Part shown: positions 1 to 30,738 of the stretch, piece after piece | Layout: the number at the start of each line of letters is the position of its first letter | Numbering within the stretch: position 1 is the first letter of the stretch | DNA from: Gaiellaceae bacterium | Lineage (GTDB): Bacteria > Actinomycetota > Thermoleophilia > Gaiellales > Gaiellaceae | NCBI GenBank assembly: GCA_051005735.1 | Contig: JBPCJB010000125.1 | Location: 1 to 30,738 of the forward strand | Reading direction: 5' to 3' | DNA: 30,738 nt | Translations under genes and position numbers: made by a program | Notes under the pieces: generated by a model | Seen by the model: the letters and a program-made list of their open reading frames with translations, nothing else | Told to the model about the DNA's origin: nothing | Databases searched by the model: none

Positions 1-929
1 CCGTGCCGCTGCCGGAAGCCGGCGATCATCGCGCGCGGCGCGGCAGAACCGCCGACGAGCATCGAGTGCAGCTTCGAGAGATCCCAGCGCTCCGGCTCCT
101 TGTCGAGCATTCCGAGGATGCCCATCCAGATCGTCGGCACGCCGGCGGTGATCGTGACGCCCTGCTGCTCGAAGTCGTCGAGCAGCGTCTCAGGATCGAG
201 GAACGGGCCGGGGAAGACGAGCTTCGCCCCGACCATGAGGCAGGTGTAGGGGTAGCCCCAGGCGTTCGCGTGGAACATCGGCACGACCGGCAGGAAGGTC
301 TCTTTCTCCGTCACGTGCAGGCCGAGTGGCGCCGCGAGCGCCTCCCCGAGCGTGTGCAGGACGGTCGAGCGATGCGAGTAGAGGACGCCCTTCGGCATCC
401 CGGTGGTGCCGCTCGTGTAACACATGGCCGCAGCCGTGTCCTCGTCGAGCCCAGGATCCTTGTAGTCGTCCGCGTTCGCCCCCGCGAGCAGCTCCTCGTA
501 CGAGTCTTCGACGACGAAGACGTGCTCGATCGTCGTCTTGTCCGCGAACTGCTCCCAGAGCGGCAGCAGGCTCCGGTCGACGATCACGACCTTGTCGCCG
601 GCATGCGTCGCGATGTAACCGAGGTCGTTCGGATGCAGCCGCAGGTTGAGGGTGTGGAGGACGTAGCCGGCACACGGGATCCCCAGATACGCCTCGAGGT
701 GTTGGTAGTGGTTCCAGCAGAGGGTGGCCACGCGATCGCCCGGCTCGAGGCCGAGGCCCTTTAGTGCCATGGAGAGTTGCCGAGCCCGCTTGCCGAAGTC
801 GGCGAACGAATAGGTGTGGAAGCTCCGGTCCGGCATGCGCGTCACGATCTCCTGGTGCGGGAAGTACGTCTCCGCCCGCTTGAGGGTGGTCGGCAGCGTC
901 AGCTGAAAGTCCATCATCAGGCCGTTCAC
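1..929 (-). CDS. Long-chain fatty-acid--CoA ligase (AMP-binding adenylate-forming enzyme), N-terminal part; the gene runs off the left edge of the window
   Basis: Not in the ORF track because it has no stop inside the window. Manual translation from GTG at 929 gives MNGLMMDFQLTLPTTLKRAETYFPHQEIVTR...GDRVATLCWNHYQHLE...AAAMCYTSGTTGMPKGVLYSHRS...VVPMFHANAWG, which includes the AMP-binding motif YTSGTTGxPKG. AAGGAG lies upstream (935-940), and the start overlaps the cupin stop (GTGA). Confidence 0.93.
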   Translation of the reverse strand, partial: MNGLMMDFQLTLPTTLKRAETYFPHQEIVTRMPDRSFHTYSFADFGKRARQLSMALKGLGLEPGDRVATLCWNHYQHLEAYLGIPCAGYVLHTLNLRLHPNDLGYIATHAGDKVVIVDRSLLPLWEQFADKTTIEHVFVVEDSYEELLAGANADDYKDPGLDEDTAAAMCYTSGTTGMPKGVLYSHRSTVLHTLGEALAAPLGLHVTEKETFLPVVPMFHANAWGYPYTCLMVGAKLVFPGPFLDPETLLDDFEQQGVTITAGVPTIWMGILGMLDKEPERWDLSKLHSMLVGGSAAPRAMIAGFRQRH

Positions 930-1387
930 GACGACTCCTTTCCCGCTCTGACGCCGGCAGAGCCGGCATCTTCGCTCTTGGCCGGCTCCGTCGAGCCTAC
1001 GCCGGTTCCGAAGCTCTGGCGGATCGCGAGATCCTCTTCGCTCATCACATGACCGTCGCGCTCGACGTAGCCGTCCTTGCCGCCGACGACCAGGAGGACG
1101 AGGTCGCCCTCGCCGACGTTCGAGATCCGGCGCGGCGTGGTCGACTCGACGTGGAAGAGCCCGCCGGGGCCGAGGATCTGCTCCTCGTCCTCGACCTCGA
1201 CCTTGGCGGTGCCGCTGTGGACGAAGTAGAGCTCGTCCTGGGTGTCGTGGTAGTGCGAGACGCCGGGGTAGCCGGGCGGGTAGACGATTCCGTTCACCCC
1301 GAACGCGGTGATCCCGAGCGGAGCGCGGATCTTGCGGAAGCCGGGGCCGTCGCCCAGCTCGTCGAGCGATGAGAACGCATGTGCCAT
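926..1387 (-). CDS. Cupin-domain protein
   Basis: 153 aa ORF with cupin motif 1 (SHYHDTQDELYFVHSG) and a motif-2-like segment (GGLFHVESTTPRRISN). It is translationally coupled to both neighbours. Confidence 0.85.
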   Translation of the reverse strand: MAHAFSSLDELGDGPGFRKIRAPLGITAFGVNGIVYPPGYPGVSHYHDTQDELYFVHSGTAKVEVEDEEQILGPGGLFHVESTTPRRISNVGEGDLVLLVVGGKDGYVERDGHVMSEEDLAIRQSFGTGVGSTEPAKSEDAGSAGVRAGKESS

Positions 1388-1843
1388 CTAGGTCGACCTC
1401 CTCGGCATGTCTGTGTAGACGCGCTCGCCCTTGAAGCGGCGTGCCTCTCGGTCCCAGGGAAAGAAGATCGCGTTGCGCCACGTCATCGTCTCGCCTGTCG
1501 GCTCGTTGTCCAGCCACTTCGCCCTGTGCGTGCCGGTGACGATCGCCTCCTCGACGACGCCCTGCGGGCCGATCACGATGTTCTGGAGCTCGAAGACGAT
1601 GTCCGGGAAGGCGGTCAAGAGCTCGGTGTAGAAGCGCGCCGCCCCTTCGTGGCCGTGCCAGCAGACGTCGTCCGGATAGACGGTGTAGACGCAGTCCTCG
1701 GAGAGCGTCGCGAGCAGCCCCTCGATCGAGCGCGCGTCCTCGGCCTTCGAGTGCTCCTTCCAGAGCTCGCGGATCTCGTCTACCTCGGCAGGGTCGACCT
1801 CTTGCCGCAGCAGCTCGAGCACTTCCGCTTTCGGAACCGGCAT
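1388..1843 (-). CDS. SnoaL-like / ester cyclase (NTF2-like fold) protein
   Basis: The real start is ATG at 1843 with AGGAGG upstream (MPVPKAEVLELL...). The sequence HSKAEDARSIEGLLATLSEDCVY...GHEGAARFYTELLTAFPDIVF...TGTHRAKW...GERVY has the SnoaL-like pattern. Confidence 0.8.
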   Translation of the reverse strand: MPVPKAEVLELLRQEVDPAEVDEIRELWKEHSKAEDARSIEGLLATLSEDCVYTVYPDDVCWHGHEGAARFYTELLTAFPDIVFELQNIVIGPQGVVEEAIVTGTHRAKWLDNEPTGETMTWRNAIFFPWDREARRFKGERVYTDMPRRST

Positions 1844-1850
1844 ATCCCTC

Positions 1851-2723
1851 CTAATCGAGTAGGGCAGCGGCGACGACGGCTCGCTGCACGGCCGCGTGGC
1901 CGCCGAACGCGTCGAGCCACTGCGCGCGCTTGTAGTAGCGGTGCAGGGGATGCTCCCAGGTGAAGCCGATCCCGCCGTGAACCTGGATCGACCGCTCGCA
2001 CGCGGCGACGGCGGTCTCGGCGCAGAACGACTTGGCTGCCGCGACGGCGACCGGCGCCTGCGCGTCGTCCTCCGAGACGGAGAACGCGGCCCAGTAGGCG
2101 AGCGAGCGCGCCAGCTCGGTCTCGACGTAGGTGTCGGCGAGGGGATGCGAGACGGCCTGGTAGGCGCCGATCTTCTTCCCGAACTGCTCACGCTCCGAGA
2201 CGTACTCGATCCCGAGCTCGAGCGCGCGCTGCGCGATCCCGACCGCTTCGAGCGCGAGCGCGGCGAGGAGCCGTAGCCGCACGGGCGCCCACTCGCCGTC
2301 GACCTTGTAACAGTCTGTTACCTGGAGGCGTCCGAGCGGGCGCGTCTCGTCCATCGTCGCCAGGGACTCGCCTTCCGCTGGACATGCCTCCATCGACTCG
2401 CGGAGGACTCGGTCGACGTGGAGCAGGTCGGGCACCAAGCCGTCGACCTCGATCGACCACGCCTGCTCGTCGACCTCGGGGAGCGCGGGGAGGACGACGG
2501 CCGTCGTCAGGAAGGGGCCGGAGTAGAGCGCCCGGCCGGCCTCCTCGAAGAGGATCGCCTCGTCGAGGAACGAGAGGCCGCCGCCGCCGCGCTCCTCCGG
2601 AACCGAGACGCCGAGCCAGCCGAGCTCGCGGAGCTCCGAGAGCGGCGCCTCGGGATTCGCCTCGAGGAAGGCGCGGGCCTCGCGCCGCAGCTCCTCCTGC
2701 TCCTGCGTGAAGGCGAAATCCAT
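1851..2723 (-). CDS. Acyl-CoA dehydrogenase family protein, short partner subunit of a FadE-type pair
   Basis: 290 aa with MDFAFTQEQEELR, YVSEREQFGKKIGAYQAVSH and IQVHGGIGFTWEH, typical of the second gene in actinobacterial ACAD pairs. The ATG directly follows the stop of the upstream ACAD. Confidence 0.9.
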   Translation of the reverse strand: MDFAFTQEQEELRREARAFLEANPEAPLSELRELGWLGVSVPEERGGGGLSFLDEAILFEEAGRALYSGPFLTTAVVLPALPEVDEQAWSIEVDGLVPDLLHVDRVLRESMEACPAEGESLATMDETRPLGRLQVTDCYKVDGEWAPVRLRLLAALALEAVGIAQRALELGIEYVSEREQFGKKIGAYQAVSHPLADTYVETELARSLAYWAAFSVSEDDAQAPVAVAAAKSFCAETAVAACERSIQVHGGIGFTWEHPLHRYYKRAQWLDAFGGHAAVQRAVVAAALLD

Positions 2724-3854
2724 CTACCTGGACCTCGGGAGGCCGAGCACGCGCTCGGCGATGATGTTGCGCAGGATCTCGGAGGTGCCCGCCTCGATCG
2801 TGTTCCCGCGCGAGCGAAGCTGCTGATGCTGCCAGTAGCCGTTGTCGCCGATCACCTGAGCCCCCGGGCCGAGCAACTCGAGCGCGAGCTTCGTCACGCG
2901 CTGATTGGCCTCCGACCACCAGAGCTTCGCGCCGGAGCCCTCCGGGCCGGGGATTCCGGTCTTGATCAGCGTCGTCAGCGAGCGGTAGGTCGTGTAGCGG
3001 ACGGCCTGGAGGCCGATCCACTCGCGGGCGATCGCGTCACGCTGCACCTCGGTCGCGCCGCGCTCCTTGGCGAGCGCGATCAGCTTGCGGATCTGAGCCT
3101 CGAGCGCCGCGGTGAGGGCGAAGCCCAGCGTGCCGCGCTCGTGGAGCAGCGTCGTCATCGCGACCGCCCAACCGCCGCCGACCTCGCCGAGCACGTTCTC
3201 GACCGGCACCCTCACGTCGGTGAAGAAGATCTCGTTGAACTCGGCCTCGCCGGTGATCTGGCGCAGCGGCCGCACCTCGATGCCCGGCGAGTGCATGTTC
3301 ACGATCAAATAGGTCAGCCCCGCATGGCTCTGCGAATCGGGGTCGCTGCGCGTGACGAGGATGCACCAGTCGGCGATGTGCGCGAACGACGACCAGACCT
3401 TCTGGCCGTTGACGACGAAGTGATCGCCGTCCTCGATCGCGCTCGTGCGGACGGCGGCGAGGTCGGAGCCCGCACCCGGCTCGGAGAAGCCCTGGCACCA
3501 GATCTCCTCGGTCGAGAGGATCGCGTCCAGCCGCGCCTGCTTCTGCTCCTCGGTGCCGTGCGCGATGATCGTCGGCCCGGCCATCCCGAGCCCGATCACG
3601 CCGAGGTGGGAGGGGGCCTCGGCGCGCGCCATCTCCTCGAGGAAGATCGCCTGGAAGCTGTACGGCGCCTCCGCGCCGCCGTACTCCCTCGGCCACGTCA
3701 GCCCTGCGTACCCCGCGTCGGAGAGCTTGCGGCTCCAGTCGCGGCCGGCCCCCTCGAAGCGGCCGCGCCGCACCTCGTCGGTCAGGTTCTCGGCGATCCA
3801 GGCACGCAGCTCCGCCCTGAACGCAGCCTCCTCCGGCGTGTCCCGCAGATCCAC
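2724..3854 (-). CDS. Acyl-CoA dehydrogenase, first subunit of a FadE-type pair
   Basis: 376 aa with WCQGFSEPGAGSDLA, NGQKVWSS, EFNEIFF, TTLLHER and NTIEAGTSEILRNIIAERVLGLP. Confidence 0.93.
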   Translation of the reverse strand: MDLRDTPEEAAFRAELRAWIAENLTDEVRRGRFEGAGRDWSRKLSDAGYAGLTWPREYGGAEAPYSFQAIFLEEMARAEAPSHLGVIGLGMAGPTIIAHGTEEQKQARLDAILSTEEIWCQGFSEPGAGSDLAAVRTSAIEDGDHFVVNGQKVWSSFAHIADWCILVTRSDPDSQSHAGLTYLIVNMHSPGIEVRPLRQITGEAEFNEIFFTDVRVPVENVLGEVGGGWAVAMTTLLHERGTLGFALTAALEAQIRKLIALAKERGATEVQRDAIAREWIGLQAVRYTTYRSLTTLIKTGIPGPEGSGAKLWWSEANQRVTKLALELLGPGAQVIGDNGYWQHQQLRSRGNTIEAGTSEILRNIIAERVLGLPRSR

Positions 3855-3860
3855 GTCCGG

Positions 3861-3866
3861 ACTCTA
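3861..3866 (-). promoter_or_regulatory. Putative -10 element (TAGAGT) of a leaderless transcript for the ACAD operon
   Basis: The minus strand reads TAGAGT-ccggac-GTG(3854): a TAnnnT hexamer 6 nt before the start codon, with no Shine-Dalgarno. Confidence 0.6.
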
Positions 3867-3922
3867 GACGGAACCGGGATTCAGGGCACCACTCTGACGG
3901 AAGACCTCGCCTGTGCGAGTGA

Positions 3923-4684
3923 TCACGCGAGGAACTCGGCGACGATGCGGTTGAACCTCTCTGCCGACTCGAGGAAGAGCAGGTGACCGCCGCCGGGGAA
4001 CTGCTCGAAGCGCGCACCGGGGATCCGCCGTGCGAGCTCGATTCCGTTCTTGTAGGGGACGATCCGGTCGGCGTCGCCGTGGGCGACGAGGGTCGGCGCG
4101 GCGATCTCCTCGACCGGCGAGACCTGGTCGACGAAACGCCAGCCGGCGTCGTACTGCGCGCGCCAGCACTCCGGCGGGGTGGGGTACTCGAGCCGGGTGG
4201 CGAGGAGCCGCTCGAACTCGTCCGGATGCTCGTCCGTCCAGCCCGGCGCGAAGGAGAGCGGCATCGTCGCGCGCGCGAACTCGGGTGGCGAGCGGTCGGC
4301 ATCGGCCTCCCAGGCCGCGATCGTCTCGTCCGGCGTCAGCAGGTGGTCGGGGCCGCCGGTGGCCGTGCAGACGAGCACGAGCTTCGCGACCAGCTTCGGG
4401 TGTCGCAGCGCGAGCGTCTGCGCGATGTAGCCGCCCATCGAGAAGCCGGCCACGCGCGCGCGACGACCCTCGAGCGCCTCGGCGGCGTCGTCGGCCATTT
4501 GCTCGATCGAGTACGGCCCCGGCGGCTTCGGCGAGCGGCCCGTGCCTCGGTTGTCGACGGCGATCACGCGGAAGCGCTCCGACAAAGCCGGGATCTGGCG
4601 CTGCCACGACCAGATCGCGTAACCGAGCCCGGTGAGCAGGAGCAGCGGGCGCCCTTCCCCGTGTTCCTCCCTGTAGAGCTTCAC
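3923..4684 (-). CDS. Alpha/beta hydrolase (enol-lactone hydrolase / esterase-like)
   Basis: 253 aa with the nucleophile elbow GFSMGG, the acid in HGDAD, the His in GGGHLL and DNRGTGRS. The start overlaps the upstream stop (GTGA). Confidence 0.9.
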   Translation of the reverse strand: MKLYREEHGEGRPLLLLTGLGYAIWSWQRQIPALSERFRVIAVDNRGTGRSPKPPGPYSIEQMADDAAEALEGRRARVAGFSMGGYIAQTLALRHPKLVAKLVLVCTATGGPDHLLTPDETIAAWEADADRSPPEFARATMPLSFAPGWTDEHPDEFERLLATRLEYPTPPECWRAQYDAGWRFVDQVSPVEEIAAPTLVAHGDADRIVPYKNGIELARRIPGARFEQFPGGGHLLFLESAERFNRIVAEFLA

Positions 4685-5829
4685 GTCACGGCGCTCCGTT
4701 CGAGGTCGCGGACCGAGCGCCCGCCGATCAAGGCGAGCGCGATGTCCACTTCCGCCGCGAGCTGGCGAATCACGGCCTCCACGCCTGCGGCGCCGCCCAC
4801 GGCGAGCCCGTAGGCATAGGGCCGGCCGAGCAGCACCGCGTCAGCGCCCAGCGCAACCGCCTTGAGGACGTCGGAGCCGGTTCGGATCCCACTGTCCAGC
4901 AGCACGGTCGCGTCGTCGCCGACCGCGTCCCGCACCTCGACGAGCGCATCGAGCGAGGCCACGGCGCCGTCGACCTGGCGACCGCCGTGATTCGAGACGA
5001 CGAGCCCCTCGACGCCGTGCTCGAGCGCGATCCGGGCGTCCATGGCGGTCAGCACGCCCTTGACGAGGATCGGGAGGTCGGTCCGCTCCCGCAGCCAGGC
5101 GAGGTCGGCCCAGGTGAGGCCGAGGTTCGAGAAGACCGAGAGCGCGCGAGCGGAGGCGCTGAGCACGTCCTCCTCTGGCGGCTCGTCGAGCGAGGCGCGG
5201 AACACCGGATCGCTGAAGAACTGCGCCAGCCCCTCGCCTTGGAGGAACGGCAGGTACCCGAGCCGGAGGTCGCGCGGCCGCCAGCCGAGCATGAGCGTGT
5301 CGAGGGTGACGACGATCGCGCCGTAGCCGGCCGCGCCAGCCCGGTCGACGATGCTGCCGACGAGCTCGCGATCGTTGAACCAGTAGAGCTGGTACCAGCG
5401 CGGGGTGTGGCCGAGCTCGGCTGCGACGGCTTCGAGCGAGGTCGAGGCGGCGCTCGAGAGGATCATCGGCACGCCGGTCGCCCGCGCCGCGCGTGCGACG
5501 CCGAGCTCGGCTTCGACGTGCGCGATCGAGAGGACACCGATCGGCGCGAGCAGGAACGGAACCGGCGAGCGCAGCCCGAGCAGCTCCACCGACAGATCGC
5601 GAACGAGGTTCCCGGTGAGCATCCGCGGTCGCAGCCGGTGTCGCGCGAACCCCTCCAGGTTCGCTCGCATCGCCTCCTCGGCGCCGGCGCCGCCCGCGAT
5701 GTAGCCAAATGGGCCGGGCTCGAGCGTCTCCCGCGCGCGCTCTTCCCAGTCCTTCGCGCCGACCGGCCACTCGGCGCCGCCCGCGAGGTAGATCGAGCTC
5801 TGAACCTGGGCTCCTGAGTCGAGCGGCAC
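4681..5829 (-). CDS. FMN-dependent alpha-hydroxy acid oxidase, lactate 2-monooxygenase-like
   Basis: Motifs YIAGGAG, PRML, WYQLYW, TLDT, LVKGV, SNHGGRQVDG, DSGIRTG and LGRPY. The probable start is GTG at 5829; the longer ORF overlaps the divergent ACAD. Confidence 0.88.
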   Translation of the reverse strand: MPLDSGAQVQSSIYLAGGAEWPVGAKDWEERARETLEPGPFGYIAGGAGAEEAMRANLEGFARHRLRPRMLTGNLVRDLSVELLGLRSPVPFLLAPIGVLSIAHVEAELGVARAARATGVPMILSSAASTSLEAVAAELGHTPRWYQLYWFNDRELVGSIVDRAGAAGYGAIVVTLDTLMLGWRPRDLRLGYLPFLQGEGLAQFFSDPVFRASLDEPPEEDVLSASARALSVFSNLGLTWADLAWLRERTDLPILVKGVLTAMDARIALEHGVEGLVVSNHGGRQVDGAVASLDALVEVRDAVGDDATVLLDSGIRTGSDVLKAVALGADAVLLGRPYAYGLAVGGAAGVEAVIRQLAAEVDIALALIGGRSVRDLERSAVT

Positions 5830-5847
5830 TGTGAAAGACTCTATGCC

Positions 5848-7053
5848 GTGACCGAGCTTGCGATCGAGCCGCAGGTCAAGGAGCGTCGCGCCCAGGTGCG
5901 CGCGTTCATGGAGGAGCACGTCTACCCGAACGAGGCGGCGCTCGAGCGCGAGGACGACGCTGCGGACAGGCTGATCGCCGAGCTGCGCGAGCGGGCGAAG
6001 GAGGCGGGGATCTGGGCGCCGCACCTACCCGCGGAGGCGGGCGGCACCGGCTCCGGTTTCATCGAGTACGCGCTCCTGAACGAGGAGATCGGACGGAGCA
6101 TGTGGGCGCAGCTCGTCTTCAACTGTCAGGCGCCCGACGCGGGGAACGGTGAGATCCTGCACCTGTTCGGCACCGACGAGCAGAAGGAGCAGTTCCTCCG
6201 GCCGCTCGTGGAGGGGACGGCGCGCTCGTTCTTCTCGATGACCGAGCCCGAGGTGTCCGGCGCGGATCCGACGGCGCTTCGCACCACCGCGGTCGCGGAC
6301 GGCGACGAGTGGGTGGTCGACGGGCACAAGTGGTTCTCGTCCTCGGCGGAGGGTGCGACCTTCGGAATCGTGATGGCGGTCACCGATCCGGAGGCCCCGC
6401 CGCACCGGCGGATGAGCCAGATCCTCGTCCCGGCCGATACGCCGGGCGTCGAGATCGTCCGGCCGATCCCCGTGATGGGGCACGAGGGCCGGGGCTGGTC
6501 GACGCACTGCGAGGTCCGTTATACGGGCGTGCGAGTGCCGCTCGAGAACGTCCTCGGCGAGCCGGGCGATGGCTTCCGGATCGCGCAGAAGCGGCTCGGG
6601 CCGGGGCGGATCCACCACGTGATGCGCTGGCTCGGCCAGATGCAGCGCGCCTTCGAGCTGATGTGCTCCTATGCGCTCGAGCGCGAGGTCGGCGGCGGCC
6701 CACTCGCCGAGAAGCAGACCGTGCAGAACTGGATCGCCGACTCGGCGGCCGAGATCCAGGCCTGCCGGTTGATGACGCTCGACGCCGCGCGCAAGCTCGA
6801 TGAGGGCGACGAGGCCCGCATCGAGGTCTCGCTGGTCAAGTTCTTCGCGGCGCAGGTGCTTCACGACGTGATCGACCGCGCGATCCAGGTGCACGGCGGC
6901 CGGGGGCTGACCGACCTGAGCCCGCTCGGCCAGATGTACATCCACGCCCGCGGCGCCCGCATCTACGACGGTCCCGACGAGGTCCACCGGATGGTTGTCG
7001 CCCGCCGGATCCTGAAGACGTTCGCCGACGGCGGCGTCTACGAGTTCGACTGA
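5848..7053 (+). CDS. Acyl-CoA dehydrogenase (ACAD10/11-like subfamily)
   Basis: 401 aa with FNCQAPDAGNGE, FSMTEPEVSGAD, DGHKWFSS, AQKRLGPGRIHH and RIYDGPDEVH. Confidence 0.93.
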   Translation: MTELAIEPQVKERRAQVRAFMEEHVYPNEAALEREDDAADRLIAELRERAKEAGIWAPHLPAEAGGTGSGFIEYALLNEEIGRSMWAQLVFNCQAPDAGNGEILHLFGTDEQKEQFLRPLVEGTARSFFSMTEPEVSGADPTALRTTAVADGDEWVVDGHKWFSSSAEGATFGIVMAVTDPEAPPHRRMSQILVPADTPGVEIVRPIPVMGHEGRGWSTHCEVRYTGVRVPLENVLGEPGDGFRIAQKRLGPGRIHHVMRWLGQMQRAFELMCSYALEREVGGGPLAEKQTVQNWIADSAAEIQACRLMTLDAARKLDEGDEARIEVSLVKFFAAQVLHDVIDRAIQVHGGRGLTDLSPLGQMYIHARGARIYDGPDEVHRMVVARRILKTFADGGVYEFD

Positions 7054-7064
7054 CCCTTCCGGCC

Positions 7065-7206
7065 CACGTCCGGGGTCAAAGCCCGGGGGTCAAAGCCCGG
7101 ACACGTCCCGTCGGCGGGCGAAACCCCAACCAGCAGGCGTTTTCGCTGCGTGGTGTCCGTAGCGGACACGTCCGGGCTTTGACCCCGGGCACGTCGCGGC
7201 GACGTG
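7065..7206. repeat. REP/BIME-like cluster of palindromic repeats between convergent genes
   Basis: CCGGGGTCAAAGCCCGG at 7070-7086, a tandem copy GGGGTCAAAGCCCGG at 7086-7100, and an exact inverted copy at 7172-7188. GGACACGTCC occurs twice (7099-7108, 7164-7173). There are also hairpins GTGTCCG-TAG-CGGACAC (7153-7169) and CACGTCG-CGG-CGACGTG (7190-7206). Confidence 0.75.
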
Positions 7207-7213
7207 TAGTCGG

Positions 7214-7780
7214 CTAGCCGAGCTCGGCCTCGATCGCGCGCGCCAGCTCGGCCGGGTCGAAGCCGTCGGGGCCGCGGTCGCCCTGGAAGGCGATCCGGCC
7301 GTCGCGGCCGATCAGGTAGAGCCGGTCGGGCCAGCCGCCGTAGGCCAGGGCGACGGCGTCGTCGACGTCGTCGAGGAGCAACGGAATCCGCGTCTGCAGG
7401 CGCGCGACGCACGCGTCCGCGGCGGCTGCCCGCTCGTCGTGCGTCGTCGGATCAGTGAGCGCGATTTCCTCCCGGCGGTTGTCGGCGAGCACCCAACCGT
7501 CTTCCGGATGCGCTTCGCGGATGTAGACGATGAAGAACGCGACCTCGTCGCCGTGGCGTTCGTAGAGGTCCTCCAGCTCGCCCAACTGGCGGCGGAAGGG
7601 AGGTCAGGTGTAGGAGCCGAAGACGAGCGCGACGGCGTGCCCGCGAGCTCGGCGAGTCGAACGCGCTCGGCGCTCGGGCGCTGCGATTTCGGGGTCGAGC
7701 CGCGGCAGGTCGAAGGGGAAGGCGGGATCGCCGGGGCCGACCTCGGGAGTCATCAGGCTCTGGTAGCCGGGGGACCCCAT
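7214..7780 (-). CDS. Iodothyronine deiodinase-like selenoprotein (thioredoxin fold), Sec at in-frame UGA 7606-7604
   Basis: ATG at 7780 (GAGG upstream) is in frame with TGA 7604-7606 and with the ORF 7214..7585. Read-through gives VALVFGSYT-U-PPFRRQLGELEDLYERHGDEVAFFIVYIREAHPEDGW...YGGWPDRLYLIG..GRIAFQGDRGPDGF, matching the deiodinase signatures FGSxTUPPF and YIxEAH. Confidence 0.9.
7570..7603 (-). promoter_or_regulatory. Candidate bacterial SECIS hairpin directly 3' of the deiodinase-like UGA
   Basis: The minus strand after UGA reads CCTCC-cttccgc-CGCC-AGTTG-GGCG-agct-GGAGG: a lower stem CCTCC/GGAGG, an upper stem CGCC/GGCG, and an apical loop containing GU about 17-21 nt from the UGA. Folded by eye. 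Confidence 0.65.
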
Positions 7781-7827
7781 CACGTCCTCGAGCGAGAGCG
7801 GCGAGTCGGGCGGCGTCTCGGGTCGAC

Positions 7828-8754
7828 TCACCCGGCGAGCTGGCGGCGACGCTGCATGTCCGTGGTCGGCGTGTTCACCTTCCAGACGAGCCCGAGGCGA
7901 CGCAGCAGCCGGATCACGAGACCGCCGATGTCGAGCTCCCAGGGCTTGAGGCCGTGGAACGCCGACGACGGGAACGCGTGGTGGTTGTGGTGCCACGATT
8001 CGCCGAACGAGATCCACGAGAGCCACCAGACGTTGCGCGACTCGTCCTTCACCTGGAAGCGCCGCGACCCGATGAAGTGGCAGACGGAATTGACCGACCA
8101 CGTGATGTGGTGGAGCAGGAAGATCCGGATCAGGCCGCCCCAGAACATGGCCTGGAGACCGGCGCCGAGCGTGCCGCCCCAGATCCAACCGGCCACGAAC
8201 GGGAGCACGAGTGAGGCCGCGACCCACGCCGGGAACCAACGCGAGATGAAGACCATCCCGCGGTCGGCCAACATGTCTTTCGCGTACTTCGTCCACTCAG
8301 CCCGGCCGACGTTGCGGAAGAGCCAGCCGACGTGCGCGTGCCAGAGCCCCGCGAGCTTGCCCCGGAGGCCGGGTGCGAAGCCGGCGTGCGGTGAGTGCGG
8401 ATCCCCCTCGCGGTCGGCGAAGTTGTGGTGCTTGCGGTGATCGGAAACCCAGCGAATCACCGGTCCCTGCACGGCCATCGAGCCGAGCACGGCGAGCCCG
8501 TAGCGGATCGCCCGGTACGTCTCGTAGGAGCGGTGCGTGAAGAGTCGGTGAAAGCCGATCGAGATCCCGAGCGTCGTCAGCGCGTAGCCGACCGCGAAGA
8601 TGATCAGGTCGCGCCAGGTCACGTAGCTGCCCCAGAGAAGGAAGATCGAGGCCAGGAAGCCGACGAAGGGGAGCGTGACGCCGAGGAGGTTGGTGATCTT
8701 CTGGCCCCGGGTCATGTGCAGCTCGGCCGGGGTCTCGGCGGTGATCTCGCTCAC
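7828..8754 (-). CDS. Membrane acyl-CoA (delta-9-type) fatty acid desaturase
   Basis: 308 aa with three His boxes (HRLFTH, HRKHH, HHNHH), hydrophobic segments and NSVCH. Confidence 0.93.
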   Translation of the reverse strand: MSEITAETPAELHMTRGQKITNLLGVTLPFVGFLASIFLLWGSYVTWRDLIIFAVGYALTTLGISIGFHRLFTHRSYETYRAIRYGLAVLGSMAVQGPVIRWVSDHRKHHNFADREGDPHSPHAGFAPGLRGKLAGLWHAHVGWLFRNVGRAEWTKYAKDMLADRGMVFISRWFPAWVAASLVLPFVAGWIWGGTLGAGLQAMFWGGLIRIFLLHHITWSVNSVCHFIGSRRFQVKDESRNVWWLSWISFGESWHHNHHAFPSSAFHGLKPWELDIGGLVIRLLRRLGLVWKVNTPTTDMQRRRQLAG

Positions 8755-8819
8755 TGAAGGAGGAGAGTAGCCGCCCTTCGTTGCCTCTGTAAGGCGGCGA
8801 CCATAAGGTACGCCGACGC

Positions 8820-9564
8820 ATGGCCCTCCTCTCGCTGCGGAACGTCACCCGCCGCTTCGGCGGCATCGTCGCCCTCGACGGTGTCACCTTCGACGTGGGC
8901 GAGGGCCAGATCGTCGGGCTGATCGGTCCGAACGGCGCCGGCAAGACGACAGCCTTCAACGTGATCACCCGCCTCTACACCCCGAACGAGGGCGAGGTCG
9001 AGTTCGCCGGGGAGAGCCTCCTGAAGGCGCCGGCACACGGAATCGTCCGCCGCGGAATCGCTCGCACCTTTCAGAACGTGGAGCTCTTCCGGACGATGTC
9101 CGCGCTCGAGAACGTGCTCGTCGGGGCGCACACGCGCGGCCGCGAGACCGAGCAGCAGGCGCTCGAGGCGCTCGACTACGTCGGGCTCGCGGCGATCGCC
9201 CGCCGGCCCGTCGCCGGTCTTCCCTTCGGAACGTTGAAGCGCGTCGAGCTGGCCCGTGCCCTCGTCGCCCAGCCGAGGCTCCTGCTCCTCGACGAGCCGG
9301 CCGGCGGGCTGAACCACGAGGAGGTCGAGGAGCTCGGCCGCTTCATCCGTCAGATCCGGGATGACCGCGAGCTGACGGTGCTGCTCGTCGAGCATCACAT
9401 GAACCTCGTGATGGGGATCTCCGACCACGTCCACGTGCTCAACTTCGGCCGTCAGATCGCCGGCGGCACACCGGGCGAGGTGCGTACGAACCCGGCCGTG
9501 ATCGAGGCCTACCTCGGGACCGACGACGAGCATGCGCCGAAGCGGAACGGCGCGAAGGCCACCG

Positions 9565-9578
<14 letters not shown>
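8820..9578 (+). CDS. livG: LIV-family ABC transporter ATP-binding protein
   Basis: Walker A GPNGAGKT, GIARTFQN, LLLLDEP and LVEHHM. Confidence 0.92.
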
Positions 9579-10269
<691 letters not shown>

Positions 10270-10277
10270 GCGGAACG

Positions 10278-11162
10278 TTGGCGGCCTTCTTCCAGCAGAT
10301 CGTCGCCGGCCTCGCCACGGGAGCCATCTACGCGGCGCTCGCGCTCGCGCTCGTCCTGATCCACCGCGCCACAGGAGTGATCAACTTCGCGCAGGGGGAG
10401 ATGGCGATGTTCACGACCTACATCGCCTGGACGCTGACCGCGAACCACGGTTGGTCGTACTGGCCCGCGTTCGCCGTCACGCTCCTCTTCGCGTTCACGC
10501 TCGGGTTGGGGCTCCAGCGGATCGTGATCCGGCCGATCGAGCGCGGCCCGATCCTGACGACGGTGATCGTCACGATCGGGCTCGTGCTCATCTTCAACGG
10601 GGCGGCGGGCTGGATCTGGTCGGCCGAGGTGCGGGCGTTCCCGAGCCCGTTCCCGAACGACACGTGGACGATCGGGGGGGTCGCGATCTCGGTTCAGGAC
10701 GTCGGCACGTTCGGCGTCGTCGTCGTGCTCGTGCTCCTCCTCGCAGCGTTCTTCCGCTTCACGAAGATCGGCCTCGCCCTGCGCGCGTCGGCGCTGAATC
10801 CAGAGGCGAGCCGGCTCGTGGGGGTGCGCGTCGGCTGGATGCTCGGGATCGGTTGGGGACTCGCCGCCGTGCTCGGAGCGGTCGCGGGGATGCTTGCCGC
10901 CCCGACCATCTTCCTCGACCCGAACCTCATGCAGGCGATCCTGATCTACTCCTTCGCGGCCGCGGTGCTCGGCGGGATCGACTCGCCGCTCGGCGCGGTC
11001 GCGGGCGGGCTCCTGCTCGGCGTCGGCCTCAACTTGATCGGCGCGTACGTGGACTTCGTCGGCGCCGACCTGCGCCTGCCGGTGGCGCTCCTGATCATCC
11101 TGGTCGTTCTGCTCGTGCGTCCGGCAGGGCTCTTCGGGAAGCCCGTGACGAGGCGCGTATGA
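10278..11162 (+). CDS. livH: LIV-family ABC transporter permease
   Basis: Hydrophobic 294 aa (TTG start) with TGVINFAQGE, GLALRASALNPEASRLVG and AAVLGGIDS. Confidence 0.9.
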   Translation: MAAFFQQIVAGLATGAIYAALALALVLIHRATGVINFAQGEMAMFTTYIAWTLTANHGWSYWPAFAVTLLFAFTLGLGLQRIVIRPIERGPILTTVIVTIGLVLIFNGAAGWIWSAEVRAFPSPFPNDTWTIGGVAISVQDVGTFGVVVVLVLLLAAFFRFTKIGLALRASALNPEASRLVGVRVGWMLGIGWGLAAVLGAVAGMLAAPTIFLDPNLMQAILIYSFAAAVLGGIDSPLGAVAGGLLLGVGLNLIGAYVDFVGADLRLPVALLIILVVLLVRPAGLFGKPVTRRV

Positions 11163-12289
11163 GCCTCCCGACCCTGAGACGAGGCGAGCTCGCACGGGTG
11201 GCGCTCTTCCTGCTCGCAGCAGCGGCCGTCCTGCTCCTGCCGCGCCTGATCAGCGATTTTCGCGCCCAGCAGTACGCCTACGTCGGGATCTACCTGATCG
11301 CGCTACTCGGCCTCAACGTCCTCACCGGCTTCACCGGCCAGATCTCGCTCGGGCACGGCGCCTTCATGGCGATCGGCGGCTACACGACCGCGATCCTGAT
11401 CTCGGACTCGGATCCCGCGCTGAAGCTCGGGTCGCACGTCTTCTCGAACGACATGAAGGACCTCTGGACGATCCCGCTCGCCGGCCTCGTCGCGGGGCTC
11501 GTCGGCTTCCTCTTCGGCTTCCCCGCCTTGCGGCTGACCGGCCTCTACCTCGCGCTCGCGACGTTCGCGGTCGCCGTCGCGACGCCGGCGGTGATCAAGA
11601 AGTTCGAGGGCTTCACCGGCGGCGGCGGTGGGATCCAGCTCTTCGGCCTGGAGGGGCTGACGGCGACGCCGAAGACCGATCCGATCACGTTCGAGTCGAC
11701 CGAGGGGGCGACCGTCCTCGGGTTCGAGATTACGACGTTCAACGACTGGCTCTACTACCTGAGCTGGGCGATCGCGATCGTGATGTTCGCCATCGCCTGG
11801 GCGCTCCTGCGCGGGCGGATGGGACGGGCGTTCCGGGCCGTGCGGGACAGCGAGCTCGCCGCGGCCTCCTCGGGCGTCAACCTCGCGCGCTACAAGACGC
11901 TCGCGTTCGGGATCAGCGCGTTCTATGCGGGCGTCGCCGGCTCGTTGCTCGCGATTGCGACGACGTTCGTCAATCCCGACACCTTCCCGATCACGCTCTC
12001 GATCTTCCTCCTCGTGGGGGTGGTCGTCGGCGGCCTCGGCTCGCTCTGGCCGCTCGTGCTCGGCGCCGTCTTCATCCAGTTCCTGCCGCTCTGGGCGCAG
12101 CAACTGAACGGACCGCTCCCCGATTCGCTCGGGCCGCTCAGCGTGCCCAACTTCCAGGCGCCGGGCGCGCCGGCCGTCGTCTACGGCGTGATCCTGATCC
12201 TCGTCATGCTGGCCTTCCCGGGCGGCGCGGCAGGGCTCGTGCGCAGGGTCCAGTCGCTGGCGACTCGCGGCTACCATCGCGGTCGCTAG
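11159..12289 (+). CDS. livM: LIV-family ABC transporter permease
   Basis: The ATG at 11159 overlaps the livH stop. Contains GFTGQISLGHGAF, LRLTGLYLALAT, GRAFRAVRDSELAA and GVVVGG. Confidence 0.9.
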   Translation: MSLPTLRRGELARVALFLLAAAAVLLLPRLISDFRAQQYAYVGIYLIALLGLNVLTGFTGQISLGHGAFMAIGGYTTAILISDSDPALKLGSHVFSNDMKDLWTIPLAGLVAGLVGFLFGFPALRLTGLYLALATFAVAVATPAVIKKFEGFTGGGGGIQLFGLEGLTATPKTDPITFESTEGATVLGFEITTFNDWLYYLSWAIAIVMFAIAWALLRGRMGRAFRAVRDSELAAASSGVNLARYKTLAFGISAFYAGVAGSLLAIATTFVNPDTFPITLSIFLLVGVVVGGLGSLWPLVLGAVFIQFLPLWAQQLNGPLPDSLGPLSVPNFQAPGAPAVVYGVILILVMLAFPGGAAGLVRRVQSLATRGYHRGR

Positions 12290-12313
12290 CCGACCAAGGA
12301 GCCCCTGCCGCCG

Positions 12314-13537
12314 ATGCGTCGTCCCAAGCTCGTTCTCTCCATGCTCATGCTCGCCGGAGCGATCGCGACCGGCGCGACCGCAGCCTCCGGCGCCGATCCG
12401 GGCATCTCCACGAAAACGATCCTGCTCGGCGGCACCTCGCCGCTCTCCGGCCCGGCCTCCGCCTACGCCTCGGTCGCGCGCGGCGCCGATGCCTACTTCA
12501 AGCACGTGAACGCGCGCGGCGGCGTCAACGGCCGGAGGATCGCCTACAAGTACGTCGACGACGCCTACAACCCGGCGCAGACGATCCAGGCGACCCGTCA
12601 GCTCGTGGAGCAGGACAAGGTCTTCGCCATCTTCAACTCGCTCGGAACCGAGCAGAACGTGGCGACGCGCGACTACCTGAACCAACTCCGGGTGCCGCAG
12701 CTCTTCGTCGCCTCCGGCGCGACCACGTTCGGGCGCGACCACAAGCGCTATCCCTACACGATCGGCTTCCAGCCGAGCTACCAGGCGGAAGGCTGGATCT
12801 ACGGCACCTATCTCGCGCGCACGAAGCCCGGCGCGAAGATCGCTGTCCTCTTCCAGAACGACGACTACGGCAAGGACCTGATGACCGGGCTGCGGCAGGG
12901 GATCGCGCGCTCGAAGGTGAGGATCGTCGCCGCCGAGGGCTACGAGGTGACGGCGACCGACGTCCAGTCGCAGATCGCGAAGCTGAAGGCCTCGGGCGCC
13001 ACGACGCTCGCGCTCTTCGCGACGCCGAAGTTCGCGATCCAGGGCTACGTGTTCGCAAACCGGCTCGGCTGGCGGCCGCTCGTCCTCAACAACGCCGTCT
13101 CGAGCGCTTCGAACATCATGACGCTCGCCTCCGAGGGGAACACGAATCGAACCGTGGAGAACTCGGTCTCGATCGTCTTCCTCAAGGATCCGACCGATCC
13201 GAAGTGGCGGAACGATTCCGCGATGAGGCTCTACCGCTCGATCATGGGCAGGTACGCGCGTGGCGCGAACGTTAGGGACGTCTACCACGTCTATGGAATG
13301 GCGGTCGCGCACGAGACCGCGCGGGTGCTGAGGGCGACGGGCAAGAACCCGACCCGGGCGGCGCTCCTCGCGCAGCTGCGGAAGCTGAACGACGCGTCGA
13401 ACCCCTTCCTGCTGCCCGGAATCGCGATCAAGACGAGCGGGACCGAGCGCTTCCCGATCGAGCAGGCGCTCCTCCAGCGGTGGTCAAAGGGCTCGTGGCA
13501 GAGCTTCGGCGGCCTCTGGGGCTACCGCGCCGGTTGA
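12314..13537 (+). CDS. livK: LIV-family ABC transporter substrate-binding protein (type 1 periplasmic binding fold)
   Basis: Signal peptide followed by PLSGPAS, VNARGGVNGRRI, DDAYNP and QNDDYG. AAGGAG lies upstream. The substrate cannot be determined from sequence. Confidence 0.88.
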   Translation: MRRPKLVLSMLMLAGAIATGATAASGADPGISTKTILLGGTSPLSGPASAYASVARGADAYFKHVNARGGVNGRRIAYKYVDDAYNPAQTIQATRQLVEQDKVFAIFNSLGTEQNVATRDYLNQLRVPQLFVASGATTFGRDHKRYPYTIGFQPSYQAEGWIYGTYLARTKPGAKIAVLFQNDDYGKDLMTGLRQGIARSKVRIVAAEGYEVTATDVQSQIAKLKASGATTLALFATPKFAIQGYVFANRLGWRPLVLNNAVSSASNIMTLASEGNTNRTVENSVSIVFLKDPTDPKWRNDSAMRLYRSIMGRYARGANVRDVYHVYGMAVAHETARVLRATGKNPTRAALLAQLRKLNDASNPFLLPGIAIKTSGTERFPIEQALLQRWSKGSWQSFGGLWGYRAG

Positions 13538-13608
13538 CGAACCCGTCTCCGGGGTCGAAGCCCGCGCGGCCTCGCGGCGCCCCAGGTGCCGTCTGCGAGG
13601 ATGGAGAC

Positions 13609-15966
13609 ATGTCACCGGCGGACCTCCTCGACGGGCCGCTCGACCAGCTGCTCGGCGCGGCCCGCGAGCGTCGCCGCGGTGACGGCCTCGTCACGTACTC
13701 GCCCAAGGTTTTCGTCCCGCTGACGACGCTTTGCCGCGACGTTTGCGGCTACTGCACCTTCGCGCGGCCGCCGCGGCGTGGCGAGCGGGCGTACCTGACC
13801 GAGGAAGAGGTGCTCGCGATCGCGCGGGCGGGCGCGGCGGCCGGTTGCACCGAGGCGCTCTTCACGCTCGGCGACAAGCCCGAGCTCCGCTACAAGGTCG
13901 CGCGCGAGGAGCTCCGCGCGCTCGGTTGCGCCACCACGATCGAGTACCTCGCGCGCGTGGCCAAGCTCGTGCTCGACGAGACGGGACTGCTCCCGCACCT
14001 GAACCCCGGCGTGATGACGCGCGCCGGGCTCGAGCTCCTGCGCCCGGTCTCCGCGTCGATGGGGATCATGCTCGAGACGACCGCCGAACGGCTCGGCGAG
14101 CGCGGCGGGCCGCACTGGGCCTCCCCGGACAAGCTGCCCGCGCGCCGGCTCGAGACGATCGAGCTTGCCGGCGAGCTCAGGATCCCCTTCACGAGCGGGA
14201 TCCTGATCGGGATCGGCGAAACGCGCGCGGAGCGGCTGGAAGCGCTCGGGGCCCTCGCCGAGCTGCACCGCCGCCACGGCCACCTCCAGGAGGTGATCGT
14301 CCAGAACTTCCGCGCCAAGCCGGGAACGCGGATGGCCGATCAGCCCGAGCCGTCGCTCGACGATCACCTCTGGACGATCGCGGCGGCGCGGCTCTTGCTC
14401 CCCGAAGACGTCTCGGTGCCGGCGCCGCCGAACCTCGCCTACGACGATTTCCCGCGCCTCCTCGATGCCGGAATCGACGACTGGGGCGGCGTCTCGCCGG
14501 TGACGATCGACCACGTCAATCCCGAGGCGCCCTGGCCGGAGCGGGACCGGCTCGCTGCGGCGACGCGCTCGCGCGGGCTCGAGCTCGCCCCGCGCCTGCC
14601 CGTCTACCCCGGCCACCTCAGCGCCGACTGGCTGGCGCCGCGCATCCTCACGCAGGCGCTCCGCAGCTCGGACTCGCTCGGGCTCGCCCGCGAGGACGGC
14701 TGGCATCCCGGCGAGCGCGGCCCGGTTCCGTTCACGATCGCGCGGGCTGCGCTCCCGCTCGGCACATCGGCCGAGCTGGGGGAGGAGGAGCTCGTGCGGC
14801 TCTTCCGCGCCCGCGGCGAGGAGCGGCAGCGCGTCTTCGCCGCCGCCGATCGGCTCCGGCGCGAGGTCTGCGGCGACGAGGTCAGCTACGTCGTCACCCG
14901 GAACATCCAGTACACGAACGTCTGCTACTTCCGCTGCGGCTTCTGCGCCTTCTCAAAGGGAAAGCTCGCGGCCAACCTGCGCGGCGCCCCCTATCTCGTC
15001 CCGCTCGACGAGATCGTCCGCCGCTGCCGCGAGGCCTGGGCGCGAGGCGCGACCGAGGTCTGCCTCCAGGGGGGGATCCATCCGGCCTTCACAGGCGACT
15101 ACTACGCCGAGGTCGTCGCCGCGATCCGGGCCGAGCTCCCGGATCTGCACATCCATGCCTTCTCGGCGCTCGAGCTCTGGCAGGGCGCCGCCACGCTCGC
15201 CGTCCCGCTCGAGGACTACCTCGAGCGCCTGCGCGGGCTCGGGCTCGGCTCGCTCCCGGGCACGGCCGCCGAGATCCTGGACGACGAGGTGCGCGCGCTC
15301 ATCTGCCCCGACAAGGTCTCGACCGCGCAGTGGCTCGCCGTCCACGAGGCGGCGCACCGGGTCGGCCTGCGCTCGAACGTGACGATCATGTTCGGGCACG
15401 TTGAGTCGCCGCGCCATTGGGCGCGACACCCGCTCAGGGCACGCGAGCAGCAGGAGCGCTCCGGCGGCTTCACCGAGCTCGTGCCGCTGCCGTTCGTGCA
15501 CATGGAGGCCCCGATCTGGCTGAAGGGAACGGCGCGCTCGGGGCCGACCTTCGGCGAGACGCTCCTCCTGCACGCCGTTGCGCGACTCGCTCTGCACCCG
15601 CACATCACGAACATCCAGGCGTCCTGGGTGAAGCTCGGGCCTGCCGGAGTTGCCGCTGCGCTCGCCGCGGGCGTCAACGATCTCGGCGGGACGCTGATGA
15701 ACGAGTCGATCTCGCGCTCGGCCGGCTCGGCGCACGGGCAGGAGATGTCTCCCGAGGAGATCGAGGCGCTGATCCGAGCGAGCGACCGGATCCCACGCCA
15801 GCGGACGACGCTCTACGAAGACGCACCGGCTGAGCGACGAGCCGCCTCGTTCGGCGCCCCGCCCCTCGCCGAGCCGCTCAACCCGCACGTTCGGGATGCC
15901 CGCCTGCAGGCGCCGCCGAGACTCGTCCGGCCCGGCCTCCTGGCGGGTGCGGCAAACCGGCGCTAA
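13609..15966 (+). CDS. fbiC: Bifunctional FO synthase (CofG-CofH fusion, two radical SAM domains) for coenzyme F420 biosynthesis
   Basis: Two CxxxCxxC motifs (CRDVCGYC, CYFRCGFC). The CofG half has LFTLGDKPE, PHLNPG and DDWGGVSP; the CofH half has EVCLQGGIHP, SLPGTAAEIL and NDLGGTLMNESISR. GGAG precedes ATG 13609. Confidence 0.93.
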   Translation: MSPADLLDGPLDQLLGAARERRRGDGLVTYSPKVFVPLTTLCRDVCGYCTFARPPRRGERAYLTEEEVLAIARAGAAAGCTEALFTLGDKPELRYKVAREELRALGCATTIEYLARVAKLVLDETGLLPHLNPGVMTRAGLELLRPVSASMGIMLETTAERLGERGGPHWASPDKLPARRLETIELAGELRIPFTSGILIGIGETRAERLEALGALAELHRRHGHLQEVIVQNFRAKPGTRMADQPEPSLDDHLWTIAAARLLLPEDVSVPAPPNLAYDDFPRLLDAGIDDWGGVSPVTIDHVNPEAPWPERDRLAAATRSRGLELAPRLPVYPGHLSADWLAPRILTQALRSSDSLGLAREDGWHPGERGPVPFTIARAALPLGTSAELGEEELVRLFRARGEERQRVFAAADRLRREVCGDEVSYVVTRNIQYTNVCYFRCGFCAFSKGKLAANLRGAPYLVPLDEIVRRCREAWARGATEVCLQGGIHPAFTGDYYAEVVAAIRAELPDLHIHAFSALELWQGAATLAVPLEDYLERLRGLGLGSLPGTAAEILDDEVRALICPDKVSTAQWLAVHEAAHRVGLRSNVTIMFGHVESPRHWARHPLRAREQQERSGGFTELVPLPFVHMEAPIWLKGTARSGPTFGETLLLHAVARLALHPHITNIQASWVKLGPAGVAAALAAGVNDLGGTLMNESISRSAGSAHGQEMSPEEIEALIRASDRIPRQRTTLYEDAPAERRAASFGAPPLAEPLNPHVRDARLQAPPRLVRPGLLAGAANRR

Positions 15967-16036
15967 GCTGAGAGCTTCGGCGGCGGAACGACAAGGGGGA
16001 GTGGCGATCGTGACGGACAACGGCTACAACGTGCGC

Positions 16037-18481
16037 GTGCGCGCCTACATTCTTCGACCCGTCTTGCGACTGGCCACGGTTCTGGTCGCGGTCGGCGTCC
16101 TGCTTTCGCTGCCCGCGTCGGGCGCGGATGCGGCGTTCCCCGGCACGAACGGGCTGGTCGCGTTCGAGCGCGGGAGCGACATCTACACGGTTACGACCGG
16201 AAGCACGCCGGTCGTCAGCTCGACGGCTCTTGTCGCGAATGCCTCGGATCCCTCCTGGTCGCCGAACGGCAACAAGCTCGCGTTCACCCAGAGCGGCTCG
16301 GTCAAGGTCCTAACCGTCGATGGCGGCGCGATCCAGACTCTCGACACCGGTTCTGCGCCGACTTGGTCGCCCGACGGGACGATGATCGCCTATGAGCGCT
16401 CGACCGATATCTACGTGATCTCCTCGAGCGGCGGCACCGGTCGCAACCTCTCGAACAGCGGCGGCTCCGCGGCGGACGACGACCCCGCGTGGTCGCCCGA
16501 CGGTGACTCGATCGCCTTCACGCGCACGACGACGAACGCGGACATCTACACGATGGACGCGCCGTCGGATCCGGCCACCGGCGGCGGCGGCAACCAGGCG
16601 CAGCTGACGACCGCGACGACGAACGAGACGCAGCCGTCGTACGACCCGGACGGTGGCCTGATCGCCTTCGCCTCGGATCGGATCGGCGCCGCGCAGCGGC
16701 AGATCTACACGATCTCGAGCTCGGGAGGCACCGAGACGCGGGTGTCGAGCTCGACCGCCGACGACTACGCTCCAGCGCACTCCCCCGACGGGACGAGGAT
16801 CGCATTCGCTCGCACCGGGGCCGGGATCTATACCATCGGCACGGGCGAGACGCCGCTCACCTCCGGCGGCGCCGATACGAATCCCGACTGGCAGCCTGCG
16901 GCGCCGACGAACACCACCCTGCCCGTGATCACCGGCAACTTCTCCGACGGCGGGACAATGTTCGCCTCGACCGGCACGTTCGCGTCAGCTTCGAGCTATG
17001 CCTATCGCTGGCTGCGCTGCGACGAGGACGGCGAGGACTGCGAGGAGATCACTGGCGCCGACTCGTCCACCTATCGTGGCGCGAGTCAGGACGTCGGCAA
17101 GCGGCTGCGCGTCCGCGTCACGGCGACGAGCAGCAGCGGCTCGAGCACGGCGACGTCCGATCCGACGCCGCTGATCGCCGGCCCCGAGCCCCAGAACGTG
17201 ACTCCGCCGAAGGTGATCGTGCCCGGGACGACCGGCATTCCGATGGCCGGCGTCGCGCAGTCCTCCTCCGTCGGCTTCTGGACGGGCGAGGGCCCGATCA
17301 CCTACACCTATCAGTGGAAGAAGTGCCAGCCGAAGGACGGCCCCTGCTACCGGATCCTCGAGACGAGAGCGCAGTCTTCGACCTTCGTGCCGACGGCCGA
17401 CCTGGTGGGCTGGTCGCTCCGCGTGGAGGTCACAGCCACGAACTCGGCCGGCTCCTCGACCGTGCAGTCCGAGTCGACGCCGCTCGTGATCGCAAACGCG
17501 CCTCTGAACCTCGTCCGCCCGAGGATCTCCATCTCGACCGCGAACCCGACGGTCGGGCAGGAGCTCACCGCCGACACCGGCAGCTTCACGGGCTTCGGGC
17601 TCAGCTTCACCTACCAGTGGCGGCGCTGCGATCCCCCGGGCACGCTCCCGAGCTGCGTGCCGATCCCGGGCGCGACGACGAGCCGCTACACGACCACCGA
17701 GGCCGACCTTGGAGTGACGCTGCGGGTCTACGTGACCGCGACCGGGCTCGGCGGCTCGACGACGCAGTTCAGCGACCACACCTTCCCGACGATTCCGGCG
17801 CCGCGGCTCGCGCCCTCGCTGACGACGGCGCCGCTGATCACCGGCGATGCGGCGCCCGGCGAGTCGCTCACGGCCACGCGAGGCGCGTGGTCCGGCTTCG
17901 CGCCGCTGCGCTACTCCTCGGCGTGGCAGCGCTGCGACGCGACCGTCACGGTCTGCCGCACGCGGGCCGTCAAGGGCCTCGTCTACAAGGTGACGGCGGC
18001 CGATCTCGGCTTCCGGATCCGCTTCATCGTCGTCGCCCGGAACTCGGTCGGGAACGCGCGCGCGAACTCCGATGCGACGGAGCCGGTCGTGCTCGGCCCG
18101 CGGAAGCCGAAGGGCCGGACGATCGTCGGCACCAATCGCTCCGAGTACATCGCGGGTGGGGGTGGGGACGACGTCCTGAGCGGCCGCGGGGGCAATGACA
18201 CGATCAGGGGTGGCGGAGGCGACGACCGGCTGAACGGCGGCGACGGCAACGATTACATCGACGGTGGCGCCGATGTCGATCGGATCGACGGTGGCGCGGG
18301 GAGCGACACGATTCTCGTCGCCGACGGCGAGATCGACACCGTCCAGTGCGGTGCCGGAAACGACCGCGTGATCGCCGATGCGTCCGACCTGCTCTCGGGC
18401 TGCGAGATGATCAGCTTCCCGCCGACGACACCGGTGCCCGGTCCGGAGCCGCCCGACCCGCCGGATCCGCCGACTCCATAG
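16037..18481 (+). CDS. Secreted multidomain protein: signal peptide, PD40/TolB-like beta-propeller, four Cys-paired Ig-like repeats, RTX Ca-binding repeats, Pro-rich tail
   Basis: Signal peptide ...LPASGADA/AFPG; repeated (P)xWSPDGxxIAF; four roughly 95-100 aa units with Y(Q/R)WxxC-x(4-7)-C...G..LR(V/F).V.A; GGxGxDxLx nonamers; PEPPDPPDPPTP end. The start codon is uncertain (GTG at 16001, 16031 or 16037). Confidence 0.85.
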   Translation: MRAYILRPVLRLATVLVAVGVLLSLPASGADAAFPGTNGLVAFERGSDIYTVTTGSTPVVSSTALVANASDPSWSPNGNKLAFTQSGSVKVLTVDGGAIQTLDTGSAPTWSPDGTMIAYERSTDIYVISSSGGTGRNLSNSGGSAADDDPAWSPDGDSIAFTRTTTNADIYTMDAPSDPATGGGGNQAQLTTATTNETQPSYDPDGGLIAFASDRIGAAQRQIYTISSSGGTETRVSSSTADDYAPAHSPDGTRIAFARTGAGIYTIGTGETPLTSGGADTNPDWQPAAPTNTTLPVITGNFSDGGTMFASTGTFASASSYAYRWLRCDEDGEDCEEITGADSSTYRGASQDVGKRLRVRVTATSSSGSSTATSDPTPLIAGPEPQNVTPPKVIVPGTTGIPMAGVAQSSSVGFWTGEGPITYTYQWKKCQPKDGPCYRILETRAQSSTFVPTADLVGWSLRVEVTATNSAGSSTVQSESTPLVIANAPLNLVRPRISISTANPTVGQELTADTGSFTGFGLSFTYQWRRCDPPGTLPSCVPIPGATTSRYTTTEADLGVTLRVYVTATGLGGSTTQFSDHTFPTIPAPRLAPSLTTAPLITGDAAPGESLTATRGAWSGFAPLRYSSAWQRCDATVTVCRTRAVKGLVYKVTAADLGFRIRFIVVARNSVGNARANSDATEPVVLGPRKPKGRTIVGTNRSEYIAGGGGDDVLSGRGGNDTIRGGGGDDRLNGGDGNDYIDGGADVDRIDGGAGSDTILVADGEIDTVQCGAGNDRVIADASDLLSGCEMISFPPTTPVPGPEPPDPPDPPTP

Positions 18482-18487
18482 CCCGCG

Positions 18488-19087
18488 CTAGCTCTGAGCT
18501 CCCAGAGCTCGACGGAGCCCGAGCAGCCAGCGCGGGATCCGGCGCCGGGCGTGCGCGAGCGCATCGTCCACTTCGGCGCCGGCCCTCTCCCCGTGCCGGC
18601 CGGCGCCGTGGCCGACGAGGACGTGCAGCGCCGCCAGGCCCCGCAAGCTGCGCAACCGGAAGGGGCGCAGGAATGGGTGCACTCCGATGGGCTCGGCGCC
18701 CGCCTTGAAGAACGGGATCGTTCCGAGCGCGTCGGCGCAGACGAGGATCCGCCGCTCCGGCCACCAGAGCGCGACCTCCTGCCAGCGTCGCCAGGACGAG
18801 ACGCGGAGGAACGTGAACGGCGTCCCGGGGAGCGAGTCGGGCACGACGTGGAGCGGCACGCCGAGCCGCGCCGCCAGCGCAGCCGAGTCGCGGCCGTGGC
18901 GGTCGACGAGCTGGATCACGCCGGCCGGCGTCCCGAGCTCTCGGACGCGCTCCTCGAGGCCGTCCGCCTCGAAGGGGTCGATCAGATAGACGCGACCGTC
19001 GACGGCGAGCGCGTGCGCCGCTCTGTGCAGCCGCTCGTCCTCGATCCAGCCGAAACCTCCCTCGACCTCGTCGACGAACTCGGTCAC
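18488..19087 (-). CDS. Hypothetical protein with a metallo-beta-lactamase-like fold pattern and a degenerate metal motif
   Basis: 199 aa with VYLIDP, QLVDRHGRD (at the HxHxDH position), LVCADALG and VLVGHG. It is coupled to the upstream gene by a GTGA overlap. Confidence 0.65.
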   Translation of the reverse strand: MTEFVDEVEGGFGWIEDERLHRAAHALAVDGRVYLIDPFEADGLEERVRELGTPAGVIQLVDRHGRDSAALAARLGVPLHVVPDSLPGTPFTFLRVSSWRRWQEVALWWPERRILVCADALGTIPFFKAGAEPIGVHPFLRPFRLRSLRGLAALHVLVGHGAGRHGERAGAEVDDALAHARRRIPRWLLGLRRALGAQS

Positions 19088-19689
19088 GGGGGTTCCAGCT
19101 CGGCGAAGCCCTGCTCGAAGACCGCGTCGGGCTGGGCGCCGAGGACGAGCAGGTGCCGGTCGAGGAGGAAGGCAGGCACGCCGGTCGCTCCGATCGAAAT
19201 CGCCTGACGCGTAGAGCTCTCGATCCGCTCACGGTAGCCGTCTCCAGCGAGGACCGACTCGACCTCGTCGTCCGGGAGCCCGAGCTCCGCGGCCAGGGCA
19301 CGCAGGACGGCGGAGTCGCCGAGATCCTGCGCCTCGGCCCAGTAGGCGTCCATCAGCCGGTCGTGGGTCTCCTCGTGACGACCGAGCTCGCGCGCCAGCT
19401 CCGTGAGCCGCAGCGCCTTCATCGTGTTCGGCACCAGGTCGGGGTGCGGGTTGTACTCGAGCCCGCGGGCCGCGAAGGTCGCCCTCATGCGCTCTGTCAT
19501 CCCTTCGCCGTAGCGCGCCAGCAGCTCCGCTCGTGGCATGCCCTCGGGCGGGTATTCCGGGTGGAGATCGAACGGGAGCCAGACGATGGTGGCGCCGAAC
19601 CGGCGACCGAGCCAGGTGGCGGTTGGTTGCGCCACGCGGCAGAAGGGTCAGATGTAGTCGCTCCAGATCGCGACGGTCCGCTCGCTCAT
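19084..19689 (-). CDS. DsbA/FrnE-family thiol oxidoreductase selenoprotein with a UxxC active site (UGA 19650-19648)
   Basis: ATG at 19689 overlaps the hisA stop (ATGA). It reads MSERTVAIWSDYI-TGA-PFCRVA..., in frame with ORF 19084..19635, which has WLPFDLHPE, PNTMKALRL, LMDAYW and the cis-Pro motif GATGVPAF. The UGA occupies the first Cys of the family motif SDxxCPFC. Confidence 0.88.
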
Positions 19690-20408
19690 ACCTCGAGGCT
19701 AACCGCCTCGGCGAGCCTGAAACGGCCCAGCCAGAGCGCGCTCCCGGCCACCGCTCCTTCGCAACCAAGCTTCCGGATCGCGCGGAGATCGTCGAGCGAG
19801 GCGATCCCGCCGGCCGCGAGCACCGGTAGCTGCGAGACCTCGAGCACCGTCGCGAGCAGCTCGAGGTCGGGTCCGGCGAGCGAGCCGTCGCGGCTCGTGC
19901 TCGTGGCGAGCAGGCGGCTCACGCCCGCGACGCGGCATTGCTCGGCGAGCTCCGCCGCGGTTGCGGTCGAGCGCGCGGCCCAGCCCTGGACTGCGACGCG
20001 CTCGTCTCGCACGTCGACGGCCACGACGATCCGGTCGCCGAAGCGCTCCACGGCCCGATCGAGGAAGCTCGGCTCGAGCGCCGCGGTGCCGACGAGCACC
20101 CGGGCCGCCCCGGCAGCGAGGGCCCCGGCGATCGCCTCGAGCGTCCGGTAGCCGCCCCCGACCTGGATCGGCGCCTCCGTTGCGGCGGTCACAGTGCGCA
20201 CGAGCTCGGCGGTGGGGAAGCCGCGGAAGGCGCCGTCCAGGTCGACGAGATGGAGCCACGACGCCCCTTCGGATGCGAAGCGCGCCGCCGCGACCGCGGG
20301 ATCGCCGCCCTCGACGGTGACGCGCGCGGGATCGCCCTGCGCCAGCCGGACGACCCTGCCGGCGAGGACGTCGATTGCGGGATAGACGGTGAAACTCTGT
20401 GATTGCAC
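19686..20408 (-). CDS. hisA: ProFAR isomerase
   Basis: YPAIDV, HLVDLDGA, QVGGG, VGTAA, RDGSLAGPD, AAGGI and GSAL. Confidence 0.92.
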   Translation of the reverse strand: MQSQSFTVYPAIDVLAGRVVRLAQGDPARVTVEGGDPAVAAARFASEGASWLHLVDLDGAFRGFPTAELVRTVTAATEAPIQVGGGYRTLEAIAGALAAGAARVLVGTAALEPSFLDRAVERFGDRIVVAVDVRDERVAVQGWAARSTATAAELAEQCRVAGVSRLLATSTSRDGSLAGPDLELLATVLEVSQLPVLAAGGIASLDDLRAIRKLGCEGAVAGSALWLGRFRLAEAVSLEV

Positions 20409-20425
20409 GCTAGCATGCTAACATG
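20406..20425. promoter_or_regulatory. 20-bp palindrome (candidate operator) containing back-to-back -10 hexamers for hisA and the his operon
   Basis: CACGCTAGCATGCTAACATG is 16/20 symmetric with the perfect core TAGCATGCTA, which reads TAGCAT on both strands. The minus-strand TAGCAT lies 6 nt before the hisA GTG. Confidence 0.7.
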
Positions 20426-20430
20426 GAGCC

Positions 20431-20748
20431 ATGGCGCGCGAGACTGTGGATTCTGCTCGTCCGGTCGAGCGGCTGCCGGGCCTGGACGACCTCGCCGCGG
20501 CGATCGTCAGCCTGCGCTCGACCGACGAGCTGAAGCGATTCCTGCGCGACCTCTGCACGCTGCCCGAGCTCGAGGCGCTCACCCACCGCTGGCAGACGGC
20601 CCGCCTGCTAGAGGAGGGGGTGCCGTATCTCGAGATCGCCGGCCGCGTGCCGACGAGCACGGCCACGGTCACTCGCGTCGCCCAATGGCTGCGGCACGGC
20701 ACCGGCGGCTACCGGATCGCGCTCGACCGCGCGCGCGGGCGGAAGTAG
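20431..20748 (+). CDS. TrpR-like YerC/YecD transcriptional regulator (HisR-like)
   Basis: 105 aa with FLRDLCTLPELEAL..RWQTARLL..G.PY.EIA....TSTATVTRVAQWL.HG.GGY, the YerC/YecD TrpR-like HTH pattern. It is the first gene of the his operon. Confidence 0.88.
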   Translation: MARETVDSARPVERLPGLDDLAAAIVSLRSTDELKRFLRDLCTLPELEALTHRWQTARLLEEGVPYLEIAGRVPTSTATVTRVAQWLRHGTGGYRIALDRARGRK

Positions 20749-21638
20749 TGCCGCCCGCCCGCTTCACGCGTGCCGGCGCAAACGGCCGCCTGACGCTCGC
20801 CGTCCCCTCCAAGGGCAGGATGTCGGAGCCCGCACTGCGCCTCTGCGCGGACGCGGGCCTCGGCTTCGAGGCGACCGAGCGCGCCCTGCTCGTGCCGTGC
20901 TCGAACGCGCCCGTCGACCTCCTCCTCGTCCGCCCGAGCGACATCCCGGAGTACGTGCAGGACGGTGTCGTCCACCTCGGGATCACCGGCGCCAACCTCG
21001 TTGTCGAGGCCGATGCCGACGTGCTCACGCTCGCCGAGCTCGGCTTCGCGCGCTGCACGCTCCAGGCGGCGGTACCGGAGGACTCCGTCCATCAGGATCT
21101 CGCCTCGCTCGCCGGCCTCCGTGTCGCGACCGCCTACCCGGTGACGACGCGAGCCTGCCTGGAGCGGCTCGGGATCTCCGCCGAGCTGGTGCCCGTCTCG
21201 GGCTCCGTCGAGGCCGCGCCGCGCCTCGGGCTCTCCGACGCGATCGTCGATCTCGTCTCGACCGGCTCGACGGCGAGCGCGAACGGCCTCCGCCTCGTCG
21301 GCGCCCTGCTCGAGTCGCAGGCCGTGCTCGTCGGCAGCGAGGCCGCGGTGGCCGAGCAGCGCGAGCTCGTGGAGCGCTTCGAGTTGATGCTCGCCGGGGT
21401 CGTGGCCGCTCGCCGGCGCCGCTACCTGATGATGAACGCGCCGGCGTCGGCTCTGCCCGAGCTCGAGCGCCTGCTGCCGAGCATGGGCGCACCCTCTGTG
21501 CTCAAGCTCGCCGCAGAGGGACAGATCGCGATCCACGCCGCCGTGGAAGCGGACGAGCTCTGGAACCTGCTCGCGCCGCTCAAGGCCGCCGGCGCCTCGT
21601 CGATCCTCGTCCTGCCGGTGGAGCGGCTTGTTCCGTGA
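20748..21638 (+). CDS. hisG: ATP phosphoribosyltransferase, long form with C-terminal regulatory domain
   Basis: The GTG overlaps the regulator stop. Contains LAVPSKGR, VRPSDIPEYV, GSVEAAP, DAIVDLVSTGST and C-terminal LKAAGASSILVLPVE. Confidence 0.93.
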   Translation: MPPARFTRAGANGRLTLAVPSKGRMSEPALRLCADAGLGFEATERALLVPCSNAPVDLLLVRPSDIPEYVQDGVVHLGITGANLVVEADADVLTLAELGFARCTLQAAVPEDSVHQDLASLAGLRVATAYPVTTRACLERLGISAELVPVSGSVEAAPRLGLSDAIVDLVSTGSTASANGLRLVGALLESQAVLVGSEAAVAEQRELVERFELMLAGVVAARRRRYLMMNAPASALPELERLLPSMGAPSVLKLAAEGQIAIHAAVEADELWNLLAPLKAAGASSILVLPVERLVP

Positions 21639-22786
21639 GGGGGACTGGGCTGGAGGACGTGCTGCCCCGCGTCGGCGAGATCGTGGCCGACGTCCGCGAC
21701 CGCGGCGACGCGGCGCTGCTCGAGTGGACGGCGCGGCTGGACGGGCCGTCCGAGGCAGAGCAGTGGCTGCGAGTCGCGGCCGAGGCGCTCGACGCCGCGA
21801 GCGTCGAGGACGACGTGCTCGAGGCGGTTCGCTCGCTCGCCGCGGCCGTGCGCGAGGTGGCAGTCTCGCAGCGGCCGGCGGACACTCGCGTCGAGGCGGT
21901 ACCCGGGATCGCCACCGAGCGGCGCTGGCGCCCGCTCTCATCGGTCGGCGTCTACGTTCCCGGCGGTCGAGCGGCGTATCCGTCCTCGCTCGTGATGGCG
22001 GCCGTCCCCGCGCAGGTCGCCGGCGTGGGTCGGATCGTCGTCGTCACGCCGCGTCCGGCCGAGGTGACGCTGGCGGTGGCGCGCGAGCTCGGGCTCGACG
22101 AGATCTATGCGGTCGGCGGCGCCCAGGCGATCGCCGCGCTCGCCTATGGAACCGAGACGATCGCGCCGGTGGACAAGATCGTCGGGCCGGGCAACCGCTA
22201 CGTGACCGCGGCGAAGCTGCTCGTCTCGAGCCGGGTCGGGATCGACCTCCCGGCCGGGCCGAGCGAGGTCGTCCTGATCGCCGATGCGAGCGCCGATCCC
22301 GCCCAGTGCGCCGCCGACCTGCTCGCCCAGGCCGAGCACGGGTCGGACAGCGAGGCGATCCTGCTCAGCCTCGAGCCGGATCTCTCGGCTGCGGTGCGTG
22401 CCCTCGTCGGCGGGCAGCACAACGTCTCTGTTGACGACGTGGCCTCTCTGGACGAGGCGCTGGCTCGCTCGGACGAGTACGCGCCAGAGCACCTGGAGCT
22501 CTGGCTCGCCGACTCCGAGCGAGCCGTCGAGCGGGTACGGAACGCCGGCACTGTCTTCGTCCGGACGTCAGCCGTCGTCGGCGACTACGCCTCCGGCGCG
22601 ACCCACTTGCTCCCGACCGGCGGGCTCGCGCGCGGGGCCGGCGGGCTCGGACTGGAGAGCTTCCTCAAGCCCCTTCAGATCGTGCGCGCGGACGCAGCGG
22701 GACTCGAGCGGGCGCGCGAGATCGCCCTGCCTCTCGCCCGGGTCGAGGGCCTGCCGCTGCACGCTGCTGCGTTGGCGTTGCGATGA
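21635..22786 (+). CDS. hisD: Histidinol dehydrogenase
   Basis: The GTG at 21635 overlaps the hisG stop. Contains VGVYVPGG, YPSS, GGAQAIAALAYGT, VGPGNRYV, AGPSE, DLLAQAEH, APEHL and GDY..G..H.LPT. Confidence 0.93.
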   Translation: MRGTGLEDVLPRVGEIVADVRDRGDAALLEWTARLDGPSEAEQWLRVAAEALDAASVEDDVLEAVRSLAAAVREVAVSQRPADTRVEAVPGIATERRWRPLSSVGVYVPGGRAAYPSSLVMAAVPAQVAGVGRIVVVTPRPAEVTLAVARELGLDEIYAVGGAQAIAALAYGTETIAPVDKIVGPGNRYVTAAKLLVSSRVGIDLPAGPSEVVLIADASADPAQCAADLLAQAEHGSDSEAILLSLEPDLSAAVRALVGGQHNVSVDDVASLDEALARSDEYAPEHLELWLADSERAVERVRNAGTVFVRTSAVVGDYASGATHLLPTGGLARGAGGLGLESFLKPLQIVRADAAGLERAREIALPLARVEGLPLHAAALALR

Positions 22787-24360
22787 CGCTCGTCGCACGG
22801 CCCCTGCCGAGCGGCTTCCGGCCCTACGCCTGGGCGCCGAGCTCCGCCGAGCTGGCAGCCCGGCACGGGCTCCGGCCCGAGCAGATCCTGCGCTTCGACC
22901 AGAACACGCCGCCTCTCCCCGGAGTTCCGAGGGTGCCGCTCGCGCCGAGCTTCGCGCGGCTGAACGAGTATCCCGACGGGACGTACCGAGAGTTGCGCGT
23001 GGCGGCCGCGTCGTATTGCGGCGTCGAGGCGACCCAGGTCGTGGTCGGAGCGGGCGCCGATGAGCTGATCGCTCTCTGCGCCCGGACGTATCTCGCGCCT
23101 GGGCTGCGCGCCGCCGTCTCGCCGCCGACCTACGGCCTCTACCGGATCGTCACGGAGCTCGAGGGTGCCGAGGTCGTCGAGGAGCCGGACGGCTCGGCCG
23201 TGATCTGGGTCTGCAATCCGAACAATCCGACCGGGGAGCTGCGCGAGCCCGCCGAGCTCGCAGCGCTCGCGCGCGTCCATCCGCAGGCGATCGTCGTCGT
23301 CGACGAGGCGTACTTCGAGTTCGCGGACGTCACCTGCGTGCCGCTACTCGCCGAGCAGCCGAACGTGATCGTGCTGCGCACGCTCTCGAAGGCCTTCGGC
23401 CTCGCCTCGCTGCGCGTCGGCTACGCAATCGCCGCTCCGGCTGTCGCGGCCGAGCTCGAGCTCCGACGAGCGCCGGCGAGCGTCTCCGGGCCGGCCGCGC
23501 GAATCGCGGCGGCGGCGCTCCGCGAGCCGCGGATCGATGTGGCGGACACGGTCGCAGAGCGCGAGCGCGTCCGCGGGGCGCTCGTTGGCGCCGGCCACGA
23601 CTGCCCGGAGTCGGCGGGCAACTTCGTCTTCGTCCGGACGGCCGAGCCACTCGGCGAGCAGCTCGAGCGGCAGGGATTGGTGGTTCGGCGCTTTCTCGAG
23701 GGAATCCGGATCACGCTGCGGCGACCGAGGGAGAACGACGTCCTGCTCGCCGCGCTCGGCGCCGTTGCGGGCGATCTTCCTCGAGCGCGCGAGTCGTATG
23801 TCGCCCGGGTCTCGACCGAGACGTCGCTCCGAGTTTCGCTCGAGCTCGACGGGATCGGGCGCGCGCGGGTCGAGACCGGGATCGGCTTTCTCGACCACCT
23901 GCTCACCCTCTGGGCGTTCCACGGCGGTTTCGACCTGGAGCTGCTCGCCGGCGGCGACCTCGCGGTCGACGAGCATCACACCGTCGAGGACGTGCTCGCC
24001 GCGCTCGGCGACGCGGTCTCGGAGGCACTCGGCGCCCGCGAGGGGATCGCGCGCTACGGCAGCGCGATCGTGCCGATGGACGAGGCGCGAGCCTCCGCGG
24101 GCGTCGATCTCGTCCGACGTCCGCATGCGGAGATCGAGCTTCGGTTCAGCGGCGAGCGGGTCGGTGGGCTCGCGGTGACGCTGCTTTCGCATGCGTTTGA
24201 GCGGTTCGCGATCCAAGGCGGTTTCACGGTCCACCTCACGGCTGCGGGCGCCGACGACCACCACGTCGCCGAGGCCGCGTGCAAGGCGCTCGGGCAGGCG
24301 CTCCGCCAGGCGTGCGCCGCGGCCGGCGAGGGCGTGCGTTCGACGAAGGGACTTGCATGA
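22783..24360 (+). CDS. hisC-hisB: Fusion of histidinol-phosphate aminotransferase (HisC) and imidazoleglycerol-phosphate dehydratase (HisB/IGPD)
   Basis: A single 525 aa ORF. The N-part has [17 protein letters not shown] and [16 protein letters not shown] (PLP Lys). The C-part, from about 23790, has [28 protein letters not shown] and DDHHVAEA. Confidence 0.9.
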
Positions 24361-24950
24361 AGGTCGTGCTCGCGGACTACGGCGCCGGCAACACGAGAAG
24401 CGTCTGCGCGGCGCTCGCGCGCGCCGGCGCGGCGCCCGTTGTCTCGACCGCTGCCGCCGAGATCCGCGAGGCGCCGCTCGTCGTGATCGCGGGAGTCGGG
24501 CACGTCGCGAGCGCCGCGCGCGGGCTAGCGCCTGTGGCGGAAGCGCTGCGGGAGCGCGTGGCCGCAAGCCGGCCGATCTTCGGCATCTGCGTCGGCCTGC
24601 AGCTCCTCTTCGAGGAGAGCGAGGAGGGCGGTCGCGGTCTCGGCCTGCTCAGGGGGCCGGTGCGACGGTTACGCGCGGGCCGGATCCCGCACATGGGTTG
24701 GAACACGCTTGCCCCGACTCGCGCCTCGCGCCTCCTGGAAGGCCTCGAGGAGGCGGACGTCTACTTCGCGCACAGCTTTGCCGTCGAGCCGGCGCCCGAT
24801 GTCGCGATCGCCTACGTCGAGCACGGGGGCGCAGTCGTCGCCGCTGTCGAGTCGGACGAGCTCGCAGGTGTCCAGTTCCATCCCGAGCGGAGCGGCGCGG
24901 CTGGCGCGCGCCTGCTCGAGAACGCGCTGGCGTGGTCAAGAAGCGCCTGA
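24357..24950 (+). CDS. hisH: Imidazole glycerol phosphate synthase glutamine amidotransferase subunit
   Basis: ATG at 24357. Contains DYGAGN, GICVG (nucleophile Cys), PHMGWN, YFAHS and QFHPE. Confidence 0.93.
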
Positions 24951-25672
24951 TCCCCTGTCTCGACGTCGCCCGCGGCCGCGTGGTCAAGGGCATCCGCTTC
25001 AAGTCGTTGCGAGATGTCGGCGATCCCGTCGAGCTCGCGGAGCGCTACTCCGAGCTCGGCGCGGACGAGCTCGTCTTCCTCGACATCGCCGCCAGCATCG
25101 AAGGACGCGGCCCGATCCTCGAGCTCGTCGAGCGGGCGGCCGAGCGCCTGACCGTGCCCTTCACCGTCGGCGGCGGAATCTCCGGGCTCGAGGATGCTCG
25201 CGCGCTGCTCCGCTCGGGCGCGGACAAGGTGGCGCTCAATCGCGCGGCGGTCGACGACCCCGCGCTGCTCTCGACGCTCGCTGACGAGTTCGGCGCCCAG
25301 GCGGTGGTCTGCGCGCTCGACTCGCGCGGCGGTGAGGTCGTCACGCACGGCGGGCGGAACGGGCGCGGGCTCGACTCGGTCGCATGGGCCCGCGAGGCCG
25401 TTCGGCGCGGCGCCGGCGAGCTCCTCCTCACCTCGATCGACGCGGACGGGACGCGGAACGGCTACGACCTCGAGCTGACGGGCCGGGTCGCGACGGCCGT
25501 GAGCGTCCCGGTGATCGCCTCGGGCGGGGCGGGTCAGGCGTCGCATCTGGCCGACGCCTTCGCTGCGGGCGCCGACGCGGCGCTCGTCGCGTCGATCGTC
25601 CACGAGCGCCCGGAGCGGGTTCGCGAGCTCAAGGCCGAGCTGAAGGAGGCGGGATGGCCGATCCGGATCTGA
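24932..25672 (+). CDS. hisF: Imidazole glycerol phosphate synthase cyclase subunit
   Basis: GTG at 24932 gives [39 protein letters not shown] and IASGGAG. Confidence 0.94.
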
Positions 25673-26199
25673 CGCCGGCGATCGTTCAGGACGCCGACTC
25701 GGGGCGCGTGCTGATGCTCGCCTGGATGGACGAGGAGGCGCTGCGGCTGACGCGGGAGACCGGCGAAGCCTGGTTCTGGAGCCGCTCCCGGCAGGAGCTC
25801 TGGCAGAAAGGCGCGACCTCGGGCAACACGCTGGCTGTCGAGGAGCTGCGGGACGACTGCGACGGCGATGCGGTCCTGCTCCGCGTCCGACCTGCCGGCC
25901 CGACCTGCCACACGGGCGCGGTCTCCTGCTTCGCTCCCTGGCTCTGGCGGAGGATCAAGGAGCGCGAGCTCGAGCGGCGGGATGGCTCGTACGTCGTCTC
26001 GCTGCTCGACGACCCGATGCTCGCCGCGCGCAAGGTGGGGGAGGAGGGTGTCGAAGTCGCGCTCGCGGGCGCGGCCGAATCGGATCAGCGGCTCGTCGAG
26101 GAGGTCGCCGACCTCTGGTTCCACAGCTACGCGCTCCTGGCTGCGCGGGGCCTCGATCCGGCGCAGGTCGAGGACGAGCTCGACCGCCGCGCCGACTGA
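25654..26199 (+). CDS. hisIE: Bifunctional phosphoribosyl-AMP cyclohydrolase / phosphoribosyl-ATP pyrophosphatase
   Basis: ATG at 25654 after AAGGAGG. The HisI part has [22 protein letters not shown] and TCHTG..SCF; the HisE part has KVGEEGVE and EEVADLWFH. Confidence 0.93.
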
Positions 26200-26381
26200 C
26201 TCGCCAGTGGAGCGATCGGCACGCATCCGTTGCGCTTGGGTCACACCCATGTGACGGAATCGTCGATAGCGTTCACGTAGGGACACCGGGGTGCCCCTGG
26301 GGCACGTACGGGCCGTTCCCGATCGGCTCAGAGGTGTGAAATTCCCGCACCTCGTCGCTCGACACGGCATTCGAGCAGAGC

Positions 26382-27641
26382 TCAGCGGTCGCGCGACAAC
26401 AGATCCTCGACCGTCTCGCGACGCAGGATCTCCCGCGCCTCTCCGTCGAGCACGAGCACCGCCGCCGGCCGCGGCACACCGTTGTAGGTCGACGCCATCC
26501 CGAGCGTGTAGGCGCCGGTCGCTGGCACGGCGAGCAGATCGCCGCGCCGGGGCTCGGGCAGGAGGACGCTCTCGATCAGGACGTCGCCCGACTCGCAGTG
26601 CTTGCCCGCGATCGTGAACGGCGCCTCGGCAGCTTGCTCGTCCGCCCGGTTCGCGAGCAGCGCCGCGTAGCGGGCGCCGTAGAGCTGAGGGCGCGGGTTG
26701 TCGGACATGCCTCCGTCGATCGCGACGTAGCTCCTGTCGCCGGCGCGCTTGCTCGCCCCGACCGTGTAGAGCGTGCAGGCTGCCGCGCCGACGAGCGACC
26801 GTCCCGGCTCGAGGATCAGGCGCGGCTCCGGTAGCTCGCGGCGCGCCCACGCTCGCCGGACCTCAATGACGATCTCGCCCACGAGCTCCTCGACAGGCGG
26901 CTCGGGCTCGTCGAGCACATACCGGATCCCGAAGCCGCCGCCGATATCGACGACAGCCGCAGTCCAGGAGACCTCGTCCCGCGCCCGAGCCGCGAAATCC
27001 GCGAGCAGCTCGACGGCCTGCAGGTGCGCCCGCCCGTCCAGGAGCTGCGAGCCGACGTGGACGTGCAGTCCCGCGACCTCGATCCCGGTCGCGCACGCGC
27101 GCCGGATCGCGTCCAGCGCGTCGGCTGCGTCGAGCCCGAACTTCGAGCCGCGATGACCGGTGCGGATCGCCTCGTGTGTCTCGGCCTCGACGCCGGGAGT
27201 CACCCGCACGAGCGCCCGTCGCACACCGGCAGCGGCGGCCCGCTCGGGCTCGTCGAGTGCGTCCAGGACGACGAGCGCGCTCACCTCGGCCGCGGCGCGC
27301 AGCTCCGCGTCCGACTTGTTGTTGCCGTGAAAGAGGATCCGCTCGCCGTCGATTCCCGCGGCGCGAGCGAACGCCAGCTCTCCCAGCGTGGACACGTCCG
27401 CGCCCACGCCCTCCTCCGCGAGCAGCCGCAGCAGCGAGACGTTCGCGAAAGCCTTGGTTCCGTAGACGACGAGCGCCTCGGGCGCCGCCTCGCGGAAGAG
27501 CCGCGCCCGTGCTCGGAGCGAGCGCTCGCAGTAGACGACGAGCGGCGTCCCGAAGCGCTCTGCCAGCTCGCTTGCCGCGATCCCACCGACCGTCAGCTCG
27601 CCGTTCTCGAGGCTGGCCGTTTCCGGGAACAGTGCTAGCAT
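26382..27641 (-). CDS. lysA: Diaminopimelate decarboxylase
   Basis: TPLVVY, YGTKAF (PLP Lys), HGNNKS, HVHVGSQ, EPGRS, DGGMSDNPRPQLY, GKHCESGD and MASTYN. Confidence 0.94.
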   Translation of the reverse strand: MLALFPETASLENGELTVGGIAASELAERFGTPLVVYCERSLRARARLFREAAPEALVVYGTKAFANVSLLRLLAEEGVGADVSTLGELAFARAAGIDGERILFHGNNKSDAELRAAAEVSALVVLDALDEPERAAAAGVRRALVRVTPGVEAETHEAIRTGHRGSKFGLDAADALDAIRRACATGIEVAGLHVHVGSQLLDGRAHLQAVELLADFAARARDEVSWTAAVVDIGGGFGIRYVLDEPEPPVEELVGEIVIEVRRAWARRELPEPRLILEPGRSLVGAAACTLYTVGASKRAGDRSYVAIDGGMSDNPRPQLYGARYAALLANRADEQAAEAPFTIAGKHCESGDVLIESVLLPEPRRGDLLAVPATGAYTLGMASTYNGVPRPAAVLVLDGEAREILRRETVEDLLSRDR

Positions 27642-27649
27642 GCGAGGCA

Positions 27650-27670
27650 GTGAAGCAGCTTCTTTCGTAG
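27650..27670 (+). CDS. Putative leucine-sensing leader peptide MKQLLS of a leuS attenuator
   Basis: GTG AAG CAG CTT CTT TCG TAG: tandem CTT codons, atypical in this GC-rich DNA, 8 nt after TAGCAT (27636-27641) and upstream of a terminator and leuS. Confidence 0.65.
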   Translation: MKQLLS

Positions 27671-27710
27671 CGCAGGAAGCGAACGCGGCCCCGCCGCGGC
27701 AGCTTCCCCC

Positions 27711-27737
27711 GGCCTATCTCGCGAGAGGCTTTTTTGT
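27711..27737 (+). terminator. Intrinsic terminator-like hairpin with U-tract inside the leuS 5' leader
   Basis: GGCC-TA-TCT-CGCG-AGA-GGC-TTTTTT: about 7 bp of stem with a 2-nt bulge, followed by six T (27730-27735), 22 nt before the leuS ATG. Confidence 0.7.
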
Positions 27738-27757
27738 ACCCCGAGGTAGGTGAACCG

Positions 27758-30193
27758 ATGACCGAGCGATACGACCCGAGGGTGATCGAGGCGAAGTGGC
27801 AGCGCGTCTGGGAGGACGAGCGCGCGTTCGAGGTCTCGAACGAGCCCGGCCCGAACGAGGCGGCGAAGCCGAAGTCGTACGTGCTCGAGCAGCTCCCCTA
27901 TCCCTCGGGTTCGCTGCACATGGGACACATGCTGGTGTACACGATCGGCGATGTCGTGACGCACTTCCGCAGGCGCAACGGCTACCGCGTGCTCCATCCG
28001 ATGGGATTCGACGCGTTCGGCCTGCCGGCGGAGAACGCCGCGATCCGCGAGGGCGGTCATCCGCGAGCGATGACCGAGCGCAACATCGCGGCGATCAAGG
28101 AATCGATGCGCCGGATCGGCTGGGCGATCGACTGGTCGCGCGAGCTCTCGACGCACGATCCCGACTACTACCGCTGGCAGCAGTGGCAGTTCCTACGCTT
28201 CCTCGAGCGGGGGCTCGCCTATCGGAAGGACGCGCCGGTCAAGTGGTGTCCCGTCGACCAGACCGTGCTCGCGAATGAGCAGGTGCACGACGGGCGCTGC
28301 GAGCGCTGCGGCTCGGAGGTCGAGTCGCGGCTGATGGAGCAGTGGTTCTTCCGCACGACCGACTACGCGCAGGCGCTTCTCGACGACCTCGAGACGGTCG
28401 ACTGGCCCGAGCCGATCAAGGCCCGGCAGCGCAACTGGATCGGCCGCTCCGAGGGCGCCGAGATCGTCTTCCGGATCGAGGAGCTCGATGTCGACGTGCC
28501 GGTGTTCACGACCCGGCCCGACACGCTCTTCGGCGCGACCTTCTTCGCGCTGGCGCCCGAACACGAGCTCGTCGAGCGGATCGCCGCGCGCGCCGCCAAC
28601 GGCAGCGAGATTCGCGACTACGTGCGGCGGGCTTCCGCCAAGAAAACGGAAGAGCGCGCCGCGGCCGAGGAGAAGACCGGGGTCGACACGGGCCTTCACG
28701 TCGCCAATCCCGTCAACGGAGAGCGGCTGCCGATCTACGTCGCGGACTACGTGCTGACCGACTACGGCACCGGCGCGGTCATGGCCGTGCCGGCGCACGA
28801 CGCCCGCGATCACGCGTTTGCTCAGGCGTTCGGGCTGCCCGTGCGCGTCGTCGTGCGGTCCGGCGAGGGCGAGACGGAGGAGGCGCCGTACCTCGGCTCC
28901 GGCGAGGGCTACGTGCTCGTCGAATCAGGCGACCTGGACGGGCTACCGGCGCCGGAGGGCGGGCGGCGGATCGTGGAGCGACTGGAGGCGGAGGGAAGGG
29001 GCCGCTTCACTGTCAACTTTCGCCTCCGCGACTGGGGCTTCTCACGTCAGCGCTACTGGGGCTGCCCGATTCCGATCGTCTACTGCGGGTCCTGCGGGAT
29101 CGTTTCCGTGTCGGACGACGAGCTGCCGGTCGTGCTGCCGGAGATCGAGGACTACAAGCCGCAGGGCCGCCCGCCGCTCGCCGGGGCCGAGGACTGGGTG
29201 AACGTGCCATGCCCGTCGTGCGCCAGGCCCGCGCAGCGGGAGACCGAGACGATGGACACCTTCGTCGACTCGTCCTGGTACTTCCTGCGCTACTGCGACC
29301 CGCACAACGATCGCGCGCCGTTCGACCGCGCCATCGTCGACTACTGGAATCCCGTCGACCTCTATATCGGCGGCGTCGACCACGCCACGATGCACATGAT
29401 CTATGCGCGCTTCTGGATGAAGGCGCTGAACGACATGGGTTTCATCGGCTTCCGCGAGCCGTTCGCCAGCTTCTATTCGAACGGCTGGGTCACGCTCGGG
29501 AGGACGAAGATGGCGAAGCGCGCCGGCAACATCGTCGGCCCCGACGCGTTCGTCGAGCGCCACGGCGCCGACACGGTTCGCCTCTACATCCTCTTCATCG
29601 GGCCGGCCGACCAGGACATGGAGTGGACAGAGGAAGGCGTCGAGGGGATGGGTCGCTTCGTGCGGCGGCTCTGGCGCGTCGTGCGCGAGGTCGCCGAGCG
29701 CGCACCTGCGTCCGGCGAGGCGACGAGCCCGCTTTCCCGCAAGGCGCACGCGACGATCGCGAAGGCGACCGACGATATCGGCCGGCGCTACGCGTTCAAC
29801 ACCGCGATCTCGGCCGTGATGGAGCTCGTGAACGAGTTGTCGCGCGACCCGGCTGCGGTCGACGCGCGCTTTGCCGCCGAGACGGCCGTCTCGCTGATCC
29901 AGCCGTACGCGCCGCACGTCGCCGAGGAGCTGTGGGGGGTGCTCGGCCGCGACCGCCTCTGGGAGGCGCCCTGGCCCGCGGCCGACGCGGCGATGCTCGA
30001 GCGCGAGACGGTCGAGCTCGTCGTGCAGGTGAACGGAAAGGTGCGGGACCGGTTGCAGGTGGCAGCCGCGACACCCGAGGAGGAGCTCGTCTCGCTCGGC
30101 CGAGCGTCCGAGCGGGTGCAGGCGCACCTGAAAGGCGGCGAGCCCAGGAAGACGATCGTCGTTCCGGGGAAGCTCGTCAACTTCGTCGTCTGA
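27758..30193 (+). CDS. leuS: Leucine--tRNA ligase
   Basis: ATG at 27758 after GAGGTAGGTG. Contains PYPSG.LHMGH (HIGH), GFDAFGLPAENAA, the CP1 editing motif TTRPDTLFG, GTGAVMAVPAHD, RQRYWGCPIP, MDTFVDSS, a KMSKS-equivalent KMAKR and C-terminal VQVNGKVR. Confidence 0.95.
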   Translation: MTERYDPRVIEAKWQRVWEDERAFEVSNEPGPNEAAKPKSYVLEQLPYPSGSLHMGHMLVYTIGDVVTHFRRRNGYRVLHPMGFDAFGLPAENAAIREGGHPRAMTERNIAAIKESMRRIGWAIDWSRELSTHDPDYYRWQQWQFLRFLERGLAYRKDAPVKWCPVDQTVLANEQVHDGRCERCGSEVESRLMEQWFFRTTDYAQALLDDLETVDWPEPIKARQRNWIGRSEGAEIVFRIEELDVDVPVFTTRPDTLFGATFFALAPEHELVERIAARAANGSEIRDYVRRASAKKTEERAAAEEKTGVDTGLHVANPVNGERLPIYVADYVLTDYGTGAVMAVPAHDARDHAFAQAFGLPVRVVVRSGEGETEEAPYLGSGEGYVLVESGDLDGLPAPEGGRRIVERLEAEGRGRFTVNFRLRDWGFSRQRYWGCPIPIVYCGSCGIVSVSDDELPVVLPEIEDYKPQGRPPLAGAEDWVNVPCPSCARPAQRETETMDTFVDSSWYFLRYCDPHNDRAPFDRAIVDYWNPVDLYIGGVDHATMHMIYARFWMKALNDMGFIGFREPFASFYSNGWVTLGRTKMAKRAGNIVGPDAFVERHGADTVRLYILFIGPADQDMEWTEEGVEGMGRFVRRLWRVVREVAERAPASGEATSPLSRKAHATIAKATDDIGRRYAFNTAISAVMELVNELSRDPAAVDARFAAETAVSLIQPYAPHVAEELWGVLGRDRLWEAPWPAADAAMLERETVELVVQVNGKVRDRLQVAAATPEEELVSLGRASERVQAHLKGGEPRKTIVVPGKLVNFVV

Positions 30194-30351
30194 GCCGCAC
30201 CAGCGGATTTCGGTGTCGATCCGGAGTGTGACCGGCGCTTAGCTGCCGCTGCCGACGAAGCACCGAGACAGGAGAGACGCCGCAATGCGCAGCGAGACGA
30301 GCGAGCCCTCGCACGCATGCTCACCGATCGTCACGAAGTTGGCTCACATCT

Positions 30352-30367
30352 GTGACACAGCCGTGAC
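30352..30367 (+). promoter_or_regulatory. Direct repeat GTGAC-N6-GTGAC upstream of comEA (OmpR-family MtrA/GlnR-like box candidate)
   Basis: GTGAC at 30352-30356 and 30363-30367 (11-bp period), adjacent to the palindrome TCACA-TC-TGTGA (30344-30355). Confidence 0.4.
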
Positions 30368-30390
30368 AGTTCTCGAGCGAGGCTGAGGTC

Positions 30391-30738
30391 ATGCCCTCCC
30401 TGCCTGTCACGCGAAGCCACGCCCTCGCGCTCGCGGTCGGACTGCTCGCGCTGCTCGCCGTGGCGGGCCGGACGCTCATGGGCACCGGATCGTCCTCCAC
30501 CGAGCCCGCGGGGGCGCTCGTCGCCACGCGATCCCCGGCTGCCGTCTCGCGGCTCGTCGTCCACGTCACCAGCGCGGTGGCGCAGCAAGGGCTCTACCGG
30601 CTGAAGGAGGGCGCCAGAGTCGCCGACGCCGTCGTTCGCGCGGGAGGGACGACGGCGTTGGCCGACCCCCCAGCCGTGAAACTCGCCGCACCGCTCGCCA
30701 ACAGGATGTAGGTTCTGATACCAAGTCGGGTCGCCGGT
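30391..30738 (+). pseudogene. comEA: ComEA-family DNA-binding competence protein (N-terminal TM plus SLBB domain) interrupted by in-frame TAG at 30709-30711; truncated by the window end
   Basis: A TM helix, then VVHV..AV...GLYRL.EGARVADAV.RAGG...AD...V.LAAPLA, then TAG followed in frame by VLIP, where homologues typically read DGxQ(V/I)xVP. The position downstream of leuS is the usual actinobacterial synteny. Confidence 0.7.

What the first reader, a model, noticed from the sequence alone, without database searches (positions are those of the whole stretch)
7214..7780. Hidden deiodinase-like selenoprotein (FGSYT-U-PPF) with a SECIS-like hairpin
Seen: the ORF track splits this gene at TGA 7604-7606. 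Read-through gives a contiguous 188-aa thioredoxin-fold protein with FGSYTUPPF, YIREAH and a PxRLY...GP.GF tail, and a stem-loop with a GU-containing loop starts right after the UGA. Known: vertebrate iodothyronine deiodinases carry Sec in FGSCTUP(S/P)F with a downstream YIxEAH, and bacterial deiodinase-like proteins exist but their substrates are unknown. Inference: this actinobacterium encodes a Sec-dependent reductive dehalogenase or oxidoreductase, downstream of and probably co-transcribed with a fatty-acid desaturase (47-nt gap). Standard annotation would miss or truncate it.
Basis: partly seen in the sequence, partly recalled or inferred. Interest (0 to 1): 0.87.

Follow-up and report, generated by a model that had tools for sequence, protein, structure and literature searches.

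The report
Deiodinase-like selenoprotein gene in Gaiellaceae
This soil or sediment actinobacterium (Gaiellaceae) really does encode a small selenocysteine enzyme related to animal thyroid-hormone deiodinases, which gene callers cut in half; but bacterial proteins of this kind have been known since 2005, so it is a new member of a known family.

Summary
On the minus strand, a gene at 7831..7214 (205 aa) carries an in-frame TGA at 7606..7604 inside FGSYT-U-PPF.

- **Sec decoding:** The genome has tRNA-Sec, selA, selB and selD. All 20 same-genus orthologues inspected, and about 30 more distant ones from several other phyla, keep TGA at this codon. Other homologues have TGC or TGT there.
- **SECIS:** A hairpin 14-31 nt after the UGA (apical loop AGUUG) shows suppressed synonymous change and compensatory pair changes.
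- **Reads:** Contigs from four public runs (three studies) confirm the TGA.
- **Family:** Pfam T4_deiodinase scores 94 bits. The AlphaFold model's best PDB matches are mouse Dio2 and Dio3.
- **Novelty:** This is the "deiodinase-like" bacterial selenoprotein family described in 2005, so it is a new member, not a new kind. Its function is still unknown.

- The true start is GTG 7831, overlapping the desaturase stop (GTGA). There is no 47-nt gap.
- The desaturase link is confined to this genus, and the gene is missing from the same locus in four near-complete genomes of the genus.
- The thyronine-binding His219 is replaced by an invariant Pro.
- The window's allele has a compensated +1/-1 frameshift pair that scrambles 18 residues (49-66) just upstream of the active site.

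The parts
7214..7831 (-). Full coding sequence of the deiodinase-like selenoprotein: 205 aa, GTG start 7831..7829, Sec76, TAG stop 7216..7214.
   Evidence: Read-through translation. Start placed by orthologue comparison. Pfam PF00837 94.4 bits against a cut-off of 27. PDB Dio3 E 5e-22. AF2 pLDDT 88.4 with best Foldseek hits Dio2 and Dio3.
7604..7606 (-). UGA codon read as selenocysteine (residue 76, in FGSYT-U-PPF).
   Evidence: TGA at the same codon in 20 of 20 genus orthologues and in 38 of 46 more distant loci with the motif; the other 8 have TGC or TGT. Unchanged in contigs from 4 runs of 3 studies.
7570..7599 (-). Bacterial SECIS hairpin inside the coding sequence. Upper stem-loop 7593..7576, apical loop AGUUG 7587..7583, bulged A 7578.
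   Evidence: Fold. Codons +4..+11 have the lowest synonymous diversity of 77 windows, 0.056 against 0.26, with Leu fixed as the rare TTG in 26 of 26. Synonymous-shuffle z -2.1. Covariation score 0.252 against 0.136, reached by 0 of 500 shuffles, peaking at slide 0.
7828..7831 (-). GTGA overlap: GTG start of the selenoprotein gene (7831..7829) and TGA stop of the desaturase (7830..7828). This suggests translational coupling.
   Evidence: Sequence. The same start-near-stop arrangement occurs in the orthologues.
7634..7687 (-). 18 codons (residues 49-66, IAAPERRARSTRRARGHA) read out of frame relative to all orthologues (SHRPSAERVRLAELAGSP). The stretch is bounded by an extra A in GAAA 7690..7687 and a missing base between 7632 and 7633.
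   Evidence: DNA alignment with 19 orthologues. Both indels are present in contigs of runs X1 and X2. Run X4 has the C restored behind 7632 but keeps the extra A. pLDDT dips to 66-77 here.
7828..7830 (-). An ordinary TGA stop codon, ending the desaturase gene in the same operon.
   Evidence: It shows that TGA is a stop in this genome unless a SECIS follows. The acyl-CoA dehydrogenase gene also ends in TGA, at 7051-7053.
7828..8754 (-). Upstream membrane fatty-acid/acyl-CoA desaturase gene (308 aa), first gene of the two-gene unit.
   Evidence: PF00487 74 bits. Atlas clusters are named fatty-acid or acyl-CoA desaturase. It is adjacent to the selenoprotein gene in every genus locus carrying that gene that was examined.

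Best explanation
Window 7831..7214 (minus strand) is a genuine selenoprotein gene of the bacterial 'deiodinase-like' family (Pfam PF00837), in a Gaiellaceae (Thermoleophilia, Actinomycetota) metagenome-assembled genome.

Shown here:
- The UGA at 7606..7604 is conserved across phyla and alternates with Cys codons in homologues.
- A conserved, covarying hairpin with a G/U-containing apical loop lies 14-31 nt downstream. This is where SelB-bound Sec-tRNA is recruited in bacteria.
- The genome carries selA, selB, selC and selD.
- The protein folds like the catalytic core of mouse Dio2 and Dio3.
- It keeps the Ser-x-Thr-Sec-Pro-Pro-Phe turn and the Tyr103...Glu106-Ala-His108...Trp113 network (Dio3 Tyr197, Glu200, His202, Trp207), plus Arg134 (Arg225) and Arg170 (Arg260).

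Inferred:
- It is a soluble cytoplasmic Sec-dependent oxidoreductase.
- The selenolate attacks an electrophilic substrate (a peroxide, or a halogen on an aromatic ring).
- The oxidised selenium is then resolved by a thiol, most likely the family-specific Cys141 (98% conserved) or an external thiol.
- It is not an iodothyronine deiodinase. There is no membrane anchor, the proximal Cys is Tyr, His219 is replaced by an invariant Pro, and Arg275 varies across the family.

In this genus the gene is translationally coupled (GTGA) to a fatty-acid desaturase gene, but it is an accessory gene there. The window's own allele carries a compensated frameshift pair that rewrites residues 49-66, so its activity may be impaired.
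For: - **Sec machinery:**. SelA was found in 36 of 36 genomes of the genus.
- **Conserved TGA:** (one TGA in 25 full-length genus hits; identical position in 20 of 20; TGA in Gaiellales, Chloroflexota, Gammaproteobacteria, Myxococcota, Latescibacterota, Planctomycetota, Thermoanaerobaculia; TGC or TGT in Pirellulaceae, Opitutales, Rhodospirillaceae).
- **Purifying selection across the gene:** dN/dS 0.16-0.24 against orthologues.
- **SECIS:**
- **TGA is real:**
- **TGA is a normal stop elsewhere in the operon:**
- **Homology and fold:**
- **Invariant residues:**
- **Mapping to Dio3 residues:** the alignment, with residue roles from PMC7506546 and PMC9141512.
- **Family already described:** PMC1088965.
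Against: - There is no direct evidence of selenium incorporation or of transcription. RNA runs held 7% or less of the sampled words.
- The substrate is unknown. No gene neighbour is conserved across phyla.
- The Cys141 resolving role is inferred from conservation alone. No distance to Sec76 could be measured.
- The window's allele has 18 scrambled residues, including the conserved strand (RVRLAELAG in the nearest orthologue) and Pro66, with lower model confidence there. This particular copy may be crippled.
- Reviews give the family motif as UxxC, whereas this clade has UPPF. It may therefore be a different subclade from the published representatives.
Confidence: 0.9

Rival explanations
1. The family is a real selenoprotein family, but the copy in this window is a recently damaged or only partly rescued allele. 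A +1 insertion broke the frame, a later -1 deletion 55 nt downstream restored it, and the resulting Arg-rich 18-residue replacement of the strand before the active site leaves a poorly folding or inactive protein.
For: - The indel pair is seen against all 19 orthologues.
- It is present in independently built contigs of runs X1 and X2. Run X4 shows the apparent intermediate, with the extra A kept and the C not deleted, so the N-terminus is out of frame.
- The near-invariant Pro66 is lost.
- pLDDT is 66-77 over the segment, against 88 overall.
- dN/dS against orthologues (0.16-0.24) is slightly above that between two other orthologue pairs (0.11-0.14).
- The gene is dispensable in the genus.
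Against: - The reading frame is intact for 205 codons.
- Every catalytic and family-invariant residue from F71 onward is kept.
- The SECIS is intact.
- dN/dS is still far below 1.
- X1 and X2 may be the samples the genome was assembled from, so they are not independent. The X4 contig has only 3.8x depth.
Confidence: 0.3
2. The enzyme is a true Sec-dependent reductive dehalogenase of halogenated aromatics. It would use the halogen-bond / selenenyl-halide chemistry of animal deiodinases on environmental iodo- or bromo-phenolics.
For: - Closest sequence and fold relatives are Dio3 and Dio2.
- The Ser73/Thr75/Sec76, Tyr103/Glu106/His108 and Trp113 constellation implicated in deiodination is invariant.
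- Asp117, which aligns with the halogen-bonding Asp211 of Dio3, is present in the window's genus.
Against: - His219 (His174 in DIO1), important for substrate binding, aligns with an invariant Pro128.
- Arg275, which holds the thyronine carboxylate, varies across the family.
- The proximal Cys is Tyr.
- No dehalogenation-related neighbours were found.
- The same fold and residues also fit a peroxiredoxin-like peroxidase or thiol-disulfide oxidoreductase; the next-best fold hits are ResA, TlpA and Prx.
Confidence: 0.15
3. In this genus the selenoprotein works with the desaturase encoded just upstream, for example by reducing lipid hydroperoxides or keeping the desaturase or its lipid substrate reduced.
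For: There is a 4-nt GTGA start/stop overlap. The adjacency holds in every genus locus carrying the gene that was examined.
Against: - The adjacency is absent outside the genus, in Chloroflexota, other Gaiellales, Proteobacteria and others.
- Four near-complete genus genomes keep the ABC-desaturase-acyl-CoA dehydrogenase locus without the gene.
- A second desaturase paralogue exists elsewhere without it.
Confidence: 0.1
4. The TGA is a plain stop codon or an error, so the locus is a pseudogene or two short ORFs.
For: Gene callers treat it this way.
Against: - The same TGA is kept in about 58 loci over several phyla, with purifying selection on both sides.
- Cys-codon homologues exist.
- A SECIS is present.
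- The Sec machinery is present.
- Contigs from four runs agree.
Confidence: 0.02

Closest known systems
Bacterial deiodinase-like selenoprotein family (Zhang, Fomenko & Gladyshev 2005, Sargasso Sea selenoproteome, PMC1088965; listed in PMC9312934 and PMC13188914)
   Same: Pfam PF00837. Sec and Cys forms both occur. A bacterial SECIS lies directly downstream of the UGA, with a G in a small apical loop. It has a thioredoxin fold, and its function is unknown but presumed to be redox.
   Different: The reviews give the redox motif as UxxC. This clade has U-P-P-F, with no Cys at +3 and a distal conserved Cys141 instead. The published examples are marine metagenome sequences. This clade is abundant in soil and sediment Gaiellaceae, where it sits behind a desaturase gene. 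Whether it is the same subclade as the published representatives could not be checked.
Vertebrate iodothyronine deiodinases Dio1-3 (structures 4TR3/4TR4 Dio3, 9H48 Dio2)
   Same: Best sequence hit (E 5e-22) and best fold hits (TM 0.73-0.81 by target). It shares FGS-x-T-U-PPF, Y-I-x-EAHP-x-DGW, the Arg225 and Arg260 equivalents, and the GP(D)G(F/Y) tail.
   Different: There is no N-terminal membrane anchor. Proximal Cys168 is Tyr74, as in Dio2, which also lacks this Cys (SATU). His219 is an invariant Pro128. The omega-loop region is 3 residues longer than in Dio3 in the alignment. Arg275 is not conserved across the family. The distal Cys is at a different position (Cys141 against Cys239). The SECIS is within the coding sequence and bacterial, not in a 3' UTR.
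NCBIfam NF038285 'deiodinase family protein' (hypothetical equivalog, 347 positions)
   Same: The C-terminal 142 residues match profile positions 199-340 at 178.6 bits.
   Different: The score is below the 250-bit cut-off. That family has an N-terminal part of about 200 residues that this 205-aa protein lacks.
Peroxiredoxin / TlpA-ResA-CcmG thiol-disulfide oxidoreductases
   Same: They share the thioredoxin-fold core and are the next-best fold hits after Dio2 and Dio3. There are weak AhpC-TSA and Redoxin Pfam hits.
   Different: There is no CxxC or PxxxTxxC motif. Those Pfam scores are below the gathering thresholds.

Membership tests
Bacterial selenoprotein (SelB/SECIS-dependent UGA recoding) | In-frame UGA aligned with Cys in homologues, and conserved as UGA in orthologues | tested here: met
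   TGA in 58 loci and TGC or TGT in 8 loci. Full-length Cys proteins P0004 and P0010.
Bacterial selenoprotein (SelB/SECIS-dependent UGA recoding) | Stem-loop directly downstream of the UGA with a small apical loop containing G (the bacterial SECIS as described in PMC1088965) | tested here: met
   Hairpin at +8..+37 with loop AGUUG. Synonymous-site constraint. Covariation. More stable than synonymous shuffles.
Bacterial selenoprotein (SelB/SECIS-dependent UGA recoding) | Genome encodes tRNA-Sec, SelA, SelB and SelD | tested here: met
   tRNA-SeC, anticodon tca; SelA 427 bits; SelB winged-helix domain, 770-aa frame next to selA; SelD 346 bits.
Bacterial selenoprotein (SelB/SECIS-dependent UGA recoding) | Selenium is actually incorporated at the UGA | not testable with these tools
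   Needs 75Se labelling or mass spectrometry.
Deiodinase family (Pfam PF00837 T4_deiodinase) | Profile match above the gathering score | tested here: met
   94.4 bits against a cut-off of 27, E 8.5e-27.
Deiodinase family (Pfam PF00837 T4_deiodinase) | Thioredoxin fold with the deiodinase-type insertion; closest structures are deiodinases | tested here: met
   AF2 pLDDT 88.4, pTM 0.86. Foldseek ranks 1-2 are 9H48 (Dio2) and 4TR3 (Dio3).
Deiodinase family (Pfam PF00837 T4_deiodinase) | Active-site Ser-x-Thr-Sec/Cys-Pro and the Tyr...Glu-Ala-His...Trp network | tested here: met
   S73, T75, U76, P77, Y103, E106, H108 and W113 are invariant or nearly so in 39-43 sequences.
Iodothyronine deiodinase (the enzyme activity, EC 1.21.99.3/4) | Thyronine-binding residues His219 and Arg275 (Dio3 numbering) | tested here: not met
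   His219 aligns with invariant Pro128. Arg275 aligns with position 186, which is R, V, P, E or Q across the family. Residue roles come from PMC7506546.
Iodothyronine deiodinase (the enzyme activity, EC 1.21.99.3/4) | N-terminal membrane anchor; dimeric integral membrane enzyme | tested here: not met
   There is no hydrophobic segment in residues 1-47. The model shows two short helices there. Dimerisation was not testable.
Iodothyronine deiodinase (the enzyme activity, EC 1.21.99.3/4) | Reductive dehalogenation activity | not testable with these tools
   Needs an enzyme assay.
NCBIfam NF038285 deiodinase_rel | Whole-protein score above the curated cut-off (250 bits) | tested here: not met
   178.6 bits, matching only profile positions 199-340 of 347.

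The most novel reading that the evidence does not exclude
This UPPF clade of soluble bacterial deiodinase homologues, which is widespread in soil Gaiellaceae and Chloroflexota, is a genuine selenium-dependent reductive dehalogenase acting on natural halogenated phenolics. That would be the ancestral chemistry from which animal thyroid-hormone deiodinases arose, and a cofactor-free dehalogenation route distinct from the corrinoid reductive dehalogenases.
Probability: 0.12. Interest if true: 0.75.

Novelty: new member of a known kind. Interest (0 to 1): 0.32.

Why it matters
- **Annotation:** This is a clean, well-supported missed selenoprotein. Public protein collections hold many truncated 123-aa fragments of this clade: most of the 120 best hits listed, out of 1386 at E<=1e-10, are ~123-aa pieces that begin at the TTG inside the SECIS loop. 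Recognising the UGA/SECIS would repair many annotations in soil Actinomycetota and Chloroflexota.
- **Biology:** It extends a family of unknown function, first seen in marine metagenomes, to Gaiellaceae in soil and sediment. It also gives a residue-level comparison with Dio2 and Dio3 that says which parts of the deiodinase active site are ancient and which are thyronine-specific.
- **Limits:** It does not change what is known about recoding or about the family's existence.

Tried and rejected
- **Dinucleotide-shuffle stability of the 60 nt after the UGA:** not significant (z -0.71), because GC-rich sequence folds anyway. I replaced it with synonymous-codon shuffles, synonymous diversity and covariation.
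- **Rfam scan of 7000-8900:** no SECIS family hit. There were only two sub-threshold miRNA-model hits on the 106-nt palindrome at 7083-7189.
- **Promoter and terminator scan:** nothing above chance.
- **Search for a gene neighbour conserved across phyla:** clustering the flanking ORFs of about 35 diverse loci gave only the gene itself, its shadow frames and generic ABC ATPases. The context of Cys homologues was unrelated.
- **ORF 8751..9533(-) as a third operon gene:** rejected. The real genes there are livG/livF-type ABC ATPases on the plus strand.
- **Exact-product look-up of the window's 123-aa fragment:** not on record.
- **Earlier notes of this scan:** none for this genome on selenocysteine.
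- **Frameshift pair as an assembler artefact:** considered unlikely, because independently built Logan contigs of X1 and X2 carry both indels and X4 carries one. However, X1 and X2 may be the source samples.
- **Unpublished genome:** G008 is one of the 36 genus genomes counted. No conclusion depends on it.
Full report
**1. What is in the sequence**

The feature lies on the minus strand. Reading 7840..7214 with TGA as U gives one continuous thioredoxin-fold protein. It has a single in-frame TGA at 7606..7604 inside VALVFGSYT-U-PPFRRQLGELE. This is followed by VYIREAHPEDGW and a WPDRLYLIGRDGRIAFQGDRGPDGF tail, and the gene ends at TAG 7216..7214. The mechanical ORF list splits it into 7214..7585 (123 aa, TTG start) and a long frame ending at 7604.

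**2. Gene limits**

- Each orthologue has a start codon 7-12 codons before DSPL, next to the stop of the upstream gene.
- Cys-containing homologues share this N-terminus, and one (P0094) has Leu in place of the internal Met.
- In the window the start is therefore GTG 7831..7829, which overlaps the TGA stop of the desaturase gene (7830..7828) as GTGA.
- The protein is 205 aa, Sec is residue 76, and there is no 47-nt gap.

**3. Is the UGA decoded as Sec?**

*Machinery.* The window's genome is an 80%-complete assembly of 309 contigs. It has:
- a tRNA-Sec (67.9 bits; ARAGORN SeC, anticodon tca);
- selA (427 bits);
- selB next to selA;
- selD (346 bits).

SelA is found in all 36 genomes sampled from the genus (one of them, G008, is unpublished and not needed for the conclusion).

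*Conservation.*
- A search of 60 relatives found full-length orthologues at 70-82% identity in 25 genomes of the genus, each with one TGA inside.
- In the 20 fetched loci the TGA is at the identical codon.
- A scan of one genome per species found further homologues. Those with TGA at this codon come from Gaiellales, Solirubrobacteraceae, Chloroflexota/Dehalococcoidia, Gammaproteobacteria, Myxococcota, Latescibacterota, Planctomycetota and Thermoanaerobaculia. Those with TGC or TGT come from Pirellulaceae, Opitutales and Rhodospirillaceae.
- This is the classical Sec/Cys pair signature.
- dN/dS between the window's gene and orthologues is 0.16-0.24 on the part spanning the UGA and downstream, and 0.25-0.27 on the N-terminal 44 codons. 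Both halves are therefore under purifying selection.

*The base call.* Logan contigs of four public runs from three studies cover 7604-7606 without change.

*TGA as a stop.* TGA is an ordinary stop elsewhere: the desaturase and the acyl-CoA dehydrogenase genes beside it both end in TGA.

**4. The SECIS**

- Directly after the UGA the RNA folds into a hairpin. The lower stem pairs +8..+12 with +33..+37. The upper stem pairs +14..+19 with +25..+31, with a bulged A. The apical loop is AGUUG (7587..7583).
- Against dinucleotide shuffles this is unremarkable (z -0.71). Three better tests support it.
- *Synonymous constraint.* In 26 distinct genus sequences, the eight codons +4..+11 (CGC CGC CAG TTG GGC GAG CTG GAG) have mean synonymous diversity 0.056, against 0.26 for the other conserved codons. 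This is the lowest of 77 sliding windows (Mann-Whitney p 0.003). Leu +7 is the rare TTG in 26 of 26, whereas nearly all other Leu codons in the gene are CTC or CTG.
- *Synonymous shuffles.* Compared with recodings that keep the protein and the gene's codon usage, the window's 42 nt are more stable than 97% of shuffles (z -2.1). Nineteen representatives of Sec clades average z -1.35, against -0.65 for eight Cys forms.
- *Covariation.* Different lineages keep a hairpin at the same place with different stems, for example CGCC/GGCG, GGCACC/GGUGCC, GGAUCC/GGAUCC, GGCUUC/GGAGCC, CGCGUCC/GGACGCG and GAGGC/GCCUC. On a covariance-model alignment of 38 sequences, 4 of 6 pairs show double changes. The covariation score is 0.252 against 0.136 for shuffles (0 of 500 reach it), and it peaks at the true register. 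That alignment is fitted to the model, so it leans towards the structure.
- The features match the bacterial SECIS as described for this family in 2005: a small apical loop with a conserved G, directly downstream of the UGA (PMC1088965).

**5. What the protein is**

- Pfam T4_deiodinase scores 94.4 bits against a cut-off of 27.
- NCBIfam 'deiodinase family protein' NF038285 scores 178.6 bits, below its 250-bit cut-off. Only the C-terminal 142 positions of that longer family match.
- The best solved relatives by sequence are mouse Dio3 (E 5e-22) and Dio2 (E 6e-17).
- An AlphaFold2 model built on 39 homologues has pLDDT 88.4 and pTM 0.86. Its best PDB fold matches are Dio2 (9H48) and Dio3 (4TR3), then the ResA/TlpA/DsbE-type thiol-disulfide oxidoreductases and peroxiredoxins.

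*Invariant or near-invariant residues across 39-43 family members:* F71, G72, S73, T75, U76, P77, F79, Y103, E106, A107, H108, P109, D111, G112, W113, P128, R134, A138, C141 (98%), D154, Y164, P168, R170, Y172, G187, P188.

*Mapping to Dio3,* using the alignment and the residue roles in PMC7506546 and PMC9141512:

| Window residue | Dio3 residue | Status |
|---|---|---|
| Ser73 | Ser167 | conserved |
| Tyr74 | Cys168 (proximal) | not conserved |
| Thr75 | Thr169 | conserved |
| Sec76 | Sec170 | conserved |
| Pro77-Pro78 | Pro171/172 | conserved |
| Tyr103 | Tyr197 | conserved |
| Glu106 | Glu200 | conserved |
| His108 | His202 | conserved |
| Trp113 | Trp207 | conserved |
| Pro128 (invariant) | His219 | not conserved |
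| Arg134 | Arg225 | conserved |
| Arg170 | Arg260 | conserved |
| position 186 | Arg275 | variable across the family (Arg in the window) |
| Cys141 | none; distal Cys239 aligns 8 residues further on, with Ile149 | family-specific Cys |
| Gly187-Pro188 | Gly276-Pro277 | conserved |

Also, there is no N-terminal membrane anchor.

The catalytic core is therefore deiodinase-like, but the thyronine-binding parts are not. This agrees with the 2005 authors' view that the bacterial proteins serve another redox function.

**6. Mechanism: what is shown and what is inferred**

*Shown:* UGA recoding context, fold, and conserved active-site residues.

*Inferred:* The Sec76 selenolate attacks an oxidising substrate, giving a selenenic acid or selenenyl halide. 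This is resolved by a thiol, with the family-specific Cys141 as the best internal candidate. An external thiol system then reduces it. I could not measure the Sec76-Cys141 distance, because the tool returns no coordinates. Peroxidase or thiol-oxidoreductase activity and dehalogenase activity cannot be separated by sequence.

**7. Context**

- The organism is a Gaiellaceae bacterium. The nearest named records are 'uncultured Gaiellaceae bacterium' and 'Candidatus Gaiellasilicea' genomes. The matching public runs are sediment, soil and terrestrial metagenomes.
- The local gene order is: livG/livF/livH/livM-type ABC transporter on the plus strand from 8820; divergently, desaturase 8754..7828 plus the selenoprotein gene 7831..7214; then a palindromic repeat; then a convergent acyl-CoA dehydrogenase 5848..7053.
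- The desaturase-selenoprotein pair is found in every genus locus that carries the gene, but in none of the homologous loci from other families or phyla.
- Four 92-96%-complete genomes of the genus keep the ABC-desaturase-dehydrogenase locus with no trace of the gene detectable by tblastn.
- The selenoprotein is thus an accessory gene and not an obligatory partner of the desaturase.

**8. The window's allele is unusual**

- Compared with all 19 orthologues, the window has one extra A (GAAA 7690..7687) and lacks one base between 7632 and 7633.
- The 18 codons between them (7687..7634, residues 49-66) are read out of frame. The window reads IAAPERRARSTRRARGHA where the nearest orthologue reads SHRPSAERVRLAELAGSP. 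The conserved strand before the active site and the near-invariant Pro66 are lost.
- Contigs of runs X1 and X2 (one study, possibly the source of the assembly) carry both indels.
- A contig of X4 (a different study, 3.8x depth) has the missing C restored but keeps the extra A. That would put its N-terminus out of frame.
- X3 switches to an orthologue-like sequence beyond 7635.
- The simplest reading is a frameshift followed by a second-site compensating deletion.
- The model's confidence dips to 66-77 over this stretch.
- Whether this allele is active is open. All residues from F71 on, and the SECIS, are intact.

**9. Novelty**

- Bacterial Sec- and Cys-containing deiodinase-like proteins with bacterial SECIS elements were reported in 2005 (PMC1088965). 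They are listed among more than 110 prokaryotic selenoprotein families in 2022 and 2026 reviews. So this is a new member of a known kind.
- New here are:
  - the Gaiellaceae distribution and the genus-specific coupling to a desaturase gene;
  - the UPPF/Cys141 signature (the reviews list UxxC);
  - the residue-level contrast with Dio2 and Dio3;
  - the compensated frameshift allele.
- The annotation problem is real. Of 1386 database proteins with E<=1e-10, most of the 120 best listed are ~123-aa fragments that start at the TTG in the SECIS loop. They are named 'hypothetical protein' or 'iodothyronine deiodinase'. One caller translated the UGA as Trp (P0094).

Noticed in passing
window 7083-7189 (arms 7087-7108 + and 7164-7185 -): The intergenic space between the selenoprotein gene and the convergent acyl-CoA dehydrogenase gene holds a ~106-nt palindromic element (GGGTCAAAGCCCGGACACGTCC and its inverted copy). 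The 22-mer occurs 24 times in this genome at 3 or fewer mismatches (0 for the reversed control), often as inverted pairs 70-105 nt apart. It looks like a REP/MITE-like dispersed repeat. Many partial contig matches ended here in the read laying, and Rfam gave only a spurious sub-threshold miRNA hit.
   Followed up: partly
window 7632/7633 and 7687-7690; run X4 contig over 7537-7747: The two compensating indels vary within the population. One public run from a different study has the C restored behind 7632 but keeps the extra A. This looks like a single-frameshift intermediate of the window's doubly shifted allele.
   Followed up: partly
L096-L099 (syntenic loci of four same-genus genomes): The selenoprotein gene is present or absent at the same locus within the genus. 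The space between the desaturase and acyl-CoA dehydrogenase genes is 19-130 bp in two genomes and about 400-620 bp in two others, with no detectable remnant.
   Followed up: partly
L041 (6001-6616) and protein P0003: Other assemblies of this gene (a long-contig Gaiellaceae genome, and a metagenome protein call) also show frameshifts just upstream of or around the Sec codon. These could be sequencing errors in GC-rich homopolymer runs, or further real lesions.
   Followed up: no
window 8820-12289 (+): A branched-chain-amino-acid-type ABC transporter operon (two ATPases, two permeases) runs divergently from the desaturase gene. The long minus-strand ORFs over it (8751..9533, 10266..11195, 11303..13312) are shadow frames with no Pfam hits.
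   Followed up: partly
L074, L075, L079 (Rhodospirillaceae and Alphaproteobacteria Cys forms), nt +10..+27 after the TGC/TGT: Some Cys-containing homologues still show a small hairpin (CGCGAUCAAUUGCG-like) where the SECIS sits in Sec forms. It could be a relic of a Sec ancestor, or chance.
   Followed up: no

What the first reader, a model, noticed from the sequence alone, without database searches (positions are those of the whole stretch)
19084..19689. Second hidden selenoprotein: DsbA/FrnE-like UPFC oxidoreductase translationally coupled to hisA
Seen: an ATG overlapping the hisA stop (ATGA) begins MSERTVAIWSDYI-UGA-PFC, in frame with the rest of a DsbA/FrnE-type protein. Without read-through the annotated ORF has no active site. 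After the UGA a roughly 10-bp stem can form (GCCG-c-GTGGCG / CGCCAC-c-TGGC), but its loop CAACCAAC has no G. A smaller alternative hairpin with a GUG or GCGU loop forms 7-20 nt after the UGA, so the SECIS would be non-canonical. Known: UxxC/CxxU Trx-fold selenoproteins, including DsbA-like ones, occur in bacteria. Inference: a cytoplasmic Sec oxidoreductase under the same promoter and operator as hisA, an unexpected link between histidine regulation and selenium redox chemistry.
Basis: partly seen in the sequence, partly recalled or inferred. Interest (0 to 1): 0.8.

Follow-up and report, generated by a model that had tools for sequence, protein, structure and literature searches.

The report
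Selenocysteine DsbA-like gene, two-hairpin signal
The in-frame TGA is almost certainly a real selenocysteine codon in a cytoplasmic FrnE/DsbA-type thiol oxidoreductase of a soil Gaiellaceae bacterium; the enzyme family has been a known selenoprotein since 2005, the link to hisA is incidental, and the one unusual feature is that the recoding signal looks like two conserved RNA hairpins instead of one.

Summary
On the minus strand, an ATG at 19689 overlaps the hisA stop and opens a 201-codon DsbA/FrnE-like gene. Its TGA at 19650-19648 sits at the first Cys of the CxxC motif, giving UPFC.

- **Real Sec codon:** The same TGA column is kept in 109 of 112 orthologous loci from Gaiellales. Cys orthologues exist. 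The genome has selA, selB, selD and tRNA-Sec. An independent metagenome strain also carries the TGA.
- **Already known:** DsbA-like UxxC selenoproteins (COG2761/PF01323) were described in 2005. This scan reached the same verdict twice before on other genomes.
- **hisA link not conserved:** hisA lies directly upstream in only about a quarter of loci, and a lysA-like gene is about as frequent there.
- **Recoding signal:** A second hairpin (19605-19593, loop GUU) has an invariant GU. Its Arg codons are frozen, it is absent from all 17 Cys forms, and it resembles the SECIS of three other selenoprotein genes in this genome. It lies 47 nt after the UGA, outside the usual 16-37 nt. Subtracting the 30-nt first hairpin restores the usual spacing.

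The parts
19084..19689 (-). Full DsbA/FrnE-like selenoprotein gene: 201 codons plus a TGA stop at 19086-19084
   Evidence: Translation with TGA=U. PF01323 matches residues 5-192 at E 1e-33. Closest solved structures are SCO1869 (3gl5) and FrnE (5cnw).
19687..19689 (-). ATG start, overlapping the hisA stop TGA at 19688-19686 (ATGA)
   Evidence: Read directly. A stop lies four codons upstream in this frame, so this is the only start that includes the TGA.
19648..19650 (-). In-frame TGA = selenocysteine codon (residue 14), the first position of UPFC
   Evidence: Same column in 109 of 112 orthologous loci. It aligns with the first Cys of CPWC in SCO1869 and with Cys in orthologue P0091. No variant was seen in runs X2 and X4.
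19611..19640 (-). Hairpin 1: 4 bp, a C-C mismatch, then 6 bp, with an 8-nt loop CAACCAAC. It starts 7 nt after the UGA.
   Evidence: Covariation: 0 of 500 shuffles reach the observed score. 72 of 86 distinct sequences keep at least 9 of 11 pairs in one of two registers. Mean folding energy is -19.6 kcal/mol in Sec forms against -12.1 in Cys forms.
19593..19605 (-). Hairpin 2: a 5-bp GC stem with loop GUU (19600-19598). It is the likely SelB-binding part of the SECIS.
   Evidence: G51 is invariant and U52 is present in 84 of 86 sequences. The Arg codons are fixed as CGC and CGG, with entropy 0.17 and 0.00 bits against 0.98-1.59 bits at the other 10 conserved Arg columns. The hairpin is present in 82 of 86 Sec forms and 0 of 17 Cys forms. 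There is a weak Rfam SECIS_3 match of 17.9 bits.
19084..19635 (-). Truncated ORF that standard gene callers report (GTG start, 183 aa, no active site)
   Evidence: ORF list. Database relatives are 167-183 aa.
19686..20408 (-). hisA (HisA/PriA family), immediately upstream in the same orientation
   Evidence: PF00977 at E 3e-65 and TIGR00007 at 218 bits.
18488..19087 (-). Downstream ORF of 199 aa. Its GTG start overlaps the selenoprotein gene's stop (GTGA). No family is assigned.
   Evidence: ORF list. No Pfam or NCBIfam hit. A homologue lies downstream in 53 of about 108 loci. Atlas lead to the MBL fold.
20431..20748 (+). Divergent YerC/YecD TrpR-related regulator gene, followed by hisG
   Evidence: TIGR02531 and PF01371. 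The same arrangement is seen in the Cys-form locus L036.

Best explanation
**Proposed identity and function**
- The gene encodes a cytoplasmic FrnE/DsbA-type thioredoxin-fold oxidoreductase.
- Its attacking active-site residue is selenocysteine (U14-P-F-C17), inserted at UGA by SelB and Sec-tRNA(Sec).
- Inferred chemistry: Sec14 attacks substrate disulfides or sulfenates, and Cys17 resolves the mixed selenosulfide. This would make a faster, lower-pKa version of the CxxC enzyme.

**Shown here**
- The TGA is conserved and Cys orthologues occupy the same column.
- The genome carries the Sec machinery.
- Two Sec-associated RNA hairpins follow the codon.

**Inferred about the signal**
- The recoding signal is bipartite.
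- Hairpin 2, a GC stem with a GU loop, is the SelB-binding element.
- Hairpin 1 is a folded 30-nt spacer that brings hairpin 2 to the usual distance from the ribosome. The unpaired spacer is 7 + 4 = 11 nt.

**Genomic context**
- The gene is probably co-transcribed with hisA and the downstream 199-aa ORF.
- The hisA neighbourhood is incidental.
For: **The selenoprotein**
- The TGA is at one column in 109 of 112 orthologous loci.
- Cys orthologues exist: P0091 at 62% identity with CPFC, L092, and others.
- The residues before the TGA (IWSDYI) are conserved in frame.
- The genome holds selA at 427 bits and selB next to it, selD at 346 bits, and tRNA-Sec.
- TGA is also used as an ordinary stop, for hisA and for this gene itself.
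- No variant was seen at the TGA in independent runs.

**Family**
- PF01323, and PDB relatives SCO1869 and FrnE.

**Signal**
- Hairpin 1 covaries.
- Hairpin 2 has an invariant GU and frozen synonymous sites.
- Both hairpins are weaker or absent in 17 Cys forms.
- Three other selenoprotein genes of this genome have a GC stem with a small GU loop. They are deiodinase-like, SelW-like and DsrE-like, each with a conserved TGA in relatives.
  - The stems start 12 to about 18 nt after the UGA.
  - The deiodinase-like hairpin core is identical to the hairpin 2 variant of several orthologues.
- The GU is at column 51. Subtracting the 30 nt of hairpin 1 gives column 21, which is the deiodinase-like position.
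Against: - There is no direct evidence of Sec incorporation, that is, no protein or labelling data.
- This is an 80%-complete MAG, so the machinery genes lie on other contigs.
- The role assigned to each hairpin is inference.
  - In most relatives hairpin 1 has a G at the second loop position and sits at the canonical distance, so by the published model it could be the SECIS itself.
  - Distant Sec forms at 30-42% identity have only one hairpin, at that same place.
  - A covariance model built from the other three genes' SECIS scored hairpin 2 at 12.2 bits and hairpin 1 at 10.2 bits, which does not discriminate.
  - With synonymous codons resampled, the window's own hairpins are only slightly more stable than expected (z -0.3 and -1.2).
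- Relatives are not independent samples.
Confidence: 0.9

Rival explanations
1. Hairpin 1 alone is the functional SECIS, at canonical position and with a tolerant loop. Hairpin 2 is an accessory element, for example a pause site or a stabiliser, or a second SelB site.
For: - Hairpin 1's loop starts 18-19 nt after the UGA, inside the 16-37 nt range (PMC13188914).
- In 71 of 86 sequences column 24 is G, the second position of the 7-nt loop in register B.
- Distant Sec forms carry a single hairpin at this position, with GG or GGU in the loop.
- Hairpin 1 covaries.
Against: - Loop G24 is no more conserved than codon bias predicts. CAA occurs in 9 of 78 Gln codons there, against 7% genome-wide.
- The window and L013 have no loop G at all.
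- Hairpin 1's loops never resemble the GU loops of the other three selenoprotein genes.
- Hairpin 2 is the most constrained element and is lost in every Cys form, including L036, which keeps hairpin 1.
Confidence: 0.25
2. The TGA is a nonsense mutation or an assembly error, so the gene is a pseudogene or only the truncated 183-aa product is made.
For: Gene callers and databases report only the truncated ORF.
Against: - The TGA is at the same column in 109 of 112 loci from independent assemblies.
- The 13 codons upstream are conserved in frame.
- No variant was seen in independent runs.
- The truncated product would lack strand beta-1 and the active site.
Confidence: 0.02
3. TGA is read as another residue (Trp, Gly or Cys) through a changed genetic code or near-cognate read-through, without selenocysteine.
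For: Near-cognate read-through of UGA by Trp- or Cys-tRNA occurs at low levels in bacteria (general knowledge).
Against: - TGA ends hisA, this gene and many neighbours.
- The full Sec machinery is present.
- The column is Cys in homologues.
- Sec-specific hairpins follow the codon.
Confidence: 0.03
4. The hisA-selenoprotein overlap reflects a functional coupling of histidine biosynthesis control with selenium redox chemistry.
For: There is a 4-nt ATGA overlap in the window. The same hisA context appears in a subset of relatives and in the Cys-form locus L036.
Against: - hisA is directly upstream in 22 of about 104 loci with enough flank.
- A lysA-like gene is upstream in about 25, and other genes elsewhere.
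- Both contexts occur within the window's own genus.
- No operator or promoter was identified.
Confidence: 0.05

Closest known systems
Bacterial DsbA-like selenoprotein, 'form 1' (COG2761 / PF01323, UxxC). Described by Zhang, Fomenko and Gladyshev 2005 (PMC1088965) and listed in the 2026 review PMC13188914.
   Same: It has the same Pfam domain and the same UxxC motif, with Sec at the first Cys position. Cys homologues are widespread. It was identified by the same logic: TGA aligned to Cys, plus a downstream hairpin.
   Different: These members come from soil Gaiellales (Thermoleophilia). I found no mention of Gaiellales in the selenoprotein papers I searched. The downstream signal has two conserved hairpins, and the GU loop lies 47 nt from the UGA.
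Deinococcus radiodurans FrnE (PDB 5cnw) and Streptomyces coelicolor SCO1869 (PDB 3gl5)
   Same: The domain is homologous over its full length (E 3e-20 and 1.5e-21). All three are cytoplasmic DsbA-fold proteins with an N-terminal CPxC at the same position.
   Different: Those proteins use Cys (CPWC). The window protein has Sec, is shorter (201 aa against 239-260) and has only one Cys besides Sec. It therefore lacks any extra C-terminal Cys pair such as the one I recall for D. radiodurans FrnE, which I did not check here.
Consensus bacterial SECIS model (bSECISearch constraints, as restated in PMC13188914)
   Same: Both hairpins meet the stem, loop-size and energy limits. Hairpin 2 has G followed by U at the start of a 3-nt loop. 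Hairpin 1 lies 18 nt from the UGA.
   Different: In this window each hairpin fails one constraint. Hairpin 1 has no G in the first two loop positions.
Rfam SECIS_3 (RF01989)
   Same: Hairpin 2 and its flanks align to model positions 17-40, the apical stem-loop with an AGUCU-type loop.
   Different: The score is 17.9 bits against a gathering score of 63. Only the apical part matches, and equal or better chance hits occur elsewhere in the genome. This is a resemblance, not membership.

Membership tests
DsbA-like selenoprotein form 1 (PF01323, UxxC) | DSBA-like thioredoxin domain | tested here: met
   PF01323 at E 1e-33, residues 5-192 of 201. PDB relatives are 3gl5 and 5cnw.
DsbA-like selenoprotein form 1 (PF01323, UxxC) | In-frame TGA at the first Cys of the CxxC motif, conserved among orthologues | tested here: met
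   UP[FY]C in 109 of 112 loci. It aligns with the first Cys of CPWC in SCO1869.
DsbA-like selenoprotein form 1 (PF01323, UxxC) | Cys-containing homologues at the Sec column | tested here: met
   P0091 (62% identity, CPFC), L092, L186 and 14 others in a sister family.
DsbA-like selenoprotein form 1 (PF01323, UxxC) | Sec-decoding machinery in the same genome (selA, selB, selC, selD) | tested here: met
   selA and selB are on C232, selD on C69 and tRNA-Sec on C196. The genome is an 80%-complete MAG.
DsbA-like selenoprotein form 1 (PF01323, UxxC) | Selenium actually incorporated at the UGA | not testable with these tools
   This needs 75Se labelling or mass spectrometry.
Consensus bacterial SECIS (bSECIS model) | Stem of 4-16 bp, apical loop of 3-9 nt, MFE of -7.5 kcal/mol or lower | tested here: met
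   The hairpin 1 region folds at -16.7 kcal/mol with an 8-nt loop. The hairpin 2 region folds at -10.5 kcal/mol with a 5-bp stem and a 3-nt loop.
Consensus bacterial SECIS (bSECIS model) | G in the first two loop positions, usually followed by G or U | tested here: inconclusive
   Hairpin 1 of the window has loop CAACCAAC, so not met. Hairpin 2 has loop GUU, so met, and its GU is kept in 86 of 86 sequences.
Consensus bacterial SECIS (bSECIS model) | 16-37 nt between the UGA and the apical loop | tested here: inconclusive
   Hairpin 1 is at 18 nt, so met. Hairpin 2 is at 47 nt, so not met. It would be 17 nt if the 30-nt hairpin 1 is discounted.
Rfam SECIS_3 (RF01989) | Score at or above the gathering threshold of 63 bits | tested here: not met
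   17.9 bits, apical part only.

The most novel reading that the evidence does not exclude
**Proposed variant**
In Gaiellales and a sister family, this gene may use a bipartite SECIS. The SelB-binding GU hairpin sits 47 nt after the UGA, beyond the 16-37 nt range of the accepted bacterial model. It would work only because a conserved, covarying 30-nt hairpin folds out of the spacer and leaves 11 unpaired nt.

**Possible origin**
The element may have arisen when SelB recognition moved from an ancestral single hairpin to a new downstream one. The ancestral hairpin is still the only one in distant Sec forms.

**Why it would matter**
This would be a new architectural variant of the bacterial SECIS. 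It would also be a concrete reason why SECIS-based predictors mis-assign or miss such genes.
Probability: 0.5. Interest if true: 0.55.

Novelty: new member of a known kind. Interest (0 to 1): 0.35.

Why it matters
- **Annotation:** A whole clade of soil Actinomycetota carries this gene. Essentially every database copy is called as a 167-183-aa protein without its active site, so the selenoproteome of Gaiellales is under-counted. Four selenoprotein genes were seen in this one MAG.
- **Biology:** The protein itself adds little, because the family is a known selenoprotein.
- **What a specialist could use:** The alignment contains a natural experiment. There are 86 distinct Sec forms with two conserved hairpins, 17 Cys forms without them, and distant Sec forms with only the first hairpin. 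Together these make a specific, testable case that a bacterial SECIS can act from 47 nt away through a folded spacer.

Tried and rejected
- **Genome-wide scans for further selenoprotein genes.** I looked for in-frame TGA plus a hairpin motif, or plus high GC3. In this 70%+ GC genome, long open frames and high GC3 occur in non-coding frames, so the scans gave mostly false positives. Adding a CxxU/UxxC filter recovered the SelW-like and DsrE-like genes.
- **Rfam SECIS_3 across the genome.** The other seven weak hits have no in-frame TGA, so such scores arise by chance here.
- **Covariance model from the other three genes' SECIS.** It scored hairpin 2 at 12.2 bits and hairpin 1 at 10.2 bits, among about 100 similar hits in the window. 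It does not discriminate.
- **Synonymous-codon resampling.** The effect was moderate across the family (mean z -1.9 and -1.4) and weak for the window's own sequence, because the amino-acid sequence itself already encodes the stems.
Rejected because its 3' arm is not conserved.
- **A stem pairing the UGA region with 19609-19606.** It appears only in the two or three closest genomes.
- **Literature searches.** Searches for a two-hairpin bacterial SECIS and for selenoproteins in Gaiellales returned nothing relevant. This shows only that the held library has none.

Full report
**1. What is in the sequence**

All features are on the minus strand.
- hisA (19686-20408; PF00977 at E 3e-65) ends in a TGA that overlaps an ATG at 19689-19687.
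- That ATG opens a frame reading MSERTVAIWSDYI, then TGA (19650-19648), then PFC. The frame runs on to a TGA stop at 19086-19084.
- A stop lies four codons upstream in this frame, so no other start can include the TGA.
- Read through, the product matches Pfam DSBA (PF01323) over residues 5-192 at E 1e-33.
- Its nearest solved relatives are S. coelicolor SCO1869 (3gl5) and D. radiodurans FrnE (5cnw). The TGA aligns with the first Cys of their CPWC motif.
- The protein starts directly with strand beta-1 and has no signal peptide, so it is cytoplasmic, as FrnE-type proteins are.
- The ORF seen without read-through (19635-19084, 183 aa) lacks the motif.

**2. Is the TGA a selenocysteine codon?**

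Four independent lines say yes.
- **Conservation.**
  - In 60 relatives of the same order, 30 loci carry the gene, each with a single in-frame TGA at the same column, UP[FY]C, down to 48% identity.
  - Adding 80 named loci gives 109 TGA among 112. These are Gaiellaceae, Gaiellales and Thermoleophilia MAGs.
  - The 13 codons before the TGA are conserved in frame.
- **Cys orthologues at that column.**
  - P0091 has CPFC at 62% identity and the same synteny.
  - L092 is another Cys form, and 15 more turned up in a class-wide search.
- **Machinery.**
  - The MAG (80% complete) has selA and selB side by side, plus selD and a tRNA-Sec with anticodon UCA.
- **No error and no code change.**
  - TGA ends hisA and this gene itself.
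  - Logan contigs of two other runs show no difference at 19648-19650. One of them is from another study and is a strain with 12 differences elsewhere.

Nearly all of the closest database proteins are 167-183 aa, that is, truncated at the TGA.

**3. The recoding signal**

I aligned the 63 nt from the TGA in 86 distinct Sec sequences. There are no indels. Column n of the alignment is window position 19651 minus n.

*Hairpin 1 (columns 11-40; 19640-19611)*
- It is kept in two registers. In 39 sequences, including the window, it has a 1x1 mismatch. In 45 it has a bulged nucleotide at column 16.
- 72 of 86 sequences have at least 9 of 11 pairs.
- It shows compensatory changes: 0 of 500 shuffles reach the observed covariation score, and slid controls fall to 25-46% paired.
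- The paired codons force covarying residues, for example V..T, A..A and I..V.
- Its loop is not conserved. The G at column 24 is the third base of a Gln codon, and CAA appears there in 9 of 78 codons against 7% genome-wide. The window and L013 have no loop G at all.

*Hairpin 2 (columns 45-59; paired 19605-19593 in the window)*
- It is a 5-6-bp GC stem with loop GUU.
- G51 is invariant and U52 is present in 84 of 86 sequences, although column 51 is a third codon position.
- The two Arg codons in the stem are CGC in 76 of 78 and CGG in 66 of 66 sequences, with entropy 0.17 and 0.00 bits. The other ten conserved Arg columns of the gene have 0.98-1.59 bits.
- The Gly codon is GGC or GGT, both of which pair, in 82 of 83 sequences.

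**4. Sec forms compared with Cys forms**

| Group | n | Hairpin 2 with 5 or more pairs | GU loop | Mean energy, hairpin 1 region (kcal/mol) | Mean energy, hairpin 2 region (kcal/mol) |
|---|---|---|---|---|---|
| Sec forms (Gaiellales) | 86 | 82 | 86 | -19.6 | -11.7 |
| Cys orthologues | 17 | 0 | 0 | -12.1 | -5.7 |

- The closest Cys form (L036) keeps hairpin 1 but has lost hairpin 2.
- Four Sec forms in a sister family, at 43-46% identity, have both hairpins.
- Twenty distant Sec forms, at 30-42% identity, have only one hairpin, at the hairpin 1 position, with GG or GGU in the loop.

**5. Comparison with other selenoprotein genes of the same genome**

Three more were found, each with a TGA conserved in relatives.

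| Gene | Location | SECIS stem and loop | Loop G at column |
|---|---|---|---|
| Deiodinase-like | window 7217-7780, minus strand | CGCC-AGUUG-GGCG | 21 |
| SelW-like | G000:C280:4916-5134 | 7-8-bp stem, loop GUC | 29 |
| DsrE-like | G000:C305:821-1180 | 7-bp stem, loop GUG | 23 |

- All three use a GC stem with a small GU loop.
- The deiodinase-like and DsrE-like stems start 12 nt after the UGA. The SelW-like stem starts about 18 nt after it.
- The deiodinase-like hairpin core is identical to the hairpin 2 variant of several DsbA-like orthologues.
- Hairpin 2 therefore looks like this lineage's SelB site, but its GU is at column 51.
- Subtracting the 30 nt of hairpin 1 gives column 21. The unpaired spacer is then 7 + 4 = 11 nt, which I recall is the spacing needed in E. 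coli fdhF (not checked here).

By the published bacterial model (PMC13188914), each hairpin of the window fails exactly one constraint. The model requires a loop of 3-9 nt, a G in the first two loop positions, 16-37 nt from the UGA, and an MFE of -7.5 kcal/mol or lower. Hairpin 1 fails on the loop G and hairpin 2 fails on the distance.

My reading, at about 65% against 25%, is that hairpin 2 binds SelB and hairpin 1 is a folded spacer. The alternative is that hairpin 1 is the SECIS and hairpin 2 is accessory.

Weak extra hints:
- Rfam SECIS_3 aligns to hairpin 2 at 17.9 bits.
- Two of the four orthologues with a degenerate hairpin 2 carry AGGU in the hairpin 1 loop, against 4 of 82 with an intact hairpin 2.
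- A covariance model built from the other three genes did not discriminate.

**6. The hisA link**

- The ATGA overlap is real, and the stop of the selenoprotein gene overlaps the GTG of a 199-aa ORF (GTGA). Co-transcription of the three genes is therefore likely but untested.
- Across loci with enough flank, hisA is directly upstream in 22 of about 104.
- In a cruder ORF-based clustering, hisA accounted for 24 upstream genes, a lysA-like gene for 25, and other genes for the rest. Both contexts occur within the window's genus.
- The 199-aa ORF is the more frequent neighbour, in 53 of about 108 loci.
- No operator was identified.
- The proposed link between histidine regulation and selenium chemistry is therefore not supported.

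**7. What is known**

- DsbA-like (COG2761) UxxC selenoproteins were reported from the Sargasso Sea in 2005 (PMC1088965).
- They were then found in complete genomes (PMC1794560) and are listed as 'DsbA-like protein form 1, PF01323, UxxC' in a 2026 review (PMC13188914).
- This scan had already followed up the same gene family in two other Gaiellaceae genomes, with the same verdict.
- The protein is thus a new member of a known kind.
- I found no description of a two-hairpin bacterial SECIS in the held library. That is not proof that none exists.

**8. Verdict**

- Observation: confirmed.
- Selenoprotein reading: about 0.9.
- hisA coupling: rejected as a conserved feature.
- The only feature that goes beyond the known is the conserved tandem-hairpin signal with a distant GU loop. 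This is well supported as an observation and about even odds as a mechanism.

Noticed in passing
window 7217-7780 (-), TGA at 7606-7604: This is a deiodinase-like thioredoxin-fold selenoprotein gene (FGSYT-U-PPF). The TGA is conserved in 26 genomes of the genus and one from another family. A hairpin CGCC-AGUUG-GGCG, nearly invariant among relatives, starts 12 nt after the UGA.
   Followed up: partly
L118:217-438 (+) = G000:C280:4916-5134: This is a 73-aa SelW/Rdx-like selenoprotein gene (YCPT-U). The TGA is conserved in 32 of 36 genomes of the genus. Its SECIS is a 7-8-bp GC stem with loop GUC.
   Followed up: partly
L119:322-684 (+) = G000:C305:821-1180: This is a 120-aa DsrE-like selenoprotein gene (VYV-U-KGC). 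The TGA is kept in 4 genomes of the genus and one from another family. Its SECIS is a 7-bp stem with loop GUG.
   Followed up: partly
window 18488-19087 (-): This 199-aa ORF overlaps the selenoprotein gene's stop (GTGA). It has no Pfam or NCBIfam family, and homologues lie downstream in about half of the orthologous loci. A language-model search points to metallo-beta-lactamase-fold proteins (PF14597) at scores of 0.94-0.95, which is a lead only. It may be a functional partner.
   Followed up: partly
A2 columns 16-21 and 30-35 (window 19635-19630 and 19621-19616): The RNA stem of hairpin 1 imposes covarying amino acids on helix alpha-1 of the protein (V..T, A..A, I..V, V..T). This is a visible case of RNA structure shaping protein sequence.
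   Followed up: no
L206-L225 (distant Sec forms at 30-42% identity, three other families of the class): These DsbA-like genes also carry the TGA, but they have a single hairpin at the hairpin 1 position with GG or GGU in the loop, and no hairpin 2. This suggests the second hairpin is a later addition in Gaiellales and one sister family.
   Followed up: partly
window 19383-19630: A 248-nt contig from a rhizosphere metatranscriptome (run X18) matches at about 94% identity. A relative of this gene may therefore be transcribed, although DNA carry-over is not excluded and the contig stops short of the TGA.
   Followed up: no
window 19457-19732: In the divergent strain of run X4, all 12 differences lie within 19485-19558. 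There are none from 19559 to 19732, the stretch that holds both hairpins, the TGA and the hisA end.
   Followed up: no
window 20408-20431: Only about 22 bp separate the divergent start codons called for hisA and for the YerC/TrpR-like gene. Either a start is mis-called or the promoters lie inside coding sequence. This was not examined.
   Followed up: no

Follow-up and report, generated by a model that had tools for sequence, protein, structure and literature searches.

A hisC-hisB gene fusion in the histidine operon of Gaiellales, predicted to join two consecutive steps of histidine biosynthesis

Histidine biosynthesis is a textbook case of how gene fusion shapes pathways, and the catalogue of its fusions has been stable for years. 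The fusions described are hisNB, hisIE, hisHF/HIS7 and HIS4 (Fani 2007; Del Duca 2021), and the set given as familiar in the initial annotation of the present locus (HisNB, HisIE and eukaryotic HisHF/HisIED) agrees with these reviews. HisNB, found in Enterobacteria and others, consists of an N-terminal HAD histidinol-phosphatase and a C-terminal imidazoleglycerol-phosphate dehydratase (IGPD). HisIE, HIS7 (HisHF) and HIS4 (HisIED) fuse his enzymes that act in succession, and a role in co-expression or channelling has been discussed for them.

We analysed an open reading frame, here called hisCB, in which a HisC-type aminotransferase domain precedes IGPD. It is like HisNB in that IGPD is C-terminal, with another his enzyme attached at the outward N-terminus, and HisNB also came from neighbouring operon genes. 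The two differ in the partner: in HisNB this is a phosphatase (step 8) and the joined steps are not consecutive, whereas the partner in hisCB is a PLP aminotransferase predicted to use the product of IGPD directly. The initial annotation had presented the gene as joining consecutive steps of the pathway, and this is supported, imidazole-acetol phosphate being both the product of IGPD and the substrate of HisC. With HisIE, HIS7 and HIS4 the gene shares the fusion of enzymes acting in succession, but the enzyme pair is a different one, and hisIE itself occurs in the same operon. The HisC plus IGPD architecture is already visible in databases under automatic names. A description of it was not found in the literature searched, which included Fani 2007, Del Duca 2021 and Witek 2024, although subscription journals lay mostly outside that search and absence is not proven.

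The histidine operon and the hisCB junction

The window, by which we mean the whole stretch of 30,738 nucleotides that was analysed, belongs to a Gaiellaceae MAG that is split into 309 contigs and has a completeness of 80%. The histidine genes in the window and the parts of hisCB are as follows.

19686..20408, minus strand: hisA (PF00977, 219.9 bits), divergent, in the same position in relatives
20685..21638, plus strand: hisG, long form (HisG and HisG_C by Pfam), start at ATG20685 or GTG20748
21635..22786, plus strand: hisD (PF00815, 411 bits)
22783..24360, plus strand: hisCB, predicted fused histidinol-phosphate aminotransferase / imidazoleglycerol-phosphate dehydratase, a 525-aa ORF with two Pfam domains
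22783..23757, plus strand: HisC-type class-II PLP aminotransferase domain of hisCB, aa 1-325 (PF00155, TIGR01141 and structure alignments)
23758..23790, plus strand: inter-domain linker of hisCB, aa 326-336, about 11 residues (boundaries from the AlphaFold2 model)
23791..24357, plus strand: IGPD (HisB dehydratase) domain of hisCB, aa 337-525 (PF00475 and 6fwh alignment)
24357..24950, plus strand: hisH (GATase match)
24932..25672, plus strand: hisF (TIGR00735, 305 bits, above the cut-off of 294.55)
25654..26199, plus strand: hisIE, a known fusion (NF002747, 199.6 bits, above the cut-off of 187; PRA-CH and PRA-PH)

The gene order on the plus strand is thus hisG-hisD-hisCB-hisH-hisF-hisIE. Stop and start codons overlap by 4 nt at hisG/hisD (GTGA), hisD/hisCB (ATGA) and hisCB/hisH (ATGA), a sequence pattern typical of translational coupling, which may operate here. 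When the whole window was scanned against Rfam, zero families reached the gathering score, and neither a T-box nor a his leader came up.

Reading of hisCB from 22783 to 24360 gave 525 codons and zero internal stops, so the single uninterrupted HisC-HisB frame first reported for this locus is confirmed, as is the completeness of both domains. The junction likewise has no internal stop, as had been claimed, and a start codon is missing there too. Between 23600 and 23950 the only in-frame ATG, GTG or TTG codons are TTG23677 and GTG23680 (codons 299-300), which are both preceded by AGGGA and are located 35 codons inside the HisC C-terminal domain; a conventional restart at the junction is therefore absent. 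In the AlphaFold2 model of HisCB the last HisC helix occupies residues 315-324 and the first IGPD strand residues 337-343, which leaves a linker of about 11 residues (326-336), and the pLDDT is ~80 across the block 331-340 in this region. One detail had to be corrected here, as the LLAALG segment that had been taken for the linker belongs to the last HisC helix.

The two domains of HisCB

Pfam placed Aminotran_1_2 (PF00155) at residues 54-324 of HisCB with 138 bits, and residues 62-325 align to residues 52-331 of the 335-residue HisC of T. maritima (1H1C). Compared with solved HisC structures in Foldseek, the domain had a TMt of ~0.8. The PLP lysine K203 (SK203AFG), D174-E-A-Y177 and the NPNNPTG motif are all found in it, and K203, D174, Y177, R302 and R309 remain conserved throughout our comparison set of 62 fused sequences, which span 30-90% identity. 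R302 occupies the aligned position of R322 in E. coli HisC (1FG3), and the equivalents of R302 and R309 in the E. coli HisC structures are residues that we take to bind the substrate phosphate. The alignment of R302 with R322 is no more than suggestive of a specificity for imidazole-acetol phosphate.

The HisC domain is below the cut-off of the TIGR01141 hisC equivalog (225.6-228.2 versus 276.55 bits), and CobD-type decarboxylase models match it too, with 193 bits. Because this cut-off was missed, we class the domain as a HisC-subfamily aminotransferase and assign its role in step 7 from context: it is located between hisD and hisH, and this synteny is held across the order.

A stand-alone HisC-family paralogue was found in the same genome on another contig (C287, 5291-6391). 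It scores 292.8 bits with TIGR01141, above 276.55, and its best model is NF002878 (Pat/Rv3772-like, 319.5 bits). It shares 31% identity with the fused HisC domain, and its neighbours, a gene for an MFS transporter and one of the LytR family, do not belong to the his pathway. Two points that we counted against a bifunctional HisCB were that its HisC domain is under the hisC cut-off and that this stand-alone paralogue scores higher.

The IGPD domain (PF00475) was matched at residues 365-507 with 166 bits (cut-off 27), covering positions 1-144 of the 144 in the profile, and residues 335-524 align to residues 3-195 of the 197-residue IGPD 6fwh with 48% identity and a TMt of 0.94. Since the alignments of HisC and IGPD nearly span the solved structures, both domains of HisCB are full length and neither is truncated. 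The same comparison with the stand-alone enzymes (HisC of T. maritima, 1H1C, and of E. coli, 1FG3; IGPD, 6FWH and 4LOM) shows that each half keeps the catalytic residues. The positions of eight Mn ligands were taken from Medicago IGPD (PMC10978614), and all eight are occupied in HisCB (H372, H398, H399, E402, H470, H493, H494 and E497). These ligands make up two HH-x-x-E motifs and two lone His residues. Both metal-binding HH motifs noted in the initial annotation are therefore present, along with the remaining ligands, and each ligand is either invariant across the 62 fused sequences or conserved in at least 90% of them. The NCBIfam HisB equivalog cut-off was missed (best model NF002111, 203.6 versus 231 bits); judged by its sequence, the domain is a divergent but complete IGPD. 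A second IGPD encoded in the same genome (contig C256) was considered as a functional back-up and rejected, as it keeps only three of the eight metal ligands.

Distribution and origin of the fusion

Homologues were searched among 5.8 billion clustered proteins. The best 120, with entries from NCBI, JGI, ENA and Logan, were all fusions of PF00155 and PF00475, 71-90% identical to HisCB and, two longer calls aside, 520-529 aa long. Homologues of 520-529 aa number in the hundreds; NCBI names among them are Gaiellaceae bacterium and Gaiella, and the proteins themselves bear generic names such as 'aminotransferase class I/II-fold PLP-dependent enzyme' or compound automatic names. At least 51 of the best 150 representatives of 50%-identity clusters are complete fusions. 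Ignavibacteriales names occur in one cluster. Longer relatives from metagenomes have the architectures HisC-HAD-IGPD, HisD-HisC-IGPD and HisD-HisC-HAD-IGPD.

Of the 121 genomes sampled from the order Gaiellales, about 79 have a full-length fused match without a stop (from query residue 35 or earlier to residue 511 or later), the most distant at 42% identity, and about a dozen more genomes have partial matches spanning the junction, located at contig ends or with frameshifts. The fused ORF occurs in four of the five families of the order (f1, f2, f3 and f5), and in the remaining family, f4, there was no canonical IGPD match at all. Two unpublished genomes were part of these surveys, G060 among the roughly 79 and G494 in the phylum sample, and no claim depends on either. 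In other orders of the same class the IGPD part alone gives matches, in frames of 200-235 aa that represent a separate hisB, and no HisC was found within 3 kb of hisB; G157, for example, has hisG-hisD-hisB-hisH-hisA-hisF. A sample of 400 genomes from the phylum yielded two more with the fused ORF in the same operon (G586 and G406). Their junction motif matches that of one Gaiellaceae genus and both nest inside the fused clade, which points to transfer or misplacement as the probable source. A further case from the phylum search, G358, was dropped because its junction is masked (N).

A survey of the aminotransferase plus IGPD architecture had been proposed in the initial annotation, where the fusion was called unusual. 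The fusion turned out to be genuine, but the rarity suggested by a single genome did not hold, as the fusion is order-wide and recurs in Proteobacteria; the second set of fusions comes from marine Alphaproteobacteria and from Bdellovibrionota.

Five near-complete Gaiellaceae genomes without the fused gene gave no hisD match, and canonical IGPD was not found in two of the five, the two that were searched with PF00475. The fused gene thus travels with the histidine pathway. Two genomes, G047 and G027, have solo HisC genes that descend from the fused HisC, and both hisD and canonical IGPD are missing from them. Fission inside the operon was considered for these HisC-only genes and rejected, since tblastn found no his genes around them, in addition to the missing hisD and IGPD. 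From the sequences we read the solo genes as probable remnants after loss of the pathway. Their retention despite that loss suggests that the fused type of HisC domain may have a second use.

The tree of IGPD domains groups the 16 actinobacterial fusions in a single clade (SH-aLRT 99). The same 16 are found in one clade of the HisC-domain tree (SH-aLRT 99), which also contains the two solo-HisC descendants. By both domain trees the actinobacterial fusion has a single origin. A separate group of seven fused ORFs comes from Caulobacterales, Hellea, Robiginitomaculum, Ca. Puniceispirillum, a Brevundimonas MAG, an alphaproteobacterial MAG and a Pseudobdellovibrionaceae MAG, and its IGPDs branch within those of the HisNB type, a long way from the clade of actinobacterial fusions. 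These alphaproteobacterial and bdellovibrionotal ORFs have the same domain order as HisCB, a short linker and an operon of the form hisG-D-CB-H-A-F-IE. They differ in being of independent origin, with ~30% (HisC) and ~41% (IGPD) identity to HisCB. Starred branches of the tree require at least two independent origins of the HisC-IGPD fusion.

A likely route to the fusion is visible in other genomes. In about 17 other Actinomycetota genomes hisC and hisB are in frame with a single stop between them, and named genomes from Bacillota, Planctomycetota, Acidobacteriota and other groups have the same in-frame hisC-stop-hisB arrangement. The ATG of hisB sometimes comes directly after the stop of hisC, as in '...LVKEEM(stop)MDRYAEVTRKTGETD'. 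With a single in-frame stop between the genes, one substitution there makes a fusion. Linkers among the Gaiellales relatives of hisCB range from ~8 to 45 aa and are P/A-rich, conserved in neither length nor sequence and always in frame, and this is in keeping with an origin in an intergenic or terminal stretch. An ancestor of Gaiellales probably acquired the fusion by losing the hisC stop codon while hisC and hisB lay side by side in one frame, and the fused gene would have been inherited vertically thereafter. In a fusion of adjacent genes by stop loss, the order of the domains mirrors the gene order and not the order of the reactions.

Probable function, alternative readings, assembly and significance

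An artefact of assembly or sequencing, in which the stop of hisC and the start of hisB were lost to an indel or a wrong base, has to be considered in a MAG of 309 contigs that is 80% complete, and frameshifts do occur at or near the gene in the relatives G053, G013 and G030. However, the junctions of the relatives, where the initial annotation had expected a stop or start to betray such an error, are uninterrupted in the roughly 79 genomes counted above, even where identity falls to 42%. Over 120 independent protein clusters, with sequences from NCBI, JGI, ENA and Logan, contain the fused ORF as well, and the linker varies in sequence yet the frame is always kept. By this conservation an artefact is effectively refuted, and we give it almost no chance. 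The single frame could still be expressed as two proteins, if internal initiation or proteolysis of the linker freed HisC and IGPD. The variable, P/A-rich linker of the relatives and the in-frame TTG23677 and GTG23680 with their upstream AGGGA would suit such a separation. Nevertheless, these two codons are well inside the HisC domain, the junction itself has no start codon, and the linker is just ~11 aa long between domains that AlphaFold2 packs confidently, so that we regard separate products as very improbable.

The remaining alternative concerns the aminotransferase. The paralogue on C287 might carry out step 7, leaving the fused domain with another substrate or a structural role, and the scores with TIGR01141 (292.8 bits for the paralogue, above the cut-off, and 228 for the fused domain, below it), the 193-bit match of the fused domain to CobD-type decarboxylase models and the persistence of a solo fused-type HisC in two genomes without hisD and canonical IGPD, which hints at a use outside histidine synthesis, can all be read in this way. 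The paralogue, on the other hand, is best described by an Rv3772/Pat-like model (NF002878, 319.5 bits) and has MFS transporter and LytR-family genes as neighbours, whereas the fused domain fills the hisC slot of the operon and keeps the PLP lysine, R302 and R309, with R302 aligned to R322 of E. coli HisC. We consider this division of labour improbable, if somewhat less so than the release of two proteins.

It is very probable, in our judgement of the sequence evidence, that hisCB is a genuine, vertically inherited fusion encoding a bifunctional enzyme for histidine steps 6 and 7. This reading is drawn from the active sites conserved in the 62 sequences, the hisC-hisB slot in the operon and the loss of the gene together with the pathway. 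The C-terminal IGPD would convert imidazoleglycerol phosphate to imidazole-acetol phosphate (step 6), and the N-terminal HisC would form histidinol phosphate from imidazole-acetol phosphate and glutamate (step 7). A single polypeptide would also make 1:1 co-expression of HisC and IGPD obligatory in a translationally coupled operon.

HisC is active only as a dimer, and IGPD only as a Mn-dependent 24-mer of 432 symmetry in which active sites are shared between subunits. The N-terminal sheet of IGPD is on the outer face of the particle (PMC10978614). Given this outward N-terminus, the 24-mer and the HisC dimer, an N-terminal HisC would decorate the exterior of the cage; the HisN domain of HisNB must likewise sit outside. 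The AlphaFold2 model of HisCB has a pLDDT of 93.5 and a pTM of 0.89. The latter exceeds what is expected for randomly placed domains of 330 and 190 residues and implies, within the model, a defined relative placement. Foldseek matched this model to HisC and IGPD folds only, and its structure search returned no solved chain spanning both domains. Docking of HisC (aa 1-330) and IGPD (aa 335-525) as two chains, with a partner pLDDT of at least 87, scored 0.46 (best of three controls 0.00), which counts as weak support, and the runs, sharing at least 0% of contacts, did not agree with one another. When this docking was calibrated, 58 of the 80 solved complexes and 2 of the 110 mismatched pairs came up to the mark, but at scores of 0.60 or below just 7 of the 80 solved complexes passed, and both of the passing mismatches are found there. 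We therefore counted the docking result neither for nor against a fixed HisC-IGPD interface.

HisCB would then assemble as an IGPD core of ~1.3 MDa with HisC domains on its surface, bringing the active sites close, and channelling between the IGPD and HisC sites is possible. The fullest version of this idea is an octahedral IGPD 24-mer of ~1.3 MDa with a HisC dimer on each of the twelve two-fold axes, forming a two-enzyme nanocage in which imidazole-acetol phosphate is passed on without bulk equilibration, and which longer relatives extend to three to five steps. We put this forward as a speculation that is more likely wrong than right by a good distance.

The HisC-HisB fusion is real, ancient and recurrent, and biochemically predictable unless the idea of a cage with channelling is true. 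If it is, a dimeric PLP enzyme forced onto a 24-mer cage would be a model for substrate proximity and channelling, and possibly a scaffold for enzyme engineering. Under their generic database names the IGPD activity of the fused proteins goes unseen, and pathway reconstructions in Gaiellales can report hisB as missing when it is not. To the histidine fusions, hisC-hisB adds one of truly consecutive steps, with at least two origins and fixed across an order of abundant soil Actinomycetota. Together with the precursor state (in-frame hisC-stop-hisB) and the reversal state (solo HisC), it provides a natural experiment on how a gene fusion originates, is selected and is lost.

Adjacent, fused and extended forms of hisC and hisB

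At loci L044-L066 and at other named loci, hisC and hisB share a reading frame and are separated by exactly one stop codon. This in-frame order of hisC, stop and hisB was seen repeatedly, with examples among Bacillota, Actinomycetota, Planctomycetota, Acidobacteriota, Gemmatimonadota and Pseudomonadota, and the one-stop arrangement is a standing pre-fusion state. Longer fusions built around the HisC-IGPD junction were found in the metagenomic ORFs P0160, P0185, P0190, P0238, P0171 and P0152. They comprise a HisC-HAD phosphatase-IGPD form of 742-859 aa, a HisD-HisC-IGPD form of 1001 aa, and a HisD-HisC-HAD-IGPD form of 1401 aa which covers up to five pathway steps.

The whole operon, with hisA divergent from hisG-hisD-hisCB-hisH-hisF-hisIE, was also present at two loci from the phylum's other classes, L024 (genome G586) and L025 (genome G406). 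The junction motif of their hisCB is of the Gaiellaceae type (RDREDDDLLLEA), and in both trees they are nested with genus g3 of the window's family. These two loci are candidates for horizontal transfer of the fused operon.

Other genes of the window and stand-alone relatives in the same genome

Two features of the same genome lie on other contigs, C256 and C287, and are listed together with further genes of the window.

Window 13480-15966, + strand: ORF of 828 aa with two radical-SAM stretches and a CofH_C domain
Window 15896-18481, + strand: 861-aa protein with PD40 beta-propeller repeats and Ig-like domains and, at the C-terminus, RTX calcium-binding repeats
Window 26382-27641, - strand: Orn/DAP/Arg decarboxylase-family gene (lysA-like), downstream of the his operon
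Window 27734-30193, + strand: leuS, downstream of the his operon
C256:4898-5383 (L002:1453-1941), + strand: IGPD-like paralogue, 162 aa, PF00475 91 bits
C287:5291-6391 (L120), + strand: stand-alone HisC-family aminotransferase, 366 aa

The 828-aa ORF looks like an FbiC-type F420 precursor synthase (CofG/CofH fused), and the 861-aa protein is probably secreted or surface-located.

The C287 aminotransferase scored 292.8 bits, over the hisC equivalog cut-off, although its top-scoring model is the Pat/Rv3772-like subfamily. It shares 31% identity with the HisC domain of the fusion, and none of its neighbours is a his or aro gene.

The C256 paralogue keeps three of the eight Mn-ligand positions, the first HH-x-x-E motif being deleted and the second HH changed to QH; it has aroA (EPSP synthase) on one side and a RidA/L-PSP gene on the other. 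Its type is present in 16 of the 19 other sampled genomes of the family (53-63% identity), and none was found in sampled genomes of the order's other families. In this paralogue the IGPD fold is probably non-catalytic or has been repurposed.

Family members without a hisD match

Five genomes of the window's family (G047, G027, G051, G067 and G106; loci L015 and L016), with completeness of 95-98%, gave no match to hisD, and a PF00475 search of two of them, G047 and G027, found no canonical IGPD. Both nevertheless retain a solo HisC of 316-320 aa. In G070 HisC is retained with an IGPD stub (query 5-405). The solo HisC proteins of G047 and G027 nest within the fused-gene clade and are therefore descendants of the fusion that have lost the IGPD half. 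All five genomes without a hisD match are probable histidine auxotrophs.

What the first reader, a model, noticed from the sequence alone, without database searches (positions are those of the whole stretch)
27636..27757. Candidate ribosome-mediated leucine attenuator with a near-leaderless 6-codon peptide upstream of leuS
Seen: TAGCAT -10 (27636-27641), then GTG-AAG-CAG-CTT-CTT-TCG-TAG (27650-27670) with tandem rare Leu codons, then alternative pairings, then a hairpin plus T6 terminator (27711-27735), then leuS. Pairing 1:2 is GCTTCTT (27658-27664) with AGGAAGC (27674-27680). Pairing 2:3 is GGAAGC (27675-27680) with GCTTCC (27702-27707), extendable through GTAGCG (27667-27672) onto 27710-27717, which invades the terminator 5' arm. 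Known: classical attenuation senses charged tRNA through leader-peptide codons, leuS attenuators have been predicted in some streptomycetes, and leaderless regulatory sORFs occur in mycobacteria. Inference: Leu-tRNA shortage stalls the ribosome and allows read-through into leuS. The unit is exceptionally compact and invisible to ORF callers.
Basis: partly seen in the sequence, partly recalled or inferred. Interest (0 to 1): 0.75.

Follow-up and report, generated by a model that had tools for sequence, protein, structure and literature searches.

The report
Leucine leader-peptide attenuator before leuS
A six-codon mini-gene with two rare leucine codons, a hairpin and a transcription stop signal sit in front of the leucyl-tRNA synthetase gene and are conserved across a family of uncultured soil actinobacteria; this kind of leucine-sensing switch is already known from Streptomyces, but the RNA pairing that should turn the stop signal off is missing.

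Summary
The unit is real. It occurs once per genome, upstream of leuS, in 22 of 23 sampled Gaiellaceae genomes, and diverged copies occur in other Gaiellales.

In 91 aligned leaders:
- A start codon lies 7-12 nt after a TAnnnT -10 box, so the mRNA is leaderless.
- The peptide is M-x-x-L-L-x-stop.
- 80% of the Leu codons are CTT, against 4.7% of Leu codons genome-wide.
- All three stop codons occur, and the sixth codon varies freely.

The terminator is nearly invariant.

The proposed switch is not supported:
- Pairing 1:2 shows no covariation.
- The extension of 2:3 into the terminator depends on a base (A27716) found in 1 of 91 sequences. Near-identical contigs from three metagenomes read C there.
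- Folding with ribosome masks leaves the terminator intact in every state.

Streptomyces-like leuS leaders (leuL2, MRAVRLLLSEPR) show the same design: a hairpin that abuts the terminator without overlapping it. I infer a canonical Leu-sensing attenuator in which the hairpin and a stalled ribosome block the terminator sterically.

It is a new member of a known kind. This scan had already found the family on other DNA (e1-2949561).

The parts
27633..27641 (+). Extended -10 promoter element TGC-TAGCAT (TGnTAnnnT). It overlaps the ATG (CAT 27639-41) of the divergent decarboxylase gene.
   Evidence: Sequence. The TGnTAnnnT consensus heads alignment A1. The spacer to the leader start codon is 7-12 nt, mode 9, in 86 leaders. 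The TAnnnT -10 and leaderless leuL2 in Streptomyces are described in PMC8079986. The transcription start itself is inferred, not mapped.
27650..27670 (+). Leader ORF GTG AAG CAG CTT CTT TCG TAG (M-K-Q-L-L-S-stop). It starts 8 nt after the -10 box, so it is leaderless or has a 5' UTR of 2 nt or less.
   Evidence: Two or three Leu codons followed by 0-1 codon and a stop occur in 93 of 95 leaders. There are 38 different peptides, 15 different sixth codons, and stops TAG 73, TAA 7, TGA 6.
27659..27664 (+). Tandem rare Leu codons CTT CTT, the presumed sensing site.
   Evidence: CTT makes up 147 of 183 leader Leu codons but 4.7% of Leu codons genome-wide. The genome has tRNA-Leu(GAG) and no tRNA-Leu(AAG), so CUU is read by G.U wobble.
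27675..27707 (+). The outer helix is 27675-80 with 27702-07. The inner helix is 27684-89 with 27693-98, with loop CCC.
   Evidence: MFE. In one search, 5 of 7 outer pairs and 2 of 6 inner pairs show changes on both sides, and 96% of cells pair against 41-62% when partners are slid. The 5' arm starts at +17 from the first P-site base when the second CTT is in the A site (gap5 = 16).
27711..27735 (+). Intrinsic terminator: stem 27712-18 with 27723-29, loop TCGC, then T6 at 27730-35. The window has an A.G mismatch at 27716.
   Evidence: GCCTCTC/GAGAGGC plus a T run is nearly invariant in 91 leaders, with 99% of cells paired. Position 27716 reads C, giving a perfect stem, in contigs from three metagenomes.
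27736..27757 (+). Read-through segment: the conserved GTACCC (27736-41) and the purine-rich ribosome-binding region of leuS (27743-52).
   Evidence: GT(A/T)CCC is conserved after the T run in A1. Its function is unknown.
27758..30193 (+). leuS, leucyl-tRNA synthetase, 811 aa: the regulated gene.
   Evidence: Pfam matches to the LeuRS editing domain, tRNA-synt_1 and Anticodon_1.
26382..27641 (-). Divergent PLP-dependent decarboxylase gene (lysA-like). It is not part of the attenuator, but its start codon lies inside the -10 box.
   Evidence: It is the divergent neighbour in 86 of 95 loci, and the leader is kept in the 9 loci without it.

Best explanation
This is a ribosome-mediated, leucine-sensing transcription attenuator of leuS.

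Transcription starts a few bases after TGCTAGCAT. A 70S ribosome loads on the 5'-terminal GTG and translates M-K-Q-L-L-S.

**When charged tRNA-Leu(GAG) is plentiful.** The ribosome runs to the TAG. Its leading edge then covers 27675-80, the 5' arm of hairpin 1. The 3' arm stays single-stranded, the terminator folds, and most transcripts end at the T6 run.

**When charged tRNA-Leu is scarce.** The ribosome stalls with a CTT codon in the A site. Its leading edge stops 1-4 nt short of 27675, so hairpin 1 folds.

**How hairpin 1 suppresses the terminator.** Hairpin 1 shares no base with the terminator. It abuts it, with a 0-5 nt linker, and it also abuts the stalled ribosome. I infer that suppression is steric.
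- With hairpin 1 folded out, the path from the P site to the RNA 3' end at the T run is about 45 nt. That is the spacing of a coupled ribosome-RNA polymerase complex.
- Folding the 18-nt terminator as well would cut this path to about 27 nt, below the collision distance of about 30 nt.
- The terminator stem therefore cannot be completed, and polymerase reads on into leuS.

**Shown:** the ORF, its codon bias and conservation, hairpin 1, the terminator, the spacings, and the lack of a pairing-based antiterminator.

**Inferred:** the transcription start, stalling, the direction of regulation, and the steric step. I give the steric step alone about 0.3.
For: - Conservation: a single copy per genome in 22 of 23 Gaiellaceae genomes, covering 11 of 12 genera, and always the leuS leader. 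Homologous leaders in other Gaiellales families have different peptides that still carry 3-4 Leu (MGNALLLT, MMRSLLLR, MSAHALLLP, MCERALLLL).
- Coding signature: the reading frame, Leu-Leu, and the stop are kept while codons vary, across 38 peptides, 15 sixth codons and all three stops. Start codons are GTG or ATG, 7-12 nt after TAnnnT.
- CTT makes up 80% of leader Leu codons against 4.7% genome-wide. It is read only by wobble from tRNA-Leu(GAG).
- Hairpin 1 covaries.
- Geometry is conserved: stop to hairpin 0-5 nt, hairpin to terminator 0-4 nt. The effective spacing is 45.4 +/- 1.0 nt in 89 leaders and 42-47 nt in Streptomyces-like leaders, whose hairpin is 12-19 nt longer.
- Streptomyces-like genomes have the same design, with CTT CTG CTT codons. 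That design is published as a leuS attenuator with a leaderless leader peptide (PMC1262725, PMC8079986).
- Published ribosome-polymerase complexes span 3 + 12 to 30 + 15 nt from the P site to the RNA 3' end (bioRxiv 10.1101/2020.03.01.972380).
Against: - No transcript data exist. No RNA run holds this sequence usefully.
- Equilibrium folding predicts the terminator in every ribosome state. The direction of regulation therefore rests on analogy and on spacing.
- The figure of about 45 nt is largely a restatement that both linkers are short.
- No precedent known to me shows that a non-overlapping adjacent hairpin plus a stalled ribosome blocks an intrinsic terminator.
- The 91 sequences are related, so the counts overstate independence.
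- The Leu-codon segment is also strongly complementary to the terminator's 3' arm. This model does not explain that.
Confidence: 0.6

Rival explanations
1. Classical trp-type switch. Hairpin 2:3, extended through GTAGCG onto 27710-17, competes by base pairing with the terminator's 5' arm.
For: In the window sequence alone, the ribosome-free MFE is one long hairpin that includes this extension.
Against: - The extension is 62% pairable, the same as shuffles.
- Its U27668-A27716 pair occurs in 1 of 91 sequences.
- A27716 reads C in three near-identical metagenome contigs.
- A ribosome stalled at the CTT codons would cover 27667-72.
- In the stalled state the terminator folds at P 0.80 (window) to 0.98 (mean).
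- Forbidding the terminator recovers only about 1.3 kcal/mol on average.
- 5'-region-to-T5 and segment-2-to-T5 complementarity is not above shuffles.
Confidence: 0.05
2. Reverse logic. The Leu-codon segment (AGCTTCTT, 27657-64) mimics the terminator's 5' arm and pairs with the 3' arm (27723-30) when no ribosome covers it, lowering termination. A translating or stalled ribosome uncovers the true terminator. leuS would then fall when Leu-tRNA is scarce or translation is heavy.
For: - This pairing is possible in 95% of cells.
- It is the strongest above-chance duplex: -10.1 against -5.7 kcal/mol for shuffles.
- Ribosome-free RNA prefers it in 14 of 93 leaders, including the window at 0.94.
Against: - The median leader still folds the local terminator at 0.99 without a ribosome.
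- The alternative helix also ends at the T run, so it may terminate too.
- By eye, the pairing is weak in two outgroup leaders (L023, L026).
- Positive feedback on an essential synthetase is the opposite of every known aaRS control (T-box, pheST).
Confidence: 0.12
3. The terminator is constitutive and only partly efficient. The Leu-stalled ribosome acts after transcription, by shielding the 5' end of read-through mRNA from 5'-end-dependent RNases or by changing access to the leuS ribosome-binding site. This would resemble erm-leader mRNA stabilisation or translational attenuation.
For: - No pairing-based antiterminator exists.
- With a stalled ribosome, the whole leader is either covered or double-stranded.
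- The terminator's 5' arm looks like an anti-Shine-Dalgarno sequence and can pair with the leuS ribosome-binding region in the window's MFE.
Against: - It does not explain why the hairpin-terminator linker is held at 0-4 nt in both Gaiellales and Streptomyces.
- The pairing of the 5' arm with the ribosome-binding site is not conserved among relatives (by eye).
Confidence: 0.12
4. It is not a sensor. It is a conserved 5' leader or small RNA with a terminator, or conserved promoter DNA of the divergent decarboxylase gene, and the mini-ORF is incidental.
For: The -10 box overlaps the decarboxylase start, and 86 of 95 loci keep the divergent pair. There is no Rfam match.
Against: - The leader is kept with leuS in 9 loci that lack the decarboxylase neighbour.
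- Frame, Leu-Leu and stop are conserved through synonymous and stop-codon changes, with an extreme CTT bias.
- The T run and ORF are strand-specific.
Confidence: 0.05

Closest known systems
Streptomyces leuS attenuator (leuL2 leader peptide MRAVRLLLSEPR). Predicted by Seliverstov et al. 2005 (PMC1262725). Leaderless start and hairpin plus U stretch reported by Droste et al. 2021 (PMC8079986).
   Same: - A leaderless Leu-run ORF using CTT codons, upstream of leuS.
- A two-tier hairpin whose 5' arm begins 12-18 nt after the P site of a Leu-stalled ribosome.
- That hairpin abuts the terminator with a 0-6 nt linker and does not overlap it.
- The effective ribosome-to-terminator spacing is the same, 42-47 nt.
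   Different: - Half the ORF length (6 against 12 codons) and two rather than three Leu.
- The stop codon lies outside the hairpin here and inside it in Streptomyces.
- Hairpin 1 is 33 nt against 45-52 nt.
- Sequence similarity is only marginal: the Gaiellaceae model scores the Streptomyces leaders at E 0.2-0.6.
- The host is a different class (Thermoleophilia).
Enterobacterial leader-peptide attenuators: trp, leu operon (Rfam Leu_leader RF00512) and pheST (pheM).
   Same: Regulatory codons near the end of a short ORF, rare Leu codons as in the leu leader, an intrinsic terminator, and control of an aaRS gene as in pheST. This comparison rests on my own knowledge.
   Different: - Those have a Shine-Dalgarno-led ORF of 14-30 codons and an antiterminator that shares bases with the terminator's 5' arm.
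- Here the ORF is leaderless with 6 codons, and no shared bases exist.
- No Rfam family matches.
T-box riboswitches on leuS in Firmicutes
   Same: The same gene and the same expected logic: more LeuRS when tRNA-Leu is uncharged.
   Different: A T-box reads tRNA directly, needs no ribosome, and is over 200 nt long. No T-box match was found even at E <= 10.
pyrBI-type attenuation, in which a ribosome close behind the polymerase physically prevents the terminator hairpin (my own knowledge)
   Same: If the steric model is right, a ribosome blocks the terminator hairpin by occupancy rather than by an alternative RNA helix.
   Different: In pyrBI the leader ORF runs through the terminator. Here the ORF ends 42 nt upstream, and a folded hairpin would bring the ribosome next to the terminator.

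Membership tests
Classical (trp-type) ribosome-mediated transcription attenuator | A short leader ORF enriched in codons of the amino acid linked to the regulated gene | tested here: met
   M-x-x-L-L-x-stop occurs in 93 of 95 leaders upstream of leuS, and 80% of Leu codons are the rare CTT.
Classical (trp-type) ribosome-mediated transcription attenuator | An intrinsic terminator (GC-rich hairpin plus U run) between the leader ORF and the gene | tested here: met
   GCCTCTC/GAGAGGC plus T6 is nearly invariant, with a hairpin energy of -11.6 kcal/mol on average. Function is inferred from sequence only.
Classical (trp-type) ribosome-mediated transcription attenuator | An antiterminator helix (2:3) that shares bases with the terminator's 5' arm | tested here: not met
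   Hairpin 1 ends 3-5 nt before the terminator. The proposed extension is not conserved. The terminator folds at about 0.98 in the stalled state. No compensating structure exists.
Classical (trp-type) ribosome-mediated transcription attenuator | Segment 2 is free when the ribosome stalls at the regulatory codons and covered when it reaches the stop codon | tested here: met
   The 5' arm starts at +16 to +17 from the P site with the last Leu codon in the A site, and at +11 with the stop codon there. Stop-to-hairpin distance is 0-5 nt in 86 leaders.
Classical (trp-type) ribosome-mediated transcription attenuator | A 1:2 pairing that keeps segment 2 from segment 3 without translation | tested here: inconclusive
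   90% of cells are pairable against 44-66% when slid. But there is no covariation, the value equals the shuffles, and the pairing breaks in 31 sequences where segment 2 co-varies with segment 3. Duplex energy is barely above shuffles.
Streptomyces leuL2-leuS type attenuator | A leaderless Leu-run ORF directly after a TAnnnT -10 box, upstream of leuS | tested here: met
   The spacer is 7-12 nt here and 6 nt in the Streptomyces-like loci. The TSS in S. lividans is mapped in PMC8079986.
Streptomyces leuL2-leuS type attenuator | A stable hairpin followed directly by a hairpin plus U run | tested here: met
   The same two-hairpin fold with a 0-6 nt linker appears in both groups.
Streptomyces leuL2-leuS type attenuator | Detectable sequence or structure homology | tested here: inconclusive
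   Model R1 hits 4 of 7 Streptomyces-like leaders at the right place, but only at E 0.19-0.58.
Streptomyces leuL2-leuS type attenuator | Leucine-dependent read-through | not testable with these tools
   No expression data are available for either group. The two papers read report prediction and transcript mapping only.
T-box riboswitch | Stem I specifier loop and the T-box antiterminator sequence | tested here: not met
   No Rfam match at E <= 10. The leader is only about 86 nt long.

The most novel reading that the evidence does not exclude
The leuS attenuators of Gaiellales and Streptomyces work without any antiterminator helix. Hairpin 1 folds out about 33-50 nt of RNA and so places the Leu-stalled ribosome at coupling distance (about 45 nt from P site to 3' end) from the polymerase at the T run. 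Completing the terminator hairpin would need about 27 nt, less than the collision distance. The stalled ribosome therefore blocks termination sterically, at a distance. This would be a new way for a leader peptide to control an intrinsic terminator. It would also explain why both linkers are held at 0-5 nt.
Probability: 0.3. Interest if true: 0.75.

Novelty: new member of a known kind. Interest (0 to 1): 0.42.

Why it matters
This gives Thermoleophilia, a deep, mostly uncultured soil actinobacterial class, a clear example of amino-acid sensing through a leaderless mini-ORF. At six codons it is among the shortest leader peptides proposed. About 90 natural variants define what is constrained: the Leu-Leu pair, CTT usage, the hairpin and the spacings.

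The comparison also shows that the long-predicted Streptomyces leuS "classical" attenuator has no pairing-based antiterminator either. How these leaders switch is therefore an open question that spacer-insertion experiments could test.

Practically, ORF callers and Rfam miss the element. Model R1 finds it specifically, at one hit per genome.

Tried and rejected
- **Rfam**, at E <= 10: only chance hits (mir-207, tfoR), no T-box and no Leu_leader.
- **Simple promoter and terminator scan**: found nothing. It missed the window's mismatched stem.
- **Single-sequence fold**: not better than shuffles.
- **Search for a hidden antiterminator.** Segment 2 against the terminator 5' arm, and the 5' region against the terminator 5' arm, are not above shuffles. 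Constrained folding found no compensating structure.
- **Segment 2 paired with the conserved GT(A/T)CCC after the T run**: not above shuffles.
- **TTG at 27734** is in frame with leuS, but this is not kept in frame in relatives (by eye, for example L006). I rejected it as the leuS start.
- **A hairpin-dependent pause consensus** downstream of hairpin 1: inconsistent between subgroups (by eye).
- **Expression data.** No RNA run holds the sequence. The one "RNA-Seq" run is probably DNA and comes from another strain.
- **Complex prediction and structure tools**: not relevant here.
Full report
**1. Observation**

The elements are:
- TGC-TAGCAT at 27633-41.
- GTG AAG CAG CTT CTT TCG TAG at 27650-70.
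- A two-tier hairpin, 27675-80 with 27702-07, enclosing 27684-89 with 27693-98.
- A second hairpin, 27712-18 with 27723-29, then T6 at 27730-35.
- The leuS ATG at 27758.

The downstream protein is LeuRS by Pfam.

The upstream gene is divergent. It is a PLP-dependent Orn/DAP/Arg-type decarboxylase on the minus strand, and its ATG is the CAT inside TAGCAT. The hairpin plus T6 therefore cannot be the terminator of an upstream gene.

The single sequence is unremarkable on its own:
- There is no Rfam match.
- The fold z-score is -0.47.
- The simple terminator scan finds nothing, because the window's stem carries an A.G mismatch at 27716.

**2. Relatives**

The window is contig C125 of a 2.57-Mb, 80%-complete MAG. 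Record titles of its nearest leuS loci name Gaiellaceae, Gaiellales and Thermoleophilia.

I took leuS upstream regions from 30 relatives and 80 further loci. This gave 95 distinct leaders of the same build. Ninety-one Gaiellaceae leaders form alignment A1.

One row, L003, comes from the unpublished genome G008. It is one of 91 rows, and no claim depends on it alone.

I built a covariance model, R1, from A1.
- It finds exactly one hit per genome in 22 of 23 Gaiellaceae genomes, covering 11 of 12 genera.
- It finds none in 128 genomes of other families of the class, using the stricter filters.
- It does detect the diverged leaders of other Gaiellales families, at E 4e-7 to 4e-4.

The leader is kept in 9 loci where the decarboxylase neighbour is absent, so it belongs to leuS.

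**3. The mini-ORF is real coding sequence**

In the 86 Gaiellaceae leaders I could parse:
- The start is GTG (54) or ATG (32), lying 7-12 nt (mode 9) after a TAnnnT box. No conserved Shine-Dalgarno sequence precedes it, so the mRNA is leaderless.
- 75 have two Leu codons and 11 have three, followed by at most one codon and a stop.
- Stops are TAG 73, TAA 7 and TGA 6.
- The sixth codon takes 15 forms.
- There are 38 different peptides.

Two leaders have lost the Leu pair: L054 (MERRSP) and L073 (MKRRLT).

Outgroup families have different peptides that still carry 3-4 Leu.

CTT accounts for 147 of 183 leader Leu codons. Genome-wide it is only 4.7% of Leu codons, against 63% for CTC. The genome has tRNA-Leu(GAG) but no tRNA-Leu(AAG). 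CUU must therefore be read by wobble from the isoacceptor that serves the commonest Leu codon. That is a plausible way to sharpen sensing, but it is an inference.

**4. Structures**

| Pairing | Result | Call |
|---|---|---|
5 of 7 outer pairs and 2 of 6 inner pairs change on both sides; 96% of cells pair against 41-62% when slid | 26 |
| Terminator stem | Nearly invariant, so it shows no covariation; 99% paired | 26 |

Contigs from three metagenomes are otherwise at least 99% identical over 301 nt, yet they read C at 27716, which gives a perfect stem. They also read C at 27754. The window's A is therefore a singleton variant or an assembly error.

**5. Is there a switch by base pairing?**

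I folded each leader with the RNA masked as a ribosome would mask it: A site at the first Leu codon, at the last Leu codon, or at the stop.
- The terminator's 3' arm pairs with its own 5' arm at mean probability 0.98 (stalled) and 0.96 (at stop). The window gives 0.80 and 0.70.
- Forbidding the terminator in the stalled state costs 10.3 +/- 1.4 kcal/mol. The hairpin itself is worth -11.6 kcal/mol. So nothing else pairs in its place.
- Complementarity between the terminator's 5' arm and either segment 2 or the 5' region is not above shuffles.

The classical overlapping antiterminator is therefore absent.

The only strong extra complementarity lies between the Leu-codon segment and the terminator's 3' arm.
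- It is pairable in 95% of cells.
- The duplex energy is -10.1 kcal/mol against -5.7 for shuffles.
- It dominates the ribosome-free fold in 14 of 93 leaders, including the window.
- A ribosome on the ORF would prevent it.

I cannot explain it within the canonical model. It might silence the start codon of finished leader transcripts, but that is speculation. It underlies the reverse-logic rival.

**6. What is conserved instead is geometry**

- The stop codon lies 0-5 nt from hairpin 1.
- Hairpin 1 lies 0-4 nt from the terminator stem.
- With the last Leu codon in the A site, the 5' arm of hairpin 1 begins at +16 to +17 from the first P-site base, just outside a ribosome's leading edge.
- With the stop codon in the A site, the 5' arm is covered.

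So hairpin 1 reports whether the ribosome has passed the Leu codons, as segment 2:3 does in trp.

**7. The known Streptomyces case has the same build**

Seliverstov et al. 2005 predicted classical attenuators upstream of leuS in S. coelicolor and S. avermitilis. Droste et al. 2021 reported leuL2 (MRAVRLLLSEPR) as leaderless and followed by a hairpin and a U stretch.

I searched for that peptide as a degenerate DNA pattern. It appears in 9 of 10 genomes of one 7-10-Mb genus, which I presume to be Streptomyces, and nowhere else among 401 genomes of the phylum.

Those leaders have:
- TACCCT, then 6 nt, then ATG.
- Leu codons CTT CTG CTT.
- A two-tier hairpin of 45-52 nt whose 5' arm includes the stop codon.
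- A terminator directly after it, with a 0-6 nt linker and no overlap.

The terminator folds in all ribosome states there too. The lack of a pairing antiterminator is thus a property of the family, not of this window.

**8. Proposed mechanism**

With hairpin 1 folded, the RNA path from the stalled ribosome's P site to the presumed release point is:
- 45.4 +/- 1.0 nt in 89 Gaiellaceae leaders.
- 42-47 nt in the Streptomyces-like leaders, although their total length is about 14 nt greater.

Published ribosome-polymerase complexes contain 3 nt (P site), a 12-30 nt spacer, and 15 nt inside the polymerase. That is 30-48 nt in all. The NusG-bridged form needs 42-48 nt.

Folding the 18-nt terminator as well would leave about 27 nt, less than the collided minimum.

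I therefore infer that a Leu-stalled ribosome together with hairpin 1 sterically prevents completion of the terminator stem. A ribosome at the stop codon, or no ribosome, leaves the 3' arm of hairpin 1 free and allows termination.

This gives the canonical logic of more LeuRS when Leu-tRNA is scarce. It also explains the short linkers.

The steric step remains an inference. The 45-nt figure largely restates that both linkers are short. I give the steric step about 0.3, and the overall Leu-sensing attenuator reading about 0.6.

**9. Novelty**

The kind is known from Streptomyces leuS and from E. coli pheST. This element is a new, minimal (six-codon) member in a different actinobacterial class.

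This scan had already reported the same family on other DNA, with the same failure to find an antiterminator (e1-2949561). My tests agree with that report independently.

Noticed in passing
window 27716 and 27754: Contigs from three public metagenomes, otherwise at least 99% identical over 27560-27860, read C instead of A at both places. C at 27716 restores the perfect terminator stem seen in the other 90 aligned leaders. The window's A is a singleton variant or an assembly error.
   Followed up: yes
L019-L022 (family f5 of the same order), 30 nt upstream of leuS: These genomes have no leader or terminator. A TAGAAT box lies 6-7 nt before the leuS ATG, so leuS itself looks leaderless there. 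Model R1 gives no hit in L019 or L020, the two of these loci that were searched.
   Followed up: partly
L054 and L073 leaders: Two Gaiellaceae leaders keep the promoter, hairpin 1 and the terminator but have lost the Leu pair (MERRSP and MKRRLT). They may be natural loss-of-sensing variants or sequencing errors.
   Followed up: no
window 27657-27664 with 27723-27730: The Leu-codon segment AGCTTCTT is a U-for-C copy of the terminator's 5' arm. It can pair with the 3' arm in 95% of alignment cells, and the duplex is as strong as hairpin 1's outer helix. The canonical model does not explain this.
   Followed up: partly
window 27633-27641 / 26382-27641 (-): The -10 box of the leader promoter contains the start codon of the divergent lysA-like decarboxylase gene. 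That gene has no visible Shine-Dalgarno sequence, so it may also be leaderless, and the two promoters must overlap back to back. The divergent pair is kept in 86 of 95 loci.
   Followed up: partly
window 27736-27741 and 27734: GT(A/T)CCC directly after the T run is conserved across Gaiellaceae, with no partner found. The TTG at 27734 opens a frame continuous with leuS in the window, but this does not hold in all relatives.
   Followed up: partly
L135-L143 (Streptomyces-like genomes): The known leuL2 leader also uses the rare-looking CTT for two of its three Leu codons (CTT CTG CTT). Its hairpin's inner stem varies with compensating changes between species.
   Followed up: partly
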